The notes beneath the pieces are model-generated. The model had not been told where the DNA came from. It did no database searches and saw nothing but the letters and a program-made list of their open reading frames with translations. The translations under genes and the position numbers were made by a program. Shown here in pieces: positions 1 to 64,000 of a stretch of DNA of 64,000 nt. Origin of the DNA: Barthelona sp. PCE (lineage: Eukaryota). Each line of letters opens with the position of its first letter. Position 1 is the stretch's first letter. Where the stretch lies: NCBI GenBank assembly GCA_040285745.1, contig JAUFOR010000004.1, positions 868,001-932,000 on the forward strand, in the 5' to 3' direction.

Positions 1-227
1 CCACTTGTCTACATTACGAGGCTTAAATGATGTTATTACAAAGTCCACCACAGCATTGATAAAAGGATCAAAAAGTGCTTCCAGTTAATATTTGGAAATA
101 AAATACTAGTGTCTGTCAAAGATTGTTGTAATCAACAAAACAACGCCACATAATGTGATTCATACATGAAAGGTCTGCTTCCAGAAGAATATTATGGTCA
201 ATTTTGTATTTACTAGAAGTGGAAATA

Positions 228-665
228 TTACTGTTCCCAGAGGCTGAGCTTGGTTACTTCATCGTAATGACGGGTTAATTCAAAGGGTTCACCGTCCATA
301 TCAGTGAATTCCTCAATTATACATTCACAAGCAAAGATAATGGTATTTGGGCCGACATGACCACCGTAACACACCTCGTGCTCGTCAGAAAACGTACCGT
401 GAATGTGAACAAAGCGTTTTCCTTCAAGATGTGAAACATTTCCAATTACGTGGACAAGCTCAAGCTTCTTATCAACTTCAGTGGTTGCATACTGTTTATC
501 GTTCTGATCATAAAACATTAAACTCACCTTTTGAACAGCTCCAATACAGTTGATCTTTGCACAGTTGATTTCGTGCTCATTGACAAAATTAGTGAGAAAT
601 TCCAACATGTCAGCACCGTGTGGAATACGGCCAATAAAATTTCTGCCCTTTTGAACTTGTTTCAT
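228..665 (-). CDS. PPC/DUF296 domain protein, stand-alone prokaryote-like type
   Basis: Motifs GRIPHGADM, CIGAV, ELVHVIGNV and HIHGTFSD...GGHV. Start placed at the first ATG (MKQVQ, 665). Confidence 0.85.
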   Translation of the reverse strand: MKQVQKGRNFIGRIPHGADMLEFLTNFVNEHEINCAKINCIGAVQKVSLMFYDQNDKQYATTEVDKKLELVHVIGNVSHLEGKRFVHIHGTFSDEHEVCYGGHVGPNTIIFACECIIEEFTDMDGEPFELTRHYDEVTKLSLWEQ

Positions 666-813
666 CGAAAAACTTGATGATGTAGGTAATAAGAGTATAA
701 ACAAAATATACTCATCTTAATATCATTTACAGAACAATTCAATCCAGTACGATCTGCAAAAAAAGCAAATAAGTGTTTACCGAATTGTTACCCTTTTCAG
801 GCCAGATTCTCAA

Positions 814-2064
814 ATGGGTTTATCAATCAAAAAGTATATCCTCATGCTTTTAGGCGTGATTTGTATGATCTTTTACTACCTCCACTACTCTACTGTAGGG
901 TTTTCTGGGAAAACGCATATTTATATTCATTTCGAGGATAGATGTTACGAATGTGACAGTTTAACAGCATTCTTTGCTGCCCTAGAGTATGATGAGTCGC
1001 TTGTTTTCCACTATATTAATGAAACAGCCAACTCAAATCAACTTTCATACCTTGCACAAAAAACTTTCCAAAACTACGATGACACGAAGGCCCCCTTCAT
1101 ATCCATCGGCGACAGCTATTTCAATCGGTACGATGCCATCATGAGCACAGGATCTTTCCGTTTTTGGGATGCCATTGCTTATTATAACGGTCGATCTGAG
1201 CTTGATTTCACCGAAAGGCCGAACAGAGACCCACGCCTTGTGCCCTACGATGATCTAACAAACCATAGATACACTTTATTTGTTATACTCGTTATGTCAA
1301 CAATCTTCCTTGCTCCAGATCTGTTACTGGTCATGAACAACATATTCAAGGCAGCAGCTAGCACCCAGTTCTACAAGATGGTCCGCTTCAACACCCTTCT
1401 GTTCGCAACTTACGTTCTGAGCAGCGTCTTAATAGGGTACTTTCTAATGTATACGGCTACAACAATAGGATTTTTGCACTTTATCTCTCGATTTATTCCT
1501 GAGACAATGACGATCCTCTCTTTTGTGTACGTTGTGCAAGGATTCACGGGCTGCCCTACACTGGGAGCTCTTGCAGAGTATGTTGAAAAATCGAAACTTT
1601 CATGGTTAGGTGCTGTTAAATACGGTGTGCTCCTTTCTGTTTCTCTTCCAATCCTATCTGTCTTCTTCCTCATCCAAGCTCCATTCATCACAATGTCTTT
1701 ATTTGAGAAACGAGGCGCTTGGCTGTTCATCATAACTGTTATGGGACCCATGTTTGCTCTGTACATAACAAGCTTCTTCTTGTTCAATTTTAACTTCGCA
1801 CCATTCCGTACTGAAGAGATGTATGAAGCCATTGATGAGAAGGATGATGAAGGTGAGGATATTAAAAAGGTGAATGATGAAAAAACTGAAACATTAACTT
1901 TCAAGAGCTTCCCTGACTTTATTAAGAAATATTCTGTCCTTATTAGTGTCGTTAGAGCTACAGTTATGGTTGTAGCTATGGTTTTCTTAAAACACAAAAT
2001 TATTGACACCAGATCATTATTTAACTCTCCTAAAGCACTCCTATTTGGCAAATGGGAGATTTAG
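814..2064 (+). CDS. Membrane protein: N-terminal anchor, thioredoxin/glutaredoxin-like CxxC domain, then a multi-TM (CcdA/DsbD-like?) domain
   Basis: 416-aa ORF with HFEDRCYEC, a downstream APFISIG (cis-Pro-like) motif and about 6-7 hydrophobic helices. Confidence 0.55.
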   Translation: MGLSIKKYILMLLGVICMIFYYLHYSTVGFSGKTHIYIHFEDRCYECDSLTAFFAALEYDESLVFHYINETANSNQLSYLAQKTFQNYDDTKAPFISIGDSYFNRYDAIMSTGSFRFWDAIAYYNGRSELDFTERPNRDPRLVPYDDLTNHRYTLFVILVMSTIFLAPDLLLVMNNIFKAAASTQFYKMVRFNTLLFATYVLSSVLIGYFLMYTATTIGFLHFISRFIPETMTILSFVYVVQGFTGCPTLGALAEYVEKSKLSWLGAVKYGVLLSVSLPILSVFFLIQAPFITMSLFEKRGAWLFIITVMGPMFALYITSFFLFNFNFAPFRTEEMYEAIDEKDDEGEDIKKVNDEKTETLTFKSFPDFIKKYSVLISVVRATVMVVAMVFLKHKIIDTRSLFNSPKALLFGKWEI

Positions 2065-2128
2065 ACATATGTAAATAACTCTATCGTTAACTTGAGCAGT
2101 TTTTTTTTGAAACCCTGTTTTCAGAAAA

Positions 2129-4393
2129 ATGTCCTTTTCCTGGGGTATCAAACTTCCGTTTACATATGAATCCCGATTCATACCATACTTAAAGCGCGAA
2201 AAGCATGTTAAACTTAGGAAAGAAGCAAGTAGAAACATATCGAAAAAAAGTAACTTCTCTTTCTTTAGTATTAAATCTAAACTTAGTCATTTATTATGTA
2301 GAATGGAATCTTTTAAGTGTGATTTTCCTGTTATAAAACTTTCAAACGGTCATCCCAACAGAGTTCCCAAAAAACTATTCTCCTACTATTCTCCTCTCAT
2401 AATACCAAAAAAAATGCCGCTTTTTGCTCAAAATGAGAGGTTTAGGTATTTAAAAACAATTTTTAAACTGCAAAAAAATGATACTCCAACCATTTTCAAA
2501 AAAGTATCAAAAAAATCTAACCATAAACTCTTGCCCATACTTCAATCAATCTTGAACGTGCCTGTTATACATCAAAAAGTGGGTGTGTATCAAGAAAAAC
2601 CAGAAAATTCATCATGCTTTGTTCCAAACATTCATCGTTGGAGAAAAAGAATGAAGGGAATCTGCGTCTCTCCCTTAAACACCATCAGGAAACCCTTAAC
2701 AGACATGTTCTCTGTCTCACAGTGCTTTACCATTGCAAGAGCAAAGATAAAGCGTATTAAACGTTTCAGATGCCCTGAATACAAATTCACAACATACTAT
2801 AGCAGAAACAGAGAGCAGCGTGCCTCTCTTCCATCATGTGATTTGAGAATCGATATCAACCACGTTTCACCAAGGAAAACTGCACGCGAACCCTTTTTTG
2901 CACATGAGATCAAAATCATTCAGAAAAAGCTTGAATCTCCACTACAGCATGATGTGCCACAAACGCCCACCCCATTAACTAGTTACACACATATGAATGC
3001 ATCAGAAATAGTTCATCCCGTGTCAGAACAGACAACTGACGTATCCACTGCATTTGACATTGAAATTGCGGAGTTTGTGATGCAGCTGCAAAACACATCG
3101 TTGTTGTCGGTCGAAGAAAAGCGAGTTAAGTTCATGCACTTATCAACAACCGCTCCGCGCATCCTCCCTACACCAAACTTGCCCTGTATGGACAAGCAAT
3201 CGGGCGAGATTGTGATCTTGGAACCCGGGTACTCTATGTTCAGCTACGTATACTCTCGGAACGCACACGTTATCAGCGACTTCAAGCACGCAACAGCCGT
3301 AAACGCCATTATCAAAACACCAAATACAAATATTGTGCTGTATCCAAACGACATACGCTCTGCTCTTCAGCAACCGAACCTTGTCATCAGCGTTAATCAA
3401 TTCCGCGACAACATATCCTATATCTTAGGCTGCGGAAAGCCGATTGTTTTTGTTTCCGGTGCTTCCGCGATACCCACACTTGTAACCCTCAGGTACAACA
3501 CTGGTCCCGCGTATCAGAGAATGGCCAAACTCATACGCAGTTGGAACTCTGTACTCGAGCGATCCCAGGCGTCGTTTTCGAACAGCAAAAGCGTACAGAA
3601 CATGACTGCGCTCCTTGAGGTTATTAAAAGAATCCAACATCAATATATTATGTGCGGGCCTGAAACAGCACTAATCGTGATACAAACGATGTACAACAAG
3701 ATGCTACGCACGTCACTTCAGTTGAAACAAATTCTGAACATGCTGAAGGACGAGAGAACCAGTTTGCCACTCTTGCTAAAGGAGATGGGACAAAAAATCA
3801 ACGGAAGAGTCCGTGTAAGGGCGCAGACGGCCGCTCAGGCGTCATTCCTCATGGGAAAGGGCATACAAGCAAGCCATGATAGGTTAACTGATAATAGAGC
3901 TGGTGACTACAGTGCCATCGTCTGGATTAACGAGATAGACCCGATTGAGCTGTTGCTGTTCATCGACAGGCCCCACTGTCTTGCCATTGTTGAGATCACA
4001 ACAGTTTGTAATCAGCTGAACCTTGAGCTTGAACCGAATCCGTCTCTTACAGACTCGAAAAACGGAGCTGTACGTACGTTCCGCACGTTCAACGAGATGC
4101 AGACATCCTTTCGCAGACTCTCTGAACTCAGCAAAACCAATCAACTTACAACAGAATTGGTTCAAATATCGTTCAAGAAACGTTTATCCAACTCAAATGA
4201 GTTTGAGCCGCCCCTCAAAGAGAATCGACCGAGCACACCCAAGAGCTCGCTGTTGTCTTTCTCAACAATAGATCTCGGAATGAATAGATTGCATCAATAC
4301 GGAATGTTTGGCAACAATCAAGCACCCTACACAACACTGCCCAATCAAGTATACCACACAAGCCCTATGGCAATCAATACATCTCCCTATTAG
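2129..4393 (+). CDS. Hypothetical protein with basic, low-complexity N-terminus; true start uncertain
   Basis: 754-aa ORF; AGTAAA directly after the stop; no family recognised. Confidence 0.7.
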   Translation: MSFSWGIKLPFTYESRFIPYLKREKHVKLRKEASRNISKKSNFSFFSIKSKLSHLLCRMESFKCDFPVIKLSNGHPNRVPKKLFSYYSPLIIPKKMPLFAQNERFRYLKTIFKLQKNDTPTIFKKVSKKSNHKLLPILQSILNVPVIHQKVGVYQEKPENSSCFVPNIHRWRKRMKGICVSPLNTIRKPLTDMFSVSQCFTIARAKIKRIKRFRCPEYKFTTYYSRNREQRASLPSCDLRIDINHVSPRKTAREPFFAHEIKIIQKKLESPLQHDVPQTPTPLTSYTHMNASEIVHPVSEQTTDVSTAFDIEIAEFVMQLQNTSLLSVEEKRVKFMHLSTTAPRILPTPNLPCMDKQSGEIVILEPGYSMFSYVYSRNAHVISDFKHATAVNAIIKTPNTNIVLYPNDIRSALQQPNLVISVNQFRDNISYILGCGKPIVFVSGASAIPTLVTLRYNTGPAYQRMAKLIRSWNSVLERSQASFSNSKSVQNMTALLEVIKRIQHQYIMCGPETALIVIQTMYNKMLRTSLQLKQILNMLKDERTSLPLLLKEMGQKINGRVRVRAQTAAQASFLMGKGIQASHDRLTDNRAGDYSAIVWINEIDPIELLLFIDRPHCLAIVEITTVCNQLNLELEPNPSLTDSKNGAVRTFRTFNEMQTSFRRLSELSKTNQLTTELVQISFKKRLSNSNEFEPPLKENRPSTPKSSLLSFSTIDLGMNRLHQYGMFGNNQAPYTTLPNQVYHTSPMAINTSPY

Positions 4394-4445
4394 AGTAAAA
4401 AATTCAATAGCATTGAATATCTCCCCTTTCAAACTGGTGTTCATA

Positions 4446-6128
4446 ATGAAATATCCAGAACCGGATCCGAATATCCCTATTGATGACGAATTTGTTCATG
4501 ATGATGAACATTTCTACTACACGAATGGGCTTCGCTTTACAAAACCATATAATTACAGTTTTGACACCCACACGAAGGCCAGATGGTTTGGGAAGACCAT
4601 TGAACAGTTATGTGAGTCTGAATTCTCGAACATTGACGATATTTCTTTAGCGTTCGATCGACAACTTATTCGCATGAATGGTGAAGTTGCTGATCGAAAA
4701 CACGTTCTGAAACATGGAGACTTCATTCAAATCACTTCAAGACGAACGGAGGCTCCGTGTTTAGCTGGCATAGAGCCCAAAATCATTGGTGAGAGTCAGA
4801 ACGTCATTGGTGTTTACAAACCATCGTCAATCCCGTGCCATCCCGGTTCCTTCTTCTATAAGAATACCCTACTTGCCTTTCTGAAGAAGGAACTTGTCAG
4901 CGAGCAATACACTTTCGAGAAAGCACACTTCCTCAACAGGTTAGATAAGGTAACGTCGGGTGTCGTCCTCCTGGGTAAGAACAAAAGTGGTGCGCAGGTC
5001 GTTACCGAGTACCACGAAAGCCATCAACTTCTAAAGTGTTATCTGGCCCTCGTTGAAGGAGATTTTCCTGAAGGGTGCTTTATGGTAGATGCCCCAATCA
5101 TAACAGACATGGGCAACAGACGTGTACACGAAGACGGCGCTCCGTCAATGACCGTTTTCGAGAAGGTCAAGTCGTTCGAGAGTTTTGGTAACGAGTATCT
5201 CGCAGGTGTTCAGGGATTGTACGGCATGGGCAACACTGGTCCAAGCCAAACCGTTCTTGAGGGTACAGCGTTCAACGGTGGGTACAGACACATTGACTAC
5301 AGCAAGTTTGGTACCGAACCGTCACCGTTGCACACTGAATTCGAGAAATGCACATCTCCCATTTCGCTAATCAAATGTTGGCCGATCACCGGGCGCTGCC
5401 ACCAGATCCGCATCCACCTTAAGCACATTGGACACCCCATCCTCAATGACCAATTGTACAATCAGCGCGTCGAATCTGAGTACTCCCCGCGGAACTGGAT
5501 GTTCATCTATCTACACTCCCTTGCGTACATGCACTGGGACACGTCCGATGAGCAGCTGGACGATATCATGAATGAGATCGAAGAGAATCCCGACAAACCG
5601 GTTGTTGATGAGTCCCGATTCTGCTTTTTGGGACCGCTTCCATACTGGCTTATGATGCGTGGTATCACTTCCTATCGCGACCTCGGATCTCTTAAGCCCG
5701 ATGCTGAGCTGTGCAATGAGGCAAAAGAGGCTGTTCTAAAAGCCGAGCTGGCATCAAAAGAGGCTGAACTGAAAGTTCTAAGAATGCGCAAACGTAGCAG
5801 AGCACTCCATATGCTCAGGCGGACGCTTCAAAATCAGACGATCAGTGAGAAGAACAAAGCTTTTCTTGAGAGGTATTCGCGTGATCACCAAGAACTGTTT
5901 GATCTTTACAAGAAGGGCCATCGATTCAGAGATTTAGATGGTGGATTTATAACACAGATACCTGGTGTGCCTGAGGGACCAATCGTGGATGATGACTTTG
6001 GCATTGACCTGACCATCACATTAAACACGTACGAGAACAAACGCAGACAGCAAAAACAGAGAAGAGAAAGGAAAAAGAAAAATACCATCAAAATCACTTT
6101 AGAACATTCGGAGACAACCGATGAATAG
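4446..6128 (+). CDS. RluA-family pseudouridine synthase (RPUSD2/Rib2/Pus9-like) with S4-like domain
   Basis: KPSSIPCHP, catalytic LNRLDKVTSG, PITGRCHQIRIHL..IGHPILND.LY and YLHS motifs. First ATG at 4446. Confidence 0.92.
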   Translation: MKYPEPDPNIPIDDEFVHDDEHFYYTNGLRFTKPYNYSFDTHTKARWFGKTIEQLCESEFSNIDDISLAFDRQLIRMNGEVADRKHVLKHGDFIQITSRRTEAPCLAGIEPKIIGESQNVIGVYKPSSIPCHPGSFFYKNTLLAFLKKELVSEQYTFEKAHFLNRLDKVTSGVVLLGKNKSGAQVVTEYHESHQLLKCYLALVEGDFPEGCFMVDAPIITDMGNRRVHEDGAPSMTVFEKVKSFESFGNEYLAGVQGLYGMGNTGPSQTVLEGTAFNGGYRHIDYSKFGTEPSPLHTEFEKCTSPISLIKCWPITGRCHQIRIHLKHIGHPILNDQLYNQRVESEYSPRNWMFIYLHSLAYMHWDTSDEQLDDIMNEIEENPDKPVVDESRFCFLGPLPYWLMMRGITSYRDLGSLKPDAELCNEAKEAVLKAELASKEAELKVLRMRKRSRALHMLRRTLQNQTISEKNKAFLERYSRDHQELFDLYKKGHRFRDLDGGFITQIPGVPEGPIVDDDFGIDLTITLNTYENKRRQQKQRRERKKKNTIKITLEHSETTDE

Positions 6129-6582
6129 TAAAAAACTCGCTATTTGACAGTACAATAATTAGGGTCTTTGCCTCAGATAGCGTAGCTCGTGCAAAACGAA
6201 CAATGTCGAAAAAACGGAAGGAAGACTGCGAAAGGAACTTTATAAGGAACTGACCGTGAAAAGCTGTGACGTTTCTCGGATACGCAACATAATCAAACCC
6301 CTTTGTATTAGCAGCACCGATCTTATAATTCATATTGATGAGAGTCTCCAAAACAGGGGGAAGTTCTGGGTATTGAAGCCTCCCAGATGCTGTTCGTGAC
6401 CTCAAAGGCTTTGCTATCTGCGGGAAGATGCACGGAAATGCACTGGGTTTGATAACAGTCCGTAAAGATGAAGTTGTCCCTACAAAATGCCCCATAAATC
6501 CTTCTTCAGTTGCTTCATTGTACTCATCTCGTGTGTATGCAATTTTCCTAAAGAAAAAAGGTAATTTGTAGTTCTTTTTCAT
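6094..6582 (-). CDS. TSEN34: tRNA-splicing endonuclease catalytic subunit, Sen34-like
   Basis: KGFDYVAYPRNVTAFHGQF...RFARATLSEAKTLII matches the G.DY.vYP.dp..fHs.f...r.a....K pattern; the Tyr/His/Lys triad is present. Confidence 0.75.
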   Translation of the reverse strand: MKKNYKLPFFFRKIAYTRDEYNEATEEGFMGHFVGTTSSLRTVIKPSAFPCIFPQIAKPLRSRTASGRLQYPELPPVLETLINMNYKIGAANTKGFDYVAYPRNVTAFHGQFLIKFLSQSSFRFFDIVRFARATLSEAKTLIIVLSNSEFFTIHRLSPNVLK

Positions 6583-6654
6583 TAAGAAAGTAAGAAATTC
6601 ACAAATGTATTTATTCAATGTTCGACAACTTAATTGAACCAAGAAGGAACATTT

Positions 6655-7581
6655 TCACAAGCATAGATCGCATACCTGCTGAATATTATGCTGCATTGCT
6701 AACGTTTCGAAAAGCATTTCATGTGTATGATACAGATGATGTAAGAAAGCTCCACCATGTTCCTTGGCGCAGGTTGGGCAGCTGCACTCCCTGATTGCGG
6801 GTAATTTGTCCATATTAGAGAGTGTGTAAACCGAAATTTCTTCTGCACCACACAATATCATTCCCTTACGCATTTGCTCTGATGGATCGACCACGAAAGT
6901 GTTAAACCCTGCCGCAATGAGGCGGGGTAGTCTGGAGGGTGGGCACGTACCTGGGTAAAAGAGAAGCGTGTCTGGGTACTGTCCAACAAATTCCTTCAAC
7001 CTCTCAAAAAGTTCACACGCTGCATCCACCGACTCTGTGTAGTTGAGGGTGCTGAAAGAGAAGCCTGCAACGCCTGAAACATCATGATCAACCAAAATCC
7101 GACAGGCAGTCGATATACTTTGCTCATGGTCGATGCAATTCAATGGAACAATCAATCTCTCCTTATCAAACGAGTCCATGCAGAACTTCAGCCAATGAGC
7201 ATTGAATACATGTGCTTTTGAGAAGGATTTCGCAACAGCTACGCTCTGACATGGTACTTCAATGTATCTGGGATTAAAAGCATCGACAATGCTCTTAAAC
7301 ATGTCGCAGTCAACAACCTTCTGTCCCACTAACGTGTTCAATTTTAGTTTGTTCTGCTTATTCGTTCTCTTAACAAAGGACCAATGTTTTGAGCTTCTGA
7401 CCGTTAAAATATAAGGGCGGTGTGAAAGGGGAAAGTCTTTACCAAACTTAATGCTGGGAATTCGCTCCTTAAGTGCAATTAAATCACCTAAATATACAGA
7501 TCGTAACCCCGTGTCTATTTCCTCGCTGGGAAGAATGCTGGGAAGAAGCCCGGCGTTGGTTTCGAACGCTAATTCAACCAT
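6655..7581 (-). CDS. QTRT2: Queuine tRNA-ribosyltransferase accessory subunit
   Basis: N-terminal TNAGLLP; C-terminal zinc site CSCPTC...FLHHLYHTHEML..TL..QHN; no DSGG catalytic motif. Confidence 0.85.
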   Translation of the reverse strand: MVELAFETNAGLLPSILPSEEIDTGLRSVYLGDLIALKERIPSIKFGKDFPLSHRPYILTVRSSKHWSFVKRTNKQNKLKLNTLVGQKVVDCDMFKSIVDAFNPRYIEVPCQSVAVAKSFSKAHVFNAHWLKFCMDSFDKERLIVPLNCIDHEQSISTACRILVDHDVSGVAGFSFSTLNYTESVDAACELFERLKEFVGQYPDTLLFYPGTCPPSRLPRLIAAGFNTFVVDPSEQMRKGMILCGAEEISVYTLSNMDKLPAIRECSCPTCAKEHGGAFLHHLYHTHEMLFETLAMQHNIQQVCDLCL

Positions 7582-7637
7582 CAATAAAAAGAAAAGGGAG
7601 AAAAAACAACTCACAATTTACACATACACTGGCTTCT

Positions 7638-9866
7638 TTAACCAAACAGCTCGCCACTTTCAGACAGTCCTTCGTCCCTCTCGTGTGGTTCAATGGGTGC
7701 AGCCAAGACCTCACCAGTCTCCACAAACTCACCATAATTCTCAATATCTTCTTCTAACTGTCTCTTAAGGTCCTCAATAGCAACTCCGAAGAGCTCGCCA
7801 CTCTCAAAACCGCTGCTTTCCTCGTTAATTCCCATGAAGCGAGGGAAAGCATTTTGGGTTTCAGCACAGCGGTGCTCAGTAACCTGAACCTCTGTCTCAG
7901 CCGTTTCCGGCTTCATTTCTAGCGTCTTGCGCACCTCGGTTGCCGTGGGCTGAATAGAAGATTGTTCGACCGCATTGAGTGTATCGACTGTAGGAGTCAT
8001 TTCGGTTCCCTGACCCACTGACTTGAAAAGAGGAGAACCACCAAACTCGGTCATGTCCGCCTCAAACTGCACGTCCTTTGATGCAACTTGCTTGTCCATC
8101 TGTATCTCGGCATCGCAAAGTGAAACCTCAGCTTGAATTGAGTGCTCCACCATCTCCTTTGTAATGTCCTCTGCCGTCCTCTGGGTGCCAACGGAATACC
8201 TGACGTCGTGTCCACGGTGCTGCGGCTGTTGGGGTGAGGGATATCGCTCAACTGCAATAACATGGTGCGGCTGTACAATTTCATTGATTGTGACCTTGGG
8301 TTCTATTCTTGGAGTTTGTGCTGGGCGAACAGCTGTGCTCAGTTGTTTCTCAACGTCTACTGGCGATAGATTAAGGAAGGAAGCAAATTTTGCTGAAAAT
8401 GAATCATCCACTGCAGTTTTCACCGAAGATGGAATAAACTGCACAGTTGATCTCTTTTGTGGTTCAGGTACCGGTACAGTTCTGACCTTCTCTGGTTCGA
8501 TGCTCACTCTTTCCGACTTCCTTTCTTCTTCAGTGCTCATTGTGCGCATTTGAGCCATCACTGCATCAAGACGCGTCGCAACAACAGACTGTGCTTCCTG
8601 CTGCACCATCTTACGTGTCATCTCTCTATCAAGCGCGTTACTACGCCTCTCGCTATTGGATATTACCTCGGTCATCTTGTCCAATGTGGCAGTAAATTTG
8701 TCAAAAACAAAAGTCATCTCTGCTGAGATGTGCTGCTGCACAGGCTCAAAGACTTGCCTTTCGACTGTCTTCTCGGGCGCCTTACGCGTCAAGTCAATGC
8801 TCTCAGCTGGATCATCGTAAGCTGGAGGTGTCTCTCTATGTCTTCTTACATTGGGAACAACACGCTCAACACGCTTAATTGGCATGATTGCCTCGCTCTT
8901 CAGGCTTATTATGGGCTCTGGTTGAGAAAATGAAGGTTCCCAACCGTATTTAACAAGTGTGTGTGCAAGGAGTTCCTCAACGGTGACTAACTTTGGCTTC
9001 TTCAGATCAAGGTTCTTCTGAGGCTTCTTCTTCCTTCCTCTCCTCTTTTTAGACCGTAGCGCGGCTAAACCCTGCTTGAAAACTCCATCAACAAGCGATG
9101 GAAGGTAAGGAAGATGATCCACAACACTTGGGAACAACTGCTTGTAGACCATGTCCTCTCCACCCTCAATGTCCTCGGGTATTGCTGGAGGGACGACGGA
9201 GAACTCTGGAGTGTCCAGCCAATTGGCAGTCTGATCAGCCACAAACTCGAACTTCGGGATCGGCTCCACCCATCTGTCCTTCATCTTCGCAGTACATGCA
9301 ATCGTGGGCAGTGGTCTGGCGAATGCAATGGGTGTGTCAGGAGTGATCACCGAGAAACTATCAAAGGATAATTCGGTGTTTGGGATTGATTGCTTTACCT
9401 CTATCCTCTTGAACTCATGTTCTAAATCTGTCTGCTTGTTGTGCAACTCAGCCAGTGAGATGTTATCGTTGTTATTCATTCGAGAGCCGATTGTGCTGAC
9501 GCTAACAACAGAACTATCGTCTGTGAAGCTTTGTGAGATAATAGAGTTCTCGGTTTCAATTTGATTGATGTGTTTTTGCAACTTCTCTGCCTTGTGAATA
9601 CCGGATTCAGTCATCTGACGATGCTTATTCATCAACCGTTTTTTTTCTTCCTGCTCTAAAAGCATGCGTCTTTTCTCTGCGGCTTTATGACGGTCCTCGA
9701 GCTTTTTCTTTTGCCTCTGTGAACGCAAACGCCGTCTTTTCTCAACTATTTCTGCGCGGGTTTCGACCTTCCTCTTGATAGCTTCGTGTGCCTCTTTAGC
9801 CTCCTCGTTAACGCTTATCTTCATCTGCACAGGATGAATATCACGCTTATTCCCCACTATTGACAT
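7638..9866 (-). CDS. Hypothetical coiled-coil/disordered protein with clustered TQT-like motifs
   Basis: About 740-aa ORF; charged coiled-coil N-terminus; C-terminal xxQx and ESGELF repeats. Confidence 0.75.
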   Translation of the reverse strand: MSIVGNKRDIHPVQMKISVNEEAKEAHEAIKRKVETRAEIVEKRRRLRSQRQKKKLEDRHKAAEKRRMLLEQEEKKRLMNKHRQMTESGIHKAEKLQKHINQIETENSIISQSFTDDSSVVSVSTIGSRMNNNDNISLAELHNKQTDLEHEFKRIEVKQSIPNTELSFDSFSVITPDTPIAFARPLPTIACTAKMKDRWVEPIPKFEFVADQTANWLDTPEFSVVPPAIPEDIEGGEDMVYKQLFPSVVDHLPYLPSLVDGVFKQGLAALRSKKRRGRKKKPQKNLDLKKPKLVTVEELLAHTLVKYGWEPSFSQPEPIISLKSEAIMPIKRVERVVPNVRRHRETPPAYDDPAESIDLTRKAPEKTVERQVFEPVQQHISAEMTFVFDKFTATLDKMTEVISNSERRSNALDREMTRKMVQQEAQSVVATRLDAVMAQMRTMSTEEERKSERVSIEPEKVRTVPVPEPQKRSTVQFIPSSVKTAVDDSFSAKFASFLNLSPVDVEKQLSTAVRPAQTPRIEPKVTINEIVQPHHVIAVERYPSPQQPQHRGHDVRYSVGTQRTAEDITKEMVEHSIQAEVSLCDAEIQMDKQVASKDVQFEADMTEFGGSPLFKSVGQGTEMTPTVDTLNAVEQSSIQPTATEVRKTLEMKPETAETEVQVTEHRCAETQNAFPRFMGINEESSGFESGELFGVAIEDLKRQLEEDIENYGEFVETGEVLAAPIEPHERDEGLSESGELFG

Positions 9867-9987
9867 GATTATTGTAGTAAAACAGAAAACATCCATAGTA
9901 TCTCAAAAGAACACTTTTCAGGTTGTCACATGGACCGCAGAATCTAACTATTCCCTCTTAAGTGCTTTAAAAATTTATAAACACAAT

Positions 9988-11010
9988 TTACTTGTTAAGC
10001 TGTTTTGCCATAACTGCGATAAGAACCACTAACAGAATGAAAATCATAATGATATTACGCTCCCTACCCTTTTTAGTCACCTGCTTTAAAGCGAATAGAT
10101 TAAATGTATTATCCCATCCAGTTGTAAGCACTGTTTTGGATTCGGGAGACACTGCGACTGAAGTAACGATGGAGTGGATGTTTTCGATGGCCTTGAATGC
10201 GTTCTTTGTCCTAAGATCAAACGCAGTCAATGAATTAGCACTGTTTGCGCTCACCATAAGATTGGAATCCTCAACAACAGTGAAACTAGAGTGCCCAACG
10301 TTCTTAGTGTATACTCTGTGGAAGTTGGTGAGTACCCGGTGCGTTTGAGTGTCTATTTTCAAAAAGAAATAACCACCTGATACGTCCCTATCCATTATGC
10401 TCACGCCGAAGATAAAAACGTCATAATATAGACGAATATCCTTGAACTTCCCCTGTGGGCACTCCTTAAGCTTGAAACGAAAAGGGGAGTCGAGCTTTCC
10501 TAGGGAAACAACAGCTGCTGCACACCCACGAGTGGCAATTGCAAGAAGGTTTTGCGCAGAGTTATACTCCAGACCGGAGATAGCGTCCTGGAAATTCATC
10601 TTACGCGTTCCATCGCAGTACACATTGCCCTTGACATCACCGTAGAAAAGCTGGTCAGCACGATTGCAATACTTAACTGCTTTAACCAGACAAGTGGCAT
10701 TGTGAATTGTTTCCTCCTCCAAGCACTCGTTTTCGGCGTCAAACCTGTAAACAACCACAGAATCTCCAACTCCAATGAATAATTTGGAGGAATCACTATC
10801 AAAATCTATGCAGTATGATGCTTTGTCTTTGAGATCAAGGGTAAAGCACTCTCTGACCTCGTTTGTCTCGTTATCGAACGCATACATCACACAATGATTC
10901 GGAACTCCATGATCTCCGGAACCTCCCCCACCAGCAACAATAAATATATTGTCAGTCAGCCAAACACTGGCCATGATCGGAAAATTGACTCTTGACTTAT
11001 GGATTTCCAT
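9988..11010 (-). CDS. SEC12: Sec12/PREB-like WD40 guanine-nucleotide exchange factor for Sar1
   Basis: K-loop VAGGGGSGDHGVPN, WD repeats (VTSVAVSPESKTVLTTGWDNT) and a C-terminal TM helix. Confidence 0.88.
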   Translation of the reverse strand: MEIHKSRVNFPIMASVWLTDNIFIVAGGGGSGDHGVPNHCVMYAFDNETNEVRECFTLDLKDKASYCIDFDSDSSKLFIGVGDSVVVYRFDAENECLEEETIHNATCLVKAVKYCNRADQLFYGDVKGNVYCDGTRKMNFQDAISGLEYNSAQNLLAIATRGCAAAVVSLGKLDSPFRFKLKECPQGKFKDIRLYYDVFIFGVSIMDRDVSGGYFFLKIDTQTHRVLTNFHRVYTKNVGHSSFTVVEDSNLMVSANSANSLTAFDLRTKNAFKAIENIHSIVTSVAVSPESKTVLTTGWDNTFNLFALKQVTKKGRERNIIMIFILLVVLIAVMAKQLNK

Positions 11011-11092
11011 ATTGAAAGAGAAAAAAGAATGATTACAAAAAAAATGTTGCGTTTACTGAAATTTAACCTTTTCTATCCTTCAATTTTGTATC

Positions 11093-13852
11093 ATGAAGAA
11101 AGAACAGCAAGATGGGACGAAGGGGGACGATGAATTCAGCATGAATATTAAAGTTCGAAGTCACATACAGAATTTAAACGGTGAATCCTGTAATATTTCC
11201 GTTGTTTGCGCAGGACACGGTATCACCGACGAAACAGAGGACATATTAGTTGAACCAGAAGCATTTTTTGACAACACACACACATTTTCTGCATTTCCCA
11301 AATACACAAGCAATGTTTTTGCTGCAATTGACACTCTGACACTCAATCTCTCGCTAACCACAGATTTACAGGCGTCATCAACACCAGTGACCACACCCAC
11401 AGCAGGAAAGAGAACAGGTAAAGACAAAAAAGGATCAAAGGGAGACAGGTTGTCAATATTCCAAGAGGATATCAGCATTGACTTCATTTTATGCAACATC
11501 AAACGACGTGAGTTCTCCTTCCGGGTGGAAACACAAAACTTCGTTGGTTCAATCGATGTATGTATAATCTGTAACGAGTTTGTCCCGAGCGATGAGCTGC
11601 TGCGTGTGCGCCCCGTTGGCCTAGTGCTTAACCAGATTGAGGGGCTGCATCAGATGGTTGAGAATTGCAAACACCCGTTCATCAGACTCGTTGGTCCAAG
11701 CGGTTTTATCCAACGCGATTACTCGCCGAATATGTTTCTCATGCTGACCCTCGAGGACATGAAACCGGCAGATCTGCTGCAATACACGCGAGAGGGCGTC
11801 ATCAGGATCGAGGTGCACTCACTAGACCGAAAAAGACGTGGAGTAGAGGATAGTGAGTACAAGATCAAAATTTCATCGCTTGAGGAGTATGAGACTTACC
11901 TCAAAGCAAAGCAACCTGACCAGTTTTGTTATGTGGACGTTCCTCTTTGTGAGTTTCAGAATGTGAACACCAACTCAATCAATGTTTCTGTTCTTCCAGG
12001 AAGTTTCGAGCGCTTCTTTGTTGAAGACATCCGAAACGAGGTACGAACGCATGTCTTGATGCAACTGCGTGAGAAAGATAAGCCTGTGGCCAAGAAGGAC
12101 AAGAAGGGTAAGAAACAACAGCCTGTCCAGGAGCAGGTTGAACGGCCAAAGAGCTCGTTTGCATTCGTGGAGAATGAGGTGAAAAGACTGTGTGAAGAAC
12201 TATCACAAACCGTTGTCTCATTTGCAAACTACGACACGTCATTGGATTTCGATTTCGTTCTTCCGTTCCGCCCAGCAGACCTGACTAACGAAGAGTACGT
12301 CATGTTCGGGCGTCTCTTCTTCATAATGGACTACAATGAGTGTAGACTGCTTGAGTTGGTCTTGGACTGGATCACGGATCAGAACGCAGAGTCGCTCGAC
12401 TGTAGCATCGCCATGCTCACCGCAGCAAAGCTAACAGCCGATCAAAAGACATCAGGTGTCTCGATCGTAACAGGATTCCACGTCACTGACAAAAAGGTGC
12501 GCTACCTAATGTTGGAGGCTCCTCAAGTCATACTCACTGAGCTGCTGGAAGATCTGGACGAGATGATTAAGCAGGTCCGTGCTGACTTTGGCCTGCACGA
12601 GTACTCACGTGTGGTGTTGATTGAGCCACGTACGATATACAACTCAAAGCTGGCTTGGCGCCACCGGCTCTTTCCAGACCGCGACCTTTCATTCCATCCG
12701 CTTGTGCTAAAGACAGACATATTCACAATGGTTAAGGGGATGAACGTGCATTTTGACCATTTGTGCTTCAGTGCACTTGGTAAGTTGTTGGTGCTGCTTA
12801 AGGTTAGGAATTTGCTACAAGTTGACACCTCACAGTGCTTTCTTACATCTGCTGAGTTGGAGACGCTCGAGAGGTACTGCGGAGGTTCTGTTAGTGAAGC
12901 TGATATCATAGGTCAAGAATGGGAAACCTTGGTGGCTCACAACCCTCCTGAAGAGATAAAGGTGACGAAGGAGGAGGCAAAGAAGCGCGTCGTTGAGGCC
13001 CGTCGTCGTGCCAGATCAAGGCTTGATCACGATAACACCGAGTACGCAAACACGATTTACTACCGCGCCTTCTCCACTCCTCACGATTTCATCACAGAGA
13101 ATATCCTCAATGTTGCGACGCACGGAAAGACAAAGCGTCAGATCATCAGGGATCGCATGCCAGCACACGTTCTTGCAGCACTTGAAGAGGAGGCCGCTCG
13201 AGGTCACGTATATTCAGGTATGACTAGCACAGGTTATTTGAACGAGCTGGCTTCGATGGACATTGAAGAGCTGTCAAAGGGCAGGCCCAAAGAAGAAGTT
13301 GGAGAAAAGAAAAAACCAAATTTTGTAACATATACTGTACGCAGTACTGTAGAGAAGAGGAGATTGAAGAATGATCTTTCTGACTACCGCAAGGCTGAAC
13401 TTAATGAACCATGGGACGAACCAAAGCTCAAGGTGCACAGTGATGCACATAAGGGTAAACCGTTTTTGACACGTGTGAAGTGTGACGATTACTTTGGTGG
13501 AAAAGACGAAATGAAATCTGTGTTTATTGATTCTCAGAACGTGGAGAAAAAGGAACAGGTCCAGAGTCCGATGCAAATACACGATAAACCGTTTATGGGA
13601 TGCGGAAACCCGCCTAAGAATGGACCATTGTTATGGGATAAGCCCCAGAAGAAGGGGCTGACCATTATTAAGGGTAAACCCGCTATAGACGAGGCTGAAC
13701 TGCAGAAATCAATCCACATTGAAAATTCTTACTCTATTTACGACGTCTATCCTGAGTTACTCTTTGCACGTCCTGTTTATGAAGAGAATGATAAGGGTGA
13801 ATCCTTTGACACAACAATTGTATTTAACAAAACAAAGAGCTATATGAAGTAA
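11093..13852 (+). CDS. CFAP92: Cilia/flagella-associated protein, CFAP92/FAP92-like
   Basis: FGRLFFIMDY, IVTGFHVTDKKVRYLMLE and IYNSKLAWRHRLF resemble conserved CFAP92 blocks as recalled. Confidence 0.65.
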   Translation: MKKEQQDGTKGDDEFSMNIKVRSHIQNLNGESCNISVVCAGHGITDETEDILVEPEAFFDNTHTFSAFPKYTSNVFAAIDTLTLNLSLTTDLQASSTPVTTPTAGKRTGKDKKGSKGDRLSIFQEDISIDFILCNIKRREFSFRVETQNFVGSIDVCIICNEFVPSDELLRVRPVGLVLNQIEGLHQMVENCKHPFIRLVGPSGFIQRDYSPNMFLMLTLEDMKPADLLQYTREGVIRIEVHSLDRKRRGVEDSEYKIKISSLEEYETYLKAKQPDQFCYVDVPLCEFQNVNTNSINVSVLPGSFERFFVEDIRNEVRTHVLMQLREKDKPVAKKDKKGKKQQPVQEQVERPKSSFAFVENEVKRLCEELSQTVVSFANYDTSLDFDFVLPFRPADLTNEEYVMFGRLFFIMDYNECRLLELVLDWITDQNAESLDCSIAMLTAAKLTADQKTSGVSIVTGFHVTDKKVRYLMLEAPQVILTELLEDLDEMIKQVRADFGLHEYSRVVLIEPRTIYNSKLAWRHRLFPDRDLSFHPLVLKTDIFTMVKGMNVHFDHLCFSALGKLLVLLKVRNLLQVDTSQCFLTSAELETLERYCGGSVSEADIIGQEWETLVAHNPPEEIKVTKEEAKKRVVEARRRARSRLDHDNTEYANTIYYRAFSTPHDFITENILNVATHGKTKRQIIRDRMPAHVLAALEEEAARGHVYSGMTSTGYLNELASMDIEELSKGRPKEEVGEKKKPNFVTYTVRSTVEKRRLKNDLSDYRKAELNEPWDEPKLKVHSDAHKGKPFLTRVKCDDYFGGKDEMKSVFIDSQNVEKKEQVQSPMQIHDKPFMGCGNPPKNGPLLWDKPQKKGLTIIKGKPAIDEAELQKSIHIENSYSIYDVYPELLFARPVYEENDKGESFDTTIVFNKTKSYMK

Positions 13853-13918
13853 ACAAAAATTTTTTTGTTTTTACATTTTTATTCCTTTATGCTTGTGAAC
13901 ATAGGTTGATTTGGGGAC

Positions 13919-14434
13919 ATGAATGATGTTACTAGAAGAATAGATGGATTATCTAATCAACAAACACAAATATGCCAAAAGATGAATGTATTGAATGAGT
14001 TAGCGGTATCTATATCGTCAAATGCAAGGAAAGCGCTTCCAGGGCTCGAAAAATCGGTGGATATATTCAGAAAAACGTACGAATTAAGCGAAATTTTTGA
14101 GGAAATGGATAAACAATTTCAACTGCAAAAAGCTGATATCACAGATATATTCCGCATAATACACCAGATAGAAGCAATTGGGCTTCCAGAATTCGATCCA
14201 ACAAGAGATTATAAGAATTTTTCTAGGTTAGATACCATTATATTGTCTAAATTAGATAATCTTGTGGGCGTTAGACAGAAAATAGAGTTGAGAAAGCAAG
14301 TTTTATCTCCTAAACGTAACACAACAGAGATTAATGCGGATTGGTTGGATAATACAGATAGTATTAAAAACACAGTGCAGGATCTCATGAAGAACGAGTT
14401 TGAGGATTTAAACGATTTCCTTAACGACGAATAG
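13919..14434 (+). CDS. Small coiled-coil hypothetical protein
   Basis: 171-aa helical ORF; TGTAAA just after the stop. Confidence 0.7.
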   Translation: MNDVTRRIDGLSNQQTQICQKMNVLNELAVSISSNARKALPGLEKSVDIFRKTYELSEIFEEMDKQFQLQKADITDIFRIIHQIEAIGLPEFDPTRDYKNFSRLDTIILSKLDNLVGVRQKIELRKQVLSPKRNTTEINADWLDNTDSIKNTVQDLMKNEFEDLNDFLNDE

Positions 14435-14477
14435 TTGTAAATAGCAGTTGTATTTTCTTATTCTTCCAATATCACAG

Positions 14478-15785
14478 ATGGAACCGATTTCCAAAGAAAA
14501 TGTAAGGGAAAAGCCGGCACAAAGGGGTATTTTGGATGATTTATTGAAGGAAGAGCAAAAATTGTTGGATGACTGTCTTTTTTACGAAGCAAATGGGAAA
14601 TATCATCATAAAACCACACGAAAGATTGTTAAGAGTATGCCTGCAGAACTGGCACGTATTTATGAGCATATTGCACGACGTAAAGAAAATGATGAAGTTG
14701 TGAAGGAAGACAATAAGCTCAAAAGTCAACGTGTTGAAGAAATACGGACAAGCTTAATCGAAAAGGGAAAGCAGGGAGAAGCAATGTACACAAATATTAA
14801 GCATATGCATCGGAAAAAAATTTTCTTTTCTCTCCTCACTGAGAAGTGTATTTTAAAAGATATGAACTTAGTTACTGTTGTTGATCTCATCGTTGATGAT
14901 AACAGATACTATGCTGTCCAATCTTTTGAAGAACGGGCTGCTTACATCAAGGAATTCCAACGTTATAATGCTTCAACAACTCATGACACCGTTTCGAATG
15001 ATGCCATGCTGCCATTTCAGCAATTTTTGGAGAAATTTGAGGATATTATTACAGAAAGTTTGAGCTTTGAAGAATTTTCTTCAAAGTTTTTACAAAACAC
15101 TATATTTCCACGATATTACGATCAGAAATCGTTGGCAAATCACTACAAATATTTCCGAAAGCAGTTATTGGAGAAAGAAACGTTCTCTCTAAAGTATCAA
15201 AGCCACAAACAGGCAAAGGCTCTGTACAAAAAAGTGAGTATGATTGGTTTTACATTCCCAACAGATCATGTCATTGATTTTGCTCGCTTCATTAGCCTGC
15301 TCAAGAAGAACACAAACATAGAACAATTGATAAGAGATCAAGTGCCCAAAAACAATGAAGACATAATCGAAGCTTATATATTCAAACTTTTCTTTACGAA
15401 TCATGTTTATTTCAGGAAGCTGCGGCTAACAGAAACGATGAACTATCGCAATAGTATCAACAGGATAAGGTTTGTTAATATTTTAGATAAAAACTATAAA
15501 GAATTACAGAGAATCCATCCAGCAAAACCTTTGAACGAGGTACGGCTTGCTATTGGGCAGAAAAGCGGCATGTTTCCTCTCAATGATGCAATTTTATACC
15601 GTCATTGGTGCGATGTTCAGTCGCAGATCAGTTTAAATATGGTAAAGGGTATCCCTGGAGATACTGCTGATGTAATTGAGCAGAGACTAAGAAAGCTGCA
15701 TCCGAGTCTTCCAAACACCATAGTATGGCATACAATGCATCTTTGGCAACAACGCAACGCAAAAAAGATACAAAAGACTCAATAA
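14478..15785 (+). CDS. Divergent Prp40-like FF-domain protein (U1 snRNP factor)
   Basis: FF-like VVDLIVDDNRYYAVQSFEERAAYIKEF, preceded by a degenerate WW-like segment FYEANGKYHHKTTRKIVKSMPAEL. Confidence 0.5.
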   Translation: MEPISKENVREKPAQRGILDDLLKEEQKLLDDCLFYEANGKYHHKTTRKIVKSMPAELARIYEHIARRKENDEVVKEDNKLKSQRVEEIRTSLIEKGKQGEAMYTNIKHMHRKKIFFSLLTEKCILKDMNLVTVVDLIVDDNRYYAVQSFEERAAYIKEFQRYNASTTHDTVSNDAMLPFQQFLEKFEDIITESLSFEEFSSKFLQNTIFPRYYDQKSLANHYKYFRKQLLEKETFSLKYQSHKQAKALYKKVSMIGFTFPTDHVIDFARFISLLKKNTNIEQLIRDQVPKNNEDIIEAYIFKLFFTNHVYFRKLRLTETMNYRNSINRIRFVNILDKNYKELQRIHPAKPLNEVRLAIGQKSGMFPLNDAILYRHWCDVQSQISLNMVKGIPGDTADVIEQRLRKLHPSLPNTIVWHTMHLWQQRNAKKIQKTQ

Positions 15786-15933
15786 ATCACTATAGCTTTA
15801 TTCAAATGCTTATCTAGGTTGTTGTGGCACATTTAACTTGATTTAATCCTAGAAATGTAAGATACACCTCTTAGAATTTTGTTACAATAATTCTCACCCA
15901 TTTCTTGTACTATTAGGGAAGGGTTATCACATA

Positions 15934-17646
15934 ATGAACGCTTCGGTAAGTAGCGTTGATGATTTAGAGTCAGAAATGCCTCTAATGTTTTCTGCAAGCG
16001 ATTACAAAACGGATACTACACAAATACAACAGTCAGATGAAGAATCAGAGTCGGAAAATGAGAAGATGGGCAGAAGACCACCGATTGTACCATCATTATC
16101 AAGCAAACTTAAACTGTTGGGGCAAACACAAATAACTAATCAAACTTTCTCTTTACACTTTGATGTTCCGTTCAAAACAACGGAAAGGGTGCTGTCCATG
16201 ATCCCCCAATACCCATCAGATCGATTTTCAGCTGGAGACTTGTGGGCAGACAGCGATCGAACTCAAATTAATTTAGAAAAGCTCCAAAACGGTCTGGAAT
16301 TGGAGTACAGGTTACACCCAGAGGACTGTCTGCGCATCATCGAACTGGCAATGGAGAAGTTCAAAAAGGAGCCGAACGTCCTAACAGCTAAAGGAAATGC
16401 GGTCGTTATAGGATCATTATACTCGCAGTTTTACGACTTTGTTCAAATTCTAAGGAACGGGAAGCATCCGGCGACCACACAATTCATTGTGTTAGGTAAC
16501 ATTGTAGGCGGCAATGGATACTTTGGTACTGAGCTTCTTCTTATGCTTCTTGCTCTCAAGGTTATGCATCCGAAAACAACAATACTTCTTCGTGGAAAGG
16601 CTGAAAGTCGAATGCAGACTAGTTTCCAGCACTTTAAGAAGGAATGTTTGGTTAAGTACAATATAGCCGTGTATGATGCGTTTTGTGATGTTTTTGATTA
16701 TTTCCCGTTGGCCTGTGTCCTAGATAGGCGCTTTTTTTGCGTCTCGTCTGGTATTTCGCCGAAGGTTGAGAACGTCAAGGAACTCCTGGCCATCGATAGA
16801 GTAGAGGAGCCGCGTACACTTGAGGAGAATATTCTCCTCGACATAATTCGAGCAGAGCCTTCACAGGCCTCAACAGGGTTTGAAAAGCAGGACGTTTGTG
16901 AGTCCTACTTCTACGGCGTAGATGCAGTGTCGCAGTTTCTTGAAAACAACTCTCTTTTGTGTGTGATGCGAAGTGGTATGAATGACGACGGCTTTGTATT
17001 CGGAGAGCCTCATGTGTTCACACGTTTCCCAATGCTTATCTCCGTTCACAGTTGCTGTGACCACCCATTCACCGATCCAACCGGTCAAACGTTCGATGTC
17101 AACGTTGCAGGTTACATCGACTACAGTAATGAGACCATAACGCTCAACAAATTCACAATGGAGCCAGCCGCGCGCCCGTTCTGGCTGCCCGGTTTTGGCA
17201 ATCTGTTCGACCTGGCCAACAACTTTGTATTTCAAGAGATGGTATCAATATTAGCGTCACTTGCCAACGCAGCACTTCTTGCTCCGATCACAGCTGGCCG
17301 CAACTCACAGCGCAGCTCTCTTCGTAGTAATAGAGACAGAGAGAGGCTGCGACAGAAGGTGCTTGCAATGGGAAGAATGGCGGCAGCATTCAAACAGGAT
17401 CAAGAGATGCATTTTGGATTTGTAGGCCAGCTGCCCAATGTTCTAAAGCAGCGCAACGACTTTACAGAAATTGTAGACCTCGTAACGAGCAACGACCGTT
17501 CCAAGATGCTTCTTATGCAGTTTGTGAATAGTAACAGTGATAAGCTCAAAGACCCTAACCTCTTATCAATACTTCAGAACCCAGATGACCACGTGAACGT
17601 TGGACCAGTCAATGCAATGAAGATTTTGAAAAAAATGCAGAAATAA
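15934..17646 (+). CDS. Calcineurin A (PP2B)-like PPP protein, predicted catalytically inactive
   Basis: PPP scaffold plus CNB-binding-like PFWLPGFGNLF and calmodulin-binding-like RERLRQKVLAMGRMAAAF; metal-binding motifs are degenerate. Confidence 0.88.
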   Translation: MNASVSSVDDLESEMPLMFSASDYKTDTTQIQQSDEESESENEKMGRRPPIVPSLSSKLKLLGQTQITNQTFSLHFDVPFKTTERVLSMIPQYPSDRFSAGDLWADSDRTQINLEKLQNGLELEYRLHPEDCLRIIELAMEKFKKEPNVLTAKGNAVVIGSLYSQFYDFVQILRNGKHPATTQFIVLGNIVGGNGYFGTELLLMLLALKVMHPKTTILLRGKAESRMQTSFQHFKKECLVKYNIAVYDAFCDVFDYFPLACVLDRRFFCVSSGISPKVENVKELLAIDRVEEPRTLEENILLDIIRAEPSQASTGFEKQDVCESYFYGVDAVSQFLENNSLLCVMRSGMNDDGFVFGEPHVFTRFPMLISVHSCCDHPFTDPTGQTFDVNVAGYIDYSNETITLNKFTMEPAARPFWLPGFGNLFDLANNFVFQEMVSILASLANAALLAPITAGRNSQRSSLRSNRDRERLRQKVLAMGRMAAAFKQDQEMHFGFVGQLPNVLKQRNDFTEIVDLVTSNDRSKMLLMQFVNSNSDKLKDPNLLSILQNPDDHVNVGPVNAMKILKKMQK

Positions 17647-17652
17647 AACAAT

Positions 17653-20600
17653 TTATTTTTGATTGTTCTGATTAAAAATTCGATTAATCTGTCTCAGTCT
17701 GTTTCCAAAGAAGTCAACAGTCCACCACTCCTTAAGTTCGCCACCGGGCAATCCTGAAGGAAGAAGCTTGAACAAACGAGAAAAGTAAAGAACTACGTCT
17801 CTGATGACGTATCCCAGCTCACTGAAAGAGCACAGCATGTTATTCCTAAAGCAGCCAAGCTGAGATTCCTTATCGATAAGTGTTTTAACGTACTGAGGCG
17901 TTGAACTTGTCGTTCTGAACGATATGCGAAACGTTTGTTCAGGAACGATGACCTCAATGAAGATTTCAATCCATGTTACTGCTGAACTTACAACTATGGG
18001 CACTTTCTCTGCGTTAACATCCTCACTGCAATAAACAATCACAATGTTGTCATTTTCTATCTGCTTCCGAGCATCAAACACTTCAGGAAGGAGGAAAGGG
18101 ACGTGATAAGTGATCTGAGTAAGATCACTGAGGTGCATGAGCACGTAATCTGAGTATCTTGACCCATACATGTTCTCCATTTCATCTTCACGGTAAAACT
18201 CACCAAATTGCGAGATGGTCGCCAAGAATGGGTTTGATGTGCTCGACCGTTTGTAGATTTCGTTTGTAATCGGAATGGATGATAGATATAGGACACCGAC
18301 AGTATATATCTCCACAGTCCTTTGCTCATCAAGACGCTGCAGCGCATTTGCATTCATTTTGCTGTTCTTCAGCTGAACAAACTCGTCTGCACAAAGCATC
18401 TCGTACAACAAACTGGGTGACACGTGGCGAACATAACTAAACAAGGGTGCTGGGATGTTTGTGAGTTGAAGAGCGGCCACTGCAGGATTACGAGCAAGGA
18501 AGCGCTTCTTTGGACCATCATTAGTGGGTTTAAAGAGAAGAGGTTCCTCCATACACGCTGACATTGGTATGGCTTCCTTGACATCTAAAAACAACTCTTT
18601 ATGCTGCTTTTTGAAGAAAAACGACTTCTTATGGTTCTCCAACGATGGAGATGCCGTGATACTACCTCCCCGTGATACTGGAGCTGAATTAACAGTTTCT
18701 GCATGGGATATCATATTCAGAGGGAGATGCGGGTTCTTTGAGTTGAATGGCATCCTGGTTCCCGGCATAAACATTACACTTTGATTGGGAAACTCACGCT
18801 TGTTGGTGCTAAAGGGGTTTGCGCTCACTGGCCTATTGATTGGGACCGTGCTCACGTTGATTGGACTGTCTACATGGAATTCTGGGTTGTCAATGTCGCT
18901 CACAGCGAAACTAGAGTGCATGCTGTTCGTCTCTGATGCTGAGCGGACGTCAAAGTCGCTGTCTTCCTCATACATTGTGCTGTGTATCAGTAGTGCGTTA
19001 TCGCTGATATGGTGCGAGCGCTGCAATTGCTGAACGAGCTCGACTGTTGCAACGGACTTCTTGCGCTCAGTCGGCCGGCCGATAAAGTTAAGCATCTTTT
19101 TCTCTCTATCTAACTCCACCTGACACTCTGCATCAACTTTCCTTACCTCAACTCTCTTTTGCTCATGTGAAATCGCCTCAACCTCCAGCGAAGGGCTGGT
19201 GCTTGGCACTGGTGATATGGTGGGGGTACCCTGCCGAGTAATTGTGACACTGTGTGCCTCCATCTCCGCAAACGTCTTGAGACGCTCCTCAACTGAGGTC
19301 ATGATATTGGGAAACGATTCAGTTGAAAGCTCAACTCCTCCCAAAGAGTTGTCTCTGTCGGATCGCTCAACCACAGCCTCGCTCATAACGCCCAGAAAGT
19401 ATTCCACGCCGTCTGGCGAGGCCAGTGTGTCCCAGAACCGGCGCATCTCGGGGAGAGACGGCTCCTCGCATCGCATGTTGTTTAGCAAGCGCAGGGTGCC
19501 GAAACTAAGCCCGTGCATTCGACCAAAGACAAACTCCTCGGTCGCAAACGCTGTACGGCTGACCATAAGCACTGTGGCGTCGGTGCGGTCCACGATGATC
19601 GAGATCACTTTGTTCGGAGACGCGTAGTGCGAAATCAACCTAGTCTTTGCATTTCGACTTTCCGTCGGCAACTCGCTCAGTGAGACAAACTCCCCGGTAG
19701 GGAAGTCCGGGGTGGTGTCTTCATCGAAATAAGTAGCATAATCCAGTGATGGGTTGTATCTCTTATAGAAAACAGGCATCATTGAGTCGACGTATGTCGA
19801 AAAAAAAGACTTAAGCAGACCTGAAATGGGCCAGTTTGGCCTGAGTTGATCTGTAAAAACGCTAACACATTGTTTTCTCTCGATAGGTGTCATTTGAATA
19901 AATATTCTCAACTTCAACAGATAACAGCCGTACCCAACCACGCCCGGTCTACTCACCTCCTGTTCGGTCAGGTACGATATCAGCGGCACAAGAACCTCAT
20001 TGGAGGACAGGAACGCATAGACGCTCAGATTGTTCAGCTTCAGGCAGTCAAGGAGCAGCGATATGAACTTGTTTGCAAGGGGGACGGCGTGGTTGTATAT
20101 CATAATGAGGTTGTTGAGGACGAACTCCTTGAAAATTGAAAAGAACCGCTTCGTGTACATATTGAATACCTTCTTCATCTTCTTCTTATCCTTCATATCC
20201 TTCTTCTCCATCACATTCAGCTTCTTCAGCATGTACAATAACCATTTAAAGTAGTTCCTAAGCGACTTTAGCAGCAAAACTAGTGCGTTTTGCTTGAGGG
20301 TGACGTTGGAACGTTTTATGACACGTGTTAAAAATAAAAATATGTACTTGAAAAACTTCTCCAGCTGATCCTGCGGCATGGAACTAAGTAAATAATTGAA
20401 AAATCGAATGATATTGTTTTCGATCGTTGCAGTCAAAAACAGAGGTCTTCGTTTGTTTTTTCCTAAAAGTTCCTCCAAAAACGAAATTGTATACTTTCGC
20501 AGCTTTTCATTCATGTAAAACCGCTGATTCCGCAGTAGCAGTTGATTAAGAAGAGTTACAAATGCATTTGCGCGCTCGTTGATCAAATTCAACGAATATA

Positions 20601-23265
20601 CAACACCAATGTCGTTTTTGTTCAAATTAGTTCGATTTTCAGTTCGAGATATGTGCTGCCGATACGAATTTATGTCAAAGAATTTGTACTTATCTACAAG
20701 AAACTCAATTGGGAGCGATGCCTCTGATAATAACAGTGAATCCGTCACAAAAATGTTAATACGCTTCATACCAAAACTCTTGATAGCAAAGTGGAATATA
20801 TTAACATGAAGCTTGTTCATATTTTCAATCAGCTGAGAAATTTCATCCCTACTGGAAGGGATGAAACGAAGTACTGTACTATCGTCTTTTTTAAACAAAT
20901 CGTGCAAAAAGAACCAACACGATGAGTCTAAGTGTAATGAAAATTCTCCCTTCTTCACGTCTAGGTGGAAGAAACTCACGCATTTGAGATAACGCACTGT
21001 ATTCTTTGGATTCAAATTGATTTCCAACAACATCTTAAAATAGTACGAGACAAGTGCAAACTTTCGACGTGAAATGTCATCGCGGCGCATTACAATTGTT
21101 AAAAGACACATGATGCACTCGATGCAATAGACGTCTATCTCCTCGTTTATCTGGCCTACTGCGACATACAGGTTTACCAGCATCTGAAGGCGTTCTCTTA
21201 CACCGCTCCTGAACATTTCAAAGTGGGACGGCTTGGAGTGCATCTCCCTGTGCTTCTTGCCAAATATGGTGGAGTCGAGCAACATACCAACGATTATGGT
21301 GTAGACGCGAAGGAGATATCGGATCAGATCAACGCATCTGCTGGCAAACATCACCTGGTCAGACATGGGTTCTTCGTTGAAGAACCTCTCAATATTGTAC
21401 TGCTCCAATCGGTTCCCTGCTCCACTGAGGAAGGACGCACCCACACTCATGGCGTTCTCAAGGCTGTCGAAAACTGCTTCCGCAAAGAGAGGAAAAATGG
21501 CCTCGTTGCTGATGATGTGCTCGGTTAGCAACTGAAGCACTATTTTTCTCTGCTCCAACGTCGCACGCTTGCCGAATATAAAGAGATCAAACAATCTGCT
21601 TACGTGTTCCCCCATGTGCACCGATGACACTAAGACATTGATGTGCTTCCACGCAAAAAAGACACTACAACGGCTAGATACATGCTCAAAGAACGAAAAA
21701 ATTCGACCATACATCATGTGAAGCACGATAATGCTTATTGACTGCTGAATGTAGAGCACAATATCAACGAAAATGTTAACAGCCGCCATAACCACATCGC
21801 ACTTACCAGCGCCAATGAGGTCGTCAACAGCAACGTTGAATAACTCTGTGTTGACATCATCAAATATGAAAAAAAGAATATCAACACATAGTTGGACGTC
21901 GGTCTGATCCTGTGTGATAGCAAACAGTACCCTGTTCAAAATATGCTGCAAGAGAAAGTACTGCAGCTCCTGACTGTGTGGAATTAATCTAATAATTGTA
22001 ATATACGCTTCCACAAATAGAGAATCGCACAGATCAAGCAAAGAATCGAGCACTGGAATGAAATACTCCAAACTGGTACTGTCTTGCTTGACAGTGTCGA
22101 ATGTGGACTCTAAAAGAAACTTCTTTATGTAAACTTCTTTGCTCTTCAACATCCCTATTCCGTCAAAATTGCGCGTTTCCTCTTCATCCTCTTCAAAACT
22201 GAAAAAATAAACAAGAACTTCAAAAAAGAACTTCTCATTTGTTTGTTTGAAGTCAAACTTATCAAGAATAATGTGTTGAAAAAAGGTAAATTGCTCCTTA
22301 CTATTAAAGAAAAAGTCGTTCATGTCACCAATATCCATGCGGTTGAGATGCAGAAAGTACTGTAAAAGTAACTTAAAGAGCGCACCATCATATTTTTCAA
22401 CATAAAGAAACGTAAAGTGATTCTTCTTAACGGTGTATAAAATCTCTATAACACATCCAAAAACACGCTTGTAATCAATTTTTTCATTTAATCTAATCAG
22501 ATAGTAATTGCATAAGAGCACAGCAATCAGGCAAAAATGCAACTCGTCTTCTGAAAAGTAAACAAAAATGCTATCGTCTGAATCTGAGCTGAAAACGAGC
22601 AAAAGTAGTTCAAATATTTCATTCATAAACAGTTTAATCAAATTTTTAGCTGATGGTATGAAACAGGCATCCATTGTGTTCAAAACAAAACTAATATCCT
22701 CAATTTCAGGCCATACATCATGTATCACTGATTCTACAAACACACCTATTGTCTTCCCGATGACTAACCCACTCTGAAAGAAGCCCTTCATGACTCGGAC
22801 TGTCTGGTGTGGTTCAAAAAACCTTAGCTGAATAAGCATGGCGTAAGAAGCAATGACAGCATGCAAAGAGTTGAACTGGTACTCGGCAACAACGGCTAGG
22901 AGTTCCCGTGCCTGGTTTCTAGCATCTAATGCCAGATCGCCCTCCAATACATCGTTCAGTGTTTCACTGTTCTCTATTTCCATAACAAAAAAGCTTGCCA
23001 TGTGGAACAGAAGCTTTACGCAGTCGCCACAACTATACACATATTCTTTGCTCAGTTTCTGCAACAACTCAAAAACAACAAAAAAATCAGGAAATTCCTT
23101 CACCAGCTGCCTTATTGAGAGCAATAGATCGATAAAACTGTCATCTAAGAGTTTTTTGTCCCGTGCCTTTGCATAAAGCGGATGTAACAATATTTCTGAG
23201 TAATTAACGCTCTTTTTTTCAAAAAGATCCACTAATTCAATCGAAAATGTTTCCAGAATGCTCAT
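17653..23265 (-). CDS. Tuberin (TSC2)/RalGAP-alpha-like Rap/Ran-GAP domain protein
   Basis: Helical N-terminus; C-terminal VSPSLLYEML, ALQRLD...YTVGVLY, ITYHV and RKQIENDNIVIVY (Asn thumb retained). Confidence 0.8.
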   Translation of the reverse strand: MSILETFSIELVDLFEKKSVNYSEILLHPLYAKARDKKLLDDSFIDLLLSIRQLVKEFPDFFVVFELLQKLSKEYVYSCGDCVKLLFHMASFFVMEIENSETLNDVLEGDLALDARNQARELLAVVAEYQFNSLHAVIASYAMLIQLRFFEPHQTVRVMKGFFQSGLVIGKTIGVFVESVIHDVWPEIEDISFVLNTMDACFIPSAKNLIKLFMNEIFELLLLVFSSDSDDSIFVYFSEDELHFCLIAVLLCNYYLIRLNEKIDYKRVFGCVIEILYTVKKNHFTFLYVEKYDGALFKLLLQYFLHLNRMDIGDMNDFFFNSKEQFTFFQHIILDKFDFKQTNEKFFFEVLVYFFSFEEDEEETRNFDGIGMLKSKEVYIKKFLLESTFDTVKQDSTSLEYFIPVLDSLLDLCDSLFVEAYITIIRLIPHSQELQYFLLQHILNRVLFAITQDQTDVQLCVDILFFIFDDVNTELFNVAVDDLIGAGKCDVVMAAVNIFVDIVLYIQQSISIIVLHMMYGRIFSFFEHVSSRCSVFFAWKHINVLVSSVHMGEHVSRLFDLFIFGKRATLEQRKIVLQLLTEHIISNEAIFPLFAEAVFDSLENAMSVGASFLSGAGNRLEQYNIERFFNEEPMSDQVMFASRCVDLIRYLLRVYTIIVGMLLDSTIFGKKHREMHSKPSHFEMFRSGVRERLQMLVNLYVAVGQINEEIDVYCIECIMCLLTIVMRRDDISRRKFALVSYYFKMLLEINLNPKNTVRYLKCVSFFHLDVKKGEFSLHLDSSCWFFLHDLFKKDDSTVLRFIPSSRDEISQLIENMNKLHVNIFHFAIKSFGMKRINIFVTDSLLLSEASLPIEFLVDKYKFFDINSYRQHISRTENRTNLNKNDIGVVYSLNLINERANAFVTLLNQLLLRNQRFYMNEKLRKYTISFLEELLGKNKRRPLFLTATIENNIIRFFNYLLSSMPQDQLEKFFKYIFLFLTRVIKRSNVTLKQNALVLLLKSLRNYFKWLLYMLKKLNVMEKKDMKDKKKMKKVFNMYTKRFFSIFKEFVLNNLIMIYNHAVPLANKFISLLLDCLKLNNLSVYAFLSSNEVLVPLISYLTEQEVSRPGVVGYGCYLLKLRIFIQMTPIERKQCVSVFTDQLRPNWPISGLLKSFFSTYVDSMMPVFYKRYNPSLDYATYFDEDTTPDFPTGEFVSLSELPTESRNAKTRLISHYASPNKVISIIVDRTDATVLMVSRTAFATEEFVFGRMHGLSFGTLRLLNNMRCEEPSLPEMRRFWDTLASPDGVEYFLGVMSEAVVERSDRDNSLGGVELSTESFPNIMTSVEERLKTFAEMEAHSVTITRQGTPTISPVPSTSPSLEVEAISHEQKRVEVRKVDAECQVELDREKKMLNFIGRPTERKKSVATVELVQQLQRSHHISDNALLIHSTMYEEDSDFDVRSASETNSMHSSFAVSDIDNPEFHVDSPINVSTVPINRPVSANPFSTNKREFPNQSVMFMPGTRMPFNSKNPHLPLNMISHAETVNSAPVSRGGSITASPSLENHKKSFFFKKQHKELFLDVKEAIPMSACMEEPLLFKPTNDGPKKRFLARNPAVAALQLTNIPAPLFSYVRHVSPSLLYEMLCADEFVQLKNSKMNANALQRLDEQRTVEIYTVGVLYLSSIPITNEIYKRSSTSNPFLATISQFGEFYREDEMENMYGSRYSDYVLMHLSDLTQITYHVPFLLPEVFDARKQIENDNIVIVYCSEDVNAEKVPIVVSSAVTWIEIFIEVIVPEQTFRISFRTTSSTPQYVKTLIDKESQLGCFRNNMLCSFSELGYVIRDVVLYFSRLFKLLPSGLPGGELKEWWTVDFFGNRLRQINRIFNQNNQK

Positions 23266-23323
23266 CCCTACATTGATTTCAAAAAAATTCAACAAGAAAG
23301 ATAGAAATTTAATAACACTTTTT

Positions 23324-26300
23324 TTACATCTCAAAAGCAGCATTCATATTTTGTGTTGTTACAAAATGTGATGCTTCACCATCCACTTTGAAGGCAGCCA
23401 ATGGTTTAACCATATTTTTCCGTTCAGGCAGAGCTTTCTTCAATTCCTCAATGGGGAGCTCGATACTCTCTAATGAGTAGTCTGACAGTGAGCAATAAAC
23501 TGTGTGAAGATACTTATACACGTCATTGACAGGGAAAATCGATGGGAGCTGACGAAGTCTAACAACATCAAGGAATTCTTCGGGTGTCACTTCGTTGTTC
23601 TCAAACTTGAACGGGACATCGAACGAGTTTAAATTATGGATCATTTGCTTGAGGCCTGACCAACGTCTAGCTGTTAGAATTGTGTGTATCTTCTGAATTG
23701 TTGAAATATCATCAAGCTGCACATCCTTCTGTTCCTGGATGATGCCACGTAGCGTACTTAACTCATCCATGTCGATACGGCGCATCTTCTTCTGCTCGCT
23801 GACAATATGAACAAGGAAGTCTCTTGAGGAAAGGTGAGAACTAACTAATCTTTCCAAGAGATGTGTGTAGCTTGTAATGAAGTGTATGTCCTTGCTGAGC
23901 TTCTCTACAAAGTCCACAAGCAGTGTCTGAGCGGTCGTGGAGTGGAAAACTTCAGGAAGGGACCAATGCGTGCAACTCAGCGCATACTTGCGGAATGCGG
24001 CAATGATCAACTTGACACCCTCTGTTTGGCCCGTTGCAAGCACATCGAATACGTGGCTCTTTGCCTTGGAGTCAAAGTTGTCTGTAATGCGCCTTCTAAT
24101 ATCAGTGCAATCCTGTAAGAACTTGTGGACCAAAGCATCATCGAGCGTTGCACCCTTTTCTCTCTTCAGACGGCGATGCCTGCTGGTCAGATCACTCAGC
24201 TGGGATGTGAGATCATCTATATGCCTTTGCTTCGAGTTCAGTGCAATGTCGATGACTTGGTCGACGTGGTTCGTCAGGATGCTCTTCTTCGCGTTCATCG
24301 AAGCTACAATCTTGAGTGCATCTCGGGACAGAGCACGGATCTCCGTCACCTTATCGTCCAAAATCTCAGAGATGTCGACGTCGAGCAGCTCCTTGACGAG
24401 CGACAATGCGTGCTCGGGCATCTCATGAACAGTCTTCACGGCATCCGCAAGTCTGTGGAGCACGCTCTTTAGCACATCAAAACGTTTTTGCATTCCCGAA
24501 TCCAGTTCGTCACATTCCAAATCAATCTCAGGTAGATCTTTATCACGTTTACGTGAAAGTAGTGCTGCAACGGGTGTTAGCTTCTTCGATATGTGTTTGC
24601 GCTCCTCCGTTTCCAGACGGGAGCTCAACGCCATCTTCTTCGCTTCAAGTAACTCAGTCTGAAGCGCAGCCACGCCTGAACTTGGCTTGGTTATCTTTGG
24701 CGGTACGGGTGAGGTCTCTTCCGGTGCTGGACGCACTGCATTCTTCGGCACACTGTCTTTAATGAGCTCAACAACATCATCTCTCAGATCACCTCTGTTC
24801 AAGAGAATTGCAAGTTCATCTGATGCGTTACGTACCAGTGTGTTGGCAAGAATACCAATTGTTGTGCTGAGGTGCTTAATTCGCTCATCCTGTTCCTCGA
24901 TAACCTCCTCCAAAATAGTAGTGGCTTCCAATACTTGCATGTTCTCGTCAGCGAGTATCTTGTTCTCGTTGCGGAGCTGCGTCTGTGTCTGGCGGAGATC
25001 CGTGAGCATCTTTGTCATGTGAGTCTTGGGAACTACAGGCGACATGGGTTCGGGTCGAAGTGTGGACATCAACTCCAGATGCTTCCCGATGAAATCCGTC
25101 TGAGCTTTCTTGCGCAAGTGTGTGTCTGAGAGTTGTTCCACCTGTGCTGTAAGTGTCAATAGCTCGCGCTTCTTCTGCTCGATATCTATGCCAAGCTTAC
25201 GCGCCTGTTCACCCAACTGCTTCTTGACAATAGACGCTTCTTCCTTCACGAGCTCTGAAAGCTGGGTACGACGATCGCGCGCCCTCTCCAACTCATCGAC
25301 TAGCTGTCCATTCTTAATTTCAAGCACTCTCATCTGCTCATCCTTGGATTCGAGATCACCGTGTAAGTCTGAAATCTTTTGCTGCAGATTAGACACGCTT
25401 TCAAGCATTTTGAGTTCTGCTGAGCGGCTCTGCTTCACCGTTGAATACATCTGATCACGAAGATCAATGTACTTGGTGAACTCTTGATTGCGAACTTCCT
25501 CCAGTAGTAAGTCAAACTTCTTTTCCTTTTCACGGACCTTCAATCGAGACCCGTTAAGCTCACGGTTCAACTCCTCCTTTTGTTTGATCAAACTCTTATT
25601 ACTCAGCTTAAGAGTCATCAAAACAGTATCAAAGGCTTTTTGGTACTCAATCAATTGAGAAAAGATCGGTAGTCCATCAATATCCTCAATGAGGTAATCA
25701 TTTAGATCAGAGTTTGATTGACATTTGACCAGGAAATCCTTGAGTACGTTTTCCAACTGATTCATGTTGGTGCTCAACTCAAAGTTTCGCTTTTCCAATA
25801 GGTTTTGGTTATCATTATACACGCCGATGTCATCTTCAAGTAGGATGACCTTCATTGCAAGCTTTTCAAGCTTTTCTTTATACACAATGCTCAGCTCACG
25901 CAGCTTAATAACATCAACCTCATTGTCAATGTCGACCTTGTTAAGCAAAACCTGACTGCCTCCGTCTGATTTGATGGAGTGGTCGAAATGGTCAAAGATT
26001 GTAATCTGCTTAAGCTTGTAGTCGATATCTTGGTACTTCTTTTGCAATTCACGATGGTTCTTCTGGAGCGCAAAGTTTGACTTCTCAAGAATATCAAAAT
26101 CTTCCTTCAAAGTCAAATATAATGGGTTATCAACAACGTTTGTAGCCTCACTGAAGAACTTCGAGTTCTTTGATACCCTTGATGTTTCGAATGACTCTTT
26201 GAGCTCGATAATGACATCCTGACGTCTGGTTAGTTCCTTTTGCTGGGTAGAAATAACCCCCTCCAGCTCCTGAATGCGCTCAGTCATCGCGCGGTTGTTC

Positions 26301-26707
26301 ATCTGTGCCTGCTTAAGCTTGGTGTTCATGTTTGTCATACGTGCGCTGTATTGCAATTGACTCTTAGCAACATTAACGGACACTCTTTCTCCTTCTTGAT
26401 CATCTTCAACAGGCTTCTCTGCTGCTTTCACCTCCTTCTCGTGCTGAAGCGTCTCAATAATGCTCTGCTTAGCACGAATATCAAGATGCAAATTTTGAAT
26501 TTCTTCGTCTGCTAAGGTCTTCTTTTGGGCAAGAGTTATGATTAATTTCCGCGCAAAAGCAATTGATGCCTGCGATTCAATCGATAACAGTTTATAGTCG
26601 GCAGAAGTTTCAAAATCATCTACTAGAGATAGCCCCTCGTTAACTAATTGATGTATTTGAGCCTGCTCCTCTGACAGTAGTACGTCTTGTGGGTCAACCT
26701 TCTGCAT
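23324..26707 (-). CDS. Long coiled-coil protein
   Basis: 1127-aa heptad-rich ORF; no catalytic motifs seen. Confidence 0.8.
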   Translation of the reverse strand: MQKVDPQDVLLSEEQAQIHQLVNEGLSLVDDFETSADYKLLSIESQASIAFARKLIITLAQKKTLADEEIQNLHLDIRAKQSIIETLQHEKEVKAAEKPVEDDQEGERVSVNVAKSQLQYSARMTNMNTKLKQAQMNNRAMTERIQELEGVISTQQKELTRRQDVIIELKESFETSRVSKNSKFFSEATNVVDNPLYLTLKEDFDILEKSNFALQKNHRELQKKYQDIDYKLKQITIFDHFDHSIKSDGGSQVLLNKVDIDNEVDVIKLRELSIVYKEKLEKLAMKVILLEDDIGVYNDNQNLLEKRNFELSTNMNQLENVLKDFLVKCQSNSDLNDYLIEDIDGLPIFSQLIEYQKAFDTVLMTLKLSNKSLIKQKEELNRELNGSRLKVREKEKKFDLLLEEVRNQEFTKYIDLRDQMYSTVKQSRSAELKMLESVSNLQQKISDLHGDLESKDEQMRVLEIKNGQLVDELERARDRRTQLSELVKEEASIVKKQLGEQARKLGIDIEQKKRELLTLTAQVEQLSDTHLRKKAQTDFIGKHLELMSTLRPEPMSPVVPKTHMTKMLTDLRQTQTQLRNENKILADENMQVLEATTILEEVIEEQDERIKHLSTTIGILANTLVRNASDELAILLNRGDLRDDVVELIKDSVPKNAVRPAPEETSPVPPKITKPSSGVAALQTELLEAKKMALSSRLETEERKHISKKLTPVAALLSRKRDKDLPEIDLECDELDSGMQKRFDVLKSVLHRLADAVKTVHEMPEHALSLVKELLDVDISEILDDKVTEIRALSRDALKIVASMNAKKSILTNHVDQVIDIALNSKQRHIDDLTSQLSDLTSRHRRLKREKGATLDDALVHKFLQDCTDIRRRITDNFDSKAKSHVFDVLATGQTEGVKLIIAAFRKYALSCTHWSLPEVFHSTTAQTLLVDFVEKLSKDIHFITSYTHLLERLVSSHLSSRDFLVHIVSEQKKMRRIDMDELSTLRGIIQEQKDVQLDDISTIQKIHTILTARRWSGLKQMIHNLNSFDVPFKFENNEVTPEEFLDVVRLRQLPSIFPVNDVYKYLHTVYCSLSDYSLESIELPIEELKKALPERKNMVKPLAAFKVDGEASHFVTTQNMNAAFEM

Positions 26708-27326
26708 AATTTCGAAAAGGAATGAAAACGGTTTAACAAATCTATTTCTATATTTTTACTTATACAACACCATTTACTACAGTATATTCGTGTTTTGTGC
26801 CCACATAAATGTGTTCAATTAGCAAAATTTTAAATTATAGTGATGAAAAACAATTACTAAATACATAACATAAATAAGCCCAGTTATAAGGTTCGAATTG
26901 ATGTATTGAACCCTGCAAATATGTTTAAACTTAGTATGACTCAAATTTATCGACTTTTCTGCTTTTTCATGAATTGATGATCATAAAAAAAACACATTTT
27001 ATCCTCAAAAAACACTTGAATGTCGCTTTAAATGAAGAAACACAACTACACTGTCCATATTTATACTACATCGTAAAGAAAAAATTCATCTTCACAACAA
27101 ACTTAACAAACAATATATCAGCACGTTAACACTTGTTATCCTGCTATTTAGTGACTATAACCTTCGTTGGAATATCAAAAACAAATATAAAAGTCAAATA
27201 CAGTTTTCTCTACAATGAGCTTTGATACAATGTTTACAACCTCTGAACGCACATACATCATGTTATTCTGCACAAAGCATAAAGTGAATAAACTCTGCAA
27301 GGCTCATACAATGCCAAACAACTTAG

Positions 27327-27340
27327 CTCCTTCCTTTTCT
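27327..27340 (+). promoter_or_regulatory. Pyrimidine tract (TCT/5'TOP-like) before RPS15
   Basis: CTCCTTCCTTTTCT ending 16 nt before the ATG; a similar tract lies before RPL7A. Confidence 0.35.
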
Positions 27341-27356
27341 ATTTATTACCTGAACC

Positions 27357-27791
27357 ATGGCTCCTAACAAAGGTCCCTCTCGTAAGGTCCGCAAGTACCG
27401 CGGTATTGACGTTGTCGATCTCTTCAGCATGGAAGAGTCCGAGTTTATGAAGCTCCTCCCTTCTAGAATCCGCAGAAAGTTCACCCGTGGTCTCCGCTTC
27501 AACGAAAGAGCACTCATTGAAAAGTGCATCAAGGCCAAGGATGCTGTTAAGGATCTTGTCGGTGTCAAGCCCAAGCCTGTTAAGACTCACCTTCGTTCTA
27601 TGATCGTACACCCCGCTATGGTTGGCTCTATCGTCGCTGTGTACAACGGTATTAACTTCAATGTTGTTGAAGTCCGTCCTGAGATGATTGGTTACTACCT
27701 TGGTGAATTCTCTCTCTCCTACAAGCCTGTGCAGCACGGTGATCCTGGTAAGGGAGCTACTCGTTCCAGTACCGCTACTGCCCTCAAGTAA
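27357..27791 (+). CDS. RPS15: 40S ribosomal protein S15 (uS19)
   Basis: KTHLRSMIVHPAMVGS, EMIGYYLGEFSLSYKPVQHG and GATRSS. Confidence 0.98.
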   Translation: MAPNKGPSRKVRKYRGIDVVDLFSMEESEFMKLLPSRIRRKFTRGLRFNERALIEKCIKAKDAVKDLVGVKPKPVKTHLRSMIVHPAMVGSIVAVYNGINFNVVEVRPEMIGYYLGEFSLSYKPVQHGDPGKGATRSSTATALK

Positions 27792-28308
27792 GCACTTTTT
27801 TGTGTAAAGGAGTCCTTCTTAGTTTCTTTCCCACTAAGTATCTCTTATGCGACTGAATTAGGACACTTTAACTCTCTACAATAAACAAAAATGTTGTTAA
27901 ATTGTGTTGTTTTCATTTTTTACTTGTTCTTGCTATGTATTTTGAAAGAAGTCTCAGAATATATTTAGTGGGCTAGCACTAACTGAAATATACGTTTGAA
28001 AGGCATGAAAATAAGAAATAACATTGAATGAGCGGACCTGTCCATCCAAATTTGGATAATCAGGTTTGTTTCCTTATTTATAAATTTCAAGATTGTTATT
28101 TTAAATATTTTTATTTTTTCTTAGGAAAAAAACAGCTTTTTAGTCAAAAAGAAAAAAGAACCATTGTGAAAAGTAGAGTATATCACTAAACTAATTTTTC
28201 AATGCAATAAATACCATACAGGATAGATATTACATTTAAGTGTCATAAAATATGTGCCCCCGCAAAATCACATTTGTTTTTCTCATTAACATCCCATTTC
28301 ACAGTGCA

Positions 28309-30180
28309 ATGACGACAGAAACAAACGTAAAGGTTTGTGTCAGAGTGCGTCCTCCAATTCCAGAGGATTATAAGTCTGAATTTGAGTTTGAAAATTGTGT
28401 GGAAACAAATGAGCAAGGAACATCTCTTTCGCTCTTACAACCACCTTATCTTCGCCGAGATTTTGCATTCAACGAGGTCATAGACTCAACTAAGGATCAG
28501 GAATATACATACAACCTAGTAGCAAGTGATTTAGTCAATGATGTGCTTCAGGGATATAACGCAACACTTCTGTTGTATGGACAGACAGGTGCTGGTAAAA
28601 CGTATAGCTGTTTCGGTCCACAAAGTGATTGGCAACCCGAATTACGTAAACCTAATGATCCACCACCGTTTTCTCAAGCAGGTATCGTTCCTCGCATTGT
28701 TTTACAGATTTTCGACCATATTGATTCAAAGGAAGACACCGAATATCGAGTTAGTGTTAGCTTCTTTCAGATTCATATGGAGCAAATCAACGACCTTTTA
28801 GATACAACACGCTCAAATCTCCCTATCCGCGAGGGTAAACAGGGTATTTTTGTTGCAGGCCTGTCGCAGGCTGTCGTCTCAAATCCAGCCGATGTACTAG
28901 ATCTCATAAAGGAAGGTGTGCTCAAGCGCGCAACATCCGCAACACGAATGAACTTGACATCCTCTCGGTCACATGCAATCCTTCAGTTCCTCATCGAGCA
29001 GAGGTCGGTGTCTGAGCAAAGTGTTGTGAAAAGGGGTGTCCTAAACGTGTGCGATTTGGCAGGTTCCGAACGGGTAGATAAAGTCATGGGTGCACCAGGC
29101 ACATTTGCAATGCGGAATGCAGAGGACGTGCTTCTGAGCGAGATGAAAGTTATTAACCTTTCTTTGAGCACACTGTCAAAAGTTATTCACGCGCTAGCCG
29201 ACCGTGACCGCAGACACATTCCCTTCCGTGAGTCGAAGTTGACGCGATGCCTTCAGGACTCTCTTGGCGGAAACGCAAAAACAACTTTGGTAACATGTAT
29301 CGGTCCCTCAGTCAGTAACTTCGACGAAAGTCTTTCATCGCTGCGTTTTGCACATCGTGCAATGCAGGTTAAGATGCGCCCTGTTGTCAACGAAGAGACA
29401 GACTGGCGTATTGTCCAGAGATCCCTCCACGAGAAAGTAATGTCCTTGAACAATGAGAATAGGCAGCTTGAGGACGAAAACTCTCAGTTGAAGACAGAAC
29501 TAAATTCACTTCGCACGGTTCTTGAATGTCTCCCTGAAAATTTGAAGGCTGAGATACAGCAGTTCATTGACTCAGCTGAATTTGGCGATTACTTGGCAGG
29601 AAATTCCCCCGTAAAGAGAGAACAGGCTCCCCAACAGCCTATGAGCCCTATCGAGAGAAAGATCAACCAATATTCAGCAAAGCGGAAGTCCAGTCTTTCT
29701 GCAACCACAATACCTGTTGAGCCTGTCCCAGTGCAGCAAATGTTTACAGTGATGAGTGAAACAGATATGAGTGAACTGAAGCGACTGCGAACGCTTTTCT
29801 CCTACGATAGCTCTGAGGCGCCTTCAGTGCGTGAACTTCAACTGTTAAGACAGTTAGAGACGCAGACAAGCAAGAAGGACACCTCCCTGGGTCATAGAGT
29901 CCTTGAAAAGTTGTTGGAACTGCCTGAAATGAGAGTTTCGATAAATAATGTGAAATTTGAGACGGAGTTTAGGGATCTAACTGAGCAGATTTACTCTCTT
30001 AACAACCCTAATATACCTAATATCCCAATGAAGGTTGAGAATCTGAACACAACCAAAAACTTAGTCTCACCAGCAATGTATGCTTCACAATTAAAAAAAA
30101 GTGTTGTTGATGTTTCACATAAGCCTGAAGGTACTAAGTTGGAGTTTGAGGATGATTTTGATTTTGATTTTAGCTTGTAA
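28309..30180 (+). CDS. N-terminal motor kinesin
   Basis: VKVCVRVRP, P-loop GQTGAGKT, switch I SSRSH, switch II DLAGSE, HIPFRESKLT and a coiled-coil neck. Alternative ATG at 28252. Confidence 0.96.
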   Translation: MTTETNVKVCVRVRPPIPEDYKSEFEFENCVETNEQGTSLSLLQPPYLRRDFAFNEVIDSTKDQEYTYNLVASDLVNDVLQGYNATLLLYGQTGAGKTYSCFGPQSDWQPELRKPNDPPPFSQAGIVPRIVLQIFDHIDSKEDTEYRVSVSFFQIHMEQINDLLDTTRSNLPIREGKQGIFVAGLSQAVVSNPADVLDLIKEGVLKRATSATRMNLTSSRSHAILQFLIEQRSVSEQSVVKRGVLNVCDLAGSERVDKVMGAPGTFAMRNAEDVLLSEMKVINLSLSTLSKVIHALADRDRRHIPFRESKLTRCLQDSLGGNAKTTLVTCIGPSVSNFDESLSSLRFAHRAMQVKMRPVVNEETDWRIVQRSLHEKVMSLNNENRQLEDENSQLKTELNSLRTVLECLPENLKAEIQQFIDSAEFGDYLAGNSPVKREQAPQQPMSPIERKINQYSAKRKSSLSATTIPVEPVPVQQMFTVMSETDMSELKRLRTLFSYDSSEAPSVRELQLLRQLETQTSKKDTSLGHRVLEKLLELPEMRVSINNVKFETEFRDLTEQIYSLNNPNIPNIPMKVENLNTTKNLVSPAMYASQLKKSVVDVSHKPEGTKLEFEDDFDFDFSL

Positions 30181-30199
30181 AACGATTTTCTACCTTATC

Positions 30200-30724
30200 A
30201 TGGAAGTAATCCATTTTTTGTGGATCTTCGCGTTGTTCTCTAGTTGTTTGGGTCGTGTAAGATTGCGTCCAGAGCATTCAAAGCAGATTCTACTTAAATA
30301 CGATGAACATTTCTGCATATCTCTGTACAATTTTCTTCCAGATACTTTTTATGAGGTAATTCTTTCATATTCTGGCGCACAGAGGAGTGTTATTCACATG
30401 TTTCTCAATGAAACGAACCATTCAGGCTTGCAAGACATTGGAAAATTGTCATTCTCCACAGACAGCAATGGAGCTATTAGTGACTGTGCAGGCTGTCAAC
30501 TGTGTGTCCTTGCCCAATTTGACACCAAAACTATGGGCGGAGCCGATGCTCCTCTGTTTTTGGAGTCCATCATCTCCTTGAATACCTTAATGGGCGAGGT
30601 GATTCCATTTTCGATGATGCCCCTCATTGTAATATTCATTGCATCTATCGGCCTTGTGATTCCATTCGCTTGTAGATGCTTTCCTAACCTCTCCGATACA
30701 GTTGAAAAAATAAAAAAAGAATGA
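30200..30724 (+). CDS. Small type-I membrane protein with signal peptide and C-terminal TM
   Basis: MEVIHFLWIFALFSSCLG signal; YEVILSY...LQDIGKLSF; C-terminal TM followed by a KIKKE ER-retrieval-like tail. Confidence 0.7.
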   Translation: MEVIHFLWIFALFSSCLGRVRLRPEHSKQILLKYDEHFCISLYNFLPDTFYEVILSYSGAQRSVIHMFLNETNHSGLQDIGKLSFSTDSNGAISDCAGCQLCVLAQFDTKTMGGADAPLFLESIISLNTLMGEVIPFSMMPLIVIFIASIGLVIPFACRCFPNLSDTVEKIKKE

Positions 30725-30731
30725 GTATATT

Positions 30732-32414
30732 TTATTCCTCGCTTTTGTTTGAATAAACGCGTTGTACTTTGCTATATTTTCCTTGTTGAGCTTTCCTCTT
30801 TCTCTGAGATATCTCAACCTCAACTTCATCTTCCATACGCTCAAGAGCCTCAGCAATACGCTTACCCTTGTTCTGTTTGTTCCTCCACTCGTTGGGGTTA
30901 TTGCGGTAGTCACCATAGCCAATCTTGCGGGCAACAATAACACCTACCCTGCTGTCAAGAATCATTGAATCATTTTCAGTCAGTTGCTTCATGGTTTGAT
31001 CCCTCTGTGCGATGTTCATACGCTCCCACACCGCCTCGAAGATGCGACTTCCCTTGCTATCGACAATGAGACCCACCATCTTTGGCTGCAGTTTGTCAAT
31101 GACGCTACGAACTACACTGTTTGGCACGGATGATTCGATCTGACATTTGAAAAACTTCTCGACTGCAAAACTCGCGTTGAAGTGCACTGCCATCCTCAGC
31201 AAATGTTCAGACTCCATGTTGGCAAAAGACTGGAATAACTCTTCAAAGTTCTTGTACTGAAACGAAAGCAATGCCTGCACAATGTAGCTACCTTTGTCAG
31301 ACGCAAGCATACGTCCCTTTTTGCGGCCTGTGGCTAGAATAGCTGATGCCATGTTGTCTCTGGCAGAGAATCTAGACCGAAAGAAGTCAGCAATCTCTTT
31401 CTGGGCGGACTTGATGCGGAACTTACCTGCAGCCTCACATACAACCTTGCACAGATCGAAACGCGCACCTCCTGATGAGTATATGCGCTCGAAGTTCGTA
31501 AGAACAGCCATAATAGTGCTCTTAATTACTTTTCTGGATTTGGCGCTTTTAAGAATAGCCTTAACTACAAAGCAACCTGCGTGGTGTGATGCAATGCCTG
31601 CGATATCAATGCGTTTGCTCACCTCAGATGAGTATCCAGCAGTGCAAAGTGCCTCCACTACAATAGATCCGCTATCATGCAAGACCAACTCATCAATATG
31701 CTCGAAGATATCGCGTAACATGACGTCTGAGTGTGTGACGCACGCGGCAATGACTTTTGATGCAGAAGGGCTCATGCAGAAAGTGAGCACACTGCGCTCA
31801 ACATCGTCATCTTCGCCACGACCACTCAAAAGTCCTTGTTGGAACTGCTTAAGCTGCTCAGGGAAGTGCTCAGCCATGATGGGGATGAGCCTCTTCACGA
31901 CATACGAAGAGTTCTGATGACTCATGAAGTAAGAAGGTCTGTCCATAATTAACTCCACCAGACTCTCGAGGAGCGATAGTGGGGCTGGCTTATATGCATT
32001 TTTGCCCAATAACCCGGTGAAAACGTCAATAATATGCTCAAGAATAGGAGAACCTGACTGATTCCTCAAAATTGCTCCAATGTCAGTCCACAACTTAACT
32101 GCCCATTGGTGAACCTGGACGGGACCTGCCTGCTTAAGCAAGCGCTGTACCCATGTAGATTGATAAGTACCTGTTGTGAGATGAACAGCTTCCTTTGCAC
32201 TAAATTCCGCAAGAACTCCTTCAATAAATTCATGCTTGGCCTCTACTGTGTCGAAAAGATCGCGGTTTTCAGCGTTTTTAGCTGATTTCTCAAGATGGCG
32301 TTTAACATCATAATCAATATTACTTCTAACGCCACTATATCTATCCCCTGACTGTGTTGGTGGTGCCCTACGTCTATTTTCAACGCGTTTTTCGGTGTAG
32401 CTTCTTCTATTCAT
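30732..32414 (-). CDS. NOP9: Nucleolar protein 9 (PUF-repeat 40S biogenesis factor)
   Basis: PUF-like repeats (SGSPILEH, NSSYVVK, SGSIVVE, KGSYIVQ, ASFAVEKF, KGSRIFEAVWE) and a C-terminal YRNNPNEWRNKQ. Confidence 0.85.
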   Translation of the reverse strand: MNRRSYTEKRVENRRRAPPTQSGDRYSGVRSNIDYDVKRHLEKSAKNAENRDLFDTVEAKHEFIEGVLAEFSAKEAVHLTTGTYQSTWVQRLLKQAGPVQVHQWAVKLWTDIGAILRNQSGSPILEHIIDVFTGLLGKNAYKPAPLSLLESLVELIMDRPSYFMSHQNSSYVVKRLIPIMAEHFPEQLKQFQQGLLSGRGEDDDVERSVLTFCMSPSASKVIAACVTHSDVMLRDIFEHIDELVLHDSGSIVVEALCTAGYSSEVSKRIDIAGIASHHAGCFVVKAILKSAKSRKVIKSTIMAVLTNFERIYSSGGARFDLCKVVCEAAGKFRIKSAQKEIADFFRSRFSARDNMASAILATGRKKGRMLASDKGSYIVQALLSFQYKNFEELFQSFANMESEHLLRMAVHFNASFAVEKFFKCQIESSVPNSVVRSVIDKLQPKMVGLIVDSKGSRIFEAVWERMNIAQRDQTMKQLTENDSMILDSRVGVIVARKIGYGDYRNNPNEWRNKQNKGKRIAEALERMEDEVEVEISQRKRKAQQGKYSKVQRVYSNKSEE

Positions 32415-32567
32415 GTACTGAAAATGGTTAACAAACGAAAAACAGTTTAGACCTTGAATTTTCAAAAAAGCTCGAGTTTTAGTGCGTTTACTAATGTAAA
32501 ATTCGCTGACAACCAGTATATTCGATAGAACACCTGCTTACTCAAATTTTACCTTTATACACTGTAC

Positions 32568-34016
32568 ATGTTAGAATTAGGGCAAGATGAGGCTTATTCA
32601 ACCATTTCGCATTTGCGAAGGGATACCCATCAGTTGATAGATCTTATTGAGGATGAGAAAGTGGGTTACTCAAAATCTGTTCATTCAGTTAGCAGTTCAC
32701 GTCATCCTTTAGGGCCATTTCGGTTTCACCAACTAAAAGTACAGCGCACAAAGGTTCCCAATCGTTATGTTCCTATGGCTGCTCATCTCATTGAGGAACC
32801 ATCGACTGCACACACATTACATACAATTGCACACCGTAAACAGTGGGAACCAGACACGGAAAATGCAATGGTGTTTACACCAGGGGGTGAAAGTCAGCCG
32901 CTTATCTCAAACGTAGACTGTTCAGTTCAGTCCATCCAAAAGTACCGTCCACCCTTTCTCTTGCACATTAGCAGTGACATATTCATGGCATGCGAGCAGT
33001 CTTTGAACTATAACAAGGATGTCAAGTTTGTATACAGGGGTTTTTCGAAACGCATGAAACAGCAGCCTGAGAAAAGGAAGATTGTATATTATGGAATTGA
33101 AGCGCAGGCTGAGGATCTCACTGTTGATTCACAGGTACTGGACACATATAGGAGTGCGTACTTTAGTGAGATGTACGGTGATGATTTCCTGCAGTACATC
33201 ACCCTTCTGGTCATGACAAAGCGTAATATCATGTTGCATGGTATTGGCACGAAGGAGCCCGTGTACGATAAGATTGTGAAGAGAATCGGGAGAACGTATC
33301 CCGTCTTCATTTACTATGTGAAACACGGCGACGGTACGACACAACTAAGAGATTTCGTCTCTTACGTGGCCAACACGATCTTGGGATCTGGTAAGGGCAG
33401 CTGTTACGCTCGCCTTGCACAGGCTGCCGCTGATCACCCGGATACGACGATTGTATGCGTTGTACACAATATTGATGCGCTGAAAGACATGACAGAGGTG
33501 CACAGACTGGTGGGAGCAGGCGTTGTTATCATCTCCAACGTTACAAAGCTGACCCCCCAACCGTTCTTGTTTGACTTGGGCTTCACTTGGATTCCTTGTC
33601 CCACACCGTGCACAAACGAGGACGACGTGAGCCCGTACGTTACCCGCGAGGGGTTGAGAGTGGCCGCTCGATCAGCCGTTACTCGAGAACAGAACGTTCT
33701 TGGAAAGCTTAAGCTTGTGCTACATCAAGTGCCAGTCATTGCTCAGCGCATCTTCATTGTTATTTTGAAATGCGAGTTTCCATGGGTAGGCAAGACGACG
33801 CCGACTGTCTTGCGTTCCAAACCTGTTCATGCTGATGATATCAATGAGCAATTACTGCAAACAATGTATCTTCAGTTCCGAAGCAACAAAGTGGCGAAGC
33901 ACGTTGCGCAGTTTGTCTCACAGAACGTTTTGAGTGAGGAAAATGGATTGTACTCGACCCAATTGAAGCATATTAGTGTTATTGAACAGATCTATGATGA
34001 GTACAGTAAGGTGTAA
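32568..34016 (+). CDS. ORC2: Origin recognition complex subunit 2
   Basis: NIMLHGIGTK (cf. NxxLyGxGSK), VVHNIDAL, FTWIPCPTP and a C-terminal winged-helix-like region. Confidence 0.78.
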   Translation: MLELGQDEAYSTISHLRRDTHQLIDLIEDEKVGYSKSVHSVSSSRHPLGPFRFHQLKVQRTKVPNRYVPMAAHLIEEPSTAHTLHTIAHRKQWEPDTENAMVFTPGGESQPLISNVDCSVQSIQKYRPPFLLHISSDIFMACEQSLNYNKDVKFVYRGFSKRMKQQPEKRKIVYYGIEAQAEDLTVDSQVLDTYRSAYFSEMYGDDFLQYITLLVMTKRNIMLHGIGTKEPVYDKIVKRIGRTYPVFIYYVKHGDGTTQLRDFVSYVANTILGSGKGSCYARLAQAAADHPDTTIVCVVHNIDALKDMTEVHRLVGAGVVIISNVTKLTPQPFLFDLGFTWIPCPTPCTNEDDVSPYVTREGLRVAARSAVTREQNVLGKLKLVLHQVPVIAQRIFIVILKCEFPWVGKTTPTVLRSKPVHADDINEQLLQTMYLQFRSNKVAKHVAQFVSQNVLSEENGLYSTQLKHISVIEQIYDEYSKV

Positions 34017-34126
34017 TGCAAAATAAAGCTAGTGTTTATTGTGCCGATTTCTTTCAGCATAGTGCCAAGGAAAAGCTACAAAAGATTGGTAAAACATTCG
34101 GAAAAATTTATTTCCAAACACGCAAC

Positions 34127-34696
34127 TTAATCCTCCATGAGTCTCTTGTTCTCGACGTAAAGACCATCAAGGAACTTACGGTTATCGAGGTGACCAACAC
34201 GACAAGAACGGCTGACAGAAGCAGCAATCTGAGAAACCTGCTCCTTGTCGATACCGCGGATGAAAATTTCGTTATCGAACTCACCCTTAGCGAACTCACA
34301 TTCCCATTCCTGAGGAATCTCAATGTGCTTGTTGATAGTATGGAGGAAACCACCAATGGTCAAATGTCTGTTGTTGTTGGTAACCTCAAGATCCATACGG
34401 AAATGGTAGTGAACAGCAAGCATCTTGTACTCATAACCGTGGGTAACACCAAGAGCGGCGGTCTCAATACGGCTAATAGCAGAACGAAGAGCAGCGAGGG
34501 TCTTCTTCTTAGCAAGGAACATGCTACCACGAAGAGTCTTGCCACCATTGACAATCTCGAGAGTGATGGGCATGTGCTTGAAATCACGAATGACAGTTCC
34601 CTTATCACCTTTAACGGTGACGATTCTGTTCTTGACAGTGATGTGAACGTTCTCAGGGATTTGGTATTCCTTCTGGGTAACAGTGGGGCGGACCAT
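34127..34696 (-). CDS. RPL9: 60S ribosomal protein L9 (uL6)
   Basis: RIVTVKGDKG, GVTHGYEYKM and LDNRKFLDGLYV. Confidence 0.98.
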   Translation of the reverse strand: MVRPTVTQKEYQIPENVHITVKNRIVTVKGDKGTVIRDFKHMPITLEIVNGGKTLRGSMFLAKKKTLAALRSAISRIETAALGVTHGYEYKMLAVHYHFRMDLEVTNNNRHLTIGGFLHTINKHIEIPQEWECEFAKGEFDNEIFIRGIDKEQVSQIAASVSRSCRVGHLDNRKFLDGLYVENKRLMED

Positions 34697-34741
34697 ATTA
34701 AATGTAAGAGGCTTAAATAGGTTTAGGAGGTACTAGTTTGT

Positions 34742-34800
34742 TAACTTTCATTCCCCGTGTCTGAAGAGAGCGATATAGATCCATTATGAAAGATAAAAAC
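34742..34800 (+). ncRNA. Candidate H/ACA-like guide RNA hairpin
   Basis: Stems CTTTCAT/ATGAAAG and GTCTG/TAGAT; pocket strand ATTCCCCGT is antisense to conserved SSU rRNA ACGGGGAAU; ANANNA (ATAAAA) follows. Confidence 0.35.
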
Positions 34801-35116
34801 GCAGAAACAGCAAAGATAACTATAAAAACTATTAAACCCCTCCCCTATTTATGAAACCCCTTCTCAATTATTAAGTATTCACTGTTTATGATGTTTTCTG
34901 AGTGCAACATTGGGATTTAGCGTTATTTAGGCTGATATATTGCTACATACAAAGCACCAAATAGGTAAAGAAACGCCTGCATAATGTATCATCTCATTAT
35001 ATTTTCAGCGAATGCGTATAAGTGCTACTGTATGTACTTTTTTCTTTTATTTGCACATTGAAAAACTCAAAAACCGTTTTAACTCATATCTATTTTTCCA
35101 ATTCAACTAAATCTAT

Positions 35117-35659
35117 ATGGCTTCAATAATCACAATCAGACGTATGACTTACGAAGATCTGCGTGTAATCGAGCACATCAATGCAGATGAGTTCACCGTA
35201 ACATTTTCTTGGACTTTCTACTCACACTATCTTAACAAATGGCCCAAATACTGCTTTGTAGCTGAAATTGGCGAAGACATCGTGGGTATCATGATTGGAA
35301 AAGCTGAAGGATCAGTCGAAGATATGGATTGGCACGGTCACATCAGTGCTGTCAGTGTTCTGAAGGAATATCGTGGTTTGGGAATCGGTAAGCTTCTTTG
35401 CCGTGAGCTTGAGAGAATCAGCGATATTGACGAGTGCTTCTTTGTTGATTTATTCGTTCGAGCTGATAATCCAGCAGTACAATGGTACGAGCGTCTAGGA
35501 TATACAATGTACCGCCGCGTCCTTGATTACTACACCGAACAGGACGGTGGTCGTAATGACGGTATTGAAATGCGTATGTCTTTGTCACGAGACCCAGAAA
35601 AAAAAACACAAGAACCTTTTGGTCGCGATGTTCGTCCTGAAGAACTCACATATAACTAG
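35117..35659 (+). CDS. NAA20: N-terminal acetyltransferase B catalytic subunit
   Basis: FYSHYLNKWP, MIGKAEG, WHGHISAVSV, FFVDLFVR and YRRVLDYY. Confidence 0.95.
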   Translation: MASIITIRRMTYEDLRVIEHINADEFTVTFSWTFYSHYLNKWPKYCFVAEIGEDIVGIMIGKAEGSVEDMDWHGHISAVSVLKEYRGLGIGKLLCRELERISDIDECFFVDLFVRADNPAVQWYERLGYTMYRRVLDYYTEQDGGRNDGIEMRMSLSRDPEKKTQEPFGRDVRPEELTYN

Positions 35660-37053
35660 GTCCATGGCAAGAAAGATGCAAACATGATTCCTCCAGCTAT
35701 GTTAAAAATGAGTAACCAAAGGAGGACAAGCACGGAACGCTTTTCATAAATGAAATAGGTAATTCCCCATATAAAGAGTGGGGATGCGCTACACAGAACT
35801 CGAGTGATAATTTGGACATGCGCCGTTGTAACAATGAGTGCAATGAGTGCAAAAAGATGGACCATGAACGGAAAGACAAAGATCATCGTGTTGTGATCAA
35901 TAAACACCTTTAGTTTTGTTGCCAACTTGGGAACAATCTGGAACGAACCCCCTGTTACAAAAGAAACGAGCGGGCGACATATCTTAAACATGAAATAGAC
36001 TGTTATCAAACCAATACTCACTGCAGGTAGCGCCAATGCAAAATTCGGAAGCTGCTGCCACCTGAAATACTTGAGAAATCCAACGCCCCAGTACTTGTCC
36101 TGCAGATATGAGTACCCAACACCTCGACTGTTAAGGTAGTAAAACCAACCTACTGGCAAGAGCGCGGGTAATGATGAAAAAAGAAAAGCAACCAAAACAC
36201 GTTTAGTTGGCAAACTGAATACCGTTATGTATATTATTGCAACATAACAAGAGAACCCAAAAAGAAATATTCCATTGCTACGACATAGAGATGCGACAGC
36301 TGCGACACAGTTCAAAGGAAAAAGCTTGTAAACCATGACACCAAACGAATTTTCTCTCTCAGGAGCAACGGCTTTGTAAAATTGCTGACATACAAGCAAA
36401 GTAAGGTAAAGGAAAAGCGTCTCCGAATAAACGGCAGAAAAAAATATGCTGGCTGGGTTAAAGCACATAACAATGCCTGAATAGAACCCAAAATCAATAG
36501 ACTGAAACAATGTTGCTGTCCAGCGCATCATCAAACGAACACAAACAACAAATAGTACAAAATTAACCAGGATGGCAGCGACAACAAACTCATTGCCTAT
36601 TCCAATGCTCACGCCCACGCACATCAGCAGATACCTCAGCATCTCCCGGGCAAGGCGAATGCATATCGGATACAAGGGAAAGAAACAGTGCAGATGCTCA
36701 AATACATAGCCTCGACGTGCTACCGTCATAAAATGGATACCATCCCAGTTAATAAATGAACGCAGCCTCCCATGGATGGTCTTGAAGACAAGCGAATGAC
36801 TGTGATCATACTGCAAACTATCAGTACTCAACCCAAACATAATACAGCACATAATTAACCGACTGAATATGGCAATTTTGGTAAGCTTGAGCAACTTTGA
36901 ATCAAAGTAGGTTGCAACTGTCGTTGTTGTTGATTCAACATCCTCAGCATTTTTCCCTGCACTGTTCTCAACTTTTGGACAATTTTTTAACTCGTACTGG
37001 GTCATTTGACTTGCTGGAGTCTCCTTCAACATTTTTAATAAACGAGAAAGCAT
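35656..37053 (-). CDS. PIGV: GPI mannosyltransferase II (PIG-V/Gpi18)
   Basis: NWDGIHF, FFPLYP, NPASIFFSAVYSETLF, RSNG, YLQDKYWGVGFLKYF..QQLPNF, HVQIITR and a terminal FLPWT. Confidence 0.96.
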   Translation of the reverse strand: MLSRLLKMLKETPASQMTQYELKNCPKVENSAGKNAEDVESTTTTVATYFDSKLLKLTKIAIFSRLIMCCIMFGLSTDSLQYDHSHSLVFKTIHGRLRSFINWDGIHFMTVARRGYVFEHLHCFFPLYPICIRLAREMLRYLLMCVGVSIGIGNEFVVAAILVNFVLFVVCVRLMMRWTATLFQSIDFGFYSGIVMCFNPASIFFSAVYSETLFLYLTLLVCQQFYKAVAPERENSFGVMVYKLFPLNCVAAVASLCRSNGIFLFGFSCYVAIIYITVFSLPTKRVLVAFLFSSLPALLPVGWFYYLNSRGVGYSYLQDKYWGVGFLKYFRWQQLPNFALALPAVSIGLITVYFMFKICRPLVSFVTGGSFQIVPKLATKLKVFIDHNTMIFVFPFMVHLFALIALIVTTAHVQIITRVLCSASPLFIWGITYFIYEKRSVLVLLWLLIFNIAGGIMFASFLPWT

Positions 37054-37234
37054 CACACAATTTGAAAAGGTTGAATATCGAGTAAACAGTGTTTTGTTGC
37101 TGACCAATCGCTTGAAGCGGTTAAATCTACCATTATAGCAAAGATAACCTGAGAATAATGTTGAGACTTGTTTTCAATTTCCTCCTTTTTTCCATTCTTT
37201 TTCCATTGTATAGTTTTGGGGTTTCAGAGTTTGA

Positions 37235-38116
37235 ATGTCAAAGAACGCAGAGTTACCATTGTCATTGAGACCTAAAACAGCATCTAAAACAACACAGAGG
37301 TTGATTAAGCAGCTCGAAAACAAACATTCGACACTTATAGACTCTGGTAATTATAGAACAGCAAAGAACGTGAAGCATGAGATCCAGCTGATTCGTGAAA
37401 ATGAACTTCACGAGATGGAACGTGAAGAACGAAGTCGTCAGCAAGTTGAACACCACCGTTTGAATGAAGCATTCCGTATGAGAAGAGAGCGCTTTGATGT
37501 TGAGTGGGTTTCAGAACACGATGCTATAAAAGAGCAGAATAGAAAGAAACTTCGAGAATTGAATGAGCAACACAGACGTGAGAAGGAATTTTTTGAACGG
37601 GAACTAACGAAAGAGTTCAGTCAGAAGAGGCCGAAGTTCAGTTCTAAATATCTGTTTATGATTAATCAAGAGAAGAAATTGGCCCAGCAAGGTTTGTTCG
37701 ACCAAGCACAGGTTGTCAACCATCGTCGAGGAATCCTCGAAGCAAAAGAGGTCGAAGAGTTTATGCGCCAAATTGAGCGATCAAAGGAACGCCGCAGACA
37801 TAAGTTAGCGGATAAGCAAAAGAAAGAACTGCAATTTTTACAGGAAAAGCTTAAGAGAGGACTCTACGACTTTGTAAGACACTTTGAAAAGAGTAGTAAG
37901 GTTCTAGACAGATTAGAAAATAACCAGAGAAAACACATGGAGCATTCTCACGTTATGGAATTCAAGGCCAAGCCGGTACCAAAAAAAGTTCTTTCATCAT
38001 CCAGTGTTCGTCATTCTGAATTGACTGCTTCAAAACTTGGTAGCCTCATGTTCTCCAAAGAAATATCATCTACAAGAACAAAACCAAAACCTGACCGATC
38101 CATGGATGAAAATTAG
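37235..38116 (+). CDS. Coiled-coil protein, possibly flagellar
   Basis: 293-aa E/K/R-rich helical ORF. Confidence 0.75.
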   Translation: MSKNAELPLSLRPKTASKTTQRLIKQLENKHSTLIDSGNYRTAKNVKHEIQLIRENELHEMEREERSRQQVEHHRLNEAFRMRRERFDVEWVSEHDAIKEQNRKKLRELNEQHRREKEFFERELTKEFSQKRPKFSSKYLFMINQEKKLAQQGLFDQAQVVNHRRGILEAKEVEEFMRQIERSKERRRHKLADKQKKELQFLQEKLKRGLYDFVRHFEKSSKVLDRLENNQRKHMEHSHVMEFKAKPVPKKVLSSSSVRHSELTASKLGSLMFSKEISSTRTKPKPDRSMDEN

Positions 38117-38154
38117 TGTAAAAGTTCAACATTGTTTGTTTTTTCTCCCTTTCA

Positions 38155-38895
38155 ATGGCGTTCAATCCTCTTTTTGCTTTTGTCAATACGCTTGTACCTG
38201 ACTTGCTCAAAGAAAACAAGCGAATGGATGGCAGAGAGTTCAACTCAATGAGATCCATCGATTTGAAGATTTTAAGTGACTTTGGAGTGCAAATTTCTTT
38301 TGGGCAGACGGTAATTGTGGCCCGTGTATCGGCTGAAGTTGTAGAACCACTCCCACATCGACCATTTAGTGGTTTTTTCAAAACTTCGCTCAAAACACTT
38401 GGTTCAAATACAGATCTCAGACAGGAAGTCAACTCTGTCATCCAGACGGTCATGCGCCAAAGTAGGTTGCTGAATCTGGATTCTTTATGTGTTTCTGTTG
38501 GACAATCTGTGTATGAGGTTGTTCTTAACGTTGTCATCGTGCAAGATGATGGCAACTGCTTCGATGCTGCCATTCTTGCAGCGTCATGCGCTATGGCTTG
38601 CTTCAGACTCCCTGACGGTAATCCACTGAATATTCAAAATCTCCCTGTTGGAGTAACGTTTGCAACTCTGGAAAGTGATGGAGACCCCCTGTTGCTGCTG
38701 GATCCAACGTCTGAGGAGCTTGCAGCGTGTAGTGGCGCCATAACCGTCGCTGTCAATGAATATCGTGAAGTATGCAGCATATTCCAGCCTGGAGGTGTGT
38801 TATTAGGTGTTGATGCACTCAAGAATGTCATCGAGATGGCTCTAACGGCCTCAAAGTCATATCTTGAGGTGATTGCCTCGGTGAGTGAAAAATAA
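38155..38895 (+). CDS. RRP45: Exosome RNase PH subunit, RRP45-like
   Basis: RMDGR, FGQT.IVARVSAEVVEP...RPFSG, LDSLCV..G, DDGNCFDAA and LLDPTSEE. Confidence 0.85.
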   Translation: MAFNPLFAFVNTLVPDLLKENKRMDGREFNSMRSIDLKILSDFGVQISFGQTVIVARVSAEVVEPLPHRPFSGFFKTSLKTLGSNTDLRQEVNSVIQTVMRQSRLLNLDSLCVSVGQSVYEVVLNVVIVQDDGNCFDAAILAASCAMACFRLPDGNPLNIQNLPVGVTFATLESDGDPLLLLDPTSEELAACSGAITVAVNEYREVCSIFQPGGVLLGVDALKNVIEMALTASKSYLEVIASVSEK

Positions 38896-38910
38896 CTTCA
38901 TTCTTTACAT

Positions 38911-40179
38911 CTAGTCCTTCCCACGGAACACGCTTGACTTCCTTTCACTGCGCAACTGTCTGATGGTGTTCTTAAGCTCCCTGCTGTCGTTATCATTTTT
39001 TGATAGGAGAGCTTTAAGTTCGTTCTGTAAACCCTGCTTTTCTGATCGTACTGCCGTCGACTTTTCTACATGTGCATGCTCCTTAATTCTATTAATTCGC
39101 GCATTTAGATCATTGTTGAGTTGTACAAGACGTCTGTTGTGCTTTTCTATCTCATCAATGCGCACGTTCTTCTCCCTTAATAAATTCTTCAACTTCTTCG
39201 CTTCTGCCTGAGCATTCTTCATCGCAACTACATTCACGTGGCGCTGCAGACTGCGCAGCTCCTGTTCCTTATCATGCAACATCTTCAACAGACCCTTATT
39301 CTCAAGCTCAACCTGGACAGCGTTCCGCAGCTCCCTTTGGAACTTATTGATTGTGTTTGTCTTGGACACTTCTGCACGTTGTAAGTTCTGCTGGTGCTCA
39401 CTACCCAGCTCTTCAATATGCCTTTGAAGCTTGTGAATACGTTGATCCTTAATGTCGACAATCTTCAAATCTGATTCGAGCCTCCTAATTCTGTTTTCGA
39501 GCATCTTGCGCTCCGTTCGGAGATCGTCCTCACGTGAACTGTAGTCCTGGACGAGCTTCTCATACTTCCCATGAAGTTCATCGTTGGCTGTTTGCAGTGC
39601 TAAAATCTCTTTTGCCTGCTCCTCGTTCTGTTGTGCCAGCGTCATAACACGCTTACTGTCAACCTGGTTCCGGCCTTTGATCTCCTGAATCTCTTTCTGC
39701 TCTTCCTCCTGCAGCCGTCTAATATCAGTATCCTTAACAACAAGCTGCTTCGTTAATTCTTCATTTTTCTGCTCCAAAGTTCCCACAAATGTCCGAAAGT
39801 CCCATTTGAATACATCTAATGTTGCTAAAAAGTCTTGCTGCTTTAATCGTTCACGTTCCCTATATTGATTAATATGCAAAATCTCTTCCCCTTTGTTGTG
39901 AGCCATACGGCTTTGCAGTTCAAGGGTAAGTGTGATAAATGCATCAACATATTTTTCAAAATCGTTGATCTTTGATCGGTAGCCCTTAACAATTTCTTCT
40001 TGATCATCGATACGTTTGTAAAGCGAATTTTTCTCGCTATTGTAACTTTGCACGCGCTTTTCCAACATTTCCATACGCTGAATCATCTCCTGATCGACAG
40101 AAACCATACTGGTTGTTGAAACTGTTGAACGTTGTGAAAAACTCGCATCTATGATAGAGTTTCTCCTATTCCTACTCAT
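38911..40179 (-). CDS. Coiled-coil protein
   Basis: About 420-aa heptad-rich ORF; first ATG gives MSRNRR. Confidence 0.78.
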   Translation of the reverse strand: MSRNRRNSIIDASFSQRSTVSTTSMVSVDQEMIQRMEMLEKRVQSYNSEKNSLYKRIDDQEEIVKGYRSKINDFEKYVDAFITLTLELQSRMAHNKGEEILHINQYRERERLKQQDFLATLDVFKWDFRTFVGTLEQKNEELTKQLVVKDTDIRRLQEEEQKEIQEIKGRNQVDSKRVMTLAQQNEEQAKEILALQTANDELHGKYEKLVQDYSSREDDLRTERKMLENRIRRLESDLKIVDIKDQRIHKLQRHIEELGSEHQQNLQRAEVSKTNTINKFQRELRNAVQVELENKGLLKMLHDKEQELRSLQRHVNVVAMKNAQAEAKKLKNLLREKNVRIDEIEKHNRRLVQLNNDLNARINRIKEHAHVEKSTAVRSEKQGLQNELKALLSKNDNDSRELKNTIRQLRSERKSSVFRGKD

Positions 40180-40281
40180 TTTAACTGCCCTGAGCTGACA
40201 AAAAAGACCCTGCAAACAGAAAGGTTCCTATATACAAAAACAAGTTCCTTTTCACAGTAGCGCATAGCTTTCTGTTTCTTC

Positions 40282-42006
40282 ATGGATTTTGATGTGCTGT
40301 TTAACACACCCAGGCATCAGAAGCTTATAAAAAACAGCGATATCACACCAAATTTTTTTTCTGCAGGATTACCCGATTGGTACGTTGAATATGCAACTTA
40401 CATTCGGGACTTTGAGGGCAAACCTTCTTCATCCTTGAACGCGGCTGTTCTAAATATGTATTTCCCTGCGTTATGTGCAAGAGGTGCATTCTCTTCATTT
40501 AAAAACGTTGATCTGTCCACAATTGATGTAGAACCTCTTATTTTTGGATCCAACGGTTCGATCTCAGAATATGAATATGTGTTTCTTCTTCACTGTTTAC
40601 TTCTCCATGCATTAATGAATAATTCAATTGCTTCCTTGCTTTTTTTCCAAGTTTTTGAGTTGAATAATAGGTTTTCTTCAGATGTTTCGGCGGATTTAGC
40701 AAATTTTCTTGCCATTTTCTTCATTAATCACGACAATAATTTCGATATTCCTTTTCACACAATCATGAAGTTCATCAAGGAAGACCGTGTCCTGTTATTT
40801 CTATATGCATATCACAAAACAAAGTCATTACACAAATTTTTTCGCTCATTTACCGATAGAAAGAAGTGCGCATCAGCAGACATAAACGTGTTGCGTGCGA
40901 TTGCTCTTCTCCAGCTTCCATTCGATTATAATTTATCGTTTCGGGGAAAGCACTTACCACGAGATGGAACGATCACTACCATAATTAATGTCCGTGATGT
41001 TTTCTGTACAGTTGGGCCACGTGTCATTCGTGAGCTGCTCATGCTTCGTTGCACAGACGACCTGTTCAAAGTTGCGCATATTGTAATGACAGTTGCCTAT
41101 TTATTTTCAGATGACCCTTCGTTCCAACCCATTATTGATAGTCTTGACAGTATGTGTGAACTTTGTGTTCAGGTTGCTAGACGGGAACCGAACGATGTAT
41201 ACGCTGTGCCACCGTCATCCATCTACGATGCTTTGTTACGATTCAACAACCTTACCCGACCTGCCCAATGGGATGTCCTCCATAGACAATTGACGAAGCG
41301 CCGACACGCAATCGATACTGGGGACAAGTGGGCGACGCTGAAGTTTATGTTGCACAAATTAATCGAGCAATGTGGCTCTCACCCAATGCTTCTGTTGTAC
41401 CGCCTTGTGATTGCTGCTGACGAAGATGATTTCACAGTACTAGCATCAACACTCGAAACGATAGTGCAACTGTGTGCAGGGACGAGCATATTTAGCCATT
41501 TCTTTTTTTTTTCGTACCCGATGCCACACTGCTTCCTGGATCGTAACCGCCCAAAAGAAGCACGGATAGCTTTTCTTTCCCATGCGATATTTACAGCTAT
41601 GTCGTGTTTCATCAAGCGCGGTGCTATAAGTGATCTCAATGCCAAGAACTTTGGGGCATTGTGGGAAATGCACACAAGATCAAAGGATCTTAGCGATGAT
41701 CCACTCCGTGATCTCATTGCTACGTTTGCTGGTGATAAAACTGCACTGACACGCTTAACTTCTTCTTTCAGTCGTATGAATCCGTATCAAGCTTTTCAAT
41801 ACGGTGCAGCTCTCACCGTATTAGATGCATCTTTTGGACTTGCATGTTGTCCATATCTTGATGAAGAGCATAAATTCTTTGAGATGTACCTCAATTTCGT
41901 ATTGGATAATACCCCTGAAGTCAATGAATTACTCGAAGCAAAATTGAAACAGGTGCCTTTACTTCCAGATTGTTTTCTCAAAACGCACCTTCCGAAATGT
42001 AAATAG
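40282..42006 (+). CDS. Hypothetical alpha-helical protein
   Basis: 574-aa ORF; no recognised motif. Confidence 0.75.
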   Translation: MDFDVLFNTPRHQKLIKNSDITPNFFSAGLPDWYVEYATYIRDFEGKPSSSLNAAVLNMYFPALCARGAFSSFKNVDLSTIDVEPLIFGSNGSISEYEYVFLLHCLLLHALMNNSIASLLFFQVFELNNRFSSDVSADLANFLAIFFINHDNNFDIPFHTIMKFIKEDRVLLFLYAYHKTKSLHKFFRSFTDRKKCASADINVLRAIALLQLPFDYNLSFRGKHLPRDGTITTIINVRDVFCTVGPRVIRELLMLRCTDDLFKVAHIVMTVAYLFSDDPSFQPIIDSLDSMCELCVQVARREPNDVYAVPPSSIYDALLRFNNLTRPAQWDVLHRQLTKRRHAIDTGDKWATLKFMLHKLIEQCGSHPMLLLYRLVIAADEDDFTVLASTLETIVQLCAGTSIFSHFFFFSYPMPHCFLDRNRPKEARIAFLSHAIFTAMSCFIKRGAISDLNAKNFGALWEMHTRSKDLSDDPLRDLIATFAGDKTALTRLTSSFSRMNPYQAFQYGAALTVLDASFGLACCPYLDEEHKFFEMYLNFVLDNTPEVNELLEAKLKQVPLLPDCFLKTHLPKCK

Positions 42007-42281
42007 CACTCCTAAACCCACAATTTTTATTATTAACATGCATAACTAGCTAAAAGAATAGAAAAACAATCCAACATTATGCCTACCATATATTTAACGT
42101 CCTAACATGCATTAACACTCAGATTATTTGCTGAAGACACGTTGAAAATGGATAAAAAAAGAATTACAAGAGGAAAAAACCTATTCACTCCTATAACATA
42201 TTTAGCAGCTTTTCTTCTACCATTTTCCACCTAAACATCGATTTTAAATCAGTAAAACTCTCTCTGTATCACTCCAAAGCA

Positions 42282-42297
42282 CTTCTTCCTTCTTTTT
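42282..42297 (+). promoter_or_regulatory. Pyrimidine tract (TCT/5'TOP-like) before RPL7A
   Basis: CTTCTTCCTTCTTTTT ending 18 nt before the ATG. Confidence 0.35.
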
Positions 42298-42315
42298 GCA
42301 TATTTTACTTTTATC

Positions 42316-43174
42316 ATGGCTAAGAATCAATTATCTCGTGCCCCTAAGCGTGCCTCCAAGAACGGTCCCAAGGCTGAAGCCGGCAAGGCCTCCCTCTTCG
42401 AAGCCAAGCCTAAGACTTACGGTGTCGCCGACATCCAGCCTAAGCGTGATTTGACTCACTTTGTCAAGTTCCCTCGCTATGTTCGCCTCCAGAGAACCAA
42501 GAAGGTTCTTCTTCAGCGTGTCAAGCAACCTGGTAACATTAATCAGTTCAACCATACTCTTTCTGCCAACGTTCTCAACGAGATCAACGCTATGGTCATG
42601 AAGAAGTACCGTCCTGAGTCTACCCAGGAGAAGAAGGTGCGTATTCGCGCTAACGCCGAGGCTCGTCTTCAGGAAGGTGAGACCACTGATGCTCCTCTTG
42701 CTGTTAAGTTTGGTATCAACTTTGTCACCAAGCTCATCGAGCAGAAGAAGGCTAAACTGGTTCTCATTGCCGCTGATGTTGATCCCATCGAGGTATGATT
42801 TATTTATTCAGTTTTCAATGGGTTTTTTAGAGAGTTTACCCTCTCAATGACTTTTTTTAGGTTCCTTTTGGAACTGATGACCTAACCCGATATTTTCTTA
42901 CTTTTAGATTGTTATGTGGATGCCTGCTCTTTGCACCAAGATGGATATCCCCTACGCCATTGTTCCTTCCAAGTCTGTTCTTGGTAAGATGGTTCACCTC
43001 AAGACTGCCGCTTGTGTTGCCGTCACCGACGTTCTCGCTGCTGATGAGGCTAAGTTTGTTAAGTTCTGCGACCACTGTCGTATGGAGTTCAACGATAACT
43101 ACGCCATTCGTCAGAGAGAGCTTGGTGGCCTCAAGCTTTCCGATAAGTCTACTCACAAGAACTCTAAGCAGTAA
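42316..43174 (+). CDS. RPL7A: 60S ribosomal protein L7a (eL8); exons 42316-42792 and 42908-43174
   Basis: IQPKRDLTHFVKFPRYVRLQR and LVLIAADVDPIE|IVMWMPALC.KMDIPY. Splicing restores the continuous L7Ae-family motif. Confidence 0.97.
42793..42907 (+). other. Phase-0 spliceosomal intron, 115 nt
   Basis: GTATGA 5' site, CTAAC branch point (42882-42886) and polypyrimidine tract ending TTTTAG. Removal joins GAG|ATT in frame. Confidence 0.95.
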
Positions 43175-43504
43175 TGATAACTCACAAGTAAAGCACATCA
43201 CCAAAAGAATTGTATTGCATCATTATTATAAAACAGAAACGAACTGCATTACCAATAAACAAATCATCTCTTTTAATTCACTTTCAAGTACCAAATATTG
43301 ATAAAACCTCATCGACATAACTAACAATCTCATCAAATAGCTAAACTGAGAATGGACCCCCGAAAAGCCAAAATTCTAAAACACGTTTTTGTGTCATTTA
43401 AATATGTGTACATGTTTATTTAAACTAAAAAACGACAGAAAATCCAGTAAAATGTCTGAAATAACTTTACAACCTGTTAACCCTTTTTTAACATTAATCC
43501 TACA

Positions 43505-45145
43505 ATGCAAATAGAACAAATTTCATTCCTACAATCCAAACGCGAGCAAGAAACTGGCCTAGAACACAACTTTGGTATTCTACCTCTCAAGGTACCAAGT
43601 GGTGATGTTATGAACAGTAAGTACAATATTGTAATCCAATCAGACAGATCCGGTAGTATGGCCCTTGACGCCAGTCAAGAAGGAGGACAAACTTGTATGC
43701 AGCTTACTAAGAAAACTATTAAGTCAATTATTAAGTTTCTTGGTGATATCTCAACTAAAAGCAATGTTGAGATCATACTGACGATTCTTTTCTTCGACCA
43801 TGCTGTTGAAGCCTGCTTTGAGACCATAGCTGTCACCAAAGAAAACGCTCAAGAGCTTTGTGATCAAGTTGAACAGTGGGACTCTCGTGGCCAAACAAAC
43901 ATGTTTGATGCCATCAATCGCTGTGAAGAGTACTACCGTGAGGAATACCAGAACATATCTATCAATCTCACAGATGGTCAGCCCAACTGCTCTCACACAA
44001 AATCACACCAAATGCAACGCAATCTGAACCCAATAGTGCGTGACAACTTCGAACACAACCTTATCGGCTTTGGTATGAGTCACAATGAGAAGTTATTGTA
44101 TACTCTCTCTAAACTCCTCAAAGGTGATTATTATTTTGTTGACAACGTCGAAAACTGTGGTATGATCTACGGTGAGATTCTTAACAAAGTTCTGTATAAG
44201 CGCTACACAGACATTGAACTGTCCAGCGAGATTATTGAGTTCTACGACCACCTAACGGGTGACTGGGTGAAAAATCTCAAGATCAAGTCAATGTTCTGTG
44301 ACGAAGAGGATACCATCCACCTTCGAATGGGATGGGACGTTGCCATCGCTGAACCTCTTGTCGTAAAGATCAAGTATACCGATTTGGAAGAAAATGAAGT
44401 CATTGAGCAAGATATGCTTATTGGTGCTGACGTTTATGACTCCAGCGCAGAATCCCCTATCGGTGACAGAGATCTTGAGGTGCACAAGTACCTTTTCCGC
44501 CAACGTGCCGTTGAGCTCATGTTCCAGTTTAATGAGAAATATTCTATCGAGCATGAAGACAATAAGCTTCCAAACCTTATCACTCCCGGACCAGCACCTT
44601 TAAAGATCAGGCGAAAAACGAAGAGACCAACCAGACCGCCTGTTCAGGCATTCCAACCTGAACCTCAACCTCAACCTCAACCTACCGAGTTGGATGAGCT
44701 GAAGGGAAAGGTCGAGACTCTCTTTGAGGAGATCAAGGTCTTCATCACCGATAAAGGGCTCGATGACGACCTCTTCATGACTCAGATCTTGGATGATCTC
44801 AGTGTTACGTTCCAGCAGATCGAGTTGAGTTCTGAAACAAACAACCGCGCTACTAATGTTTTCGGACTTGGTAGATATATCTCTCAATGTCGTCACAGAG
44901 CCTACAATATTGCCCAATGCGATTTTGAGAGCCTCAATCCCACCCCCCAAGTAAGAGCTTTTGGAGCATCAAGGGCTGCTATGGGTGCACCAATGCTTGC
45001 TATGGCTGGTGTTGCTCCTTCTGGTCCTCCTGGAGCCGGTAGAATGAGGAAAAAGAAGTCAATTGTATCGCATAAACAATCATCCAATGTTTTCAACGCC
45101 TATGCCAATGAACTGCAACAAGACATCATGACTTCTTTGAAGTAA
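43505..45145 (+). CDS. von Willebrand factor A domain protein, copy 1
   Basis: MIDAS DRSGS...GQTN...LTDG; IGFG; Pro/Gln-rich linker. Confidence 0.9.
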   Translation: MQIEQISFLQSKREQETGLEHNFGILPLKVPSGDVMNSKYNIVIQSDRSGSMALDASQEGGQTCMQLTKKTIKSIIKFLGDISTKSNVEIILTILFFDHAVEACFETIAVTKENAQELCDQVEQWDSRGQTNMFDAINRCEEYYREEYQNISINLTDGQPNCSHTKSHQMQRNLNPIVRDNFEHNLIGFGMSHNEKLLYTLSKLLKGDYYFVDNVENCGMIYGEILNKVLYKRYTDIELSSEIIEFYDHLTGDWVKNLKIKSMFCDEEDTIHLRMGWDVAIAEPLVVKIKYTDLEENEVIEQDMLIGADVYDSSAESPIGDRDLEVHKYLFRQRAVELMFQFNEKYSIEHEDNKLPNLITPGPAPLKIRRKTKRPTRPPVQAFQPEPQPQPQPTELDELKGKVETLFEEIKVFITDKGLDDDLFMTQILDDLSVTFQQIELSSETNNRATNVFGLGRYISQCRHRAYNIAQCDFESLNPTPQVRAFGASRAAMGAPMLAMAGVAPSGPPGAGRMRKKKSIVSHKQSSNVFNAYANELQQDIMTSLK

Positions 45146-45603
45146 CATGACCGTGTAAATAAAAAATTTTTACTTTGCACTTGTAATTTTTGTGTGAGAA
45201 GACAACCTGTTAAACTTCATTGAATTAAGCGCCTAATTCCGTCAATTACGGCTGAACAAGAAAATGGAACATTAATTTCAAAACAAAATATCTAAAAACC
45301 AATGGAGATCATATTGCATCATTATTATAAAACAGAAACGAACTGCATTACCAATAAACAAATCATCTCTTTTAATTCACTTTCAAGTACCAAATATTGA
45401 TAAAACCTCATCGACATAACTAACAATCTCATCAAATAGCTAAACTGAGAATGGACCCCCGAAAAGCCAAAATTCTAAAACACGTTTTTGTGTCATTTAA
45501 ATATGTGTACATGTTTATTTAAACTAAAAAACGACAGAAAATCCAGTAAAATGTCTGAAATAACTTTACAACCTGTTAACCCTTTTTTAACATTAATCCT
45601 ACA

Positions 45604-47244
45604 ATGCAAATAGAACAAATTTCATTCCTACAATCCAAACGCGAGCAAGAAACTGGCCTAGAACACAACTTTGGTATTCTACCTCTCAAGGTACCAAGTG
45701 GTGATGTTATGAACAGTAAGTACAATATTGTAATCCAATCAGACAGATCCGGTAGTATGGCCCTTGACGCCAGTCAAGAAGGAGGACAAACTTGTATGCA
45801 GCTTACTAAGAAAACTATTAAGTCAATTATTAAGTTTCTTGGTGATATCTCAACTAAAAGCAATGTTGAGATCATACTGACGATTCTTTTCTTCGACCAT
45901 GCTGTTGAAGCCTGCTTTGAGACCATAGCTGTCACCAAAGAAAACGCTCAAGAGCTTTGTGATCAAGTTGAACAGTGGGACTCTCGTGGCCAAACAAACA
46001 TGTTTGATGCCATCAATCGCTGTGAAGAGTACTACCGTGAGGAATACCAGAACATATCTATCAATCTCACAGATGGTCAGCCCAACTGCTCTCACACAAA
46101 ATCACACCAAATGCAACGCAATCTGAACCCAATAGTGCGTGACAACTTCGAACACAACCTTATCGGCTTTGGTATGAGTCACAATGAGAAGTTATTGTAT
46201 ACTCTCTCTAAACTCCTCAAAGGTGATTATTATTTTGTTGACAACGTCGAAAACTGTGGTATGATCTACGGTGAGATTCTTAACAAAGTTCTGTATAAGC
46301 GCTACACAGACATTGAACTGTCCAGCGAGATTATTGAGTTCTACGACCACCTAACGGGTGACTGGGTGAAAAATCTCAAGATCAAGTCAATGTTCTGTGA
46401 CGAAGAGGATACCATCCACCTTCGAATGGGATGGGACGTTGCCATCGCTGAACCTCTTGTCGTAAAGATCAAGTATACCGATTTGGAAGAAAATGAAGTC
46501 ATTGAGCAAGATATGCTTATTGGTGCTGACGTTTATGACTCCAGCGCAGAATCCCCTATCGGTGACAGAGATCTTGAGGTGCACAAGTACCTTTTCCGCC
46601 AACGTGCCGTTGAGCTCATGTTCCAGTTTAATGAGAAATATTCTATCGAGCATGAAGACAATAAGCTTCCAAACCTTATCACTCCCGGACCAGCACCTTT
46701 AAAGATCAGGCGAAAAACGAAGAGACCAACCAGACCGCCTGTTCAGGCATTCCAACCTGAACCTCAACCTCAACCTCAACCTACCGAGTTGGATGAGCTG
46801 AAGGGAAAGGTCGAGACTCTCTTTGAGGAGATCAAGGTCTTCATCACCGATAAAGGGCTCGATGACGACCTCTTCATGACTCAGATCTTGGATGATCTCA
46901 GTGTTACGTTCCAGCAGATCGAGTTGAGTTCTGAAACAAACAACCGCGCTACTAATGTTTTCGGACTTGGTAGATATATCTCTCAATGTCGTCACAGAGC
47001 CTACAATATTGCCCAATGCGATTTTGAGAGCCTCAATCCCACCCCCCAAGTAAGAGCTTTTGGAGCATCAAGGGCTGCTATGGGTGCACCAATGCTTGCT
47101 ATGGCTGGTGTTGCTCCTTCTGGTCCTCCTGGAGCCGGTAGAATGAGGAAAAAGAAGTCAATTGTATCGCATAAACAATCATCCAATGTTTTCAACGCCT
47201 ATGCCAATGAACTGCAACAAGACATCATGACTTCTTTGAAGTAA
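45604..47244 (+). CDS. von Willebrand factor A domain protein, copy 2 (identical)
   Basis: Same 546-aa translation as copy 1. Confidence 0.9.
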   Translation: MQIEQISFLQSKREQETGLEHNFGILPLKVPSGDVMNSKYNIVIQSDRSGSMALDASQEGGQTCMQLTKKTIKSIIKFLGDISTKSNVEIILTILFFDHAVEACFETIAVTKENAQELCDQVEQWDSRGQTNMFDAINRCEEYYREEYQNISINLTDGQPNCSHTKSHQMQRNLNPIVRDNFEHNLIGFGMSHNEKLLYTLSKLLKGDYYFVDNVENCGMIYGEILNKVLYKRYTDIELSSEIIEFYDHLTGDWVKNLKIKSMFCDEEDTIHLRMGWDVAIAEPLVVKIKYTDLEENEVIEQDMLIGADVYDSSAESPIGDRDLEVHKYLFRQRAVELMFQFNEKYSIEHEDNKLPNLITPGPAPLKIRRKTKRPTRPPVQAFQPEPQPQPQPTELDELKGKVETLFEEIKVFITDKGLDDDLFMTQILDDLSVTFQQIELSSETNNRATNVFGLGRYISQCRHRAYNIAQCDFESLNPTPQVRAFGASRAAMGAPMLAMAGVAPSGPPGAGRMRKKKSIVSHKQSSNVFNAYANELQQDIMTSLK

Positions 47245-47997
47245 CATGACCGTGTAAATAAAAAATTTTTACTTTGCACTTGTAATTTTTGTGTGAGAAG
47301 ACAACCTGTTAAACTTCATTGAATTAAGCGCCTAATTCCGTCAATTACGGCTGAACAAGAAAATGGAACATTAATTTCAAAACAAAATATCTAAAAACCA
47401 ATGGAGATCATATTGGCTGTGACTAATGACTATTGGAAAAGGAGCCAACAATCCTAGCACCTCAGCTTAGTCTCTCGTTTTAACCATCATATCAGGCCTA
47501 AGAATGTTCAGAGAATCATTTGTGCTGCTTACAACAACATCTTTACCTTACTCTGCTAAAGTTACTTAGTTAAAGTTAAGCAGGTTTACTTTTATTGTGT
47601 TTCTAATCTAGAAATTGTCATTATCATTTTGATTTTTAGTATTTTTGAAGGATAAGATATATTAAATAAACTAAATCATTGCTGTTCTAAAGTTATAGAA
47701 AATAAATCTCCTTAAAATTTGTTTTTTAATAAATTTATATTGCACATGAATGATATATAAACAATAAAATACTTTAATACCATTAAAATTAATAAATTAT
47801 AATGGAATGAAGAGAAAAATAAAAATTTTTTAATGATCGTTGACACACTTTTAAATCAAATTAGAGGTACTAAAATAAGCCAATTCGTTCATTTTAAGGC
47901 TTATTTTTGTTATCTGACACTCATACGAATATATCACTTTTGTATTCAACAAAAAACATAAAAAAACTTATTTAGTAGTTGGTTTCCGAAATCAGTG

Positions 47998-48070
47998 GCC
48001 CGGGTAGCTTAGTCGGTAGAGCATCTGACTGTTAATCAGAAGGTCTGAGGTTCAAGTCCTCACCCAGGCG
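47998..48070 (+). tRNA. tRNA-Asn(GTT)
   Basis: Cloverleaf: GCCCGGG/CCCAGGC acceptor (one mismatch), TCTGA-CTGTTAA-TCAGA, TTCAAGT T-loop, T6 terminator. Confidence 0.93.
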
Positions 48071-48149
48071 CTTTTTTGCACTGAACATTATTGGTGGACG
48101 TAGTATTAAATGAGCAGCTTTAACGAAGGCTTCATTTCCGTCGAAAGAT

Positions 48150-48223
48150 GTTGGGATAGCTCAGTTGGTTAGAGCATCTGCCTAACACGCAGGGGGTCCC
48201 CGGTTCAAATCCGGGTCTCAATA
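48150..48223 (+). tRNA. tRNA-Val(AAC)
   Basis: GTTGGGA/TCTCAAT acceptor, TCTGC-CTAACAC-GCAGG, CCCGG-TTCAAAT-CCGGG, T5 terminator. Confidence 0.93.
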
Positions 48224-48324
48224 TTTTTGGTCTTTTTTTGGCAAGCATATACATACAAACCATCCATCACTCGACGGGTTTCGCCTGTCCTGTAAAAAAC
48301 TGTGTAAAAAAAATTGTAAGTTAA

Positions 48325-48396
48325 TGTCAACACCGAGAATCGAACTCGGATTGCTGCCTCCACAGGGCAGTATAATAACCATTATATGATGTTGAC
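48325..48396 (-). tRNA. tRNA-His(GTG)
   Basis: Minus strand: GTCAACA/TGTTGAC, CTGCC-CTGTGGA-GGCAG, CCGAG-TTCGATT-CTCGG; A73; G-1 not encoded; T-run downstream. Confidence 0.93.
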
Positions 48397-49217
48397 TAGA
48401 TATAACGGAAAAATTGAACAACATTATATTATGGTATTTATAAACGACGACATATATTGTTTCTACACACATGTGAGAGGATGAACAGAACAAACCGTTG
48501 GACAGACTGGGTGCAGATCAATCAAAATATCACTGCACGCTACGTACCCCAGTGAGCTTGAATACTAAAACTTGTGTAACTAGGCTTATTCTTTCTTATG
48601 TATGATGTTCATTCAGTTGGTTATTTTAAGTTTTTTCTTTGATTTTCTTTCCGTTTTGTTACGTCTTGTGTCTCAACAGAAGAATCACATGTCAATATTT
48701 TGTTCAATACTTTAGTTCATCGTAAGGATAACAATATTTAACTCATAACATTTTTGGGTTGATATTACTGTTATCACTTTTATTAATGTTTTGAGGTGTC
48801 TTTTGCATAGCCACTGCTTTAAACATAAGAAAAAGCGATAAGATTCAAGAAAATGCCAAATAACTTTTTAAAGTTTTTTTCAAACTCTCACAATTATTCT
48901 TGCTGTGCTGTGCAACACACTAAGTAATGTATGTGTTAGAACCATTAAAACGTTTACATTTGTTTTGTTTCACTATGCATTTCATTATAAACCGTTAATT
49001 CCAACTTGGAAGAATTCTGAAGCGAGAATCACACATCTGAGAAGATGCAATAGTATGTTGAAAAATTTGAAGAAGAGGAGGAGTATTTCGTGGACTGCAT
49101 TCATAGACACCATAAGTTTTGACATACTGCTGAAAAAGTAAAAAGGACCACTGTTCCAAATAATGAACAAAGAATGAATACGTTTAAAAAAAAAATTATT
49201 CTGAAGTACGTTTATTG

Positions 49218-49475
49218 ACGTCTCACACGGGAACGCTCGCCTTCACACGTGGAGTGTGTTTCGTCCGGGAATTGGCTTAATGCCTTTTTTGAAAAGGGTA
49301 AGATAAACGGTATCGTGTTCGACGAACACTCTCCACACAGTAAACACAATATTTATAGTTTGGGAGTTGCGAACTACCGTGCTGTATTTGTGCTGAGGAT
49401 TGTTTTATAGCCCCTCTTTTCTTTTTTAAAAAGGGGAGAAAGAAATGAAGTGGAGTATTCACGGAATACTCGATG
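49218..49475 (+). ncRNA. Candidate structured non-coding RNA, class unknown
   Basis: Several long hairpins with plus-strand G-U pairs in a non-coding region that is locally GC-richer. Confidence 0.4.
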
Positions 49476-50010
49476 AACAGTAGCGTGCTTGCTCTTTAGA
49501 TGAACTTTCCCTGATGATTTTGAGGCTACTTAAATTTTAATTTTTCTCTTAGGTCTCCATCTTTGAATTTGGTTTGGTGTTTACATAAAATTATAGCCTT
49601 CATGATCCTACTTCACAATTAACAGTACACGTCTGTTCCACAAGCATAGGAATTTGTAACATATGCAATTGAGCAATTGAAAAGGAAGTACTGTGTAAGG
49701 ATATATAAGTGACACTTTTCAGGCATTGGTTTACATAAGAACACAGATCTGATGTGGAATTGCCAGCATACATATGTGAGTTTGTAAAGAGCGTTTAAAA
49801 ATTCAATCTATGCTTTACAAGAACAAAATTGCTAATACTTTTCCAACCCTTTTCCATAACAGTTCTAAAACTTGTTTAAATATCTGAGTAGACAATATGG
49901 GCAAAAAGAATGAATTCGTTAACAATATAAGATGAAGTTTAGAGGAAATATTAACGATGAAGAGGAATAACGATAAAATTTAACATAACAATGTTGATTT
50001 AAACCTAATA

Positions 50011-50537
50011 ATGACTGAAATTTGTAATGAAATTACTATAAGAAACCCTAAAGATGAATTACATTTTAGTGCTTTAGACTTCTTTAAAGAACATATTGAC
50101 ACGCTTGAGTCTCGCAAGGATGGGCAATTTTCGTTGCCTCAATCCGCCGTTTCCCCATTTGGCAAGTATTCAAGCAAACAAAATCAAATAGGCGTGATTT
50201 ATGTAGATTCGAGTGATTTCAGTACAATATCTGATGATCTCAACTTTTTTGTAACCCAGGAAGCGAACATCAAGTAATTTGTTTGATATTATAAAATCTG
50301 GATCCGATGATTATATACAACATTCTTTACTGGTTGAAAGTGATGATGAAAGTGGGTTTAAAGAATTTGATGGGGTATCATAGTTCACTTTCGTGTTTGG
50401 AGGATCCAATTTTACTGTTACTTGAACAATTGAATAGTATATTATCTTCATGTGTTTTGACAATAATTGCACACCATATTCGATTCGAGTATATGTTGAA
50501 AATCCGTTTGACCTCTATCATTACCATTTGCAATAAT
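50011..50537 (+). pseudogene. Possible decayed gene fragment
   Basis: 88-aa ORF followed in a shifted frame by protein-like sequence (FDIIKSGSDDYIQHSLLVE...CTPYSIRVYVENPFDLY) broken by three stops. Confidence 0.25.
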
Positions 50538-50954
50538 AAAACTCGATGTAAACTCATTTGAATTTTTTCCTCCCTTTTTACGTTTTTGCCATTTAACATT
50601 TACCATTGTAGGTTGGAGGATTTTGCATCGGGGCTATGTTTGTTGAGATGACGCATTGATTTTAGCATTCCGCATCATTTTTTCATAAAAAATTTTGTTT
50701 AAGGATTTACACAGTCTACGAAGTATGATCTATGATGGCAAGTTGATCTCATGTTGCCGAACTACACTTTTTTGTTCTTACAGTGTAAGCACAAAGAAAA
50801 AAAGTTGGAAATGTTTTCACCACAAGTAAAGAGAGTTTGTTAATATCAACACCATATTCAATCTAACAGCAGTTTTTAGCTACTGTACAGCAACCATAGC
50901 CATCTATACATCTTTATTACTGTGCTTATTGTTTTCTATACATCTTTTACACTC

Positions 50955-53900
50955 ATGGACTTTTTTGATAGAATTTCTGAGGTTATAGGAGTTCCATTTG
51001 ATGAATGCGAAGCAAAAATAGGACCTTCTCCTTTTTGTGGGAAAAGTATTAGTAGTTTCTTTGTTCCTGATTATGATGAAGATATTTGTTTTTGTGAAAG
51101 CTGTAAGGATCTACAACCTGAGGGCACAAAGTTTGTTTTACAATGTGGAGAAGAGTTGCAAGCATTCTGTGATTTTAGGCGTGAAATATCTGAAGAAGAG
51201 TACATTTCTGAAGTCTGTGAAACCCTATCATGTCCTCCAACTTTCCTTAAGGATATCCAGAAGATTTTTGAAGAAATCTATGCAAGCAAAGATATTGTTT
51301 CTATTTTCCATCGAATTTTATCTGCTGATTGGTTTCGTCCAATCGTCATGCTTGTACTTCGCAACACTGTTCTATGTGATGTTGAATCATTAACTGCATT
51401 TGTTGAGAATTTTAAGATTCAAGGTTACCCAGTAACGGCTCTTTCTGATTTTCTGCTTTTAATTGGACCATTTCATCTTGTTTGGAATCCACAATTCATG
51501 GTTTTTGGGCAACTAAAGGCCGTTATTATGTCTGTTTTTGGAGATATCGAAGAAGTTTATGATTTAGTTGCGGCCTGCGAGTTTCAATTGCATCCTATCG
51601 CTGATGAATTGATTGGGAGGTGTCCGGAGATACCATTCGTTATGCTTCATTCGGTGATGCTTGATATGGGTCTCGTTTTTCCTTATGATAGATCGGTTGT
51701 TTATGATGTTATTCTGGGGGTTACACAGAAAGGTTCAGAAAATGTATTGCTCCCTTTTACCCAAGGATCGTCACAATTACCTTATTTAGAATATTTAACT
51801 TTAGTGGACAAGCTGTGCTCAGTGTTTTTTTTCTTTGATGCAATTGCTTTAGATTACGCTATGCTATGCGACATTGATCTGTTTAGGGTGTTTGGGTACT
51901 GTTTTTACTCATTATCAATAGCCAGTATTTATCCCTTACCAACATCCACTCCCCCAGCTCTGTTTTGGGGAGACAGTGATTATTTTGAGAATTTAGTCAT
52001 GAGGTTGAAGTCAATTAGACTGTATAGACCGCTTTCTGTTGATCTGACACAGTTTGATGATGGTATACTGCGAGAATTTTTGGTGGAAACGATTAAGTTT
52101 ATTGCACATATGCCAGATTTAACCAAGCTCAACATTTTAGGCTTGGATAAGTTATTTTTCCTCTCAATTGGAGGGTTTAAATTCGCTATTACTTATTTTT
52201 TTAATATTTCTAGTTTCAAGGGACTCGGATGGATTTCAAAAATTTTTAAAGAGAATGTCAGCGTAACCCAAGCCCTTGCAACTACTGATTTTTATGTGTT
52301 CCTTATACTAAGTATCTTAATGCAGGAAATGAACAATGAATGGTTTTTTTTGGAAAAGCCATCAGTTTCAATAGTGCATATTTACAGTCAAATTTCTTTT
52401 TTTGCAAATTTTCTACGATTTCTATGCACTTTAGAGTTAGTTACTTTTGATTATATTGTTAAATCTTTGCGTCGTCAGTGTAATGGTAACAGTTTGTTGT
52501 TCATATTGTGTATTACAGCTATTATTCGAATGGAAATGCCTCTATTTAACAAATATTTCTTCAGAAGTTTAATTGTGGGTGTGTTGTGCAGCCAAGATGA
52601 ATCGGAAAGATCCATATTGAAGTCTATCACTGATGATGCAATGGAGTGGGATTGCAATGTGGCTGATCTTTTTTCATTGCGCCGTTTTAAGGGAGTAGAT
52701 ATATTCAATCCGACAGAAAAGCTGTATAGCGTTGCAGAAATTACATTTCTAATGGGATTAAGTGGCATCGAACGTTTGACCATGAATTCCCCTCAGGGTT
52801 TGAGTTTTTTGGCATTCAAACCCCACGTCATCTCATTCATTAATGAAGATATTGTCAATACTGGGCTGGACGCATGTGCAAGTGTATACGAGGATAAGAA
52901 CTTGGAGCTAAAAGTTGCTACATTGTTTTTGGGGGAATTCTTGCATTCTTATTATCCTGATCTTGTCAGTCCAGTGAACAAGGACTTAAAACTTGTCTTT
53001 GATATCACAGACGATGAATATGCACTGTACCCATCTGTTTTCTCATCGATTGAAGAACACTGGAAACACATGAGAATTACTCGTTCTGAAGTCCAAAACA
53101 GAAACACAGGTATATCCAAAGCACAGCAAGCAATTATTTCGAAGATGGATATGGCTGCAAGTGCGCTTCTTTCTCAGTTTCCACTTCCCGGGCAGGATCA
53201 AAGTGAATTAGATGTTCCTGACTATATTAAGGATTGTTTTATTGAATACGAGCACATATGTCCCGTCTGTCATGAGAAAATTGTGCTTAACGCATCAACC
53301 CTTAAGGATAACCAAATATGTGTGCCGTTCTCATCCGGATTATATTTCACGAAGAAATTGAGAAAAAAACACATACCCCAGTTGCTTGAAACATGCTTTC
53401 ACATCGTCCATCGTAAATGTATGATTCATGAGAGTATGAATTTTAACTGTGCTAAATGCAATCTGCAGCATTGGCTGTGTCTTCCACTTCCACCGAGCTT
53501 CGATGACAGAGATGAGTGTTTGCAATGGTACAGAAAGCCAATGAGCTGTTGTGTTGAGTTAACTGTACCAATGTTGTCTCATCAAGTTGAGATGATATTG
53601 CAGTGCATTCACAACTTTAATGTTAGCATGGGAGATCACATAAATATGATAGCAATGTTATCGTTTGCGCATTGTTTTCTACCACAACTTCACGCTCGTG
53701 TTCATTTGATGAAGGCAAAGAAAATTTCTGAAGTTATGCTCAACAATGCAAAAAAGCAGCTCAATTTTTTTGAAGCTATTTTTTCCAAGCACGTTGAAAA
53801 CATTATGAGGTTTTTCCCTGAAGTGCATGTGGAGTATTTATCCACCACAAAAGATTATGTTGTTTTGGCAACATATCAACTCAAAGATGCTGCACTTGCT

Positions 53901-54446
53901 GAGCTTCAGAAAGCATGCATTCATCGATTAATTCGCAAGAAGTGCTTAAGAATAGATTTCACAAGTATAGCTTCCATTTATAACACAGAGATAAAAACGT
54001 GGATTCATCCTTCAGAAGAAGATGTAGGCCGTTTCCTCAACTGTAGCGACTTAAAAGATGTTACATTAGAGGATGTTGAACCGGGTGTGTATATTCATAA
54101 TGATACTGGTTTGGTTTTGGTGAGAGACATTACCAAAACAGTTGTGTTTGACACACCTTTTCGAGGTGAAATGGGAGAGAGTGTTATTGAGAATCAATGC
54201 CCTTTGACAGTTGATAAGAAGATTGCTAATTTCATCAACATGTATCTCAAGGGCATGCATTCTTTCTTAGACATTACGAGTCATGAATATGTAATTGACG
54301 TTTTCCCTTCTGGCATAAATATGATGTATAGTGTTGCTGAAAAGGTCGTAGAGCTGTACCCAGAACAATGTGAAGCATATTTGCCAATTATGGAGCATAT
54401 GTTAGAATTACAAGAGGAGTACATGGAAGGGGAAGATTTATTTTAG
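50955..54446 (+). CDS. Divergent UBR1/2/3-like RING E3 ubiquitin ligase
   Basis: Split RING CPVC...TCFHIVHRKC...FNCAKC...LP; remnant UBR-box CFCESC...AFCD; C-terminal PFRGEMGE (cf. PYLDxxGE). Confidence 0.65.
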   Translation: MDFFDRISEVIGVPFDECEAKIGPSPFCGKSISSFFVPDYDEDICFCESCKDLQPEGTKFVLQCGEELQAFCDFRREISEEEYISEVCETLSCPPTFLKDIQKIFEEIYASKDIVSIFHRILSADWFRPIVMLVLRNTVLCDVESLTAFVENFKIQGYPVTALSDFLLLIGPFHLVWNPQFMVFGQLKAVIMSVFGDIEEVYDLVAACEFQLHPIADELIGRCPEIPFVMLHSVMLDMGLVFPYDRSVVYDVILGVTQKGSENVLLPFTQGSSQLPYLEYLTLVDKLCSVFFFFDAIALDYAMLCDIDLFRVFGYCFYSLSIASIYPLPTSTPPALFWGDSDYFENLVMRLKSIRLYRPLSVDLTQFDDGILREFLVETIKFIAHMPDLTKLNILGLDKLFFLSIGGFKFAITYFFNISSFKGLGWISKIFKENVSVTQALATTDFYVFLILSILMQEMNNEWFFLEKPSVSIVHIYSQISFFANFLRFLCTLELVTFDYIVKSLRRQCNGNSLLFILCITAIIRMEMPLFNKYFFRSLIVGVLCSQDESERSILKSITDDAMEWDCNVADLFSLRRFKGVDIFNPTEKLYSVAEITFLMGLSGIERLTMNSPQGLSFLAFKPHVISFINEDIVNTGLDACASVYEDKNLELKVATLFLGEFLHSYYPDLVSPVNKDLKLVFDITDDEYALYPSVFSSIEEHWKHMRITRSEVQNRNTGISKAQQAIISKMDMAASALLSQFPLPGQDQSELDVPDYIKDCFIEYEHICPVCHEKIVLNASTLKDNQICVPFSSGLYFTKKLRKKHIPQLLETCFHIVHRKCMIHESMNFNCAKCNLQHWLCLPLPPSFDDRDECLQWYRKPMSCCVELTVPMLSHQVEMILQCIHNFNVSMGDHINMIAMLSFAHCFLPQLHARVHLMKAKKISEVMLNNAKKQLNFFEAIFSKHVENIMRFFPEVHVEYLSTTKDYVVLATYQLKDAALAELQKACIHRLIRKKCLRIDFTSIASIYNTEIKTWIHPSEEDVGRFLNCSDLKDVTLEDVEPGVYIHNDTGLVLVRDITKTVVFDTPFRGEMGESVIENQCPLTVDKKIANFINMYLKGMHSFLDITSHEYVIDVFPSGINMMYSVAEKVVELYPEQCEAYLPIMEHMLELQEEYMEGEDLF

Positions 54447-54612
54447 TTGATTAAATTAATATCAATCATAATATGTGTGGAACTTAGGCTAAACTTATGT
54501 TGTCTTTTTTAAATGAAATGTGGAACAGTCAAAGTAAATTTTTTTATTATTTTTTTTTTACCCATAATCACTCATCAATTTGTTGGTGTTGGGGACTTAT
54601 TTACTATAGTTC

Positions 54613-56481
54613 ATGCCACGAACCGTACACACATTATCCAATAACTTTATCTTTACTCCATTTTCTGGAAAGATTATCGTTAGCAGCACGGAAGGTTATT
54701 TAAACACTAGAAAGTTGTGTATTATCGATAAAAGAACAGATTTATCCGTTCAAGGACCCTCAGTTGATCCCAAATTGAGCAATAGATTTGAAATGCTCAA
54801 ACCCACCTTGTTAAGGCCATGCATCTTTTATAGGACCAGATCTATTGAGCGTAATGTTGCCCCTGCATGTACAGTGTACACATTAATTGAGCTGTATTTA
54901 TTCGAAGAAGGGGACTTTAAGTTTATAGCCGATTATGAGGTGCCCTTTTCTTTTAACGGTTGTTTATTGGATGAAAGGTGGCTATTAACCGGAAAATATA
55001 CCTTTCAATCAACTGAAATCACCCTGATCACCTATGATTTAAAGGAGAATATAGTAGTTGCATCAGAAACGTTTATTTTAGGTTGGTTCCACAAGTATTT
55101 TGTTCATGAAGGTGTTGCATATTTGATTTCTGGTAAGAATAGCAGAATTGTAAAGATGGTTTCGTGGGCAAACGGAAAGCCATCACTTGTTGATCCTGTT
55201 CACAAAGATCTTAATATTGTGGCCTTAGACATGACTCCTGGAGACAGTCGATTCATAATTGAACATTCAGATAAAGCAGCTACATTCTCACTTAATGAAG
55301 ATGGTGAGTTAAGCAGTATTCCGCTTGATTTTTTATTGCCTGACTTAAAAGGTGAAGAAGAAATTGCACGTATTCTAGACGTGGTTGTACCACGGCTATC
55401 TTATCGTGGGCAGTTTTTAAACGTTTATTGTGAGCATTGGGATTTTGTTACACTCGGTAACGATGTGTTTTGCACAGTATATGATGCTAGATCAGGGGAA
55501 ACAACTTTCTGTCCGTTATTTAGACGAGATTTCGATTGTATATTCGTGTTAGGTAATGTCCCAATGCGTTTATCATACGATAGACGATCAAGAACTTTAA
55601 TGGAGTATCCATTGCTATTTGATTTAGTTGGTAATTCCATAAAACTGTTGATCCCTTCAAGTGAAGGATTCAAAGGTGACGTGTTGCGTAATGGTAAAAG
55701 GTTCTATGATCTTGATGTTCAAGAGTGGAGAGTAGGATACGTTACGCAAAATGATAGAGAAGTACGAATATATATTGGTGATTCTGAACAAAGCTTCATT
55801 TTACGTAAAGGTATCAAGAACTATGATGTTTTATTTAATAACAGACACTATGTGGCGATATTCGAGCGAAGAGGGCAGAAGACAATCTCAATCAACGGAG
55901 AAATTGCTCAAGTCCAAGCAACACGCTGCCCAAAGGTGGTTGGCAATCGGATATGGTATATAAAAGACAGGAATATTCTTACGATGCTTGAATTAGAAGC
56001 GATAACAGGTGAGCTGATAGATTCAAAGGAGCTCAGTTTCGAAGGTCAGTGGTGGTGTCTGTACACGAATCCATATTGTGCTGAGGAATGTGTCATGGCA
56101 GGTTCAACAACTTTTATTGTGAGATACAGTGCAAATGAAGGAATATTGAGATGTTTTGAAATATCATCCATTAAGTACAGTGTTTGTTTTGTCGATCAGG
56201 GATATTTATCATACGGTGGTAAGGTGTATAAGTTTGGCTGCGATAGCATAACGGATATGTTTGATTTAGACATGTACAGCGATTATACATACTCGCCAGA
56301 ACGTGGAATTGGATTTAATTACACACAACTTGACGGTAACAAGGTGAAGATACACACATTTAAGATAAAAGATGATGGCACGGGAGTTATTGTTTTCACA
56401 CAAATTTTGGATCTTGTAGAGTTTCTTTCACAGTGTGAAATATCTTCATTATTTTCTTCTTTTGATCAGTTTAGAAAGTAA
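54613..56481 (+). CDS. Lineage-specific beta-rich (propeller-like) hypothetical protein
   Basis: 622-aa ORF rich in short beta-strand patterns. Confidence 0.75.
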   Translation: MPRTVHTLSNNFIFTPFSGKIIVSSTEGYLNTRKLCIIDKRTDLSVQGPSVDPKLSNRFEMLKPTLLRPCIFYRTRSIERNVAPACTVYTLIELYLFEEGDFKFIADYEVPFSFNGCLLDERWLLTGKYTFQSTEITLITYDLKENIVVASETFILGWFHKYFVHEGVAYLISGKNSRIVKMVSWANGKPSLVDPVHKDLNIVALDMTPGDSRFIIEHSDKAATFSLNEDGELSSIPLDFLLPDLKGEEEIARILDVVVPRLSYRGQFLNVYCEHWDFVTLGNDVFCTVYDARSGETTFCPLFRRDFDCIFVLGNVPMRLSYDRRSRTLMEYPLLFDLVGNSIKLLIPSSEGFKGDVLRNGKRFYDLDVQEWRVGYVTQNDREVRIYIGDSEQSFILRKGIKNYDVLFNNRHYVAIFERRGQKTISINGEIAQVQATRCPKVVGNRIWYIKDRNILTMLELEAITGELIDSKELSFEGQWWCLYTNPYCAEECVMAGSTTFIVRYSANEGILRCFEISSIKYSVCFVDQGYLSYGGKVYKFGCDSITDMFDLDMYSDYTYSPERGIGFNYTQLDGNKVKIHTFKIKDDGTGVIVFTQILDLVEFLSQCEISSLFSSFDQFRK

Positions 56482-56664
56482 GATTTGCACTTATTATAAT
56501 TGTTGAAGATATTAAAATTTGTTTATTGATATTTCGAAATTTTTACTGGGATTTGGAGTACTATGTTGCGTATTTCTCAGTCGAAAGAGGAACCACGACG
56601 CGATTGAACACGTGGTTGGACGGGTACAACACAAATTTGATCATGGTTAAAAATACAATTTTTA

Positions 56665-57213
56665 TTATTTATATCGTAAAACTGTTTGATTAAGAGTGAT
56701 ATCTGATCTGTTTGCGCCAACACTGAGACGCTTACAAGTAACACATGAATCTGAAAGCATGACTGTGCTGTAATCCAAGCAGCAAACGCAACTATTGGTT
56801 GACAATCTTGAATTCCCAACTTTAACGCAACTGCCATTCTTTGCAAAAATGATTGTTCTCTCACTTTGAAATACACAATGGTCGATGATTGACGGTGAAT
56901 GCCAAATGTTGAAATTTAGAGGAGCATTATTGAAGTAACAATTTCTGATTCTTACACTCAAGTAAGCACCCGAAAAACTAATTACACCATTAACAAAACA
57001 ACAATTCTCAACGTTAATGCACTGACCACTTCCTTTGATTGTCAAATTTCCAGCTATACGGGGCATTTTCTCAGGGTCAGTTGTTGAAGAGCCTAGGTAA
57101 AGTTGCTCGTTTGCGTTAAAGGTTAAGCCATCAGTATCATAAGTCGTTGAAGGGTTAAGTGTGTATATATTTGGTGGTATGACTAGTTTTTCGCGTAAAC
57201 AAGCATGTTTCAT
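56665..57213 (-). CDS. Right-handed parallel beta-helix protein
   Basis: Repeats INVENCCF, VRIRNCYF, IIDHCVF, VKVGNSRL and VMLSDSCV. Confidence 0.65.
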   Translation of the reverse strand: MKHACLREKLVIPPNIYTLNPSTTYDTDGLTFNANEQLYLGSSTTDPEKMPRIAGNLTIKGSGQCINVENCCFVNGVISFSGAYLSVRIRNCYFNNAPLNFNIWHSPSIIDHCVFQSERTIIFAKNGSCVKVGNSRLSTNSCVCCLDYSTVMLSDSCVTCKRLSVGANRSDITLNQTVLRYK

Positions 57214-57722
57214 AAAAAAATGGGTAGAAAAGAATAAAACAACATTAGTCACATAATATGTTAATTCCATGGTGCTTATTTCACCCAAAAGAAAAGAAAA
57301 ATACTCTATAACACAATAAATTATGTGAAATACAGTTATGACACAAGATTCCTTGATAAGATTAAAGATTTTCCAAAATTTGCCCTAAATATGAGTCCAA
57401 CTGTCCAACTGACAAAACTTATCGAACTATATTCCCCCAACTGCTTAAACTACTGGAATTTCTTTAAAAAAGTAAAAACTTGAAAAAAAAGAATGAAACT
57501 AATTATTTAGACCCCAAATACAACAATAGCTTCAGTATCAAATCAAAACACACCGAAATTTACCATTCAATAAAAGAAAATATCTTGAAAAGGGTTGAAA
57601 ATGTAAATTTTACTTGTACAGAATACAGATTTTTCAATGCTCTTTATCCGTTGGCATAAACAAGTGTGTGTTTAGCTGCAGTTAGTAAATTGGGTGACTA
57701 CAAATAGTAAACAAAATCCTTA

Positions 57723-59375
57723 TCACACATCATCCATAGATTCAATACTATGAGTATATCTGATATAACATAACCGTTTTCCACTCCTCTCATTCCAAAC
57801 ATAGGTCTCTCTCCTATCCATCAGTGGATGCGGGTACATTGGGTACCAATAATGAATCACCTTGCTACTGAAATTTGCTCTGACAATCACATTCATGAAG
57901 GAGTGTGTAACTGTATCAGTGCCCAATAAGAATGAATCGAACATGTAAGGTTGGAGACTATCGTGTTCATTCAAAATGGGATCAATGACATTGACTAAAT
58001 CACTTACTTTCTCTTTGGGAGGTAACCAAATTGGTTCCGGCCACTCAATATTGCTTTTTCCGTAATCTTCACTTTGTACTATAGAGTTGATCTTATCTAT
58101 GAAAGCAGCTGTTTCAATTTCCGTTGGGATAAGGTCTGTGAGTACTCTCTGAAGATTATTAGCGTTAAGAGCATCGGTTATAGCATCAAAAACGCTCTCA
58201 GGAAGTATGCTGTGCCATAAATTGAAGGGATACAAGAAAATATCATGACATTTGGACATTTTGTTTTGCTCCATTTCCATATGAATATTTTTGAATATCG
58301 GTTTAGTTGTAGATAAATCAGTATTTTCCAGCTGTTCACGTATTAATTTACGCTGAAGAGGAGTAAAACTTTTTTCTATTTTGGGGTGGTTCATCGTTGC
58401 AGGAGTTCCATAAACACATGCCCCGATTGAGATGCGAAATGTCTCCCAATACTGAGAAGCGATTTCATTATCCGCTTCCGTTATGCATTCAAGCTCGCAC
58501 CCTTCTTCAATTAAAAACTCTTCCAAAACACTTTTAATAGTGTTCCGATTAACAGATTTGTTTGTTTCCATCAGGTTTAACCTCTCTTTTCCAGCATACT
58601 CCAGCACGTCCACCCATTTTGACTGTTCAATCAGTTCGACACTGTAGTCGTTCATCAAAAGACTGTCCACCACAATGATATTACGCCAGTCAAAATAAGC
58701 CACATTTAGTGCTCTTCTGAGAGCACCAACATCAACTATTGCGGATTTATCTTGGTGTACAACGTTAACAAAGACGTTGTATACGTTAATACCTAGCATA
58801 GTTATGATCACATCAGGATTTGGTGTTGTTATTAAAATCCTCCTCGATTGATGAACTCTATCAGTGTAATTGATGATCTTTTTCATTTTATGTTTAGCCT
58901 TTAAAGCGCCATCAGCAACTGCACAAATTTTCCCCCATAAGATAGCATCCTTTATCACATCATTAAGTGCACTGTGGAACGCTGCTCGGAATCCCGCCGA
59001 ATATGTGCCTGTGGAAGCTGCAAAATTGGAAAGGTTCAAGGAATCAACATCCATTTGCTGAAAATTCCTATAAATTTTCTCAAGCTTACGTTTGAACTGA
59101 GTGTGAAGAGATTTTTCACATTGGGATATTGATTGAGCACCATCTAGAAGAAAGAATATACCAATTCTGATTGTATTCTCGGTTATCGCTTCCAACAACA
59201 TATTGGTCATTTGAAGCTGAGCTTCAGGTAATATTTCGGTCCTATGATGTGCTTGCTGGAAAAACATATCGCATTCCAATAATAAATAGTCGAAGCGCAG
59301 CTTGTGTTTCCTTTTTTCAAGAAAAATGGATGGGAAATTTTCCATAAGGTGATGTAAGAATCCAGGGATGCCCAT
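57723..59375 (-). CDS. Degenerate XRN-family (5'-3' exoribonuclease N-terminal domain) protein
   Basis: MGIPGFLHHL...FPSI, FDYLLL, FFLLDGA, STGT, HK, DVII.MLG and a later FTPLQ...ILP. Confidence 0.75.
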   Translation of the reverse strand: MGIPGFLHHLMENFPSIFLEKRKHKLRFDYLLLECDMFFQQAHHRTEILPEAQLQMTNMLLEAITENTIRIGIFFLLDGAQSISQCEKSLHTQFKRKLEKIYRNFQQMDVDSLNLSNFAASTGTYSAGFRAAFHSALNDVIKDAILWGKICAVADGALKAKHKMKKIINYTDRVHQSRRILITTPNPDVIITMLGINVYNVFVNVVHQDKSAIVDVGALRRALNVAYFDWRNIIVVDSLLMNDYSVELIEQSKWVDVLEYAGKERLNLMETNKSVNRNTIKSVLEEFLIEEGCELECITEADNEIASQYWETFRISIGACVYGTPATMNHPKIEKSFTPLQRKLIREQLENTDLSTTKPIFKNIHMEMEQNKMSKCHDIFLYPFNLWHSILPESVFDAITDALNANNLQRVLTDLIPTEIETAAFIDKINSIVQSEDYGKSNIEWPEPIWLPPKEKVSDLVNVIDPILNEHDSLQPYMFDSFLLGTDTVTHSFMNVIVRANFSSKVIHYWYPMYPHPLMDRRETYVWNERSGKRLCYIRYTHSIESMDDV

Positions 59376-59483
59376 TTGCAAGATTAGGCTAATTGAAGCC
59401 CTTGTGTGAAATAAGGTGAATAATGATAAGTGGATTGCTTTGCTTTTTACTTTATAAGACATTTCCATAAACTCATTTAAGTG

Positions 59484-61259
59484 ATGCCTAGTTTTACTGA
59501 GTGCAAAGCAGATCGAAGGGTATTGATCTGTGATCAAGATGAGGCTTATGTTTTTTCACCAGATTTTAACTTAATGAAGGCATATATTGGGGCAGAGGAC
59601 TTTATAATTATTGACTTTGGCGAGAAGGAGTCTTATATCGAAGCAGGACAATGGGAATATGTACCGGTGTATTGTAGCTCTATGTTGGCATTTTATTCTC
59701 AGCTAGTTTATGAAGATAACAAGTTCACATTACTTTTGCTCAGTGTAGAAAAGAATGGAACGTACAAAACGATTTTTAGAGATGTTATTCCTGAGATTGT
59801 TTTCAGTGATATTTGCTGCATGGCTATGTTGGATGCCAACAATATCATTTACCAAACAAAGGATAAAGAAATAACATTATTTAACATATATACGAGTCAA
59901 AAGCGTATTTTGACTACAGATATGTGTCTTGTTAACCAATTGTGTGTGTGTGGTCGACGTCCTGTTATTTTTGAGGTGGAAACAGAAGACTACACGTCGC
60001 TGCACTATCGCTACGATTTTAAACCTTCAGATATTTGTGATGGAAACGATATAAGCATTAAGCAGTGTGTTCATCAGGGTGATTCCTACGTAAGTGCTAT
60101 TGGAGTTTCTAATGCTGATTGTATACGGTTTTTCAGTGACAACAATGAAAAGAAAATGTTTTCTTTGTACACCTTTATGGGAGAAGTCATAGATCTTATT
60201 GAAAGGTTCCCATCTCTTGCATCAACTCGGAATTACTTGGCAGGATCAATGATATTACACTATCTGAGCGATGTATTGTGTGTATTTACGCTTGATACTG
60301 GGTGTGTATTTGAAACTTACCGAGTTACAGCAGATAAGTGTGCTGTTGTTGCTTCTGGTACAAGCATCAGTCAATGCATATTTCCAGCAAGCTTTGAGAT
60401 TTTTTCGAATCAGATCTTTGACCACCCATGTATTAGTGCTGTACTTTGTTCGCATGATAGGATCACAACTGCACCAATCATCATGAAAGAAGGGTTATTG
60501 TTCAATACTTACGAGCTTGATGTACCTATATGGCATAAAGAACTGCTGAAGTTCAATGTTGAGGAAGGACATGTTGTGATTGATATGAGGATGAAGACAC
60601 TTAGGATATTGAAGGGTCGGGTTCCTGATTTTGTTCCACCAAGTGTGCAGTTTGAAAGTGCTATTCTTAAAATAGGTGAGGATGTCTCCCTTCACGGTGT
60701 TAGAGATTTTAAGTACAGAGATAGTAATATGGCTGTAATTTTAGATGTTGGGGAACAGTTTTTTAAAATTGAAGCTGATAGAATTCGTACGTTAAATACG
60801 AATGTCAATATGAGGTATGTTTACATTGCTCCAGATAACATAGAAGGAACTTTTGGTTTTTGTAGAGATACATTAGGCATGTATCATATATTTTTAATTA
60901 ATTGGGAGGCATTGTCTTTTCATAAGAGCGATGCGTCTGCTTTTAATGTGCAATGGGAGAATTTCAGTTTCTGGGTTTCAAACACGATGTTTGTCGTTGG
61001 TTCTTCTCTATATAGAGTGTATTTTGATGGTTTATTTGTTGTAGAACACGTTGAAGATAATGATTTATATGCAGAAATGCGGTTGGATCCATTCAGTGAA
61101 ATATTTGTACACAACCAACACTCTGCTGACGGACACTTGTTGATTTCAATGTTTTATGATTTTAGAAAGCCCCATGATGTTGAATCGGGGACTAATGTAG
61201 TTAGGACGGAGATTGTGGACATTGGGGAAGCATTTGCTTCCTTTTCTCTTATTGAATAG
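59484..61259 (+). CDS. Lineage-specific beta-rich (propeller-like) hypothetical protein
   Basis: About 590-aa ORF; composition and C-terminus resemble 54613-56481. Confidence 0.75.
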   Translation: MPSFTECKADRRVLICDQDEAYVFSPDFNLMKAYIGAEDFIIIDFGEKESYIEAGQWEYVPVYCSSMLAFYSQLVYEDNKFTLLLLSVEKNGTYKTIFRDVIPEIVFSDICCMAMLDANNIIYQTKDKEITLFNIYTSQKRILTTDMCLVNQLCVCGRRPVIFEVETEDYTSLHYRYDFKPSDICDGNDISIKQCVHQGDSYVSAIGVSNADCIRFFSDNNEKKMFSLYTFMGEVIDLIERFPSLASTRNYLAGSMILHYLSDVLCVFTLDTGCVFETYRVTADKCAVVASGTSISQCIFPASFEIFSNQIFDHPCISAVLCSHDRITTAPIIMKEGLLFNTYELDVPIWHKELLKFNVEEGHVVIDMRMKTLRILKGRVPDFVPPSVQFESAILKIGEDVSLHGVRDFKYRDSNMAVILDVGEQFFKIEADRIRTLNTNVNMRYVYIAPDNIEGTFGFCRDTLGMYHIFLINWEALSFHKSDASAFNVQWENFSFWVSNTMFVVGSSLYRVYFDGLFVVEHVEDNDLYAEMRLDPFSEIFVHNQHSADGHLLISMFYDFRKPHDVESGTNVVRTEIVDIGEAFASFSLIE

Positions 61260-61725
61260 TTTTTTTGTTTGGCAGTGAGTGAATTGTATAGATCATGTTA
61301 TTCATCCTCTTAAGCAGGGATTTAAGTCGATTGTAAATTTGGAAAAATTCATTATTGGATTCACTTACGCTTTTACTTTAACAATGTTTACAGTTGGGAT
61401 CCGTCTCCTCATGCCATTGACCCATTGACCCCACGAAAGTAAACTTGGTATTCTTGAATTCCTATTATTTAGTTAATATTCCCTTTCATGAAACCACTAG
61501 TTGATTATGATGATAGTGATAGCTGTTCCAGTGAAGAGGAACATAATATTGATGCTTCAAATGTGTTGGAGAAAGAAACTAGCATAAAATGGGCACCGTG
61601 GCTTTTTTGAGTATATTTGGTGTAATTTGTTGATAATGAATGTGCAAAAATATTCCGGTTATAGTTAAAATATTGGAATTCGAGATGGTTTACTAATACA
61701 GAGTACTGTTAAAAGAATAGTACTG

Positions 61726-64000
61726 TTAAATGAAGAAATGCAGACCCACAAGAACAGCGGTGACAAAGGCTGCGAACCCGAACACGACGATATGTGTGCC
61801 GCAAACGAGCGATAGGAGTAAAACTGATGCTGTTATAATAACTGGCGTGAAGTCCACCTGGTGCTTCGCTCTGCGAAGCATCAGATATGTGTGGGTGGAC
61901 GTAGCAGCCAGCGCTGCATACGCGAAGAGCGAAGGAGACAGCAGCGAGAGTGAAAGAGACGTGCTCATCAGACTCGGTGTGCGGGCAGCAAGTGCAACTG
62001 CCATATGACACACGAGGAACGTTGACATCGAGCGCATGCGCGATGGAGCAAAGTAAAGCAATACATAGGCGATTACCAGTCCCGCGACGGGAATAATGAT
62101 GGGAGTCTTGAGCGTGAGAATGTTGATGGCGTAGAAGCGCAACCCAAAGAACGGAAGCGTGAGCGCGGCTGCGCCAACAGCGGCGATTGTGGCAGTGTCA
62201 AACGCAAACGCGAGGACTGCCAACAACAGTGTTGCCAGAATGTGGTGGAACAGCGGTGTCCATTTGGTGCCTGTGCACTCCAGATCGTAACCGATACTCT
62301 CGCCATTGGGGCACATGGAGCACATGAATCCGCGTGCAGAGACACACGTTGCGCCATCACACTCTAGAGATGGACAGGTGAGCGCGACAGTCGCCTGCGG
62401 TTCCAAAAAGTGGTTCGGCATGGCAGACGAAATGGTGTTGTTTGCACAGCTCACCGTCTCGTGACACTGCACGCACGTGCTCTCGACCAGTCGGTAGTTG
62501 TCTGCGCACTGACACTGCAGCGGCGATACCGCAGCGATCGGCGAGATCATTGTTGAGGGACAGGATGCACATGGCACATCTCCCTCCGCTGTTTTGAATT
62601 CACCCACCGGGCACGCGGAGCACACATCGTCGCGGCGCGTGTAGCCGGGGCTGCACACACACGCGTCGCCAACGAACATGCTGTGTGCGGGACACTCCAT
62701 GTCGCTGATTGTGAGCTCAAACGTGGCTTTGGTCGAGTTAGCCGTTATAGCAACGGTGACATTCGAACCCAGCGGTATATTGAGGATCGGTGTCGTAACG
62801 ATTGCGATGCCCATGTGTGCTTCCCACGAGTCTTCGTGCAACAAAACGCCATCGGTGCTCACTGCGACGTCGCCAACATCCGCAACGGGCTGGTCAGTGT
62901 AGTCGGTCAGGTGCGCTTCGATCTCGAGTGGTTGCCCGATGCCGCTGCGAACGACGAAAAACTGCGCCGCGTACGGAACTGGCATGAGCTCCAGTTCGGT
63001 GATTGCTGTGAAGCGGCCGCTGGAAACCGTGACGTTGTTTGAGCGTGCTGGCTCTGCAAGTATCAGAGTGCTATCCTCGAAAGAGCACCCCGCATCGCAT
63101 TCCACCGCGACTGCCGAGGAGGCAGCGCCTCCATAGGCATCGGTGCACTCGACGTTGAACGGAACGCTGGTGTTGGGAACGAGCTGCGAGTTGACAGTGA
63201 GAACAGCGCACGACTCGGCCTGACCTGCGAGAATGAGGATGCAGAACTTGGTTGACGCGCCTGAGTACGCGACTGTTACGCACTGCAGGCCGTGTTTTTT
63301 AGGCACACTCAGCAGAAGCTGCTGGTTCGCGACGGGAACGAACGAGCCGTCCACGAGCACGCCCTGATCAACAGCGAGCTGGCGCCCGAGGATGTTCAGC
63401 GGCGCAACCGCGAGCGGCACAGAAGATGCGTCTATGGAAGCAGACATCGGGCCGACAACCCTGAGATCAACGACCTGGTCGACGTAGTGCCCGAAGAGCT
63501 CCACTTCGGTGACGGCACTGCACCCAACGAGCTCGATGTCGAACGAAGACGCGCGTACATGGTCGAAGAACATGATACACAACTCGTGATACATAATACC
63601 GCTCGAGAACTGCTCACAAACAATGTCTGCCGGCTCGAACACCCATGTTTCGTTTGCAGTTCGCGCAACCATCGAGACATCGCACGGCTCGTACAGCACA
63701 ACACTGATTGCAGTAACGAACGCCTCACGGTCGATGTCGACCACTTCACGGCGGAGCTCGGACCAGCCCACATCGCAGCGCTGACCATCAGTGAGACGGG
63801 CGTCGTCGAGAGCGACGTTGAGCGCCACTACATGCGGGATGTTCATTACGAGCTCGAAGAGTCTGCTCGTCTCGGGTATGTTCGCGGTGTCGCAAAGCTC
63901 AGAGCGTGGCAACTCCACCTGCAGTTCCAGACCGTTGCTGAACAGGCGCCCGCCCGTTGTGCTCAGGTCCATCGTGTACATTCCTGGGTCGATGAACGGG
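61726..64000 (-). CDS. GC-rich cell-surface protein (Ig-like region, Cys-rich GCC2/ephrin-receptor-like repeat, multi-TM C-terminus); 5' end lies outside the window
   Basis: CVCSPGY...CSACPVGEFKTAEGDVPCASCP...CQC, GFMCSMC and several TM helices. The frame stays open to position 64000. Confidence 0.8.
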   Translation of the reverse strand, partial: PFIDPGMYTMDLSTTGGRLFSNGLELQVELPRSELCDTANIPETSRLFELVMNIPHVVALNVALDDARLTDGQRCDVGWSELRREVVDIDREAFVTAISVVLYEPCDVSMVARTANETWVFEPADIVCEQFSSGIMYHELCIMFFDHVRASSFDIELVGCSAVTEVELFGHYVDQVVDLRVVGPMSASIDASSVPLAVAPLNILGRQLAVDQGVLVDGSFVPVANQQLLLSVPKKHGLQCVTVAYSGASTKFCILILAGQAESCAVLTVNSQLVPNTSVPFNVECTDAYGGAASSAVAVECDAGCSFEDSTLILAEPARSNNVTVSSGRFTAITELELMPVPYAAQFFVVRSGIGQPLEIEAHLTDYTDQPVADVGDVAVSTDGVLLHEDSWEAHMGIAIVTTPILNIPLGSNVTVAITANSTKATFELTISDMECPAHSMFVGDACVCSPGYTRRDDVCSACPVGEFKTAEGDVPCASCPSTMISPIAAVSPLQCQCADNYRLVESTCVQCHETVSCANNTISSAMPNHFLEPQATVALTCPSLECDGATCVSARGFMCSMCPNGESIGYDLECTGTKWTPLFHHILATLLLAVLAFAFDTATIAAVGAAALTLPFFGLRFYAINILTLKTPIIIPVAGLVIAYVLLYFAPSRMRSMSTFLVCHMAVALAARTPSLMSTSLSLSLLSPSLFAYAALAATSTHTYLMLRRAKHQVDFTPVIITASVLLLSLVCGTHIVVFGFAAFVTAVLVGLHFFI

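Follow-up and report, generated by a model that had tools for sequence, protein, structure and literature searches.

A retained ancient eL8 intron in Barthelona sp. PCE with a probably fortuitous K-turn-like match at its splice signals

Why does the gene for ribosomal protein eL8 (RPL7A) keep an intron in Barthelona sp. PCE, and does the complementarity between the two ends of this intron serve a regulatory purpose? Barthelona sp. PCE is a free-living metamonad whose 10.2-Mb genome (40.3% GC) is the smallest known for a free-living eukaryote, and barthelonids are the sister group of Fornicata (PMC11316075). The 64-kb stretch of DNA analyzed here, referred to as the window, is gene-dense, with 37 ORFs of at least 150 aa separated by spacers that are often 50–100 nt long and with products that include a kinesin, an ORC2-like protein, a PIG-V mannosyltransferase and a pseudouridine synthase. 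A sequence-only reading of this stretch had proposed that the 5′ splice site and branch-point region of the eL8 intron join in a kink-turn (K-turn), that free eL8 or Snu13 locks this fold to block splicing, and that such a feedback could explain the survival of the intron.

The ORF located at 42316–42798 encodes the first 159 residues of eL8, then stops. The exon 1 translation is 100% identical to the annotated 247-aa Barthelona sp. PCE protein P0044, which is the product of the spliced eL8 gene. The runner-up match reached 54%, and no closer relative was found in the protein collection searched. The assignment of eL8 to the L7Ae family is borne out by a PF01248 domain (L7Ae/L30e family; Pfam, E 4e-22) and by matches to the eL8 chains of solved ribosomes at E 1e-60. 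At its 3′ end, position 42792, exon 1 reads ...GAU CCC AUC GAG. Within exon 2, a weak match to Hammerhead HH9 (43024–43089, + strand, E 0.043) was taken as a chance hit, as it scored 21 bits against a gathering score of 52.

In runs X1 and X2 of one study, one contig each joins the two exons directly from 42792 to 42908, skipping 115 nt with GT..AG ends. The joint-bearing contigs span 42308/42320 to 43069/43192, which gives the transcript extent. Both runs are labelled "DNA?"; we read their contigs as transcript assemblies because they omit precisely the intron and stop no more than about 20 nt from the limits of the gene. Should they be DNA after all, the joined form would have to come from a gene copy that lacks the intron. 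As assembled contigs they reveal the spliced form, the level of retention not being measurable from them, and the lack of coverage of the intron interior in all three runs (X1, X2 and X3) is likewise silent on retention, X3 having yielded no matching contig at all. We conclude that the eL8 intron is real and spliced. Unspliced eL8 RNA stops at once, as had been noted from the sequence, since the ORF 42316..42798 terminates at the in-frame GUA UGA.

The intron is rich in U (54 of 115 nt, 47%). The motif CUAAC at 42882–42886, part of CCUAAC at 42881–42886, is followed by a U-rich tract and by UUUUAG, and on the basis of the CUAAC consensus the putative branch-point A is assigned to position 42885. 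A loose regular-expression scan of the window for further introns returned well over a hundred matches, mostly within ORFs, from which no splice-site consensus was derivable. Two side observations concern the contigs. One transcript contig begins 8 nt upstream of the eL8 AUG (window 42308–42316), and the 5′ UTR of the mRNA may thus be only a few nt long, contig ends being weak evidence on this point. In run X2, a 76-nt contig with a depth of 548 (record 3) matches the end of exon 1 (window 42751–42791) with 6 differences in 41 positions and then runs on into an exon 2 of different sequence; it appears to stem from the spliced eL8 mRNA of a second organism present in that run. The features of the locus are collected in Table 1.

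Table 1. Features of the eL8 locus and three tRNA genes, in window positions.
Feature	Position	Strand	Description and basis
eL8 (RPL7A) exon 1	42316..42792	+	477 nt, 159 codons, ends ...DVDPIE; ORF, 100% protein match, contig pieces stop at 42792
Competing local hairpin	42784..42822	+	CCCAU/AUGGG, GAGG/UUUC, UGA/UCA; -9.6 kcal/mol; pairs the 5′ splice site; MFE and centroid folds
Candidate K-turn bulged strand, AUCG-AGG-UAU-GA-U-UUA	42787..42802	+	Exon end and 5′ splice site; reads AUCGAGGUAUGAUUUA
Spliceosomal intron	42793..42907	+	115 nt, phase 0, GUAUGA...CCUAAC...UUUUAG; contig joints, sequence
5′ splice site GUAUGA	42793..42798	+	Sequence; in-frame GUA UGA is a stop if unspliced
Internal hairpin GAGAG/CUCUC	42830..42846	+	-6.3 kcal/mol
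Internal hairpin GGUUCC-UUUU-GGAACU	42860..42875	+	-6.9 kcal/mol; its last base, U42875, is in the last pair of the proposed NC stem
Candidate K-turn non-bulged strand, UGA-U-GA-CCU-aacc-CGAU	42875..42891	+	Overlaps the branch-point region; reads UGAUGACCUAACCCGAU
Putative branch-point region CCUAACC	42881..42887	+	Branch A 42885, 22 nt upstream of the 3′ AG; CUAAC consensus
eL8 exon 2	42908..43174	+	88 codons plus stop; begins IVMWMPALC
tRNA Asn-GTT	47998-48071	+	
tRNA Val-AAC	48149-48224	+	
tRNA His-GTG	48325-48396	-	

We then compared the position of this intron with that of introns in other eL8 genes. Exon 2 opens with a residue that aligns to position 162 of the yeast L8-A chain (10zy_G, 256 aa), which places the intron at yeast eL8 161|162 (DVDPIE|LVV), and the junction E159|I160 falls on DVDPIE|L in all five alignments shown to eL8 chains. 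In Giardia, Rpl7a contains a 109-nt phase-0 intron after yeast position 161, termed ancient (PMC1201135; Russell, Shutt, Watkins & Gray 2005). The site is common to animals, Amoebozoa, jakobids, malawimonads and Trimastix (PMC1201135), and Spironucleus vortens also has an Rpl7a intron there (PMC6679479; Hudson et al. 2019). When metagenome contigs were scanned for the pattern DVDPIE plus a following GT..G, at least 120 stretches were obtained. At least eight environmental eL8 genes carry GT directly after DVDPIE (eight among the 120 stretches listed), five of which contain an entire same-site intron, of 56, 161, 222, 284 and 773 nt, respectively. One of the five, the 56-nt intron of an environmental eukaryote (L071, minus strand, from oriented position 255), shares the GUAUGA donor with Barthelona and is followed by a similar exon 2 start (IVMWLP); its protein identity is only 40–46% and it has no K-turn-like motif.

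These results identify 42793–42907 as the ancient phase-0 Rpl7a/eL8 intron, a new instance, in barthelonids, of a known intron. Its agreement with the introns described in PMC1201135 and PMC6679479 extends to the gene, the codon boundary (DVDPIE|, yeast 161|162), the phase and the GT..AG ends, and the intron is removed from the mRNA. In size it approximates the Giardia Rpl7a intron (115 and 109 nt), and both reside in intron-poor metamonads. That barthelonids, too, keep this ancient intron, which serves as a marker for the early history of introns, is a modest but solid result. The same intron is kept in many lineages, and a Barthelona-specific explanation of its survival is therefore not needed. 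The proposal that the fold is the reason why the intron survives is weakened accordingly, the position being kept across many eukaryotic groups without the K-turn motif.

The Barthelona intron differs from its metamonad counterparts in the layout of its 3′ end: 22 nt separate its putative branch point from the 3′ AG, whereas introns of Giardia and Trichomonas have a fused end of the ACTAACACACAG type. At least this one intron in the sister lineage of Fornicata has a conventional branch-point layout, which bears on how metamonad splicing signals changed. Its predicted structure is also far weaker. Folded alone, the intron has an MFE of -18.1 kcal/mol (z -1.03, with 14.4% of 500 shuffles equally stable), whereas the Rpl7a intron of Giardia (109 nt) is listed with -43.6 kcal/mol, obtained by a comparable RNAfold procedure, and a splicing efficiency of 64% (PMC10711314). 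For a 136-nt region around the intron the energy was -24.0 kcal/mol (z -0.44), a value reached by 66 of 200 shuffles.

These values bear on the possibility that the complementarity aids splicing, the internal hairpins and a short helix between the exon end and the branch-adjacent sequence shortening the path from donor to branch point. Hudson et al. 2019 (PMC6679479) proposed such shortening for long introns in Giardia, Spironucleus and Trichomonas, among them introns of Rpl7a. When the splice signals are kept single-stranded, the Barthelona intron folds to an effective single-stranded length of 47 of 115 nt, and a 6-bp register of AUCG(A)GG with CCCGAU (-5.4 kcal/mol) would set the donor beside the branch-point A. 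However, the intron folds no better than its shuffles, alone or with its flanks, its MFE is far from that listed for Giardia, and the bridging helix has a probability of about 0.05. The extensive pairing and fused branch point that characterize the structured introns of diplomonads and parabasalids were not found (z -1.03; branch point 22 nt from the 3′ splice site, unlike in Giardia, Spironucleus and Trichomonas). We consider a splicing-promoting role of this kind quite improbable.

What, then, is the standing of the proposed K-turn? All the bases and pairs claimed for 42787–42802 and 42875–42891 are indeed present. An outer helix can be drawn from A42787-U42891, U42788-A42890, C42789-G42889 and G42790-C42888. 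It is succeeded by 4 bulged nt, among them the putative branch A 42885, and by a C stem of A42791-U42883, G42792-C42882 and G42793-C42881. The UAU bulge comes next, then G42797.A42880 and A42798.G42879, U42799.U42878, and an NC side composed of U42800-A42877, U42801.G42876 and A42802-U42875. In this drawing the GU donor corresponds to G42793/U42794. K-turns of the box C/D and U4 type have U at L3, U.U at 3b.3n and a G-C pair at -1b.-1n, and the candidate shows the same three details, which we take to place it in this type. By sequence, a 3-nt bulge is followed by G and A facing A and G, as expected of a K-turn. The stems are short: the C stem has only 3 bp (AGG/CCU) before the 4-nt bulge and 4 bp more, and the NC stem, taken as a duplex, amounts to +2.0 kcal/mol. 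A local K-turn built on the hairpin 42860–42875 was also considered and rejected, as the bases that precede it are U and A, not G and A.

The model built on this candidate is that free eL8, or its paralogue Snu13, binds the K-turn formed by the exon 1/5′ splice-site strand and the UGAUGACCU element, clamps both donor and branch-point region and so keeps the spliceosome from assembling. Since unspliced RNA stops at GUA UGA, eL8 that is not bound in ribosomes would in this way reduce its own production, and the cell would have a reason to keep the intron. Besides the presence of all the motif features in the sequence, the model draws on the eL8 product itself, which belongs to a K-turn-binding family (PF01248), and on precedents. 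The autoregulation of L30 and of archaeal L7Ae, invoked by the sequence-only reading, is indeed in print: on binding a structure close to its own 5′ splice site, free L30 blocks U2 (PMC8047918), and archaeal L7Ae binds a K-turn in its own mRNA leader (PMC5539422, PMC6298567). In mammalian cells, intronic K-loops bound by 15.5K repress the excision of their host intron (preprint 10.64898/2026.08.03.742641). The prior for some splicing feedback on eL8 is further raised because eL8 (L7A) genes produce unproductive NMD-targeted isoforms in C. elegans and are reported to be autoregulated by alternative splicing in human cells (PMC8047918). If the model were true, an ancient intron would owe its persistence, in the smallest genome known from a free-living eukaryote, to a role as the sensor in a feedback loop of eL8, eL8 would be the third L7Ae-family member, after L30 and archaeal L7Ae, to control itself through a K-turn, and there would be a concrete selective reason for the introns kept in ribosomal protein genes of intron-poor genomes.

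Structure predictions do not favor this arrangement. The proposed pairing was absent from the MFE and centroid folds of the 136-nt region, which contained local hairpins only. For 42760–42930, the K-turn helices alone amount to +2.8 kcal/mol, and the best fold that includes them reaches -23.4 kcal/mol versus an MFE of -30.3 kcal/mol, so that forcing them costs 6.9 kcal/mol. The outer 4 bp have pair probabilities of at most 0.054, the C stem has 0.004 and the NC stem about 0. Some 80 nt separate the two strands. In a more stable register, G42792 and G42793 are paired with C42887 and C42886, and the K-turn geometry is lost. The local hairpin that pairs the 5′ splice site (Table 1), with partner probabilities of 0.42–0.45, would form first during transcription. 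The claim of a canonical K-turn thus holds for the sequence definition, the UAU bulge and GA facing AG, and fails for the fold, the pairs of which are not formed in these predictions. These models treat RNA alone, and protein-induced folding lies outside them; because a K-turn with a regulatory role should adopt its fold only once L7Ae is bound (PMC6298567), the negative folding results do not refute a protein-induced fold.

We next estimated how often such a motif arises by chance. A narrow test kept the 5′ strand constant and scored features selected post hoc. Of 20000 shuffles of each kind, 54 mononucleotide and 506 dinucleotide ones contained a core motif of equal or better quality, as did 21 of 3645 real 105-nt pieces taken from the window. 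When the 4-bp extension was included, the counts dropped to 3 and 28 of 20000, respectively, and 6 of 3645. These rates, 0.27–2.5% of shuffles for the core and 0.015–0.16% with the extension, speak for the autoregulation model, as does the fact that the eL8 pre-mRNA contains no second motif of that quality and that this one coincides with the donor and the branch-point region. A broader test, in which either orientation was allowed and one strand had to cover the GU, gave 93 of 2000 shuffles (4.65%), and this for the one site alone. On both strands of the window (128 kb) there are 148 motifs of equal core quality, or 1.16 per kb, mostly in coding sequence; 25 of these look-alikes have the extension helix and 10 have U.U at 3b.3n. 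Among 8451 GA sites, 1.7% have such a partner at most 120 nt away. Energy-based K-turn statistics were uninformative, as one was dominated by a candidate in the fixed exon and the other excluded the 42787/42875 candidate for its unfavorable NC duplex. We conclude that the chance level is about 1–5% for this one site; were hits in the leader, at the start codon and at the 3′ splice site accepted as well, it would rise several-fold. The K-turn-like motif is common as such; what is unusual is its place.

The sequence-only reading had also proposed a comparison with RPL7A introns of related taxa. No motif of equal quality was found at the 5′ splice site of the five complete same-site environmental introns (56–773 nt), those five genes being distant (40–63% protein identity to Barthelona in aligned pieces) and uninformative on a lineage-specific element. 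The best motif tiers in these introns were 1, 0, 2, 0 and 2, and chance levels for the two tier-2 motifs were 1.0 and 0.81. This comparison indicates that the K-turn is not an ancestral property of the eL8 intron, which is all that the 0/5 shows, and to that extent it counts against the autoregulation model.

Comparison with the described systems adds to these points. Like yeast RPL30 (eL30), the Barthelona gene encodes an L7Ae-family ribosomal protein, its element includes its own donor site, and a block of spliceosome assembly is proposed. The partner strand of the yeast L30 element is the 5′ leader; that of Barthelona is an intronic segment some 80 nt distant, which partly coincides with the branch-point region, and the flanking helices are very weak. 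Binding and regulation have been demonstrated for yeast RPL30 (PMC8047918), whereas the Barthelona eL8 element is a candidate from sequence alone. Archaeal L7Ae belongs to the same protein superfamily, and its K-turn is likewise expected to fold only on protein binding; it exerts translational control through a compact local leader hairpin (PMC5539422, PMC6298567), in contrast to the long-range intronic candidate of Barthelona, where the eL8 transcript probably has almost no 5′ UTR. The mammalian K-loop RNAs bound by 15.5K/SNU13 resemble the candidate in their intronic C/D-type GA motifs, in U.U at 3b.3n and in the proposed cis repression of the host intron (10.64898/2026.08.03.742641). They are compact, local (median 36 nt) and stable small RNAs (same preprint), whereas the Barthelona candidate consists of two strands that use exon bases and splice signals, with no small RNA known. 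Our literature search for a K-turn in eL8/RPL7A pre-mRNA found no paper. Given the background frequency of the motif, its marginal helices and the competing structures, we regard autoregulation through this element as unlikely.

Another potential origin of the C/D-like boxes is a box C/D snoRNA hosted by the intron, either as a remnant or as a working snoRNA-like or K-loop RNA bound by Snu13, with AUGAUUU at the donor and CUGAUGA at 42874–42880 as its boxes. The eL8 genes of other eukaryotes host such snoRNAs, as RPL7A does SNORD24 in animals. In agreement with the latter, an environmental eL8 gene (L069) has SNORD24 at 3623–3693 (-), with 52.1 bits against a gathering score of 41, in an upstream intron between the pieces aligned to P0044 residues 39–82 and 94–172. 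In the same-site intron of a second environmental gene (L020), 8 of the 11 weak Rfam matches are to CD-box families and fall on one stretch, 11173–11255 (+), where C, D′, C′ and D-like boxes can be recognized by eye. These CD-box matches are all far below gathering scores; the stretch may be an undescribed intron-hosted snoRNA. A preprint on mammalian klRNA is relevant here as well (10.64898/2026.08.03.742641). In the Barthelona intron itself, however, Rfam searches returned nothing relevant: CD-box families account for none of the five weak matches at E up to 10 and none of the three in another Rfam scan. A snoRNA terminal stem would need exon bases and hence could not survive splicing, the would-be guide region is the self-paired hairpin 42860–42875, and the D and C boxes (CUGA, UGAUGA) overlap at 42874–42880, which leaves no loop for a K-loop. 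We therefore rejected a box C/D snoRNA in this intron for lack of a CD-box Rfam match and on account of its terminal stem in the exon and its overlapping boxes, and a snoRNA origin of the boxes in general appears very improbable.

With gene identity, intron borders, splicing, positional homology and motif background frequency established by the analysis, the reading that we consider probable is that of an ordinary retained ancient eL8 intron, spliced as usual, with a fortuitous K-turn-like match. The spliceosome would remove 42793–42907 in the usual way by means of ordinary signals, namely GUAUGA, CCUAAC 22 nt before the AG and the U-rich tract. The K-turn-like pairing would be a chance match of a low-information motif rather than a protein-binding switch, and the GUAUGA donor, by supplying one GA, would help such a match to arise. 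The pairing itself presumably has no function.

A few further observations concern the rest of the window. An intron-less uS19 (RPS15) gene is located at 27357–27791 (PF00203, E 4e-27) and is preceded by about 600 nt without an ORF; inspection by eye revealed no 5′ UTR intron upstream of it, unlike the situation reported for Rps15 of Spironucleus vortens. From 47245 to 50950 extends a 3.7-kb AT-rich stretch (about 35% GC) without any ORF of at least 150 aa; within it lie the three tRNA genes given in Table 1. Starting 39 nt past the eL8 stop codon, a 2099-bp unit occurs twice in tandem (43213–47415) with 100% identity, the identical run being 2104 bases at an offset of 2099. Both copies carry an identical 546-aa vWA-domain gene (43505–45145 and 45604–47244), and the repeat may be a recent duplication or an assembly artefact.
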